A stretch of 41,263 bases of DNA from Fidelibacterota bacterium (GTDB lineage Bacteria > Fidelibacterota > Marinisomatia > Marinisomatales > UBA2128), in assembly GCA_046861645.1 (NCBI GenBank), contig JBHHUM010000014.1:1-41263 (forward strand), in the 5' to 3' direction. The notes under the pieces were generated by a model, which was not told the DNA's origin, ran no database searches, and saw nothing but the letters and a program-made list of their open reading frames with translations. A program made the translations under genes and the position numbers. Of this stretch, positions 1 to 41,263 are shown piece after piece (positions within the stretch are counted from its first letter, which is position 1; every line of letters starts with the position of its first letter).

Positions 1-101
1 GTGACTGTATCGGGGAGTGTATCAGGGTAAGGAGCTGGTGACTGTACGGGACAGGCGTTGAATGTTTTTATTATGTCTAATTCAGTAAGTTTATGGAACA
101 T
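1..101 (-). CDS. Possible 5' end of a gene running off the left edge (MFHKLTELDIIKTFNACPVQSPAPYPDTLPDTV...), product unknown
   Basis: ATG at 101 on the minus strand with an open frame to the window edge, divergent from proS; too short to identify. Confidence 0.3.
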   Translation of the reverse strand, partial: MFHKLTELDIIKTFNACPVQSPAPYPDTLPDTV

Positions 102-120
102 AGCCTTGAGAAATAATTCG

Positions 121-149
121 TTGAATGCCCTGATGCCTCCTCCTAAATT
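121..149 (+). promoter_or_regulatory. Putative sigma70-type promoter of proS (TTGAAT-N17-TAAATT)
   Basis: TTGAAT 121-126, 17-nt spacer, TAAATT 144-149, 23 nt before the proS ATG; the same -10 hexamer recurs at other operon starts. Confidence 0.55.
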
Positions 150-172
150 CCAAATCGTAATAATCCCTGATT

Positions 173-1648
173 ATGTCTAAAGGCGTTACATCCAGGAAAA
201 GAGATTTTACCCGCTGGTACACTGATGTGATTACCAAGGCGGAGATGGCAGATTATGGTCCGGTCAAGGGGACGATGGTAATTCGTCCCTACGGTTATTC
301 CATTTGGACCAGTGTGAAGGAGGCTTTCGATCGCCGTTTTAAAGAGACTGGGCATGTTAACGCGTATTTCCCCCTTTTTATACCTAAATCATTCCTCAGT
401 CGTGAGGCTGAACACGTAGCAGGTTTTGCCAAGGAGTGTGCCGTAGTAACCCATCATCGTCTGATGGCTAATCCACGTGGTGATGGACTCGTCGTAGATC
501 CGGAATCGAAATTGGAGGAGGAAGTAATAGTACGTCCGACCTCGGAAACTGTTATTTGGGCCATGTACAAGAAGTGGATTCAGTCATACCGGGATCTTCC
601 CATCCTTATCAATCAATGGGCGAATGTAGTACGCTGGGAAATGCGTACCAGGTTGTTTCTCAGGACTACTGAATTTTTATGGCAGGAAGGACACACTGCC
701 CATGCTACTCCGGAAGAGGCTGAAAAAGAAGCTCGTTTAATCCTCGATATTTACCAGGAGGTTGTGGAAGGAGTGATGGCTATTCCAGTTCTGACCGGAC
801 TGAAGTCAGAAGCAGAGAAGTTCGCAGGCGCTAAACACACTTATTGTATTGAAGCGATGATGGGTGACAAAAGGGCTTTACAGGTTGGTACTAGCCATAA
901 TCTCGGCCAAAATTTTGCCAGGGCGTTTGATGTAACTTATCAGACCGAAGACAATCGACTTAAGCATGTTTATGCCACCAGCTGGGGAGTCAGTACTCGC
1001 CTTATAGGAGCCCTCATCATGGTACATGGCGATGAAAAAGGTCTGCGACTGCCTCCTGCAGTGGCTCCTTATCAGGTTGTAGTAGTACCTATCGGGAAAA
1101 GTGAGGAAGATTTGACGGCCATTAGAGATTTTATGGAGATGTCCATAACCGCTTTGAACGATAAAGGAGTGCGTATTCATATTGATGACCGTTTGACTGT
1201 TTCTCCTGGTTACAAATTCAACGAGTGGGAGATGAAAGGCGTCCCCCTGCGCATTGAAGTTGGGGCGAGGGACATGGAGAAGAATAGTGCTGTTATTGTA
1301 CGACGGGATACGGGCAAGAAGAGGTCGATGGAGAGGGATAATCTTGTGGTTAAGATTCCTGAACTGTTGGATGAAATCCAGTCAGGATTATTTAAACAGG
1401 CACTAACTTTTAGGGATGAGAACACAATTGAAGTGAGTAACTTTACTGAGTTTAAGGAACAGATGTCAAGTAATGGCGGGTTTATCCGCTGTGGTTGGGA
1501 TGGTGATCCGGCAACTGAGGCGGCTATAAAAGAAGAAACCAAAGCCACCATACGTGTTATTCCTTTTGACGGAAATCCAAGGGGTAAAACTTGTGTTTAT
1601 TCAGGAAGGCCTGCAGAATGTGAAGTTATCTTTGCTAAGGCATATTAA
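173..1648 (+). CDS. proS: Proline--tRNA ligase, archaeal/eukaryote-like type
   Basis: Class II motifs VRPTSET, WANVVRWEMRTRLFLRTTEFLWQEGHT, TSWGVSTRL; anticodon-binding domain; C-terminal FAKAY. Confidence 0.97.
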   Translation: MSKGVTSRKRDFTRWYTDVITKAEMADYGPVKGTMVIRPYGYSIWTSVKEAFDRRFKETGHVNAYFPLFIPKSFLSREAEHVAGFAKECAVVTHHRLMANPRGDGLVVDPESKLEEEVIVRPTSETVIWAMYKKWIQSYRDLPILINQWANVVRWEMRTRLFLRTTEFLWQEGHTAHATPEEAEKEARLILDIYQEVVEGVMAIPVLTGLKSEAEKFAGAKHTYCIEAMMGDKRALQVGTSHNLGQNFARAFDVTYQTEDNRLKHVYATSWGVSTRLIGALIMVHGDEKGLRLPPAVAPYQVVVVPIGKSEEDLTAIRDFMEMSITALNDKGVRIHIDDRLTVSPGYKFNEWEMKGVPLRIEVGARDMEKNSAVIVRRDTGKKRSMERDNLVVKIPELLDEIQSGLFKQALTFRDENTIEVSNFTEFKEQMSSNGGFIRCGWDGDPATEAAIKEETKATIRVIPFDGNPRGKTCVYSGRPAECEVIFAKAY

Positions 1649-1695
1649 AAAACAGGTTGCCTACTTACTGATACGGTACCAGTTTTTTAATTGAC

Positions 1696-2445
1696 ATGGC
1701 TCTGGAAATTACCGATACCATTATTCTAAAGAGTTTCCCCTATGGAGATACCAGCAAGATAGCCCGTTGTTATACCCGTGATTTCGGGAAGGTATCTCTG
1801 ATTGGTAAAGGCATTCGAAAAGGGAAAACTCTCCGCAGTAGTTATTTGGAACCTCTTAGTCATCTGTCCTTATCGTTTTACCAGAATCCAAGACGTGAAC
1901 TACAGATATTTTCCAAAGCAGAATTCATAAACCTTTGGTCTGCCTTGAAAAGTGACGTAAAGAAAATATCCTATGGTTTTGCCATTGTGGAGTTAGTTGA
2001 CAAAGCAGTAACTGGTGAAGAACCTCATGAAGAACTTTTTGAGTTACTGGTGGAAACGCTCAATGCTGTGGATTACACCAAAGGTAATGTCAATGTGATT
2101 TTCTGGTATTTCGAAATGAATTTTCTCTCGTTATTTGGTTTTCGTCCAAACTTAACCACCTGTCCCGATTGCAATAAACGTCTTGATGGTGGTATCTTTT
2201 CTATTGAACGGGGAGAGGTGGTTTGTGGTGATTGTCTTGAGAATGGAACGTATACGATTTCTCCCAGAGCCCTTGGGCTGCTGAGGAATTTGAAACAAGG
2301 TTCACTGAGGGAGGCGATAAGTCTGCAATTGAAAGTCGGTGATCGTAGCGAGGTGGGAGGTTTTCTTGATAGATATCTCAGGCATCATATTGATGCTGTG
2401 CAGAACGTCCAATCACTCCGAGTAATGGGTAAGGTGTTGGTGTGA
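1696..2445 (+). CDS. recO: DNA repair protein RecO
   Basis: N-terminal OB fold (IILKSFPYGDTSKI...TRDFGKV...KG), GFRPNL followed by CxxC...CxxC zinc finger, 249 aa. Confidence 0.93.
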   Translation: MALEITDTIILKSFPYGDTSKIARCYTRDFGKVSLIGKGIRKGKTLRSSYLEPLSHLSLSFYQNPRRELQIFSKAEFINLWSALKSDVKKISYGFAIVELVDKAVTGEEPHEELFELLVETLNAVDYTKGNVNVIFWYFEMNFLSLFGFRPNLTTCPDCNKRLDGGIFSIERGEVVCGDCLENGTYTISPRALGLLRNLKQGSLREAISLQLKVGDRSEVGGFLDRYLRHHIDAVQNVQSLRVMGKVLV

Positions 2446-3215
2446 ATAATCCTGCCCCGTTGATTAGTTCAGAGGGATTTCGGTTCGATGCTGAAGGCCC
2501 TTTGGCTTGTTACATTATTCATGGTTTCACCGGTAGTCCTTATGAGATGAGAGATTTAGGGAAATATATAGCATCCCAAGGTATTACGGCTGTAGCTGAG
2601 GTACTTCCCGGCCACGGAACATCTCCTGAGGACTGTAATACAAAGGTCTACCAAGATTGGATTGACACCATCCGGAGTGGTTATGATCGTCTATCTACAG
2701 AGAAAAAGGAAGTATTCATATTAGGGTTCAGCATGGGTGCTACTTTGGCATTATATATGGCTGCTGAAAAAGAGCTGCCCGGGATAGTGTTGTACGCCCC
2801 GGTTATCAAGCATAAAAGATGGACAATTCATCTTACCCCTCTCGTTGCCCCTTTCAAAGAATTTGAAGATAAGAACCAGTTCTATCGTAAAGACGGTGGT
2901 CGACAGACCTACTACGGCTATTCTGTTTATCCCATGAAAGCAGCTGCAGAAGTGATTAAACTGACCTGGCGTGTACGGATGAAATTAGAGAAAGTGACTT
3001 GTCCAGCACTCATTATGCATTCTAAGGTCGACATTACTGTGCCCTTTGAAAATGGTCAGTATGTCTATAATTGGATTTCTTCCCAGGATAAACAGTTAAT
3101 AACATTTAATCATTCCGCTCATGCCCTTATGGCTGACTGTGAACGGGAAGCTGTCTGGAAAGCAACCACTAAGTTTGTAAAAAGTCGTTCTGGAGTAGTC
3201 TTTAGTGAGGTTTAA
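2442..3215 (+). CDS. Alpha/beta hydrolase, carboxylesterase/monoacylglycerol lipase-like
   Basis: IHGFTGSP, LPGHGT, nucleophile elbow GFSMG, Asp (SKVD) and His (SAH); GTG start overlapping the recO stop. Confidence 0.88.
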   Translation: MNNPAPLISSEGFRFDAEGPLACYIIHGFTGSPYEMRDLGKYIASQGITAVAEVLPGHGTSPEDCNTKVYQDWIDTIRSGYDRLSTEKKEVFILGFSMGATLALYMAAEKELPGIVLYAPVIKHKRWTIHLTPLVAPFKEFEDKNQFYRKDGGRQTYYGYSVYPMKAAAEVIKLTWRVRMKLEKVTCPALIMHSKVDITVPFENGQYVYNWISSQDKQLITFNHSAHALMADCEREAVWKATTKFVKSRSGVVFSEV

Positions 3216-4038
3216 TTACCAAAACCAACGTTGGCAGCAGAGTCCTCTGCGTCCTACTCTCTTTACGGATGCCATAAAACTCATTGTTTCCGTTAATTTC
3301 CTGATTTTCATACTGCAAACACTTTCTGGTTTGGAGGGAGTCCTTTTTCAATTATTCGGAATAGTGCCTAAAAGAACATTTGGTGAATTGATGCTCTGGC
3401 AACCCTTTACTTATCTATTTTTCCATGGTGGCATTTGGCATGTCCTTATCAACATGTTTGTACTCTGGATGTTTGGCTCAGAACTGGAGAAATACTGGGG
3501 GAAAAGAGAGTTTTTGAGATTCTTTTTTTTCACAGGGGTTGGCTCCGGCATCGTGACGGTCCTTTTCAATTTGGGATCATCCACCCCAGTGGTAGGAGCC
3601 AGTGGAGCCATCTATGGGGTGTTGCTGGCGTATGGACTCATGTTTCCCAATAAACTGGTCTATATCTACTTTTTGATTCCCATAAAAGTGAAATATCTGG
3701 TGATTCTTATTGGTACTATTGCTTTCTTTTCCAGTATTAATCCGGGCTATTCGAGTATCAGTCACCTAACCCATCTATCGGGGATGATCATTGGCTTTGT
3801 TTACCTCCGTTCTAACTTTAGCTGGAGTACGATTAATCATTTTGTAATGTATCAGAAGGAAGAAATAAAGCGACGATACGAGGAACGGAAGCATGAGAAG
3901 CGTGATGCGTTAAGAGTTGAGGTAGATGCCCTTCTTGACAAGATTAATGAGGTTGGCTATGATGGTCTTTCTCAAGCTGAACGGGATTTTCTATTTAAGG
4001 CGAGCAGGAAGCTCGCTAAAGACGAAGAAAAGAACTGA
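3205..4038 (+). CDS. Rhomboid family intramembrane serine protease with a soluble C-terminal helical domain
   Basis: WQPFTYLFFH, HVLINM, catalytic GASG, SHLTHLSG; C-terminal VDALLDKINEVGYDGLS typical of FCB rhomboids. Confidence 0.92.
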   Translation: MRFNYQNQRWQQSPLRPTLFTDAIKLIVSVNFLIFILQTLSGLEGVLFQLFGIVPKRTFGELMLWQPFTYLFFHGGIWHVLINMFVLWMFGSELEKYWGKREFLRFFFFTGVGSGIVTVLFNLGSSTPVVGASGAIYGVLLAYGLMFPNKLVYIYFLIPIKVKYLVILIGTIAFFSSINPGYSSISHLTHLSGMIIGFVYLRSNFSWSTINHFVMYQKEEIKRRYEERKHEKRDALRVEVDALLDKINEVGYDGLSQAERDFLFKASRKLAKDEEKN

Positions 4039-4557
4039 TCAGGGAACTTCTTGCCCTGATTGGGTAAGGACAGAATCACGTACAGCTAACAATCCTACTA
4101 TTAAGAACAATACCTTATAAAGTCTTTCGTGAAGATTCGTGATGATCACTATCCAGCCATGTCCCTTCAATATTAACAGAAGAAATAGAGGCATTACTAT
4201 AAATAGCACAATCTGGTAGAGTAAAAGGAGTGTGACTAATTTTTTATTTTTTACTCCTCCCAATAGGCCGAGGGTTAGCCAGAAGTAACCGTTGAAAGGT
4301 AATTCTACTTTAGTCCGCTGATCTAATTGGGGGCGTTGGGTAATTAATTGTAACTCATCTTCCCCAGGTTCGATTTTAACTTTTTTGTTAACTAACGAAC
4401 TTTTTTGGATAGCCGGGTATATTAGTTCATGTATTAACAGAGACTGGAGGGGTCTAACGATACTGATATATAGAACCCCACAGATAGTCAGACTGAGGAA
4501 AACTTTTTTCCAGATAAGAGAATTTGCTGATCGCTGATGATTGTCCATAGATACCAC
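4039..4557 (-). CDS. Multi-pass membrane protein, probable exosortase-associated or inactive exosortase-like protein
   Basis: About 4 hydrophobic segments with a layout like the upstream exosortase; VELPFNG at the position of VEIQNGCNG; late His (NLHERLY); start uncertain (4557 or 4548). Confidence 0.55.
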   Translation of the reverse strand: MVSMDNHQRSANSLIWKKVFLSLTICGVLYISIVRPLQSLLIHELIYPAIQKSSLVNKKVKIEPGEDELQLITQRPQLDQRTKVELPFNGYFWLTLGLLGGVKNKKLVTLLLLYQIVLFIVMPLFLLLILKGHGWIVIITNLHERLYKVLFLIVGLLAVRDSVLTQSGQEVP

Positions 4558-5036
4558 AGGGCTAAAACCAGAGGATAGAAGATGACATAGGAACTGTAGG
4601 TATGTACCTTTTCCCAGTGGTCAGGAAAATAAACATTGGTGAGGGCAAAGATACCGATGCGAAAGACATTGGCAGTGAACAAAATTCCAAGTCCACCAAA
4701 CAGAAGGAGTAAACGTTTGTGCATAGGACCTGGGAAAGCCACAATAAAACCAGAGTAGAGACCCAACAAATCCAGGCCATTACATCCGTTCTGGATTTCA
4801 ACTCCTTTCGTGCCAAAGACTGCGATAACGCGGCCGGCGGTCTCTACTTCCCATCCCAGGATTGAAAGAGTTCCTGCCGCCAGTCTTATTCCCCATAAGC
4901 TTAAGAATGTGTCTAGCCGGCCATCCGGTAGCAGGAAATAATCGTAAAGTAGATGCCAGATTGTGTAAATAATTCCTGCTTTTATCAGTACAGTGAAGAG
5001 GGTACTTGGTATTGATTTATTTTCTTTGCCTGTCAA
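4488..5036 (-). CDS. Exosortase/archaeosortase family transpeptidase, XrtX/XrtF-like short form
   Basis: Cys-Arg-His triad: VEIQNGCNG, ANVFRI, KVHTY; multi-TM, 182 aa; TTG start overlapping the upstream micro-ORF. Confidence 0.88.
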   Translation of the reverse strand: MTGKENKSIPSTLFTVLIKAGIIYTIWHLLYDYFLLPDGRLDTFLSLWGIRLAAGTLSILGWEVETAGRVIAVFGTKGVEIQNGCNGLDLLGLYSGFIVAFPGPMHKRLLLLFGGLGILFTANVFRIGIFALTNVYFPDHWEKVHTYSSYVIFYPLVLALWYLWTIISDQQILLSGKKFSSV

Positions 5037-5193
5037 TGAGTTTCTTGATCGCTAAGCTTCCTCCTAACACTGCCAGTAAACCCAGTCCGCCGATAGGTGC
5101 CTGGTTGGGTGAAGAAGGAAAATTCGGCTGCGCTGCTATAGTTGTTAAAAATCCCAAATGAACCATAACAAATACAAAGAACTTGTATATCAT
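5017..5193 (-). CDS. 58-aa PID-CTERM-like protein-sorting micro-protein MIYKFFVFVMVHLGFLTTIAAQPNFPSSPNQAPIGGLGLLAVLGGSLAIKKLIDRQRK
   Basis: Translated by hand (below the ORF-track cutoff). SD GGAGGT about 10 nt upstream; signal peptide ending IAA|Q; Pro-rich linker; APIGG motif, TM helix and basic tail; overlaps the exosortase start. Confidence 0.85.
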   Translation of the reverse strand: MIYKFFVFVMVHLGFLTTIAAQPNFPSSPNQAPIGGLGLLAVLGGSLAIKKLIDRQRK

Positions 5194-5212
5194 AATCTCT
5201 TTACCTCCAATC

Positions 5213-7252
5213 TTATTTAAGAAACGTTATTTTTCGAGAAAAAGTCTTATCCCCATAAGACAGTTTTATTAAGTAGATACCAGATGCCAGATTTTGTGCA
5301 TCCCACACCATATTATATTCACCTTTCACAGTTACACCACTCACTAAAGTGTCCATCTTCCGACAAAGAATGTCGTAGATAGCTAACTCCATATCAATTG
5401 TATTTGGAAGATTAAAGCTAATTGTAGTAGAAGAGTTAAAAGGATTCGGATAGGGAGGATAGAGCATGAATTCTACGGGCATTATCTCATCTTCAACTTC
5501 GGTATTATCATAGTTGATAGTTAGACTGAACCTGGACTCACCCACTTTGGGATAGGATGCCATTTCTTCACTAGAATTATATGCAAAGCCCCCTTTGGCA
5601 TTAGTAGAAAAATTGTAACTACTCATTTCCATCAGGTTTATAGTTTCAGCTACTACTGTATCTTCTAAAATGAGGGTTATATCGGAAGGTAGATCGGACA
5701 GATTCCACGACATGGCGACCTCGGCATTTGTGGTAATAAAACTGTCAGTAGTAGCTTCGAGCATCATAACATCAAGCATAACTTTGGGTTTTTCTGTAAG
5801 TGTGGAGGGGAGATTGTTTATAGTCAAAGCGCTGTCTTCCACATAAAACATACTGGTGAGATGAGTCTCGTAATCCAAGGGTAAAAGACGATAAGCATCA
5901 GCATGGTCAATCCCGATCAGCCCGTCCGGGTTAAATGACAAATAAACGGTAGTTTGTCGTTCATCGGTTGAAAAAGTCAAGTAAGCACTACCACTGGAGT
6001 TATTTATCTGTTTGAAAAATGTGCCGGCGGTGCTGGATTTACAGTTTGCTGTAAAGTCAAAGCTGGTACCACTGGCACCTGATTCTATCCAGAACCCCTG
6101 GTACGGTGCGATTAGACCATTGGTAAGGTCACCAGTCGATCCATTCCACGTCTTGTACGCACCTGAGGCGTCATCCCAGACATAGACTGTTGAAGAATAA
6201 TTACTGTTATCAGTGAATAATTGATCAGCGTCAATGGTAGCTTCGAATGGATTGCCCAACAGATTCCACTCACTGGCAGTAGTGGTTACAGAGACGGTTG
6301 CACTGTTCTCCGAGCCTGTAACAGATAAATAAACAGGCAGGTCATCGTAACCATCATTGTCCACATCGCTGAAAACATAAACAAGGACTCCAGTGCCAGC
6401 GGTATATGAGGCTGTAGTCAGGTTTGTCAGTGCTGACCAGGAAGCGCTGGAAGCATCATATGTCCAGACATTAGCATCGCCACCGGTGACATCTCCACCG
6501 GTCATACCCTGTGTCCATAAGGGAGCCAAAAGGTCGTCGTAAACTGTTCCAGATACAGGACTGGATAGTATTCTGAAGCCAGAGTTACCACTTATACCTT
6601 GACCGACAGTGAATGAATTGCTCAATGCCGCGTAAGCTGAGGTATTATTACCATTATAATTGCCGTTTTGTGCCGTTAGATATCTTAAAGTCGATTTGGG
6701 CCCAGTTATACCGTTGGAGGTATCGTATTGATAATTGTCTGAGGTAGAAAGATTGACAATGGTGTTATCATTCTCACTTAATCCAGTGGGTATGTAGGAG
6801 TAGTTGGATGTAACTGTGCCAGAGGTAATCCAGGATGTACCCCTTGCCCAACCGATTCCATATATGAACGTTTCAGATCCAGCACTTCCCTGATAGACAA
6901 TAATATTATCACCGGAACTGCTGGCATTGTAGGAACCTGAAGAAGACCATTCACCTCCTGCGGATCCGGAAAAAGAGACTACCGACCCAGCGGTTACGCT
7001 TGCTGAGGCGGTATAGGTCAACGTTCCTTCGTTGGTCAGTAAGGCTGATCCATCCCACGGGTTGTCTGTAAATTTGATTACCGTGTTTGCTTCCATATCT
7101 ACAAGGGGTACGAAGTCAAAGTTATCGTTTCCATCGGCATTGACAGTAACTATCATTAAATCGCCAGCGGCGAGAGTGGTTTGGGCCTGGAGGTTTACAA
7201 ACAGGACAAAAAATAGCGGTATAACAAGAAAATGAGTATAAGAGTATTTCAT
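5213..7252 (-). CDS. Secreted Ser/Thr/Gly-rich surface protein with a T9SS type A-like C-terminal sorting domain
   Basis: Signal peptide (NLQA|Q); WNLLGNPF and IAPYQGFW beta-rich segments; C-terminal YPNPFN...IYDIL...LASGIYLIKL...KITFLK. Confidence 0.88.
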   Translation of the reverse strand: MKYSYTHFLVIPLFFVLFVNLQAQTTLAAGDLMIVTVNADGNDNFDFVPLVDMEANTVIKFTDNPWDGSALLTNEGTLTYTASASVTAGSVVSFSGSAGGEWSSSGSYNASSSGDNIIVYQGSAGSETFIYGIGWARGTSWITSGTVTSNYSYIPTGLSENDNTIVNLSTSDNYQYDTSNGITGPKSTLRYLTAQNGNYNGNNTSAYAALSNSFTVGQGISGNSGFRILSSPVSGTVYDDLLAPLWTQGMTGGDVTGGDANVWTYDASSASWSALTNLTTASYTAGTGVLVYVFSDVDNDGYDDLPVYLSVTGSENSATVSVTTTASEWNLLGNPFEATIDADQLFTDNSNYSSTVYVWDDASGAYKTWNGSTGDLTNGLIAPYQGFWIESGASGTSFDFTANCKSSTAGTFFKQINNSSGSAYLTFSTDERQTTVYLSFNPDGLIGIDHADAYRLLPLDYETHLTSMFYVEDSALTINNLPSTLTEKPKVMLDVMMLEATTDSFITTNAEVAMSWNLSDLPSDITLILEDTVVAETINLMEMSSYNFSTNAKGGFAYNSSEEMASYPKVGESRFSLTINYDNTEVEDEIMPVEFMLYPPYPNPFNSSTTISFNLPNTIDMELAIYDILCRKMDTLVSGVTVKGEYNMVWDAQNLASGIYLIKLSYGDKTFSRKITFLK

Positions 7253-7303
7253 AGCTTTTAATTTGTTATTAGTCTAGTTAAACAAATGATATGTTACTTC
7301 TAC

Positions 7304-7332
7304 AGGTTAATAAAAATAGATGATAAGGTCAA
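7304..7332 (-). promoter_or_regulatory. Putative sigma70-type promoter for the CTD protein/micro-protein/exosortase cassette (TTGACC-N17-TAACCT)
   Basis: TTGACC (7332-7327), 17-nt spacer, TAACCT (7309-7304) in an AT-rich intergenic region 51 nt upstream of the ATG. Confidence 0.5.
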
Positions 7333-7413
7333 TAAATTTTCTTTATTCAGGTATGATTACTTTTAGCTTTAACGAACCTTCGAGGAAATATAAACCTCAG
7401 TACTCTTTACTAA

Positions 7414-8604
7414 TTAGGGGCAGTTTATTTCTTTTCCAACCAATAATAGCTTATTCTGGACAAAGCCTTCCGCAAAGCGCTCTTCAAATTCACTCTGGTA
7501 TTTTTCCGCAATTTGGGGGTGATATATGATCATAGTGTTCTCATCGTTGTAACTGAACCCATTGCTGGACCAATTACAAGAACCGGTAATAGTCAGGGGG
7601 TCACTTTCAGGGTTGCCGGCATCGATGATCAGATATTTGTGGTGTAAGAATCTCTCACCGCCAGCGGAATCTATCACAGCGTCTAACCGCACTTCCACTT
7701 GATTTCCCCATGTGCTCATTTCATGAATTTGGCTGTATTGAGAGCCAGCCTGTGTTTCATCGAAGACGCCTCTGATAGTAAGACCTGAAACTTGTTCTAA
7801 TCGGGTTTGAATGGCAGCAGCAATGTCGTTATCTGTGAATGAGTAGATGGCGAAATTAATTTCGTAGTCTGCCGTTGCTATAGCTGCTATTATAGCCTCT
7901 TTGGTAAGGTCACTGGGGGACATGTATAATTCCAACGGGTAGTTATCCAATGTAAAGGAATGCAAATGATTATCCTCTTTTGTCTTATGAAATCGAGAGG
8001 ATTCAGGATGGGGAGTTTCTGAAATGGATCCCCACATTTCCTGGAACTCCGCAGTGTAAGCGTTGGCGACAGCAGTGTTTCGGATGAGAATGACATTATT
8101 AGCATTACCGAAAGTACCATTCTTCGTGGCATTATAGGAACCAGTCCAGACCCACTCCTCATCAAACACAGCAAACTTGTTGTGCATATCTTTGTAAATA
8201 TAATTCCCTCCAGCGGAGTCAGAGAGAACTGGTACCCCAGCATCAATTAAAACCTGTATTTCTAGGAGATATTCGTTATCAGTTATCAACCTGACTTGTG
8301 TCCCATTTTGAAAGACAGCCAGCAGTGCGTTGATGACAGTGTCACAGTCAATCTTGTAGAAGCAGAGGTCAATGGTTTCCTCTGCAGAGAAAATTTGCTC
8401 AACCAGTTTGAGATCTAAGCGTTGGTTACCTGATTCACCGGTGGATTTATTGAAAAATGTAAACCAAGAACTCTCCGTTTCATCTGCAGGTAGGAGGAGT
8501 AAATCGCAATGTGTAATTATCAAAATCAGTCCCAATGTTATGGGGGGTAACAGATATCTGGCTTTTAGGTGCAGTTTAGTGGTAATGAAGGGGTTATTAT
8601 CCAT
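7414..8604 (-). CDS. Phospholipase D superfamily protein with two HKD motifs, probably exported or a lipoprotein
   Basis: MHNKFAVFD...WTGSYN and LHHKYLIID...ITGSCN; N-terminal hydrophobic stretch ending in Cys (LILIITHC); start overlaps the GT2 stop. Confidence 0.88.
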   Translation of the reverse strand: MDNNPFITTKLHLKARYLLPPITLGLILIITHCDLLLLPADETESSWFTFFNKSTGESGNQRLDLKLVEQIFSAEETIDLCFYKIDCDTVINALLAVFQNGTQVRLITDNEYLLEIQVLIDAGVPVLSDSAGGNYIYKDMHNKFAVFDEEWVWTGSYNATKNGTFGNANNVILIRNTAVANAYTAEFQEMWGSISETPHPESSRFHKTKEDNHLHSFTLDNYPLELYMSPSDLTKEAIIAAIATADYEINFAIYSFTDNDIAAAIQTRLEQVSGLTIRGVFDETQAGSQYSQIHEMSTWGNQVEVRLDAVIDSAGGERFLHHKYLIIDAGNPESDPLTITGSCNWSSNGFSYNDENTMIIYHPQIAEKYQSEFEERFAEGFVQNKLLLVGKEINCP

Positions 8605-9523
8605 GTTGGCGGAGATAAAACTTATAGCCTATAGCAGTAGAAGCTACGAGTAAATAACGGACGAAAATATTACTTAAGGGAAAGGGAACTAACTTGAGTT
8701 TAAACTTAGCAATATAGATGTTGAAAGGATGCATCAGGATCATTCCCACGAACCGTTTCCAGGATAAGCGCCCGGGTACTATGAAATCAGCGCCTACAAA
8801 AGGAGCAAGCTCAGGAAACTTCTCAAGGATGACAGGTAAATTTTTCTCACCGAATTCATGGAAGTTTTTCATTGCTTCATTCAGGGTTTTAAGCTTGTGC
8901 ATTTTTACTTCAATTTCAGGGGCATGGAAGAGACCTTGCGGATAGTTTTCCCAAAGTCGATAGGCGTATTCAAGATCAATACCATAACCCGGTAGTTTTT
9001 CATTAAAGTATCCAGTCTTTATCACGGCTTCTTTTCTGATGGAAGTACAGGTCAGGATAAAATATTTGAAGGGTAGTGGTTTTTCCCTTGGGATAAGTTT
9101 TGCTCCTCGTTTTCCTTCAAAAAGGTAGCGATGGTACTTATCCCGCAGGTTTCTGGTGTTGGGACGAAGGTTGGACAGCACGCCTACTATTTGTTCATTC
9201 CTATAGTAGCGCACGTGTTTGGATACAAACGATGGAGATACCTCTATATCACAATCCATGAAAATAAGTAGCTCACCGGAAGCGGCTTTTATTCCCGAGT
9301 TTCGGGTTGTAGGTCGTCCCCGGTTTTTTTCATGTCTGATGATAAGACATTGCTTTTGCCATTTAGGGTTGTCCAGAAGCTGAGGTGTCGAATCTGTCGA
9401 GGCATCGTCTACTAGGATTATCTCTAATTGTTCTGCAGGGTAATCCTGTGATAAAAGGGGTGGTATGGTGATGGGCAGGATATCCGCCCCATTAAAGATG
9501 GACACGATAATTGAAACCTTCAT
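8597..9523 (-). CDS. Glycosyltransferase family 2
   Basis: VSIIVSIFNG, EIILVDDASTD, RNSGI, FMDCD (DxD). Confidence 0.92.
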   Translation of the reverse strand: MKVSIIVSIFNGADILPITIPPLLSQDYPAEQLEIILVDDASTDSTPQLLDNPKWQKQCLIIRHEKNRGRPTTRNSGIKAASGELLIFMDCDIEVSPSFVSKHVRYYRNEQIVGVLSNLRPNTRNLRDKYHRYLFEGKRGAKLIPREKPLPFKYFILTCTSIRKEAVIKTGYFNEKLPGYGIDLEYAYRLWENYPQGLFHAPEIEVKMHKLKTLNEAMKNFHEFGEKNLPVILEKFPELAPFVGADFIVPGRLSWKRFVGMILMHPFNIYIAKFKLKLVPFPLSNIFVRYLLVASTAIGYKFYLRQHG

Positions 9524-10581
9524 TATTCACCTATAAGAATACGGTTGAACCACTTGACGCTTTTTCCCCAAGTGAATTGTTGCACCGTTTTGTGACCAGC
9601 CACAGCTAATCTAATTCGTAATTCGTTATCGTTTAATAGTACCTGCACGGCTTTTACTAGAGCCTCAGTGTCGCCTATTGGCCGTAGGAGTCCTGTCTCA
9701 CCGTCGGTGATAAACTCCTGAACACCCTTATTATCAGCGGCCACCACAGCACAGCCACAGGCCATTGCTTCCATAGGTGGCATCCCCCAACCTTCCTGAT
9801 GACTGGTGTGGAGAAAGATAGCCGTGCTATTGTAAATGTCCTTCAGTTGGGTGATATCGGGACGGATACGCAGTTCCACCCATTCCGGTAATGAAGCTCG
9901 GGGTTTACGTGACGCAAATACTATCGCTTCCAGTTGAGGATGTGTTTCCTTTACCCTTTCTAATACTTCAATACCTTCATTGCCACCTTTGATTGGCAGG
10001 CGGTGAAACAGCATAGTTATCCTCTTAGGTCGAGAACTGATCGGCCTCTCCAGGGGGAATTCTTCAGGATCTAGTGCGATAGGAACAGGACCGTATGCCT
10101 TTTCGTCCATTTCCTCAGCAGTCTTCAACAACCATTGGGCAATTACAATTTTTTTTAACGGTAACTTCCAGGTACTACGAATGAGTTCAGCATTCCCCAG
10201 ATAGGTCTCTAGATTTTGGATATAGTAGAATTTCTCACCCTTTTCTGGTGGCATGTCAGCGACCCAGAAAGCGGTTTGCCAGGCGGTAGCGATGAGAACA
10301 TCTCCGTCAGGAATAAACTTGGGATCAGGTGCAGGAATAATGAGTTGTTTCACACCTTCAGGAGCTTGATAATATGGTTTATCCTCTACTCCGTGCCACT
10401 TATCCCGGAGGTGAATGGCTCCCGCCTTCAGGAGATTGCGCAGGTGGTAACCCTCGCTTTTAGGAGAGATAATAGCCATTTCGTGCCCCAGCTTCTGCAG
10501 TTCACCAGCGTAACGGTAAATAATTTTTACTCCGCCCACTGGAATTTTAATAAGGCCGGGGAGGAGGAAGCTTATTTTCAT
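9523..10581 (-). CDS. Glycosyltransferase family 4 (GT-B), WsaF-like N-terminus
   Basis: GGVKIIYRYA, ATAWQTA, EGWGMPPMEAMACG (Ex7E). Confidence 0.92.
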   Translation of the reverse strand: MKISFLLPGLIKIPVGGVKIIYRYAGELQKLGHEMAIISPKSEGYHLRNLLKAGAIHLRDKWHGVEDKPYYQAPEGVKQLIIPAPDPKFIPDGDVLIATAWQTAFWVADMPPEKGEKFYYIQNLETYLGNAELIRSTWKLPLKKIVIAQWLLKTAEEMDEKAYGPVPIALDPEEFPLERPISSRPKRITMLFHRLPIKGGNEGIEVLERVKETHPQLEAIVFASRKPRASLPEWVELRIRPDITQLKDIYNSTAIFLHTSHQEGWGMPPMEAMACGCAVVAADNKGVQEFITDGETGLLRPIGDTEALVKAVQVLLNDNELRIRLAVAGHKTVQQFTWGKSVKWFNRILIGE

Positions 10582-10586
10582 CGGGG

Positions 10587-11627
10587 TTATAACTGTTGGA
10601 GAATTCTGGTGTAGGCTTCCTTCATTTTTCTCGCAGAGTGCTCCCAGAGGAAGTTAGTCATGATATGCTGGCTGAGAGTGTTATCCTTTGATTTCTCCAA
10701 TGCTGTGTTAAGACCAGCGGTAATTGCTTTTTTCGAGTAGGGATCGACATAAGTGACAAAGTCATCAAAGTAATCCTTTGTTCCGCCGTGAGGGGTGATG
10801 ACAATCTTGGCGCCAGCCAGAGCGGCTTCCATGGCGGCGATACCCGGTGTTTCAAACTTTGAGGGTAAGGCGAACACATCGCAAGCGGCGTAAGCTGACA
10901 TCAGGGTAGGATCGTCATGATCGAGGCCTTCAATAATGGTGATATTTGGATTTTTCTTTGCTTCAGCAAGACACTTCTTAGCCTCAGGGGTGGGGTGAAC
11001 GCGACCTATAATAACCGCTGGCCGGTTAATTTCTTTTAGCGCTTGGATGAGAGTTAGAATATTTTTTCGGTCAGGACCGACATGTCCCACATTCAGAACA
11101 AAATCTCTAAGGTCGTACTTTTCTTCGAAAAGATGGGGGGTTGCCTCAGAAAAACGAGGTTCTACACCATTAGGGATTACTGTAATTCGATCCTCAGAGA
11201 TGTCAAAGCTGTCCCGGATAAGTGCGGCTTCTGCCGAAGTGTTAGGCAGGATATGTGTGGCCCATCGGCAAATGTCATTCATAATACTGGAAACCGATAG
11301 GAAACCACGCACTGCTTTACCCGCAGCCCTGGTTAAAGTAACAGCTTTGCGAACTGCTCCTGCAGATTTACGAGTAAAGTATATGGGAGTGACCACATAC
11401 GGGATGTTGTGGTCGTTAAGATAACCAGCAAGGTCGTACATACCGTGATTAGCTCCAAAGAGATGAAAGAGATCCGTGCTTAGGATTTCATTGCGAGAAT
11501 CCCAGATGTTTAGCAGCTTAACCTGAAGACCCATCTCTTCCAAATGTTTCTTAGACTGCAGGATTTGTGTTTGGGGACCACCATGTCGCAGCATGATAGT
11601 GTGATAGGAGGCAAGTGTAATTTTCAT
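10587..11627 (-). CDS. Glycosyltransferase family 4 (GT-B)
   Basis: HGGPQTQ, VIPNGV, RKN, FALPSKFETPGIAAMEA (Ex7E). Confidence 0.92.
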   Translation of the reverse strand: MKITLASYHTIMLRHGGPQTQILQSKKHLEEMGLQVKLLNIWDSRNEILSTDLFHLFGANHGMYDLAGYLNDHNIPYVVTPIYFTRKSAGAVRKAVTLTRAAGKAVRGFLSVSSIMNDICRWATHILPNTSAEAALIRDSFDISEDRITVIPNGVEPRFSEATPHLFEEKYDLRDFVLNVGHVGPDRKNILTLIQALKEINRPAVIIGRVHPTPEAKKCLAEAKKNPNITIIEGLDHDDPTLMSAYAACDVFALPSKFETPGIAAMEAALAGAKIVITPHGGTKDYFDDFVTYVDPYSKKAITAGLNTALEKSKDNTLSQHIMTNFLWEHSARKMKEAYTRILQQL

Positions 11628-13174
11628 AGTTTGATTTTAGCTAGAATGTGGTCCAGGCTATTGGTGATCATTTTGCGACTTATCGTGTTTCGAACTGCCA
11701 TGGGGACGGAAGCAGGAGGTTGGATAGGTTCCTGCCAGGTGAGTTTATTCAATGGAACTTCAGGGGACAAGGGAGTAGCAGCTATTCTTCCATGAGGTTC
11801 AACTACCGATAGCCATACATTTCTTTTACCTCTTTTGCTATTTATTAGAAGCTCTCCATTAAAGTATTCAGCCTGCCATCGGCACTGAGCACGCTGGTGC
11901 CACCAATCAGCATAAGTACCCAATGTCACTATGATGATTTGTTGCTCCTTTATCCATTGGATAACCCAATTTAGCACATGTAAGTTGACGGAGGAAGGAT
12001 GATCGTAGATGAAAAGGGGGAGGTGGTGTGTTAGATTAGTTTCTATAACTAACCTGTAATACTTCTTCATTTCTTCAGTATTGTGCCAGGCATTAGTTAG
12101 ACGTGCAGTACTGAGTGGATGTACTGGTAGTTGGAGTACTGAGCTGAAGCGATTGCCGAGCCAGGGGAAAAAAGGGTGATCGTCGTAATCAAGTCCAAAT
12201 TCCGAGGAATATTGAAAACCGATGTTTTCTACTGCTCTGGCTGCTTGAGGATTCCATGCTCCGAAGGGAGCCGCATAACCTGAAGCGGCGATTTTCTCCT
12301 GGGTAAGAAGTAATTTACCCTTCTTAGTATCAATCTCGCTTTCACGGTACTTTTTGAAAACTTTATGTTTATAACAATGCAGTCCTATTTCCTGATTTTT
12401 CATGGCTGCATACGGGGAAAGTTGACTGTTATTACTTCCGGTTTCCACGAACCAAGTTGCAGGGATATTGTGCTCTCGGCATAGATCGTAAACAGATGAT
12501 ACCTGGGCCCGATCAGCAAAATCAGTATCAATACGTAAATTGAATAGTGCAGGTTTACCATTTGGAAAGGGATGTAACGAAGCGAAGGGAAGATCTCGCT
12601 GAGAAAAGAGATAAATTAGGCTCTGCTGAATGATTTCTCTAATAGTGTGTTTGGTGCATCGTGCCACTCTTTCTGTCGGGAGGAATCGGGAAACCGAGGG
12701 AAACTGTCGTCGGCGTATCTGATAGCTCAATACTGTAGAAGCCAAGCCTCCAGGTAGAATGATTGCTGAGCCCTTTCCTTCATGTATGATCTGTACGAGA
12801 TTAAAGTGATCATTAGCCAAGAGTTCATTAGCTTCTTCAGGGACTAATAGGGAAGTGTCTACAAAACCCGGCAAAACATTACGATAGAGGGAATTATTAG
12901 CGGGTTGAATGTAGTCGATATAACGTCGTTTGGAGGGAATGTCTAACAGCCATTCTGCCCCAGCAGTTTCCATCAATAGAGAGCCTCCTGAGTGCAGGTA
13001 GCTCAAAAGCGGTTTACGCATTTTAGCATTTCCCCTGGCAGTCACAATAATGGCACCGAAGTTGTCAGGAGAAATTTCTTCACTATTTCCCAAGGGCGAA
13101 TGTGAAACACCGATCTGGTTCAGGAGGAGTTGCCACTGGGGTTGGAGTGCGGTTATACCTATGGTAAGTTTCAT
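11624..13174 (-). CDS. Polysaccharide deacetylase (CE4/NodB-like) domain protein
   Basis: LRIDTD, ATWFV, EIGLHCYKH, AAPFG metal-binding pattern; start moved to ATG 13174, which forms an ATGA overlap with the upstream flippase stop. Confidence 0.78.
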   Translation of the reverse strand: MKLTIGITALQPQWQLLLNQIGVSHSPLGNSEEISPDNFGAIIVTARGNAKMRKPLLSYLHSGGSLLMETAGAEWLLDIPSKRRYIDYIQPANNSLYRNVLPGFVDTSLLVPEEANELLANDHFNLVQIIHEGKGSAIILPGGLASTVLSYQIRRRQFPSVSRFLPTERVARCTKHTIREIIQQSLIYLFSQRDLPFASLHPFPNGKPALFNLRIDTDFADRAQVSSVYDLCREHNIPATWFVETGSNNSQLSPYAAMKNQEIGLHCYKHKVFKKYRESEIDTKKGKLLLTQEKIAASGYAAPFGAWNPQAARAVENIGFQYSSEFGLDYDDHPFFPWLGNRFSSVLQLPVHPLSTARLTNAWHNTEEMKKYYRLVIETNLTHHLPLFIYDHPSSVNLHVLNWVIQWIKEQQIIIVTLGTYADWWHQRAQCRWQAEYFNGELLINSKRGKRNVWLSVVEPHGRIAATPLSPEVPLNKLTWQEPIQPPASVPMAVRNTISRKMITNSLDHILAKIKL

Positions 13175-14577
13175 AAGATTGACTTCCGGATAAATATCCA
13201 ATCATCTCGACTGAATCCTATGGCCAATACTAGTGCAGGTAGGGATAGTACAATAACAACAATAGAAACGATTAGCGGGTTTAGATGTCTAATCATTGCA
13301 CCAATGGTAATAAGTAGCATAGTTACCAGCATGGGCGATAAAACAATTCTGGCGATGCTTAAGGGAATTGTATCCTGAAGATGACGTATCATAACCAGAA
13401 AGGTAATTAGTTGAAATACAACTAATGCCAGAGGAGCTGCTAACTGAGCCCCGCCGGGAAGAGGTAGGAGCAATATTCCGGTGAAACCAACCGCACCGGT
13501 GATGAGAGATTGTGTATAGAGTTTCTCCTTTTTTAGAGCGATAAGGGTGAAAGAAAGAGTACTGCTGAGCAACGTCATGATAAAGTAGATCACTAAAATG
13601 TTAAAGATTGGCACGGAGGCACGGAATGCTTTCCCAAAGAGAAGTGGAAAGAGTGTGTCACCAGTGATTACAAACAGAGTACCAAGGAAGAAACCACTAA
13701 GGGCAATGAATTTGATGGCTCTCTGAAAGCGTCGGTTGAGAGCATCTCGTCCCTCTTCAACACTGCCACTGATGATAGGGAAGAAGAGGGTATAATAGAC
13801 CCGGTCTAACATGAGGAATACCATAATGACTCGAAAAGCTACGCTGAAAAGACCAGCATCGGCAGCAGATTCAAATATTGTCAGGTAGATAATTGGGAAT
13901 TGTAGCACTACCTGGGCTATCAGGTTGGCTAATCCGAGAGGAATTGCTCCTCTAATCATTTGTGTCAGGCTGGGCTGAAAGGGTTTCAAACGGGTGTTAA
14001 GGATGTCGTTACTCTTGGAATGAAACCATAGATATAGTACCTGCACTATTACTCCCAGTCCCCAGGCAACAGGTACGAAAATCATATCGGAACTGGTATC
14101 AACGAGGACTATTACCACCAGCAGGTAGGCAGTCATTCCTAAAATTCTACCTGTGGCCAAGGTGGCGATCCAGCGGATGCCCTGGAACAGCCAATCCAGT
14201 GTCAATGAGGCGGGAATAAGACCGAGTAGATAGAATAAGGTCACTTGACGAGTGACAGGTTCTTCAATAACAGCCCAAATCAGTAGACCGCCCAGCAAGA
14301 CTACCATAATAGAAAGGTATAATCTGGCTAAACTAATCTTGTTCTTCAATGATACCAAACTGACATTGCCCTCGGCAGCAAAACGAGTTCCGAGGATCGG
14401 GAGTCCCCAATCAGAACAGATGCTGCCATACATCAAGATAGCAGTTCCCAGAGCGATGATACCCATTCCATCAGGACCCAGTATTCTGGCCAGATAGGTG
14501 ATGGCAATGAGTCCCAGTAATTTGCTGCCAACTTCGGAGAATGATAATGCTGCTAATTCAGAGGAGAGACGTTTCAC
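13171..14577 (-). CDS. Wzx-type oligosaccharide flippase (MOP superfamily)
   Basis: YLARILGPDGMG, DWGL, DWLFQG, AGLFSVAFR; 12-14 hydrophobic segments; GTG start overlapping the upstream stop. Confidence 0.88.
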   Translation of the reverse strand: MKRLSSELAALSFSEVGSKLLGLIAITYLARILGPDGMGIIALGTAILMYGSICSDWGLPILGTRFAAEGNVSLVSLKNKISLARLYLSIMVVLLGGLLIWAVIEEPVTRQVTLFYLLGLIPASLTLDWLFQGIRWIATLATGRILGMTAYLLVVIVLVDTSSDMIFVPVAWGLGVIVQVLYLWFHSKSNDILNTRLKPFQPSLTQMIRGAIPLGLANLIAQVVLQFPIIYLTIFESAADAGLFSVAFRVIMVFLMLDRVYYTLFFPIISGSVEEGRDALNRRFQRAIKFIALSGFFLGTLFVITGDTLFPLLFGKAFRASVPIFNILVIYFIMTLLSSTLSFTLIALKKEKLYTQSLITGAVGFTGILLLPLPGGAQLAAPLALVVFQLITFLVMIRHLQDTIPLSIARIVLSPMLVTMLLITIGAMIRHLNPLIVSIVVIVLSLPALVLAIGFSRDDWIFIRKSIL

Positions 14578-16988
14578 GAAGTAGTGTCTCCTTCAATCGC
14601 CTCACGTAAACCGGCAATTCTCCTTTCTACAGGGAATTCTTGAATAATCCTCTGCCGGGCTGCCTCGCCAGTGCTTTTATCTTGCTGGAGTGCTTCTTGG
14701 AGGGCATTTACCAGAGCATCTATGTCGCCCTGTGGGACGATAAAGCCAGTGTAATCGATAAGAGTAGGAATACCTCCCACATTTGTCCCCACCGGGATAC
14801 ATCCGCAGGACATGGCTTCCATAAGTGTGTTAGGCATTCCTTCCGTCCGGCTTGGTTGACAATATACTTTGGCACTCTGGTAGTAAGAGAAAAGTTCCGT
14901 CTCGGAAACGTAGGAAACAATCTGCAAATTGTCCGGAACGGTGAATCCTGATTTTTCCAGTAGAGATGCTTCAGTTCCTACTAGAGTAAAGGTTGTATCA
15001 GGTATTTTGGCTGCTGCCTTCAGAAGAATATCAATTCCTTTTACTTCCAAGCGAGCTGTGCTATTACAAGCGGCTACAGTGAGTATTCCGTATCCCTCGT
15101 TTGTAGGTGTTGTCCAGAATTTCGTGTCTACTGCCGTCGGTAGATAGTGTAAATTATCACCTCCGTACTTTGCCATTTCCTTAGCTTGCTCAATGATGGA
15201 TGGCGCTACAGCTAGAGCGACGTCAGCTTTACGGAGTGCATAACGGAGGAGAGGTCTCCGCCAGAGGCTTAACCAGATCCCGTAGTTCAATTCTTCGTCA
15301 GCGGCGACATCAGCACCACCAAGGATCAACACAGTACGCTTTCCCAGTACTCGGCTAAGAAATATCAACCAGGAGCTGTAAGTCGATGCAAACCAGGAGA
15401 TAGCTACGTTTGCGGACATGACTCCAGATATAATCTTGAGTATAGCTCGTAGTCCCGATGCAGACGTAAAATGAACATCAGCAAACGACGAGATGGCCTC
15501 AGTATCGCGCCTGATGAATGGCAGATTCAGGGATGAAAAAAGGAAAACCCGATTGTTTCCTGAAGAGATAACGTGCCTATCTGGTAGAGTGACTTTTATC
15601 CCAATTACCAGCGGGATAAACAGAAGTAGTGCCACCAGACGAGCCAAAATGGTACCCCCAAGTAGTTGAGCGACAAACACAGAAAAACCGGCAGAAATAA
15701 TGATGCCTATGACTCGTTTCCAATGATAAGGGACAGTAAACAGCCTGTTCGATATCAAAAAAGTTAAAACTGCCATAGTACCATGTCCGGCGATAGTAGC
15801 TAAAGCCGCACCAGTGATTCCGTAGGGTGGTATCAGAACGAAATTGAGGATAATATTAACAACTGCTCCTGCTGCTGTGACCAGAGCGATATAACCTGTC
15901 TTCCTGGCAAAGTAGATGCCGGGTAGAAAGTTGAAGTAGGCTCCCTGCAGGACATAAGCAATCAGAATAAAAGGAACAATAGTTTCAGCCCTGTAATAGT
16001 CTGAACCAATTAGCGAGTAGCCCGAAATGTTGATACGGATAATCTCCGGGATGAACAGTGTAATCGCCAGCCAGACAAAGAGGGACAGTGTAACATACAG
16101 AGTAAATATTCTAGAGAAGAGAGGTTTCGATTCAGGTTTGTCACCTTGTTTGAGAAAAAAGGGTTGCCAGGCATAGTTGAATGCTGTCGTAATGAGCAGC
16201 ATGAAAATACCCAGTTTATAACCGGCGCTGTAGATACCCACGGTAGCCATATCCTTGAGGTGCTGAAGAATGATGCGGTCAATCATCTCCATGGCGATGC
16301 TGGCCAGACCGGCTGGGATGAAGGGGAGCCCGAACTTCACGAGATTCTTCGCATCAATTGTTGAGAAACTGAGTCGAATCTCAGGAAGTGCAGTTAGGAA
16401 TGAGCCGACGGCAGTGACCATTGATGCCGCGAGCACGCTTAGGAACACGCCGTTGATGCCCATCTTCATAACAGCTACAAGATAGATGGATAATCCCAGA
16501 GTGGTCAGGACATTCAACATCCGGATGGTTGTGAATTGTACAGCCCGGTTGCTGAGGCGCAGGAATGCCAGTGGAACAATAGCTATGGTGTCCAGGAAGA
16601 GAATCCCAGCGCAGTAAACAAACAATTTCTCGCTTTCTAAGGAGCCAGTAATAAGTTGCGCCAGTGGGCGGGAGAGAGAAGCAATTAACAATGAGAGGAC
16701 AGCGCTGGTTACTATGGAGAGCCAGAAAGCTGTCGAAAAACGTTTCCGTAGTTCAATTGGGTCATCGGTCTCTCCGGCGAATCTAAGAAACGCCGAATCG
16801 AGTCCGTAATGATAGACTATGTTCATAAACCCGAGGAAAACATATATGAGGGCGACTATCCCGTACTCTTCAACTGAAAGAATATTGGTCAGCAAAGGGA
16901 GTAGGAGAAATGTCACCAGGCGGGCCAACACGTTGCCGGAACCGTAGATTATCGCCTGCCGTCCAAAAGATTTAAGGGAAGAAGTCAT
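14574..16988 (-). CDS. Fusion protein: N-terminal Wzx-type flippase plus C-terminal GT4 glycosyltransferase
   Basis: First ~470 aa FLLLPLLTNILSVEEYG...IDRIIL...VGIYSAGYKLG (flippase); last ~330 aa KGID...PSRTEGMPNTLMEAMSCG (GT4); one uninterrupted 804-aa ORF. Confidence 0.88.
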   Translation of the reverse strand: MTSSLKSFGRQAIIYGSGNVLARLVTFLLLPLLTNILSVEEYGIVALIYVFLGFMNIVYHYGLDSAFLRFAGETDDPIELRKRFSTAFWLSIVTSAVLSLLIASLSRPLAQLITGSLESEKLFVYCAGILFLDTIAIVPLAFLRLSNRAVQFTTIRMLNVLTTLGLSIYLVAVMKMGINGVFLSVLAASMVTAVGSFLTALPEIRLSFSTIDAKNLVKFGLPFIPAGLASIAMEMIDRIILQHLKDMATVGIYSAGYKLGIFMLLITTAFNYAWQPFFLKQGDKPESKPLFSRIFTLYVTLSLFVWLAITLFIPEIIRINISGYSLIGSDYYRAETIVPFILIAYVLQGAYFNFLPGIYFARKTGYIALVTAAGAVVNIILNFVLIPPYGITGAALATIAGHGTMAVLTFLISNRLFTVPYHWKRVIGIIISAGFSVFVAQLLGGTILARLVALLLFIPLVIGIKVTLPDRHVISSGNNRVFLFSSLNLPFIRRDTEAISSFADVHFTSASGLRAILKIISGVMSANVAISWFASTYSSWLIFLSRVLGKRTVLILGGADVAADEELNYGIWLSLWRRPLLRYALRKADVALAVAPSIIEQAKEMAKYGGDNLHYLPTAVDTKFWTTPTNEGYGILTVAACNSTARLEVKGIDILLKAAAKIPDTTFTLVGTEASLLEKSGFTVPDNLQIVSYVSETELFSYYQSAKVYCQPSRTEGMPNTLMEAMSCGCIPVGTNVGGIPTLIDYTGFIVPQGDIDALVNALQEALQQDKSTGEAARQRIIQEFPVERRIAGLREAIEGDTTS

Positions 16989-17088
16989 ATTTGATGCCCA
17001 ACACTAAGTCGGTAATTATCTTGATATGTCACGATATGGTAGTTTGTAGCTGTTACGTCAGTCTCCGCCAGGAAGTTTCCGTCCGGAG

Positions 17089-17117
17089 AATTTAACGGGG
17101 TGGAAAGAGGGATACAA
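17089..17117 (-). promoter_or_regulatory. Putative promoter of the glycan operon (TTGTAT-N17-TAAATT)
   Basis: TTGTAT (17117-17112), 17-nt spacer, TAAATT (17094-17089), 100 nt upstream of the ATG at 16988. Confidence 0.5.
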
Positions 17118-17234
17118 ACATTGAGCATGATTTAAGTTGATAAAATGGAAATAGGTTTTTCGGTGCGATGGAACGGTAAAAATCATTAATTTGGAAGTAC
17201 CGTGAATAAAATATTATATCAGTTTAAAGGATGA

Positions 17235-18853
<1,619 letters not shown>

Positions 18854-18865
18854 CAGAAGCGTAAA

Positions 18866-19453
18866 CTAAAAACCTAGCATAAAATAAACCTGTTCACTAC
18901 CTAGCTTAGATTGAAAAGCTAGCTCAACATCTTTTGGATCACGGGGGAAGGTGTAGATTAGTTCAGAAACTAATGTAGCTCCTGGTTTGATGATACCGAC
19001 ACTATTTTTACTGCGCATGATTTCCAGGTTTCCAGGGTTTCCGTCACGATCCATCAGAGTGAGGAGCATTAAGGCACTCATATCTAAGTTTGACTTACCA
19101 CGGTTTTCAATCTCTACAGAGATAGTAATCGTTTTAGCATTTTTTTCAGCCCTCAACAGACGGATAGCAGCCTGACCGGTAGTTTGGGTCTCTCCCACAC
19201 CTCGGGCAATACGACTTTCCCTGAGAGCTTCAACAGGAATATAGAACTCAGTAGTAGCCTTGATGAACCGGCCCGTTTTATCTTTGGAAAGTTTTGTTAT
19301 ACTGGCTCCAGGAACCAGATCGCCAATGGTTTTGCCATCAGGTTTTTCAAAGATTTCTGTATTTTTAGCTACTTCCGTTACTTGTGAAATTACTGGCTGA
19401 AAAAGAGCTGACAATATCAAGGGGAGAAGCAGCTTAAATTGTTGCATTGCCAT
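18866..19453 (-). CDS. Exported protein with an SH3b-like N-terminal module and an Ig-like (DUF4352-like) C-terminal module
   Basis: Signal peptide (PVIS|Q); TEIFEKPDGKTIGDLVPG...FYIP resembles SH3b; ITISVEIENRG...IKPGAT...LIYTFP resembles an Ig-like fold; overlaps the motB end. Confidence 0.65.
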   Translation of the reverse strand: MAMQQFKLLLPLILSALFQPVISQVTEVAKNTEIFEKPDGKTIGDLVPGASITKLSKDKTGRFIKATTEFYIPVEALRESRIARGVGETQTTGQAAIRLLRAEKNAKTITISVEIENRGKSNLDMSALMLLTLMDRDGNPGNLEIMRSKNSVGIIKPGATLVSELIYTFPRDPKDVELAFQSKLGSEQVYFMLGF

Positions 19454-20156
19454 TGATGTTTACCAGGTATGCATCGAGATATATATCCACACGCCGGTTG
19501 TTTGCTCTGCCTTCAGCTGTGTCATTTGTGTCAACCGGCCGGAATTCCCCATAGCCTAAGGCAGAAAACTTATCCTCTGTTATTCCTGCAAAACGGCTTA
19601 AAAGCTTTACGATATTCAATGCCCGAGCACTCGAGAGTTCCCAGTTATCCTTGTATTTCGTTTGCAGTTGTTCGGGAAGGGGAATATTATCCGTATGTCC
19701 TTCACAACGAATCTCGACCCCCAGCGCTTGGTTGCGGCGGTGTAGTGCCCAGAGAAAGTTCTGGTAGGTTGTATCTTTATGGACATTGACAATAGGGGAC
19801 ATTTTGACAATAAATCCTATTTGTGCCACGAGAGCGTGGAAGTCAGTTTTTAGCTCTTCACTGCCCGACTTGAACAATTCACCGCCAATACTGGCCATGG
19901 TGATTTTCACTCCTTTAGTAACTCTTTGGACGGAAACATACGAACTCCCCTGCAGTTGATCATTGAGTTCCTTATAGGTTTGGTCTAAGAGTAAATTGAT
20001 GATACGGTCAATATGTTTCTCGGCATCATTCATAATTACCAACAGCATGATAAAGAATGTCAGCAGAAGAGTAACCATATCTCCATAAGTGACAGCCCAG
20101 GCCGTACTTTTTGCTTTGGCTTCAGTAAATGATATTTTTTCGACCGCGCGGGCCAT
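19434..20156 (-). CDS. motB: MotB/PomB-like stator subunit with an OmpA-like peptidoglycan-binding domain
   Basis: WAVTYGDMVTLLLTFF TM with conserved Asp26; EGHTDN, NWELSSARA, GYGEFRP, NRRVDI. Confidence 0.9.
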   Translation of the reverse strand: MARAVEKISFTEAKAKSTAWAVTYGDMVTLLLTFFIMLLVIMNDAEKHIDRIINLLLDQTYKELNDQLQGSSYVSVQRVTKGVKITMASIGGELFKSGSEELKTDFHALVAQIGFIVKMSPIVNVHKDTTYQNFLWALHRRNQALGVEIRCEGHTDNIPLPEQLQTKYKDNWELSSARALNIVKLLSRFAGITEDKFSALGYGEFRPVDTNDTAEGRANNRRVDIYLDAYLVNINGNATI

Positions 20157-20159
20157 GGA

Positions 20160-20972
20160 TTATTCCTCGCTTAAACGCTCCCGTTGAGGAACAAAGGTCA
20201 TCAACTTCTCCCGCAGGATAATGGGATGATCCTTGGCATGGATACCAATAATGCCTTCCACCATGATGTCCTTCATCATTAATTCCTCTTCAGATTTGCG
20301 TTTAAGTTTACCAGCCATAGGCAGGAAAATCAGGTTTGAGAAAAGTACACCATAAAAGGTAGTTATAAGGGCCAGTCCCATTCCACCCAAGAGCTCACTG
20401 AACCGCTTAGCTACGTCGAACTCAATAGAGCCGATACCTGTATTACCAGAGCCTGCAAAATTGCTCATCATGATTATGAGTCCCAGAACGGTACCTAACA
20501 AACCAAAGGCTGGAGAATAAGCCCCCATATAAAGGAATATCTCTTGTCCCAAACTGTGCCGACGATTGATGTTTGACATTTCCAGTTCCAGGTAGTTACG
20601 GAGTCGTGATTGGTCACGTTCATTTATGGCCAGTTCAAGTCCGCTATGGAGGAACTTATCATCAATGTTGCTCAGGTCAGCTTCTAGAGACATGATGCCG
20701 GTTTTTCTGGCTTTTTCTGCTTTATCCACTAATTCATTGATGACCTGTTGGTAGCTAAGATCACTTTTTTGGAACACTTGGGCGAGGACTTTAAAGATGC
20801 TCATCACATTCTTAATAGGATAATTAACCAGGGTAGCCGCAAATGTACCTCCCAGTACAATCCCAATAGAACTAGGATCAAGAAACCAGGAAAGATCACC
20901 CTGCTTTCCAAGGATTGATAGGATGATTAAACCGAGACCGATGATAAGACCAAATGCAGTACTTAAATCCAT
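20160..20972 (-). CDS. motA: MotA/PomA-like stator subunit
   Basis: IVLGGT, ARKTGIMSLE, SPAFGLLGTVLGL, ALITTFYG, PMAGKL; adjacent to motB. Confidence 0.9.
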   Translation of the reverse strand: MDLSTAFGLIIGLGLIILSILGKQGDLSWFLDPSSIGIVLGGTFAATLVNYPIKNVMSIFKVLAQVFQKSDLSYQQVINELVDKAEKARKTGIMSLEADLSNIDDKFLHSGLELAINERDQSRLRNYLELEMSNINRRHSLGQEIFLYMGAYSPAFGLLGTVLGLIIMMSNFAGSGNTGIGSIEFDVAKRFSELLGGMGLALITTFYGVLFSNLIFLPMAGKLKRKSEEELMMKDIMVEGIIGIHAKDHPIILREKLMTFVPQRERLSEE

Positions 20973-21015
20973 TGTTTTCCTTGAATAGTGTTATACTCCT
21001 AGGAAGCAGTGGAAA

Positions 21016-21468
21016 TTAGTGAGTTTGATCCCTACTGTCCAACACGAAAGTGACAGGTCCATCATTGATAAGCTGGACGTTCATCATAGCGCCGAATTGG
21101 CCTGATTCCACGGGGATTCCTCTATTCTGAATTTGCTTCATAAAATAGTTATAGAGCTTTTCCCCTTTTTCAGGTGCCGCCGCATGTGTGAAACTCGGTC
21201 GCCGACCTTTACGGATATCTGCACATAGAGTAAACTGACTTACGACCAGAGCTGTCCCTCCGATGTCCTGAAGTGAGAGATTCATTTTGTTTTCGTCATC
21301 ACTAAAGATGCGGAGCTCAACTGACTTACGAGCCAAATAGTCTGCATCTGATGTATCATCATTTTGAAAGACTCCTAACAGAATCAGGAGTCCATTCTTT
21401 ATGGAGCCAACCGTGACTCCCTCAATGGTCACAGAAGCTTCTGATACACGTTGCAAGAGAGCAATCAT
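21016..21468 (-). CDS. dtd: D-aminoacyl-tRNA deacylase
   Basis: [30 protein letters not shown]. Confidence 0.97.
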
Positions 21469-24400
21469 CAGTTGATCCAGACATTTTCATTACCATAGAT
21501 GTCCTTCAGTTTGGCCAGGAAGTTGTTATCAGGAGCGACTTTGACCCGTTTTGCAAGCATGCGGTGGTTATGACCTGCTTCATCGTGAATATGAAAAAAT
21601 AGAGGTGAATTACCGGAGTGTTGCTTGGCCAGGGCATAAAGAGCATCCACATCGTCCACCTTCATTTTCTCTACCTCTATCAAAATATTGACAGAATCCG
21701 TAATATGTTGCCGAAGTTCATCAAAGGAAAAGATCTCTTCAGCGATGATCTTAGGGGTGTTATTGTCCATGCGCGTCGTGGGGCGTCCTTTAACAAAAAT
21801 CAGCTTTTCCTCTTCGATCAAATCACGATGTTTTTTAAAAGTGTCATGAAATACAAGTATATCAGCTTTACCTCCCAAACAATCAAGGCTGAAAAAAACC
21901 ATTTGCTGATTCTTCTTGTCGAAATGATGTTTAATTTCTTGCACGATTCCCCCGATTTTCAAGATTTGATCATGATTAAAGTCGCTCTGTACGGTAAAAT
22001 CGATGTTAGTAAAGTGTTCTAATTCATCAGCATATTTGAGCAGGGGATGTCCGGAGAGATAAAAGCCCATTAGCTCTTTCTCGCGTCTAAGTTTCTCTGT
22101 TTCGTTCCAGTCGGGGACATCCGGAAGGGGAGGGGTTTTCTGCAGTGAGGACATACCTGAAACTCCAGACTCGAAGAGAGAGACTTGATTGTCAGCTATT
22201 TGAGACTGGACCTGTTGAGCATATTTGTGGGCTACTTCTACGGCTCTAAACTTCTGGCTCCTGGTTCCCTCCAGGGAATCCATTGCTCCAGCAGCCACGA
22301 GGCTTTCCAGTACTTTTCGGTTGACCAGCCGGAGATTGAGAGGTACACAGAAATCGAAAAGAGATTTGAATGGACCATACTTGTTACGTGCAGCCAATAT
22401 ATTCTCTAACGCTTTGGTACCGACATTTTTAATAGCATTTAAACCAAAGGAGATAGTTTTGCTGTCTAGCGGTTTAAAAATAATATGTGATTCATTAACG
22501 TCTGGGGGGTGGACGGTTAATTTAAGTTTTCTACATTCGTTAATTAGTGTAACGATTCGGGAGGTACTATTCATCTCGCTGGTCAAGTTGGCGGCCATGA
22601 ATTCCGCAGGATAGTGGGTTTTGAGATAGGCAGTTTGATAAGCTACATAGGCATAGGCAGTACTGTGGCTTTTATTGAATCCATATTGAGCAAATTTCTC
22701 TATCAAATCATAGATGGATTCTGCAGTTCTCTTTTTGATGTTGTTCTTGATAGCACCTTGGATGAATTCCTTCTTCTGTCCTTTCATAAGAGCTTTCTGT
22801 TTCTTACCCATCGCTCGTCTCATAATATCCGCCTGGGCAAGGGTGAAACCAGCAATTTTATTGGCAATCTGCATAACCTGCTCTTGATAGACAATGATTC
22901 CATAGGTCTCATTTAATATGGGTTCCAACTCGGGATGGACATAGCTGATTTTCTTGCGACCGTGTTTTCTCTTGATGAATTCATCGATGTTTTCCATGGG
23001 CCCTGGTCTGTAAAGAGCATTCATGGCGATAAGGTCCTCAATACAGGTCGGTTTCAACTTTTTCAGATATTCCCTCATGCCAGCTGATTCAAACTGAAAA
23101 ATACCTACTGTGTTTCCCTTGGTGAATGTTTTGAAGGTTAATGGGTCATCCAGAGGGATTTTCTGCAGAGTTTGATTAACGCCCTTTTCCTTCAGAAGAG
23201 CCAACGTCTGATCAATGACCGTCAGATTGCGCAATCCCAGGAAGTCCATTTTCAGAAGACCCAGAGATTCCAGGGATTTCATGTCATATTGGGACATGAT
23301 ATCGCCTTGTGTAGATTTGTAGAGAGGGATATAATTGGTCAGTTCACCAGGAGCGATTACGACTCCAGCGGCGTGTGTAGAAGCATGGCGGTTCATCCCC
23401 TCCAAAACTTTTGAGAATTCTATCAAATCTTTATGAACACGGTCTCGATTAGCTATCTGTTGCAAATCCAGGTTAATTTTCAGAGAGTGATCTAAAGTTA
23501 CGCCAGGACCCCCGGGGATCATTTTTGCTATACGATCCATTTCATTGTAGTTCATACCCAGTACACGACCCACATCACGTACTACCTGTCTGGCTTTCAG
23601 TTTGCCGAAAGTAATAATCTGAGTCACGGAATTTTCTCCATAACGTTGACGTATATACTCAATCATTTCGGGTCTTCTTTCATAGCAAAAATCGATGTCG
23701 ATATCGGGCATCGAAATTCGCTCGGGATTAAGGAACCGCTCGAAAAGAAGGTTATGCTTAATGGGGTCTATAGTAGTGATACCAAGACAGTAAGCTGCCA
23801 GACTTCCGGCCACAGAACCCCGACCCGGTCCAACGGGGATACCCTGTTTTTTTGCGTATTGAACAAAATCAGTTACAATGAGAAAATACCCTTCAAAACC
23901 CATCTTTTTGATGACATCCAACTCATATTGTAATCGCTGTTCCAATTCAGGTGTGATGGGACGATACCGCTTCTTTAAACCTGCGCGGCAAAGGTTTATT
24001 AAATAGTCAGTGGGATTATCAGTTTTTTCTCCCTGGGGGAGCGGGAAGTTTGGTAGCAATGTTTTATCTAAGGGGATTTCTAAATCACAGGAGTCAGCAA
24101 TGGCTCGAGTATTCTCCATAGCTCGGGGATAATCCTTGAATAGCTTCCACATTTCATCCTGACTTTTGAAGTAAAACTCGGGGGTGGCATACCGTTGCCG
24201 TTTAGGATCATCACGGTCTTTTCCAGTACCCAGACAGAAAAGGATATCGTGCGCTTCCCAATGTTCCTTACGGGCGTAGTGGCAGTCATTGGTGGCCACA
24301 AGGGGAAGATCCAATTCTTGTGATAGCTTAGTGACAACCTGCCGGGAAAGATCTTCTTCATCTAAACCGTGACTTTGTAACTCCAGATAGAACCTCCCCG

Positions 24401-24908
24401 GGAATATTTCAGCAAATTGGAGAGCAGCCTTTCTGGCGGCTTTATAATTTCCCCTAACGGCGTTTTCCTGTATCTCACCTTTCAGGCAACCGGATAGGCA
24501 GACAAGTCCCTCACTATAGGTTTCCAGCAGCTCTTTGTCCATACGGGGACGGTAGTAAAATCCTTCAAGATAACCTGTAGTGACCAGTTTGATGAGATTG
24601 AGATAACCGGTATAGTTCTGTGCCAAGAGGACGAGATGGTTATTGCCCCAGCCACCATCCCGTTTGGGTGTCTTGTCTTGACGATTTCCCTGGGCGATGT
24701 AAGCTTCACAGCCAATAATGGGTTTAATCCCGACATTTCTGGCAGATTTGTAGAATTCTATAGCTGAGAAAAGATTACCATGTTCTGTTAGCGCTACGGT
24801 GTCCATCTGGAGATCAGTCATAGTATCCACCAGTGTTGGTACCGTTTGGGCACCATCGAGGAGACTGTAGTCTGAGTGATTGTGCAGATGGACGAATTCT
24901 GATTGCAT
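21468..24908 (-). CDS. dnaE: DNA polymerase III subunit alpha
   Basis: PHP domain [40 protein letters not shown], clamp motif QVSLF; no intein. Confidence 0.98.
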
Positions 24909-25065
24909 GATTTTCGTTATTTGGTCAAGGTCACAACACCTGTTTCAGTAGACGTACGACGGATACGGTGTAATATTTTGATAGGCAGGAGTTCATTGTT
25001 ACAGTTTAGCATTGCCGATAAACGATATGGGCTTCGAGACCGAGTTGCGATCAATGCTGCTGTCA

Positions 25066-25890
25066 TCAACCAAGGTAAACGGCTAAAAGCCCCGCGAAGA
25101 TACACGCTTTCAAAACCTGAGAGATTCGTTTACAGTTCGTAATTGTAGGTGATTTCACGAGTGTAAGTAACACATAAACGAGAGGAAATTCAATTCCGAA
25201 AATTAGAATTATGAGATATTTTATACCGTATAGACCAACCCAGTAAGGAACGAGTACTCCCCCACCAATAATAATCGTTAGAATCATCACCAATGTGACT
25301 GCATTCTTCATCCCTGCCACCACTGGGAATGTGTGCATTCCTGCAGAGAGATCTCCTTCCAGATCGGCAATGTCTTTCACCAGTTCCCGCAGGAAAGTGA
25401 AACCGAAAGCTAACAGGGCCGGCACCAGCAATCCCCAGAAGTTGCCGAAAGCAGCCCCGGCAAAAATGAATGTCAACCCGAGGATAAGAGAGATAACAAC
25501 ATTACCAACCAATGGCCACCCCTTGAGCCACAGACTGTAGGCAATCATGAGGGGGACTGCAATCAGAGTGGCAATGATGAAAGCCTCACGGTTGAGGAAA
25601 GCCGAAACCATTGTCCCGGCAATGAACAAGAGAATTGCCGCTGATAAAGCAGTTGTCTTTGATATTGTGCCTTTGGGCAGAGGCCGGTTGGGGCGGTTGA
25701 TCCTGTCCGTTTCGAAGTCCATATAGTCGTTGAAGGCGTTGGCAGCGGCGTTGAGAAATACTACCACAAGAATCACTTGGCTGATGAGCAATGGCTCACT
25801 TATATCGAGAATAGAAGCGGAAATGATAATGCTAATGGCACCGAGCAGCAAATTCAAAGGTCGTGTGAGACTGAGTATTTCCAATATCAT
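25066..25890 (-). CDS. UbiA-family prenyltransferase, DGGGP synthase-like
   Basis: LTRPLN, NDYMDFETDRINRPNRPLPKG, YSLWLK...GN, RELVKDIADLEGD. Confidence 0.85.
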   Translation of the reverse strand: MILEILSLTRPLNLLLGAISIIISASILDISEPLLISQVILVVVFLNAAANAFNDYMDFETDRINRPNRPLPKGTISKTTALSAAILLFIAGTMVSAFLNREAFIIATLIAVPLMIAYSLWLKGWPLVGNVVISLILGLTFIFAGAAFGNFWGLLVPALLAFGFTFLRELVKDIADLEGDLSAGMHTFPVVAGMKNAVTLVMILTIIIGGGVLVPYWVGLYGIKYLIILIFGIEFPLVYVLLTLVKSPTITNCKRISQVLKACIFAGLLAVYLG

Positions 25891-25895
25891 CTTTA

Positions 25896-26774
25896 CTAAA
25901 CTTCTATAGTGATCACCCGGTCGTCCCCATTATAATCTTTGTACATCTTGCGATTTGTATATCTGGCACCCGTGAAGATTTGTTCCACCTGTTGGGGATG
26001 TTTGCCTCTACCTACTTCCATAACCATGTGACCACCTTCCTTTACCCAATCCCGCCCTTTAGAGGCAAAGCGGTGATAGAATGTAAGGCCATCATTACCA
26101 TCAGTAAGAGCAATGCGTGGTTCGTGATCGCGGATTTCTTCCGGCAAGTCTGCTATTTCATTCTGTGGAATGTACGGCGGATTGCTGAGCAGTAAATCGA
26201 ACTTTCCGTCTATTTCTTCGCTCAGGATGTCCAGTTGTCGGAACTCAATTTGCTCCGCTAGGCTGTTCAAAGCTGCGTTTTCCCGGGCCAGCTCCAGGGC
26301 CGGTTTATCCATATCGACAGCCACAATTTTAGCTGAGGAGAGTTTTGACGCCAGACTTACTGCTATGCAGCCGCTGCCGGTGCCCACATCAACAATATTT
26401 TCTACATTGCTACTTTGTGCTATATTTAGAGCAACCTCAACAAGACGCTCTGTCTCAGGCCGGGGGATGAGGACGTTATGATTCAGGTGAAAGGGGAGGC
26501 CGAAAAACTCACTTCTGCCCGTAATATACTGGAGCGGCTCACCGGCAAGCCTGCGCTGCATCCAGTTGTCGAGTGTTATTAGCCGTTCAGACGAGATTTC
26601 ACTTTCGGTGTTGACGTACAGCTCCATCCGGGAGCATGACAGGAGGTCGCAGAGCAGCCACTCCAATTCCCACTGGGGATTCTCGATACCTTGTTGTTGA
26701 AGATAGTCGCTCCCGCACTTGATCAAGTCCACGATCCGCAGGTTAGCGGTTATACTGGGTGAGGAGGTAGTCAC
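25896..26774 (-). CDS. prmC: Release factor glutamine methyltransferase
   Basis: [30 protein letters not shown]; directly after prfA. Confidence 0.96.
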
Positions 26775-27835
26775 AATTCTTGCTGAAGTTGTTCCATCTG
26801 ATCGGCGATACGAAGTTGCTCAATCAGCTCAGCGATGTCGCCATCCATGATGCTGTCTAATTTGTAGAGGGTTAGCTCGATTCTATGGTCCGTGATACGT
26901 CCCTGAGGGAAATTATAGGTACGGATTTTAGCGCTTCTGTCACCAGTGGAAACCATACTTTTACGTACTTCCGCTCTCTCACTCCGCTGTTTCTCTTCTT
27001 CTAAAGCCAGAAGTCTTGAGCGCAATACCTTCATGGCGGCGGTTCTGTTTTTGTGTTGAGATTTCTCATCTTGGCAGGAGACCACGAGACCGGTTGGAAT
27101 ATGAGTAATACGTACAGCTGATTCGGTTTTATTGACATGTTGTCCACCGGCGCCACTGGCGCGAAAGGTATCGATGCGTAGATCATCAGGATTGATTTCT
27201 AGATCTATTTCTTCAGCTTCGGGAAGAATAGCCACTGTGGCAGCTGAGGTGTGGATCCTGCCGCTGGATTCAGTTTCAGGGACACGTTGCACACGATGCA
27301 CACCACCTTCAAATTTTAATTCACCAAAGGCGCCATTACCTTTTACGCTGAAAATAATTTCTTTTAGTCCGCCAGAACCTGATGGGCTACTGCTGAGCAC
27401 ATCTGTTGTCCACCCTTTTCTCTCGGCGTAGCGTGAATACATGCGAAAAAGATCTGCAGAGAAGAGAGCTGCTTCTTCTCCACCTGTACCAGCACGTATT
27501 TCCACGATAGTATTCTTGCTGTCGCGTCTATCTTTAGGTAAAAGAAGGTATTTTAACTCGTTCTCCAGTTCCTCTTTTCCAGAAAGGAGAGTGTCCAATT
27601 CTTCTCTGACAATTGTTTTGAGATCAGGATCATCACCATCTAGAATGGAGTAATCTTCATCAATCTGTTCCATTAATTTGATGTATTGTCGTCCCTTTGT
27701 CACGACCGGTTCCATATCGTGATGTTGCTTGGCGAGTTCCCGGTAATGCGTAGGGTTGGCAATAATTGCAGGATCGGAAAGCTGATTAGTCAGCTTATCA
27801 TATTTCCGGATAATCTCTTTGATTTTTTTCTGCAT
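26771..27835 (-). CDS. prfA: Peptide chain release factor 1
   Basis: [22 protein letters not shown] (PxT), [18 protein letters not shown]; true start is ATG 27835 (MQKKIKE), not the ORF-track start at 28021. Confidence 0.96.
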
Positions 27836-27850
27836 AATCTTATCGTATAG

Positions 27851-27890
27851 AAAAGCGGCTCCGCCTACTATACAGCGTAGGAGAAGCCGC
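27851..27890 (-). terminator. Intrinsic terminator-like hairpin after rpmE
   Basis: Minus strand GCGGCTTC-T-CCTAC-GCTGTATA-GTAGG-C-GGAGCCGC followed by TTTT: 13-bp stem with one mismatch and a short U tract. Confidence 0.65.
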
Positions 27891-27909
27891 CTAAACGATG
27901 TTTTTAGTG

Positions 27910-28125
27910 TTACTGGTCTTCGGTTGCTTCCAGTTTGTACTTTTTCCGGAATTTTTCTATTCGTCCGGCAGTATCGACTAATTTCTGCTTTCCTGTGAAA
28001 AACGGATGGCATGCCGAGCATATTTCTACCCGAAGGTCGCCTACGGTGTTTCTTACTTGGAAGCTGTTTCCGCAGGCACAGGTTACGGTACCCAGTTTGT
28101 ATTCTGGATGGATGTCTTTCTTCAT
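27910..28125 (-). CDS. rpmE: 50S ribosomal protein L31, zinc-binding type
   Basis: [37 protein letters not shown]. Confidence 0.98.
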
Positions 28126-29315
28126 TATGATTCCTCTAGTTTTACTAAACTTTCCTCTATTTTATCGAGTCCTGTTAAAAATGTTTCCTCATCGGTAGCA
28201 TATGAAAGTCTAATGTGACCTTCTACTCCGAACCCGGCACCGGCAATGGTTGTAGTATTAGCCGAGTCCAAAATATAATCACTTAGATCAAAAGACGTGT
28301 CGATTTTCTTATCTTTAGTTTTCTTCCCGAGATAATGGCTGATATCGGGGAAAGTGTAAAATGCACCGCCAGGAGTTTGGCATTTTATTCCTGGAATTTG
28401 TTGGATACGGTCAAGCATCAAATTCCTGCGTTTCAGAAAAATTTCCTTCATATTTTGAACTGCTGTCTGATCACCACTCAAAGCCTCAATCGCTGCCCTC
28501 TGCCCAATCGAGTTGGCACAGGATGTTGCCTGTCCCTGGATTTTACCCATAGCTTTAATTATGACCTGGTCTCCCGCGGTATAACCAATCCGCCAGCCGG
28601 TCATGGCATAAGTCTTAGAAAGGCTCTGCACCGTGATCACTGTGGTATCAGTGTCGTTGAGGGCTTCAGTACTCTGAAAATTACCATCGTAAACTAACTG
28701 CTCATAACATTCATCAGAGATAACAATCCAATTATTCTCAGCGGAATAATGGAGAAGCCGTGATATAGTTTGCTTGTCCCATACGGCACCGGTTGGATTA
28801 GATGGAATATTTATGATCATTAACCTGATACGGGGGTTAATCATTTTCTCCAGTTGCTCAAAATCTGGGGTAAAATTATGGTCAGCGAGTGTAGGGACGA
28901 TAACAGGCTCTCCATCAGCCAGGCGAATAAACTCCGGGAAGGAGACCCAATAAGGGGCGAAGATGATAGCCTGATCACCGGGATTCAAAATAGCCTGGCA
29001 GCAGGTACTCAGTGAGTGTTTAGCACCATTAGAAACAATGATTTGGTCGGGAGTGAAGGAAAGGTCGTTATCTCGGTAAAGCTTTTGGCAGACAGCTTCT
29101 CTCAGGGCAAGCAATCCAGAGCCAGGTGTGTATTTCGTCCATCCCTCATCCATGGCGCGTTTTGCAGCCGCTATGATGTGAGGGGGAGTATTAAAATCAG
29201 GTTCTCCTACTCCGAGGTCAATGACGTCTATTCCTTTCGCTCTTAAATCAGCCGCACGTGCAGTCATTTGGAGCGTAAAGGAGGGTTGAATCCTATCTAC
29301 TCGACGGGATAACAT
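28125..29315 (-). CDS. aspC: PLP-dependent aminotransferase class I/II, aspartate aminotransferase-like
   Basis: [44 protein letters not shown]. Confidence 0.88.
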
Positions 29316-29339
29316 TAAAACAAATTAGAAGTTTTACAG

Positions 29340-30314
29340 TTAGCGTTTCCGGCTGTGGTATTTAAGTTTATTATAATTAGGCTCTTCTTCTACTCGGGGA
29401 GAGGATAAAGAATCGGTTTTCTTTTTCATTTTTTTATTAAAATTAGGTTCCTCTGGAGTTTTAGGTGAAGAGTTCTTTTTTGTTTGACGTTTCCGGCGGT
29501 GACTATTGGGGACGTCTTTGGGTTCCACTCCTTCCAGCTCCCAGTTTTCCGGGAGTTTTTCGGCTATTGCCGATCTGCTATCGCGTTGCAATTCAGCAAG
29601 ATCAAAGGAGAAGTCAGATGGATTAAAATGACTGAAGAATACGCCGTAACCCTTAGTAATACTATTACCTACACCAAGGAAGTTGGGGAGCATGAAGTTA
29701 GTTTGAAAATCACCTTCAAAGGCTCCCATCTGGCCATCATCTACGATCTTGGGATAAAGGGAATCCAAATTCAGTTGAGTGTAAATTTTAGTTTCTAATT
29801 CCAGACCCATCTCTCTGGCAAGGAACACGATGTTGTGACTTAAGAGTCGAGTGAGGAATTTGAGGCGATCATCGCCAAAAAGTTGTTTATATTTCATAAG
29901 ATTGGCTTCGTTCAGGGCAATCCATGGTGTCAGAAATTTGTATCGTAACATGCGATTGGAAGGCATGAACCGGTCGCTTTCCACTTCCACGTCTGCACCT
30001 AATACATCGAAAGTAATATTACCAAAGTCCATCGTACCCAGTTTATCCACAACGGATAAAATTGGATCTACCCCCTCGGCTATTCCTACCATGTATATCT
30101 GTTCGTTAAGAATTTTTACCTGTACTCGGGGATAGAGAAATTGGTCCCGGTAACTGCCATCTATTAATGGAACGATAGGTTCCTCAGGAAAATCCTTAAT
30201 AATGACTCCCTTAACCTGGTAGGGAGTTTTTCTAACAGGCTTATCGGTAACGAGCCTTGCTACCACTGATTTTATTTTGTATTTATTATCTGACACGTAG
30301 AACAGTACCCCCAT
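29340..30314 (-). CDS. cas6: Stand-alone Cas6b-like (RAMP fold) protein with a basic C-terminal extension
   Basis: Cas6b-type segments YPRVQVK...MVGIAEG, YKFLTPWIALNEANLMKY, NIVFLAREMG, FEGDFQTNFMLPNFLGVGNSITKGYG (GhGxxxxxGhG loop). Confidence 0.82.
   Translation of the reverse strand: MGVLFYVSDNKYKIKSVVARLVTDKPVRKTPYQVKGVIIKDFPEEPIVPLIDGSYRDQFLYPRVQVKILNEQIYMVGIAEGVDPILSVVDKLGTMDFGNITFDVLGADVEVESDRFMPSNRMLRYKFLTPWIALNEANLMKYKQLFGDDRLKFLTRLLSHNIVFLAREMGLELETKIYTQLNLDSLYPKIVDDGQMGAFEGDFQTNFMLPNFLGVGNSITKGYGVFFSHFNPSDFSFDLAELQRDSRSAIAEKLPENWELEGVEPKDVPNSHRRKRQTKKNSSPKTPEEPNFNKKMKKKTDSLSSPRVEEEPNYNKLKYHSRKR
29367..29453 (-). repeat. Two 21-nt direct repeats (29367-29387 and 29433-29453) encoding EEPN(F/Y)NK in the Cas6-like tail
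   Basis: 18/21 identity, 66-nt period; two differences are synonymous and one is F/Y. Confidence 0.7.
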
Positions 30315-30343
30315 TTTTTTCTACAATCAAGCAAAAACAAAAA

Positions 30344-31591
30344 CTATTGACTCATTGTTTCAAGGAACTCCTTATTGTTAGATGTTCTTCTAATACGATC
30401 GAGTAGGAACTCCATGGCTTCAATAGGAGTCATTTCATTGAGAATTTTCCGCAGAATCCAGATTCTTGCAAGTTCTTTTTTCTTTAACAGCAATTCTTCT
30501 TTCCGGGTGCCCGAGCGAATCAGATCGAAAGAAGGAAAGATGCGCCGATCACTGAGTCGCCGATCCAGCACCAACTCCATATTACCGGTACCCTTAAATT
30601 CTTCGAAGATCACATCATCCATGCGACTACCTGTGTCGATCAATGCAGTGGCGATAATGGTAAGGCTGCCCCCTTCCTCGATGTTCCTGGCGGCACCGAA
30701 GAATCTTTTTGGTTTGTGTAATGCATTAGCGTCAATACCACCTGAAAGGATTTTCCCACTATGCGGAGCAATGGTGTTGTGCGCCCGAGCCAGACGAGTA
30801 ATACTGTCTAAAAGGATTACAACATCATCACCGTATTCGACCATCCTTTTGGCTTTTTCCAATACCATGTTAGCTACCTGTACGTGACGTTCGGGAGGTT
30901 CGTCGAACGTAGAACTGATGACTTCAGCTTCAACATGCCGTTCCATGTCAGTGACTTCTTCAGGTCTTTCATCGATGAGCAAAACGATTAGTTTGATTTC
31001 GGGGTGGTTAGTTGTCATGGAATTGGCGATTTTCTGAAGCAGGATTGTCTTTCCTGTTTTTGGCTGTGCTACAATTACGCCACGCTGTCCTTTTCCAATA
31101 GGAGCTAAAAGGTCGAGGATACGCATGGAATATCCTTTGGTATCCATCTCCAGATTAATCTTTTCCTCCGGGTAAAGAGGAGTCAGATTGTCGAAGAGAA
31201 TCGTATTTTTACTCTGCTCGGCACTAACACCATTGACTGATTCAACTTTCAGCAAGGCATAGAATCGTTCATTAGACTTGGGTGGGCGGATTTGACCAGA
31301 AATCAAATTGCCAGTACGTAACCTGAAGCGTTTAATCTGAGAAGGAGAGAGATAAATATCATCCGGGCCTGGGAGATAGTTGTAATCAGATGATCGTAGA
31401 AAACCATAACCTTCCGACATCACCTCCAGAATCCCTTTGGTATAGAGTACTCCTTCTTCTTCTGCACTGGCCTCCAATATCTTCAGTATCAAATCTTGTT
31501 TTTTTAATCCGGAATAACCAGAAATAGACATCTCCTGAGCTAACTTGGTCAGTTCACTGATTTTTTGCCCCTGTAATTCATTAATATCCAT
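30344..31591 (-). CDS. rho: Transcription termination factor Rho, compact form without an N-terminal insertion
   Basis: [60 protein letters not shown]. Confidence 0.99.
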
Positions 31592-31683
31592 TTGCTATCT
31601 CACTATCTTGGAATGAGCTTGGGTGAAAAAATACTGGTTGAAGAAAACAATCTTTACAGCTGCCGCTATGGGCATGTGTTTAT

Positions 31684-31711
31684 AATTTAGATTATATTAT
31701 TCCATTGTCAA
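31684..31711 (-). promoter_or_regulatory. Putative promoter of rho-cas6 (TTGACA-N16-TAAATT), overlapping the folC 3' end
   Basis: Perfect TTGACA (31711-31706), 16-nt spacer, TAAATT (31689-31684). Confidence 0.55.
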
Positions 31712-32960
31712 AGGGAAAACCAAATTTATTGTAAACGTGCTTGGCAATAAAATGTGTTCCGAATATTAACCAGAGAATATTGCTATCAGGTTTTGCGAAA
31801 CAGCAGTTAAGGGCCCTGCTAACGGATCTTACCGGTGTGGTGTTGATGCCATATTTACCCATTTCTAAAGCAAGATTATTAGCTGTCCAAAAACCCACTT
31901 CATCTGGAGAAGTGGTAATGATGTCCTGACAATGGAGTTTTAAGAGTCTGGCAATATCGCCCAATCCCTTTGATTTTTTTATCGCACAAATGGCATTAAT
32001 ATCGCTTTGAGGGAATAGCTCTCTCAAGGTTTGGAGGGTAGCTTTCAGGCCGTGTGCATTGTGAGCAACATCATAAAATACAGGAGGTCTTTCATTGATT
32101 TTTTGCAGACGCCCCGGCCAGTTTAATTTTGCCAGGGCATTGCTGATTTCTTCTTTAGATATCTCATGATCAAGTGTTTTGATGACGGCAATAGCTGTCT
32201 GGGCATTGGTGATCTGATGCCCACCCATTAGGGGCATGCGCATCTGCTGACCGTCATAAATGAAGGAAGTCCCCTTATCCTTCAACTCGATTTTTTTCAA
32301 ACGCACTGTTGCTGATGATTTGATAAAGGGCGCTTTTTTATGGGAAGCAACGGAAAATATAATGTTTTCTACCTCCGGTAATTGTGTGGCCATAACCACC
32401 GGTGTGTTTCTCTTTATGATACCACACTTCTCATGAGTAATTGAGTCTAAGTCATGTCCCAAGAATTCCATGTGGTCGAAGTGTATAGGAGTCAGCACCG
32501 ATAGAATACTTTTTGAGACGTTAGTAGAGTCAAGACGCCCCCCTAAGCCTACTTCAATAACGGCAATATCAACCTTATTTTGAGCAAAATAAGAAAATGT
32601 CATAGCCGTGGTAGTCTCAAAAAAGGTTGACTCCAGCAGATCAATACTTGGCCGATGACGGGCGAGAAAAGTGGCAATGTCGTCATTTCTGATTGGTCTA
32701 CCATTAATACGAATACGTTCATTGAAATTGACCAGATGAGGTGATGTGTAGAGTCCAACACTTTTCCCTGTCTGTCGCAGGATGGAGGCAATCATGGCGG
32801 ATGTGGACCCTTTACCATTTGTTCCGGCGATATGTATAACCGGGATGTTGTCATGAGGATTACCACACTTTTCGAGGAGTGCCTCGGTTCGGTGCAAACC
32901 TACCTTTATACCTCTGCGGTGGAGATTAAATAGATATTTACTAATAACAGGATCGAGCAC
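31692..32960 (-). CDS. folC: Folylpolyglutamate synthase/dihydrofolate synthase
   Basis: IHIAGTNGKGS, YTSPHL, EVGLGGRLDSTN, WPGRLQ, DVAHN. Confidence 0.96.
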   Translation of the reverse strand: MLDPVISKYLFNLHRRGIKVGLHRTEALLEKCGNPHDNIPVIHIAGTNGKGSTSAMIASILRQTGKSVGLYTSPHLVNFNERIRINGRPIRNDDIATFLARHRPSIDLLESTFFETTTAMTFSYFAQNKVDIAVIEVGLGGRLDSTNVSKSILSVLTPIHFDHMEFLGHDLDSITHEKCGIIKRNTPVVMATQLPEVENIIFSVASHKKAPFIKSSATVRLKKIELKDKGTSFIYDGQQMRMPLMGGHQITNAQTAIAVIKTLDHEISKEEISNALAKLNWPGRLQKINERPPVFYDVAHNAHGLKATLQTLRELFPQSDINAICAIKKSKGLGDIARLLKLHCQDIITTSPDEVGFWTANNLALEMGKYGINTTPVRSVSRALNCCFAKPDSNILWLIFGTHFIAKHVYNKFGFPFDNGII

Positions 32961-32982
32961 GATTGAAGGGTTTAGACGGTTA

Positions 32983-33789
32983 TTACCAGTCCAGATGGAC
33001 GAGCGATACGTCGTTCAGATTGGAACCTAAAAAGCGGCGTCCGAGTTCCTCGAATTTTTGAGGCATGTCAGTAACGTAACAGGTAAGTGTACCTCCACTG
33101 TCCTTGCTGGTCATTTCGTTATTTTTTGTTAACAATTTAACGACGGTTTCAGAAACAGCTTCCGAGGAGTCAATCAACCGGACTCTGGGAGGGAGAATGG
33201 ATTGGATGGTTTCTTTCAACAGTGGATAGTGGGTACAGCCCAATATAACAGTATCCACGGCATTTTGGGAGAAAGGAGCAAGATAAATCTGAGCCACCTT
33301 AAGGGGAATTTCACCCGTTGTCCATCCTTCTTCCACCAGCGGAACAAACAGGGGACAGGCAATGCCGGTAACTTTCAAATGCTTATTAATAGCATGGAGT
33401 TCTGTGGTGTAGGCTTTAGAAGCCACAGTTGAACTCGTGCCGATAATACCCACATGACCGGATTGAGTTGTTGCTGCCGCAGCGGCTGCTCCGGGAGCAA
33501 TGACGCCGATCATTGGAATGGTATAGTCTTTTTGAATCATTGATAGAGCTACAGCAGAAGCCGTATTGCACGCTACCACGATAAGTTTTACTTCTCTTCT
33601 AGATAAGAAATCTGTGATTTGTCGAGAAAAGTGTGTAACAGTTTCGGTGCTTTTGGTTCCGTAGGGAATATGGGCAGTATCACCAAAATAGATGATATTT
33701 TCTCCAGGTAGTTTTTTACTGAGGGCATGTACTACGGTTAATCCACCAAGGCCTGAATCGAATACACCGATAGGGAGTGAACTGGGCAC
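32983..33789 (-). CDS. murI: Glutamate racemase
   Basis: IGVFDSGLGGLTV, PYGTK, VACNTAS, ILGCTHYP. Confidence 0.97.
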   Translation of the reverse strand: MPSSLPIGVFDSGLGGLTVVHALSKKLPGENIIYFGDTAHIPYGTKSTETVTHFSRQITDFLSRREVKLIVVACNTASAVALSMIQKDYTIPMIGVIAPGAAAAAATTQSGHVGIIGTSSTVASKAYTTELHAINKHLKVTGIACPLFVPLVEEGWTTGEIPLKVAQIYLAPFSQNAVDTVILGCTHYPLLKETIQSILPPRVRLIDSSEAVSETVVKLLTKNNEMTSKDSGGTLTCYVTDMPQKFEELGRRFLGSNLNDVSLVHLDW

Positions 33790-33797
33790 AACAGCAC

Positions 33798-35291
33798 CTA
33801 TCCCTCAGCCTGCAGCACGCGTTCGGATTTATCCTTGAACCTGCGGATGCCCTGGTAGATTGCTTCAGCAATGCTTTGTCGATATCCCGGTTTGCGGAGC
33901 TGCTTTTCTTCCTGGGGGTTGGAGAGATACCCAACTTCCACCAGTATGTTGGGCATAGAAGCACCTACCAAAACGTAAAATCCAGCCTGCTTAATACCCC
34001 TGTCTGGTGAAGGGATACTCTGTCGTAATTGTGTCTGTACGAAATTGGCTAGTTCTTCGCTCTCCTTCATAAAAGCATTCTGCATAAGTGAAGCGATAAT
34101 GAAATTATCCTCCGTCAGATAATCGTATCGACTCTCTTCTTCTTCCAGCTTTATTACTGCGTTTTCTCTCTCTGCCACGGCCACGGCTTCTCCAGTTTTA
34201 CCGGGATTCAGAATATAGGTTTCGAAGCCCTTTATGCGGCGACTCTTGTGGGCGTTAGCATGGATGCTTACGAACAGCTTCCCGTTACTTTCATTCGCTG
34301 TCTTGGAGCGCTGCCACAAGGGGACAAAAACGTCTTCGTCGCGAGTATAGATTACTTTTATATTAGTATGTTTCTCTAAAAGTTTGCCAAGACGTTTAGC
34401 TATATCCAAGGTAACAAATTTCTCCTTCAAGCCATATTTTCCTGTAGTCCCACTGTCTTTCCCTCCATGTCCAGCATCAATTATAATACCATCGATGTAC
34501 CAGTAATCCCGGGTTCGCTTTATCTTTTCGGAACTCAAAGCTAAGGGTAAACGCAGGGTGAGGACAATTTCATTGGGAGCGGTGTTCTGGTACAGATCAT
34601 GTGATTCGATATTGGACCGTAGTCGAAAAGCTAGCTGAGTGGTCAGTCCGGTTTGATCCATATGTATTTCCCGGACGATACCAGTTGGTAGCGTACTCTG
34701 GATATTTACAGAATCTCCAATACCACCCACGACTGTAAGATAAAACCAGTTGTTCTGAGCTGACCAGGCAGTCAATTTCCCTTCGTCAAAGTAGCGTGTT
34801 GTCTGTATGCGAATAATTGTACCGTTGGATTTTTCTTCGATTTTAATGCCCGTGATATTATAGGTGAGTATTTCTACCACGATCGAATTTCGTAATTCAT
34901 CGAAAGCAACTCCTGGTGCAGCATGACGATGAAACACTTCGAGAAACATACGCATGGGGAGATAAATATCTTCTTGTCCCTGTAATGGATAAGCCGGTAT
35001 TTGATACACTTTATCGTCTACCAGCACAAAACTGCAATTAACGGAAACTTTGATCCGGTGACCACCAAAATAAATCACAATCTTTCCTCTATCAATGTTT
35101 TCATATATTTTGGCGGTCAAGGCTTGGGCGAAATCTTTAGCGGAAATATAGACCATCCGTCCCAGAATAACGGATTCTACTAGCATCTTTTTCTCCGGGT
35201 CGTTGGGATACGTAACGGTTATCGTATCGGCTTTAATACCGATAGAGGTGAGGATGTAGATGGGTAAGATATACGAAATCAACCGATGCAT
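33798..35291 (-). CDS. N-acetylmuramoyl-L-alanine amidase (Amidase_3) with N-terminal accessory domains
   Basis: Signal peptide; IDAGHGGKD, EK, SIHANA, LVEVGYLSN. Confidence 0.93.
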   Translation of the reverse strand: MHRLISYILPIYILTSIGIKADTITVTYPNDPEKKMLVESVILGRMVYISAKDFAQALTAKIYENIDRGKIVIYFGGHRIKVSVNCSFVLVDDKVYQIPAYPLQGQEDIYLPMRMFLEVFHRHAAPGVAFDELRNSIVVEILTYNITGIKIEEKSNGTIIRIQTTRYFDEGKLTAWSAQNNWFYLTVVGGIGDSVNIQSTLPTGIVREIHMDQTGLTTQLAFRLRSNIESHDLYQNTAPNEIVLTLRLPLALSSEKIKRTRDYWYIDGIIIDAGHGGKDSGTTGKYGLKEKFVTLDIAKRLGKLLEKHTNIKVIYTRDEDVFVPLWQRSKTANESNGKLFVSIHANAHKSRRIKGFETYILNPGKTGEAVAVAERENAVIKLEEEESRYDYLTEDNFIIASLMQNAFMKESEELANFVQTQLRQSIPSPDRGIKQAGFYVLVGASMPNILVEVGYLSNPQEEKQLRKPGYRQSIAEAIYQGIRRFKDKSERVLQAEG

Positions 35292-35317
35292 GTCACCTAA
35301 TTTATTCAGTGTGGCTG

Positions 35318-37249
35318 TCAGAAAGCAATATCCATCTGAAAACCACTATTAACCACAGGTGGAGTCCATTGACCAGTGTATCGGGAAAATCCCCATGTAC
35401 TCCTGATGCGCAAGGAAATAATGGCCCTTGATGGAGTACTTACTTTAAATAGAATGCCAACCGATTGTCCTGTACCTGTTAACATCTGGTTGCGCATTTC
35501 CCCCGGGAGGTTAATATCCCAAACGTACAGTCGTGCTTGATAGTCGTCTACAACATATCCTGTCCAATGTAAAAGCATTTTATATATGTTCCAATCCTGT
35601 TCCAGCTTGCAGGACAGGCCAAAACCGTAATGCGAAATGTTTTCCACCCTAACTGTCGATTGGTCGACCTGTAATTGAATCTTAGTTTTCTTACTGAATA
35701 TTAAAGTGGATTTAAAACGCCAAGATTCCCTCTGGCTCCCTGTTGGAATATGATTACCTTTAAAGACAGTTGTTTCTCCATTGGACTTTTGCTCTTCTTT
35801 CCATCTACATGAGTAGAGATTTCCACCTTTATGGAAATCGGCTGAAGCACTAGCTTCGTATCCATTAACCGGTACAACTCCCTCATTGTTGGGTTTATGT
35901 TGGCGGTAGAGGTCTCCGTATGCTGAAATGGTTATCTGGCCCATACGAATACGTACTGCCTGATAAAGTCCCAATTCATTCAGGTTAGAGCTACTCCACT
36001 CTCGGAAAGGTTGCGAGCGCGGACCCTGAAAATTAGCCGGGAAACTTCGTACTGAGCCAACCCAGCGAGTATTTTTGTTACTTAAAAGAATACCGGCCAG
36101 ATAGGCTAGTGGTGAAGTAGATATACCGGCCAGTTCACCGAATAACAAAGCTGGGCCAACTGTCCAACGACTGAAAATAGATGAGGCTGTGACTATCGGT
36201 TCCAATTCTTGATGAGTGCCCATGCCAGTCCAACGTTGGGCTGTAGTAGCTACTCCGATGATTCCCCGTTCACCTGTTTTTATCTGCCAGGTTCCAGCAA
36301 AGAGCTGTTCCAGTACGTTATGTTTGCGGGTTAGAGAAGATGGACTGTCGTGGATACCAGTAGTGCTTGTACTGGTTATTCCGCTGGAATCATAGACGGC
36401 ATCCTGTGGTGTGGTCGAGAAAGCTATTGAAAAGTTACCTATACCAGTTTCTGTCTGTAAAGCAATTCCCCTCAGCCCCCAATATTCTGTGGCGGAGCGA
36501 TAGGGTCGAAGACCAGAGCCAATGCGGGCAACATTGGTGATACTTCCCACCGATTTAATTGGACGTGCCGATCGGCCTAATAGAAGTCCGTAACCGGCGT
36601 GGATGCGGTAATCCCCTGTGATGAGAGTAAAGTTTGGGAACAGGTTGAGGGCAATGTAACCGGAAAAGAAGTCTGAAAGGCTGGGTTCACCTGGATCACG
36701 CTCCCATAATAGTCCCCCCTTGAGGAGAAGCTGTTGAAAACTAAGTTGTGTCAACACTCTTTGATCCTTGCGGTTAACGATCCAGCGGTTACGTAGCATT
36801 CCGCTTAGTTTATTACGGGGCGTAACGGTGGTAATTAGAGGTAGTAGTTTAGTGGCTAACTCAGAAAATCCTCCTGGGTTCATTAACTCGTTCAGTGACG
36901 AAAGTCTGCTGGTGTGATTACGCCGACTTATTATTAGAGCAATATCCAGCGATGTCAGCAGGGGCAGGGCTTCCAACTCCTGTCTGGTTACCATGTTGAT
37001 ATCAAGGGGATTCTGAACCAGTTCTTCTAGCAAAAAAAGTTCATCATCGGTGAATACAGTACCGTCTTCTTCCACCATTACAGATGCTAGTACGTCATCT
37101 AATGTCTGGGGAAGAATGCAAGTGCTAAGGCAGATGAAACTGTAAAGCAACCATCTGACTGAGTAGATGGGTTGGCTACTTAGGTCCGACAGAACTGTAC
37201 TATTGCTCTTTAAGTGGAGTCTATAGTCAACCTCGGGCGGAATCAGCAT
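35318..37249 (-). CDS. Helix-hairpin-helix domain protein with a predicted outer-membrane beta-barrel (FCB-type)
   Basis: NPLDINMVTRQELEALPLL (ComEA-like HhH), ERDPGE, GDYRIHAGYGLL, amphipathic beta strands, C-terminal Phe; true start probably downstream of 37249. Confidence 0.72.
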   Translation of the reverse strand: MLIPPEVDYRLHLKSNSTVLSDLSSQPIYSVRWLLYSFICLSTCILPQTLDDVLASVMVEEDGTVFTDDELFLLEELVQNPLDINMVTRQELEALPLLTSLDIALIISRRNHTSRLSSLNELMNPGGFSELATKLLPLITTVTPRNKLSGMLRNRWIVNRKDQRVLTQLSFQQLLLKGGLLWERDPGEPSLSDFFSGYIALNLFPNFTLITGDYRIHAGYGLLLGRSARPIKSVGSITNVARIGSGLRPYRSATEYWGLRGIALQTETGIGNFSIAFSTTPQDAVYDSSGITSTSTTGIHDSPSSLTRKHNVLEQLFAGTWQIKTGERGIIGVATTAQRWTGMGTHQELEPIVTASSIFSRWTVGPALLFGELAGISTSPLAYLAGILLSNKNTRWVGSVRSFPANFQGPRSQPFREWSSSNLNELGLYQAVRIRMGQITISAYGDLYRQHKPNNEGVVPVNGYEASASADFHKGGNLYSCRWKEEQKSNGETTVFKGNHIPTGSQRESWRFKSTLIFSKKTKIQLQVDQSTVRVENISHYGFGLSCKLEQDWNIYKMLLHWTGYVVDDYQARLYVWDINLPGEMRNQMLTGTGQSVGILFKVSTPSRAIISLRIRSTWGFSRYTGQWTPPVVNSGFQMDIAF

Positions 37250-37313
37250 AACATCTTACAATATACTAAACGCTCTCATACCATATTTGAAGCAAGAAGC
37301 ATGTTATTGGGGA

Positions 37314-38654
37314 TCAGGTTAATCCTTTAGCTATACGGTCGTTCCATGACTCTTTGCCAGCAGTGCTCGGGACTTCCTCCATGGTAACGCATTCTGGGAC
37401 CGGACAGACAAGCTTGCAAAGATTACAACCAATGCATTCACTGCTATCGACAAAGGGGACATGAACTTCTGATTCATGTTCTTCAATATGCAGAACAGGT
37501 GGCTTTATACTTGTGCGGGAGTTTACACCATGATCAGATTCTCCGTGGTAAGCAGAACATGATCCTTGACGGGTGTGTATGCATTGGTGGCCGCCATCCA
37601 GACAAGCGATGTAGCAAAGCTGGCAACCGATGCAGGTCTTGGAGTTGATCTTGGCGGTGACACCGAAGTTGAGATCGAGATCTCCCCACTCCACAAAAGT
37701 TGGCACAGCTCTTCCGATCAGGTTGTTGACTGACTTCATTTTCATCTCATCTAAGTAGTTGTTTAACCCGTCGATCATATCCTCAACGATGCGGTAGCCA
37801 TAGTGCATGACGGCGGTACACACTTGGACAGATGTGCTACCGAGGGCAAGGAATTCAGCAGCATCGCGCCAGTTGGAAATACCACCAATACCGGAAATAG
37901 GGACAGTTATCCTCTTATCTCGTGCTAAAGCCCCGGCCATATGCAGAGCAATAGGTTTCACAGCGGGACCACAATAGCCACCTTGGGTCCCTTCCATCCC
38001 GACAGTTGGTTGCACGACAAGGTTCTCCAGATCGACACCGATGATAGACTTGATTGTGTTAATAAGTGAAATGGCATCAGCTCCTCCCTCGACAGCGGCT
38101 ATGCCCGGATCCAGGATATTTGTTACGTTAGGTGTCAGTTTAACTATGACTGGAGTAGTTGCGAATTCTTTAGCCCAAGACGTGATTTCTCTTAGAACGT
38201 CAGGCTCTTGGCCCACCGCACTGCCCATGCCTCGCTCACACATTCCGTGTGGGCATCCAAAGTTGAGTTCCAATCCGTCTGCACCAGTATCCTCAGTACG
38301 TCTGATGATATCCTTCCATTCTTCTTTGGATTCCACCATAAGAGAGACCACTACGGCATTAGCAGGGTACAGCTTCTTAACTTCATAGATTTCCTTGAGG
38401 TTAACTTCTAGTGGTCGGTCAGTGATCAGTTCGATATTGTTGAGTCCCATAATCGGTAAGCTGGAATAGTCCACTGCTCCCAAGCGTGAAGAGACGTTAA
38501 CAATGGGTTTACCAATTGTTTTCCAAACAGCTCCACCCCAGCCGCTATCGAACGCACGCATCACCTGTTCGCCACTGTTGGATGGAGGACCAGAAGCCAG
38601 CCAAAATGGATTAAGACTTTTGATTCCGCATAAATTGATGGCTAGATCTGCCAT
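37314..38654 (-). CDS. preA: NAD-dependent dihydropyrimidine dehydrogenase subunit PreA
   Basis: NPFWLASGPP, GLNNIELI, ELNFGCPHGMCERGMG, GGYCGPAVKP, two C-terminal 4Fe-4S motifs. Confidence 0.95.
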   Translation of the reverse strand: MADLAINLCGIKSLNPFWLASGPPSNSGEQVMRAFDSGWGGAVWKTIGKPIVNVSSRLGAVDYSSLPIMGLNNIELITDRPLEVNLKEIYEVKKLYPANAVVVSLMVESKEEWKDIIRRTEDTGADGLELNFGCPHGMCERGMGSAVGQEPDVLREITSWAKEFATTPVIVKLTPNVTNILDPGIAAVEGGADAISLINTIKSIIGVDLENLVVQPTVGMEGTQGGYCGPAVKPIALHMAGALARDKRITVPISGIGGISNWRDAAEFLALGSTSVQVCTAVMHYGYRIVEDMIDGLNNYLDEMKMKSVNNLIGRAVPTFVEWGDLDLNFGVTAKINSKTCIGCQLCYIACLDGGHQCIHTRQGSCSAYHGESDHGVNSRTSIKPPVLHIEEHESEVHVPFVDSSECIGCNLCKLVCPVPECVTMEEVPSTAGKESWNDRIAKGLT

Positions 38655-40027
38655 TATCGACCTCCTGAAGTATCTTTCTTGTATTGAGTTCTAAAATATA
38701 GTTCTGACACCATGCCCCAACCCCTGAGCATGGCGAAAGCTGCTTTCCGCCCGTCTTCCACGGCGTTTATGACTTCTTTACCGCCGTTGATACAGTCGCC
38801 TCCTGCATAGACGTTAGGAAGGGTGGTTTCCCGTGTAACAGGATCAACCACTACTCTTCCGCTTTCGTCCACTGTGATATCTGTGGAAAGATAAGAGGCA
38901 TGTTCCTCTTGACCGATGGCTATCACCACCCAATCACAGGGAAACTCCTGGACTTGATCCGATGTGGTTGATATGGCTCTCAGTGCAGCTACTCTATTAT
39001 CGTCAAGAATGATTTCCACTGGCCGGAGATTCTCTAACAGGCGCACACCGTGTTCCCTGGCACCGGTCATTTCGTGCCGGTACCCGCGCATCTCCTCTTC
39101 TGTCCGACGATAGATAATCCTGGACTCTTCCACACCTAACATGGCCAATTCACGAGCAATGTCAATGGCAGTGTTCCCCCCTCCTATAATTACCACAGAC
39201 CTAATGTCCTTTGGAATCTTGAAACCCGATTCGTTCTTGATTCTCTTTATCAGTTCAGTAGCTCCCCAGACATTCTCTCCCTCTTCTCCGGGAATGCTCA
39301 ACCGCCGGTCACTTCCAAGACCCACCCCAATGAAGATGGCATCGTATTCCTCAAATAGGTCATCTAATGGGATGTCTCGACCGACTGCAACACCGGTTTT
39401 AAGTTCTATGCCGTGCCCCAAAAGCCAGGTAACCTCTTGAAGCCACTCTTCAGTCTGGAGTTTATACGGCGCTACACCAGTAGTATTGAGACCGCCAGGA
39501 AGATCATTTTTCTCGAAGATGACGGGTTTGATTCCTTCTAGACTCAAATAGGATGCACAAGCTAGAGATGCTGGTCCGGCACCGATAAGTGCGACCATTT
39601 TTCCACATCTTTCCTTAGGCACGAACAGTTGTCGGGTACTGCTCTGTTCGTATTCCAAAGCTCTCTGAACAACGTAGCGTTGAAGACGTCCTATTTGAAT
39701 AGGCTTGTGATTCAGATCATTATAGACGCAAGCACCAGAACACAGTTCCTCCACAGGACAGACCCGCCCAGTAGACAGTCCCAGCATGTTCGAAACGAGA
39801 ATGGTTCTGGCGCTGCCCAGTAAATTATCGTCGGTGATCTTCTTAATAAAAGAGGGAATATCGATTCCTGTCGGGCACGCCTTGATGCAGGGGGCGTCAT
39901 AACAGTAGAGACAACGACTGGCCTCGAGCAGTGCTTCTGCGTGAGTATAGAGTGGTTTGGCATCTCTGAATACTCTCTCGAGTCGATTGTCTGGCAGGAC
40001 GCTTTTGAAAGGTATATTGTCTGTCAC
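38654..40027 (-). CDS. preT: Dihydropyrimidine dehydrogenase subunit PreT (GltD-like)
   Basis: RCLYCYDAPCIKACP, RVCPVEELC, IGAGPA, IGGGNTAID; translationally coupled to preA. Confidence 0.9.
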   Translation of the reverse strand: MTDNIPFKSVLPDNRLERVFRDAKPLYTHAEALLEASRCLYCYDAPCIKACPTGIDIPSFIKKITDDNLLGSARTILVSNMLGLSTGRVCPVEELCSGACVYNDLNHKPIQIGRLQRYVVQRALEYEQSSTRQLFVPKERCGKMVALIGAGPASLACASYLSLEGIKPVIFEKNDLPGGLNTTGVAPYKLQTEEWLQEVTWLLGHGIELKTGVAVGRDIPLDDLFEEYDAIFIGVGLGSDRRLSIPGEEGENVWGATELIKRIKNESGFKIPKDIRSVVIIGGGNTAIDIARELAMLGVEESRIIYRRTEEEMRGYRHEMTGAREHGVRLLENLRPVEIILDDNRVAALRAISTTSDQVQEFPCDWVVIAIGQEEHASYLSTDITVDESGRVVVDPVTRETTLPNVYAGGDCINGGKEVINAVEDGRKAAFAMLRGWGMVSELYFRTQYKKDTSGGR

Positions 40028-40040
40028 AGCAATGCACTGC

Positions 40041-41263
40041 CTAAGCTTCTAAAACTCCAAAAGACTCATCGAGAATTTGAATGGCTTCATTCACTTCATT
40101 CTCAGTTATATTAAGGGGCGGGCCGAGTCGAATGGTGTTTCCATAGAGACCTCCCCGGCCGATAAGTAGACCTCGTTTCTTAGTTTCTTCCATCAGCTGG
40201 TCAGTTGCTGCGGGATTCGGTGTGCGGTCCTGAATCGTCTCGTCTATGACGAGTTCGATTGCTTGCATTAATCCCATGCCTCTCACGTCACCAATAATCT
40301 GTGGATAGGTCTCCTTCAGGCGATCCAAGCCGTAACGAAGGATGCCTCCCATGTGATAAGCGTTGGTGGTCAGGTCGTCCCGTGCAATGATATCGATGGT
40401 CGCATTGGCGGCTGTGCAGCTTACAGGGTTGCCTCCAAAGGTGGAGATGGTATTCTTAGTGAGAGATTCTGCAATGGGAGTTGTGGTTATTATTGCACCC
40501 AATGGTAGACCATTAGCAATGCCTTTGGCCATGGTTATGATATCTGGCTCCACATCGTATTGTTCGATCCCCCATCTCTTGCCGGTGCGACCCATACCAG
40601 TCTGTACTTCGTCAGAAATAAAAATACCACCATATTTCCGTATGACTTCTGCCACAATCTGAAAATATTCTTTCGGGGGAGTAATGAATCCTCCGACCCC
40701 CTGAATAGGCTCGATAAGCAGCCCGGCAACAGCTCCGGTAGTGGTGGTTTGAATCAGCTCTTCCACGTCTGTGGCACAGGCAACCTTACAGTCTGGATAG
40801 GTCAGTTTAAGAGGACAGCGGTAGCAGTAGGGCGAGAGGGCGTGTTTGACAGCAGAGACCTGCGTCGGGAGTGCTCGCCATGAGGAATGGGCTGTCAGAG
40901 ACTGAGCAAGAAGTGATCTCCCTGAGTAACCATGACGTAAGGCAATCAGTTCTGAGTTTCCAGTGTAGAGCTGTGCCAACATGACTGCGGTCTCATCAGC
41001 CTCAGTTCCTGAGGCGGTGAAAAAACACTTATTGAGTTGATCTGGCGCCATATTGGATAGCTTCTCTGCCAGTTCTACTATGGGTAGAGTGGGGTAGAGG
41101 GTCGAAATATGGGTTAACCGCTTTACTTGGGACAGGACTCTCTCATTGACATCCTTGTTGGCGTGCCCGACAGAAATAGTGAGAATGCCGCCGAAGAAGT
41201 CCAGATAGCTGTTTCCTTCGAGATCCTTGACCCTGGACCCAACGCCTTCTGTGATGACGATCG
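40041..41263 (-). CDS. Class III PLP aminotransferase, probable beta-alanine transaminase of pyrimidine catabolism; 5'-truncated by the window
   Basis: Frame stays open upstream of 41051 to the edge (...DLEGNSYLDFFGGILTISVGH...); EPIQGVGG, SDEVQTG, MAKG, TFGGNP; lies upstream of preT-preA. Confidence 0.88.
   Translation of the reverse strand, partial: IVITEGVGSRVKDLEGNSYLDFFGGILTISVGHANKDVNERVLSQVKRLTHISTLYPTLPIVELAEKLSNMAPDQLNKCFFTASGTEADETAVMLAQLYTGNSELIALRHGYSGRSLLAQSLTAHSSWRALPTQVSAVKHALSPYCYRCPLKLTYPDCKVACATDVEELIQTTTTGAVAGLLIEPIQGVGGFITPPKEYFQIVAEVIRKYGGIFISDEVQTGMGRTGKRWGIEQYDVEPDIITMAKGIANGLPLGAIITTTPIAESLTKNTISTFGGNPVSCTAANATIDIIARDDLTTNAYHMGGILRYGLDRLKETYPQIIGDVRGMGLMQAIELVIDETIQDRTPNPAATDQLMEETKKRGLLIGRGGLYGNTIRLGPPLNITENEVNEAIQILDESFGVLEA

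Follow-up and report, generated by a model that had tools for sequence, protein, structure and literature searches.

The window analysed here is a stretch of 41,263 nucleotides on contig JBHHUM010000014.1 of a Fidelibacterota bacterium (assembly GCA_046861645.1). On its reverse strand, a gene derived from cas6b is located between rho and a gene for an AspC-type aminotransferase, followed by the genes for ribosomal protein L31, PrfA and PrmC (Table 1). The stop codon of rho ends at 30344 and the ATG of the gene is found at 30314, while its own stop codon occupies 29340 to 29342 and the ATG of aspC lies at 29315. An earlier reading of this DNA from the letters alone (the sequence-only reading) had given spacings of 29 nt on the rho side and 24 nt on the aspC side, both of which are exact. 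Some gene callers place the start at a GTG six codons downstream, which results in a protein of 318 aa.

Table 1. Features of the rho-linked locus, with positions in the window
Feature	Position	Strand	Basis and remarks
Cas6b-derived gene	29340..30314	(-)	ORF, 324 aa; Pfam Cas6b_N and Cas6b_C; match to PDB 4z7k; predicted model
Cas6b_N domain, aa 13-109	29988..30278	(-)	Pfam PF17955, 2.3e-08, 34.5 bits
Cas6b_C domain, aa 119-225	29640..29960	(-)	Pfam PF17262, 2.5e-26, 92.6 bits
Former active-site stretch P49-L-I-D-G-S-Y-R56, in place of the Cas6b H-x-H	30147..30170	(-)	Alignments
Glycine-rich loop LGVGNSITKGYG, aa 213-224	29643..29678	(-)	Alignment
C-terminal extension, aa 229-324	29343..29630	(-)	Alignment
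rho, 415 aa	30344..31591	(-)	Pfam Rho_N, Rho_RNA_bind, ATP-synt_ab
Spacer between rho stop and gene start, 29 nt	30315..30343	(-)	Sequence
aspC-type aminotransferase gene, next gene, 24 nt downstream	28125..29315	(-)	Pfam Aminotran_1_2
rpmE (ribosomal protein L31), then prfA and prmC	27910..28125	(-)	Pfam
Promoter-like site TTGACA-16-TAAATT, within the folC 3' end, approximately 90 nt ahead of rho	31684..31711	(-)	10/12 consensus matches

The ORF had been recognized as a protein with the segments of the Cas6b family, and this assignment holds in profile searches. Both domains score above their Pfam cut-offs (39.4 bits for Cas6b_C and 25 bits for Cas6b_N), the PADLOC profiles for Cas6 (2.1e-42) and Cas6b (1.8e-38) match the ORF, and the position of Cas6b_C in the gene was recovered again in a search of the whole genome. 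No match to the ORF was obtained with NCBIfam. A Pfam scan of the protein with E-values up to 10 returned nothing beyond the two Cas6b domains and thus no membership in the families of the known Rho-binding factors NusG, Rof/YaeO and Psu. The score of Cas6b_N is far below that of CRISPR-linked paralogues of the same phylum (2.3e-08 compared to 1.9e-29 and 1e-26).

The closest structural relative is Cas6b of Methanococcus maripaludis (PDB 4z7k and 4z7l), to which aa 34 to 225 can be matched by sequence (4z7k, E 3.3e-25). When the predicted model of the protein (mean pLDDT 82, pTM 0.75) was compared to known structures with Foldseek, ranks 1 to 5 were taken by Cas6b chains of these two entries (TM 0.80–0.85 on the target), with 4z7k_A as the best match (E 2.8e-18, TM 0.80 on the target). 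Chain 3zfv_C, which is related to the Cas6 of Sulfolobus, appeared only at rank 39. In the model, the two-domain Cas6b fold, built of two RRM/ferredoxin-like domains, is retained together with the glycine-rich loop. This loop was already noticed in the sequence-only reading; its residues G216, G222 and G224 are invariant in an alignment of 26 sequences including CRISPR-linked Cas6b. Besides both Pfam domains and the loop, the protein shares the Y61-P62, Y125 and P130-W131 motifs with the enzyme of M. maripaludis. Unlike the latter, it lacks the H38/H40 pair and an equivalent of Y47, has neither cas genes nor an array in its genome, is encoded at a fixed site after rho and has descended vertically. 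A further difference is a tail of 96 aa, present in the window protein and in orthologues of its own order. This extension, restricted to that order, is acidic in its first and basic in its second part, mostly disordered (pLDDT <65, except for aa 261-270 with up to 81) and carries the motifs DVP-(K/N)-S-(H/R)-RR and, at its terminus, EPN[YF]N..KYH.RK. The orthologues at class and phylum level (211–263 aa) do not possess it.

Several features of the neighbourhood point to a common transcript of rho and the gene. The spacers between the two range from 9 to 90 nt in 31 related loci, no terminator-like site separates rho, the gene and aspC from one another, and the pattern TTTGACA...TAAATT is found again at the corresponding position of the order-level loci. 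Promoter-like sites are not enriched in the region overall (12 found, 10.3 expected). From the spacing, the missing terminator-like site and the conserved promoter-like site, we infer that the gene is co-transcribed with rho. A candidate RNA target did not emerge at the locus: Rfam gave no match at gathering thresholds in the whole window, and when the rho leaders and the spacers behind rho were compared by eye between 31 carrier loci (including four of family f25) and 16 non-carrier loci, no carrier-specific motif was apparent. The earlier notion that the bound RNA would be a hairpin found no support. The conserved promoter-like site was visible in the comparison of the rho leaders.

The position of the gene is strictly conserved, as had been expected from the sequence-only reading. 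In 37 out of 37 loci of relatives, rho is located directly upstream in the same orientation; these comprise 19/19 order-level loci, 14/14 class- or phylum-level loci (28–44% identity) and 4/4 loci of family f25 (approximately 25% identity). The aspC gene follows in 17/19 order-level, 10/14 distant and 4/4 f25 loci. In the gene tree, a single branch (SH-aLRT 98) separates the 49 rho-type rows from 125 other Cas6b sequences, and the rho-type subtree follows the kinship tiers of genus, order, class and phylum. This pattern is in line with the vertical descent claimed earlier and supports a single origin of the gene. As far as its members could be placed (21 of the 49 rows are cluster representatives without taxonomic placement), the clade appears to be confined to the phylum SAR406/Marinimicrobia/Fidelibacterota. 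A related-locus search with a five-row alignment retrieved six loci, five of them titled Marinimicrobia or Neomarinimicrobiota and one Lentisphaeria, among which no clear case of a carrier outside the phylum was found. Judged from nonsynonymous changes within the genus, where synonymous sites are saturated, the core of the protein evolves about as slowly as Rho (dN of 0.032–0.053 for the core and 0.038–0.065 for Rho). The tail is far more variable (dN of 0.23–0.30, compared to 0.03–0.05 for the core).

The gene is not accompanied by a CRISPR system. None of the 34 other ORFs scanned in the window is a cas gene, and the array search yielded only a 1.9-copy tandem repeat inside prfA and no direct-repeat family within 120 nt, which confirms the earlier claim that the 41 kb contain neither cas genes nor an array. 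In the organism's own genome, searches for Cas1, Cas2, Cas5, Cas7 and RAMP proteins gave no match, the ORF described here is the only match to Cas6b_C, and no spacer-bearing array came up in a k-mer scan that covered the 184 contigs. The sole k-mer cluster with CRISPR-like spacing, a tandem array of 61-nt units at the end of one contig and the start of another (C4 and C26), was rejected as an array candidate, since its units are near-identical and it therefore contains no spacers. The most repeated 14-mers of the genome belong to an element of approximately 400 bp with terminal inverted repeats, situated mostly at contig ends.

Ordinary Cas6b proteins do exist in the phylum. These CRISPR-linked paralogues (L036 and L064 to L073) belong to the same family and show about 24–30% identity to the window protein; unlike it, they keep the HNH motif, are encoded away from rho and group separately from the rho-type clade. 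One of them (L036, genome G022) is part of a type I-B cas6b-cas8b-cas7-cas5 operon. Their distribution is patchy (10/30 genomes of family f29). Within the organism's own order, in contrast, the rho-linked gene was found in 119 of 140 genomes and Cas1 in 15 of the same 140, which leaves 104 genomes with the gene and without a Cas1 match. Across the phylum, 165 of 276 genomes have a match, some of which are ordinary Cas6b; the gene is therefore not universal.

It could be argued that the protein is a maturase acting in trans on pre-crRNA from arrays elsewhere in the genome or missing from the assembly. Metagenome-assembled genomes often lack their arrays, the present one is 94.47% complete in 184 contigs, Cas1 does occur in 15 genomes of the order, and some orthologues are named 'CRISPR-associated endonuclease Cas6' by NCBI. 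Set against this are the 104 genomes with the gene but no Cas1 match, the lack of Cas1, Cas2, Cas5, Cas7 and RAMP proteins in the organism itself and the loss of catalytic residues throughout the clade (see below). Moreover, the single type I-B operon of the phylum that was examined (that of G022) has its own His-bearing Cas6b, the remaining His-bearing paralogues examined are located away from rho, and the gene tree tracks species kinship, unlike that of mobile cas modules. A role as trans-acting maturase is strongly disfavoured and seems extremely improbable to us; the gene product is very probably functional and independent of CRISPR. The sequence-only reading had been staked on a Cas6 match, on a conserved location and on occurrence of the gene outside CRISPR-bearing genomes, and all three were found.

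In repeat RNA, Cas6b enzymes cleave at a position 8 nt upstream of the spacer. The region corresponding to their active site was described as free of histidine in the sequence-only reading, and the stretch EEPIVPLIDGSYRDQFLYPRVQVK (aa 44-67) indeed contains none. H38 of 4z7k aligns to P49, while H40 aligns to Y55 (HMMER) or I51 (MAFFT), and Phe59 is found in place of Y47. The loss extends to the whole clade: a histidine in the H38 or H40 column is present in 0 of the 49 rho-type sequences, compared to 116 out of 125 other Cas6b proteins with both histidines, and the tyrosine is retained in 13/49 and 114/125, respectively. In Methanococcus Cas6b, the H38A/H40A double mutant suffered a drastic loss with most of the processing gone, and mutation of Y47 lowered the activity (PMC3479195). 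In the rho-linked clade, none of the three residues with a measured contribution to cleavage is conserved.

These data could also be read as an active site that was rebuilt without histidine, in which case the protein would still be an endoribonuclease with a basic catalytic centre, and its substrate would no longer be pre-crRNA but a cellular RNA, for instance an mRNA or a precursor of rRNA or tRNA. Cas6 of Sulfolobus solfataricus (Sso1437) has no active-site histidine and cleaves via a network of lysine and arginine residues, none of them essential (PMC3652601), and considerable activity was retained by the single histidine mutants of Methanococcus Cas6b (PMC3479195). The rho-linked sequences have an invariant G53 and the nearly invariant residues R56, R63 and K67 around the former active site. 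Sso1437 belongs to the Cas6 superfamily and shares the absence of the canonical catalytic histidine, but it is a working crRNA nuclease of a CRISPR-bearing archaeon and a member of a different Cas6 subfamily. Apart from the unconserved residues and the effect of the double mutation, a cellular substrate is disfavoured by the repeats, as no repeated substrate-like element was seen to be conserved across the phylum and those found in the organism's own genome, the one genome in which they were traced, resemble a MITE and a tandem array. We consider continued cleavage of a cellular RNA unlikely and regard the protein as probably an RNA binder and not a nuclease. Of the earlier suggestion that it is possibly nuclease-dead, the loss of the histidine pair is borne out for the whole clade; a loss of cleavage does not follow from it, because the histidine-less Sulfolobus enzyme still cuts (PMC3652601).

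The strict association with rho raises the question of whether protein and Rho act together. When a complex of both was predicted, the score was 0.46 (0.46, 0.41 and 0.55 in the individual runs), with 0.00 as the best of three controls; this was graded as weak support by the prediction tool, whose calibration holds only roughly because custom alignments were used for the prediction. At least 45% of the contacts agree between the runs, and the pLDDT of the partner is at least 72. Of 157 solved complexes, 116 passed the mark applied, as did 2 of 215 mismatched pairs, yet those passing with a score of 0.60 or less comprise only 18 of the solved complexes and both of the mismatches. According to the tool, a score of 0.46 falls in a band more often wrong than right unless a strong prior is given.

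Two streamlined lineages which have cleanly lost the gene (8/8 loci each in f17 and f12) offer a comparison on the side of Rho. Of the Rho columns that are invariant in 22 carriers, one is altered in f17 and eleven others in f12. None is changed in both, which argues against an obligate interface on Rho. All 16 gene-less loci have kept the order folC-rho-aspC-rpmE. Since the block from folC through rho, aspC and rpmE to prfA is conserved in the phylum even without the gene, the link to rho is possibly a frozen accident, that is, the outcome of a single insertion into a highly stable run of housekeeping genes, and the function of the protein may be unrelated to Rho. It might then lie in translation or ribosome biogenesis, given the neighbours rpmE, prfA and prmC, or in general nucleic-acid binding by the basic tail. 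The stability of the block by itself, the missing overlap between the Rho changes of the two loss lineages and the weak complex prediction all favour such an accident. What opposes it is the behaviour of the pair where the block has been dispersed. In four loci (L028, L029, L030 and L037), folC, aspC, rpmE and prfA are no longer found nearby and the rho-gene adjacency survives, with spacers of 9 nt in L028 and about 20–40 nt in the other three (from tblastn match ends); in L028 to L030, which were scanned with Pfam, the pair is flanked by other genes. In addition, the gene is on the rho side and in the same orientation in every one of the 37 loci. An accidental adjacency appears somewhat unlikely to us, and a functional link of the protein to Rho, too, is a tentative proposal that we consider less likely than not.

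Taken together, we consider it fairly probable that the protein descends by vertical inheritance from Cas6b, the crRNA endoribonuclease of type I-B systems, and acts outside any CRISPR system as an RNA-binding protein made together with Rho. The cutting residues are lost, a CRISPR system is absent and the gene is located directly behind rho, and for these reasons a former immune component appears to have taken on a housekeeping role in RNA metabolism. According to this proposal, rho and the gene would share a transcript that starts from the promoter-like site in the 3' end of folC, and the protein would bind a specific cellular RNA via the retained RNA-binding surface of Cas6b, without cutting it or cutting it only slowly. 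The fate of this RNA might be set together with, or in balance with, Rho, such that particular transcripts are held for Rho or shielded from it. The disordered acidic-basic tail with its conserved terminal motif, present in the organism's own order, would probably provide a further contact to a protein or nucleic acid. A more specific version, in which a CRISPR module was recruited into core termination early in the phylum and serves as a sequence-specific RNA-recognition partner of Rho that loads Rho on particular transcripts or excludes it from them, with the tail as a later docking arm, is decidedly unlikely as it stands.

No published account of the rho-linked family was found in a literature search on Cas6 in SAR406, Marinimicrobia, Fidelibacterota or Marinisomatota; Cas6 and Marinimicrobia occur together, with one mention of each, only in a paper on Latescibacteria. 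A rho-linked Cas6 is likewise absent from the passages on Cas6 in a review of CRISPR exaptation from 2022 (PMC8730458). Solo Cas4 and the Streptomyces module of cas5-cas6-cas7-cas8 with a STAND NTPase also represent Cas proteins without an array or adaptation module (PMC8730458, PMC5704561). As described in these sources, their distribution is patchy and a defence-related or mobile nature is predicted for them, whereas here a single Cas6 is fixed in a housekeeping operon.

Most known examples of Cas protein re-use come from defence-like or mobile contexts. A Cas6 that has been stripped of its nuclease residues and is fixed across several classes within a core operon would clearly exemplify the conversion of an immune RNA-recognition module to housekeeping. 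For genome surveys, the name 'CRISPR-associated endonuclease Cas6' means that carrier genomes are miscounted as having CRISPR parts. If it acts together with Rho, the protein would represent a novel type of specificity factor for transcription termination. For SAR406/Fidelibacterota, an abundant and almost uncultured phylum of the ocean, the gene provides a handle on RNA regulation.

The ORF between rho and an aspC-type aminotransferase gene descends from Cas6b, as judged by both sequence and fold. Cas6b_N (aa 13-109, 2.3e-08) and Cas6b_C (aa 119-225, 2.5e-26) were found above the curated Pfam cut-offs, and in PADLOC the Cas6 (2.1e-42) and Cas6b (1.8e-38) models matched; an NCBIfam search gave no match. 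The sole sequence relative with a solved structure is Methanococcus maripaludis Cas6b (PDB entries 4z7k and 4z7l; E 3.3e-25, aa 34-225). A structure model calculated from a 26-row alignment had a mean pLDDT of 82 and a pTM of 0.75, with ten-residue block means of 89-97 in the core (approximately aa 11-230) and values mostly below 65 in the tail. Cas6b chains made up the top five Foldseek hits in the PDB (best E 2.8e-18, TM 0.80 on target), followed by other Cas6 types. The glycine-rich loop LGVGNSITKGYG, in which three glycines are invariant, is located at aa 213-224, so that the ORF with Cas6b fold and loop described by the sequence-only reading is real. The distances it had given, 29 nt from the rho stop codon to the start of the ORF and 24 nt from its end to the start of aspC, are exact.

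Positions of features in the window, in other contigs of the same genome (C) and in loci of relatives (L)
Feature	Position	Strand	Remark
Cas6b-derived ORF	29340-30314	-	324 aa
EEPN[FY]NK unit, two copies	29343-29459	-	in tail
Promoter-like site TTGACA-16-TAAATT	31711-31684	-	inside last codons of folC
prfA, longest ORF	26771-28021	-	416 aa, overlaps rpmE
ORF without Pfam match	35318-37249	-	643 aa
ORF without Pfam match	4039-4557	-	172 aa
ORF without Pfam match	18866-19453	-	195 aa
MITE-like repeat	1-100		window begins inside this copy
MITE-like repeat	C125:~9010-9400		
MITE-like repeat	C131:~5070-5360		
MITE-like repeat	C51:~945-1330		
61-nt tandem repeat	C4:3433-3565 and C26:1-77		split by contig break
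Nuclease gene and 161-aa ORF in type I-B operon	L036:4281-5420	-	genome G022
Second His-bearing Cas6b paralogue and neighbours	L035:355-3033		genome G020

The gene is independent of CRISPR. The 34 other ORFs scanned in the window are housekeeping genes or have no Pfam match; among those identified are proS, recO, polysaccharide synthesis genes, eno, dnaE, prmC, prfA, rpmE, aspC, rho, folC, murI and an amidase gene, and three are without a match at E up to 1e-6. The PCRF domain of prfA begins only at aa 72 of the longest ORF, and the true start is probably an internal Met approximately 60 codons downstream. No CRISPR array was found in the window: a single tandem repeat of 1.9 copies was detected, located in prfA, and direct-repeat families within 120 nt were absent; the claim that the 41 kb hold neither a cas gene nor an array was thus upheld. 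In the 184 contigs of the whole genome (2.51 Mb, 94.47% complete), models for Cas1, Cas2, Cas5, Cas7 and RAMP proteins had no match, and the single Cas6b_C match was the gene after rho. When all contigs were scanned by k-mers for CRISPR-like spacing, the only find was a 61-nt tandem array of near-identical units, each with two short hairpins; it was rejected as a CRISPR array, since it has no spacers. A MITE-like, non-coding repeat of approximately 400 bp with terminal inverted repeats (GGCTATGTTC ... GAACATAGCC) was also observed. Words of 14 bases from it recur in the genome as often as 14 times, mostly at contig ends, and the assembly was therefore probably broken by this repeat.

Since absence from an incomplete assembly is no proof, comparative counts of the gene and of Cas1 weigh more. 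The gene was found in 37 of 40 sampled relatives, representing 15 of the 16 families of the order. In a census of 140 genomes of the order (completeness 85% or better), 119 carried it, including all genomes of each family other than f12 (0 of 21). Cas1 was present in 15 of the same 140 genomes, and 104 carried the gene without a Cas1 match. By the names of close homologues, the organism belongs to SAR406 (also named Marinimicrobia, Neomarinimicrobiota or Fidelibacterota). Throughout this phylum, 165 of 276 genomes had a match, some weak ones being ordinary Cas6b. Several orthologues are labelled 'CRISPR-associated endonuclease Cas6' by NCBI, and a literature search found no published description of a rho-linked Cas6b-derived family.

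The catalytic histidines are lost throughout this family. In the Methanococcus study, single mutants H38A, H40A and Y47A of Cas6b each have lowered activity, the double mutant H38A/H40A has lost most of it and Y49A is insoluble (PMC3479195). Among 49 proteins of the clade of the gene (rho-type), none has a histidine at either the H38 or the H40 column, whereas of 125 other Cas6b sequences 116 have both, six have one and three have none. Tyr is found at the Y47 column in 13 of 49 rho-type proteins (114 of 125 others) and at the Y49 column in 44 of 49 (115 of 125 others). Where H-x-H would stand, P/S-[LFM]-[ILM]-[DN]-G is found in the clade; G53 is invariant and R56 nearly invariant. Ordinary HNH Cas6b proteins are encoded in the same phylum, one (L036) inside a cas6b-cas8b(TM1802)-cas7-cas5 operon and others, away from rho, in family f29 (10 of 30 genomes), so that the loss characterises the rho-linked clade rather than the phylum. 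Three features that define a working CRISPR Cas6b are missing from the rho-linked protein: both histidines, the tyrosine that supports them and a cas or array context. The suggestion that it is possibly nuclease-dead gains from the clade-wide loss, and judged from these residues the protein is likely inactive as a nuclease. The loss is no proof of this, because Sulfolobus Cas6, likewise without an active-site histidine, nevertheless cleaves (PMC3652601).

Between cas6b and cas8b of the operon at L036, a YhcG/DUF1016 PDDEXK nuclease gene and an ORF without Pfam match are located. At L035, the neighbours of a second His-bearing Cas6b paralogue are an ORF6N gene and a HEPN/HTH-nucleotidyltransferase pair, with no further cas gene within the 7.5 kb examined, near a contig end.

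When 1.84 billion cluster representatives were searched with a profile of the alignment, 1712 matched with an E-value of 0.001 or lower; 1175 of them reached 1e-10 and 262 reached 1e-30. The best 150 of the 1712, minus seven shorter than 195 aa and three fragments without the N-terminal part, were combined with the locus proteins (10 near-duplicate loci left out), and rows were cut to the first 245 residues. In the resulting 174-row tree (quick IQ-TREE search, LG+G4, without bootstraps), 28 rho-linked proteins and 21 rho-type representatives were separated by a branch with an SH-aLRT of 98 from 125 rows, including six CRISPR-type Cas6b from the same phylum. Within the clade, the order forms one group with two class-level families as its sister and other classes deeper, and identity falls with kinship (80-86% within the genus, 39-68% within the order, 35-44% at class level, 25-34% beyond), which fits the vertical inheritance proposed before. 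The gene is under purifying selection: within the genus, where most comparisons show saturation at synonymous sites, dN of the core (0.032-0.053) is close to that of Rho in the same pairs (0.038-0.065), indicating equally strong constraint. The tail has a dN of 0.23-0.30.

This C-terminal extension is exclusive to the order (proteins of 288-382 aa versus 211-263 aa elsewhere). It consists of a conserved junction (FNP..F.F[DN]), an acidic region, a motif resembling DVPK[SP]RR (model pLDDT 81 at aa 261-270), a variable basic segment and a terminal [DE].[NK][FY]N...[YF]H[KR].. motif. The EEPN[FY]NK unit is present twice in the genus and once, at the very C-terminus, in other families of the order.

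The adjacency to rho was found in every locus examined: rho immediately precedes the gene, on the same strand, in 19 of 19 loci from the order, 14 of 14 from other orders and classes (28-44% identity) and 4 of 4 from the very divergent family f25 (approximately 25%). Downstream, aspC is found in 17, 10 and 4 of these loci, respectively. In four loci (L028, L029, L030 and L037), folC, aspC, rpmE and prfA are not nearby, yet the rho-gene pair is intact; in L028 to L030, a Pfam scan identified its neighbours as UbiA, LspA, dnaE and carotenoid genes. This persistence is the strongest argument for a pairing with rho beyond the inertia of a stable block. Two families argue in the opposite direction: f17 (same class, 1.1-2.1 Mb) and f12 (same order, approximately 1 Mb) retain folC-rho-aspC-rpmE in eight of eight loci each, where aspC follows rho directly and the gene has left no trace, so that the block is stable in its absence. 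The gene is dispensable in these streamlined genomes and, being present in deeper branches, was most simply lost twice independently.

The promoter-like site is found at the same place in loci of the order, including f12. The rho leader is approximately 90 nt long in carriers and 55 nt in f12. No terminator-like site was found in the window between rho, the Cas6b-like gene and aspC, and the gene may be co-transcribed with rho. A complex of the protein with Rho, predicted from custom 22-row alignments, scored 0.46 (runs 0.46, 0.41 and 0.55; best of three controls 0.00), with agreement among the runs in at least 45% of contacts, a partner pLDDT of at least 72 and no interface given. Of 157 solved complexes, 116 reach the mark for this score, as do 2 of 215 mismatched pairs, and scores of 0.60 or under include only 18 of those 157 complexes together with both passing mismatches; the model hints faintly at physical contact. 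Among Rho columns invariant in 22 carriers, none is changed in both loss lineages (f17 differs at one, f12 at eleven others), a pattern that does not speak for an obligate interface. Rho of f12 (L052 to L059, 428-452 aa versus 415 aa) contains a low-complexity Lys/Glu/Pro-rich insert after the N-terminal helix bundle.

The best-supported reading is that of an RNA-binding protein that was domesticated and passed on vertically, would be made together with Rho, would bind RNA without cleaving it and might cooperate with Rho.
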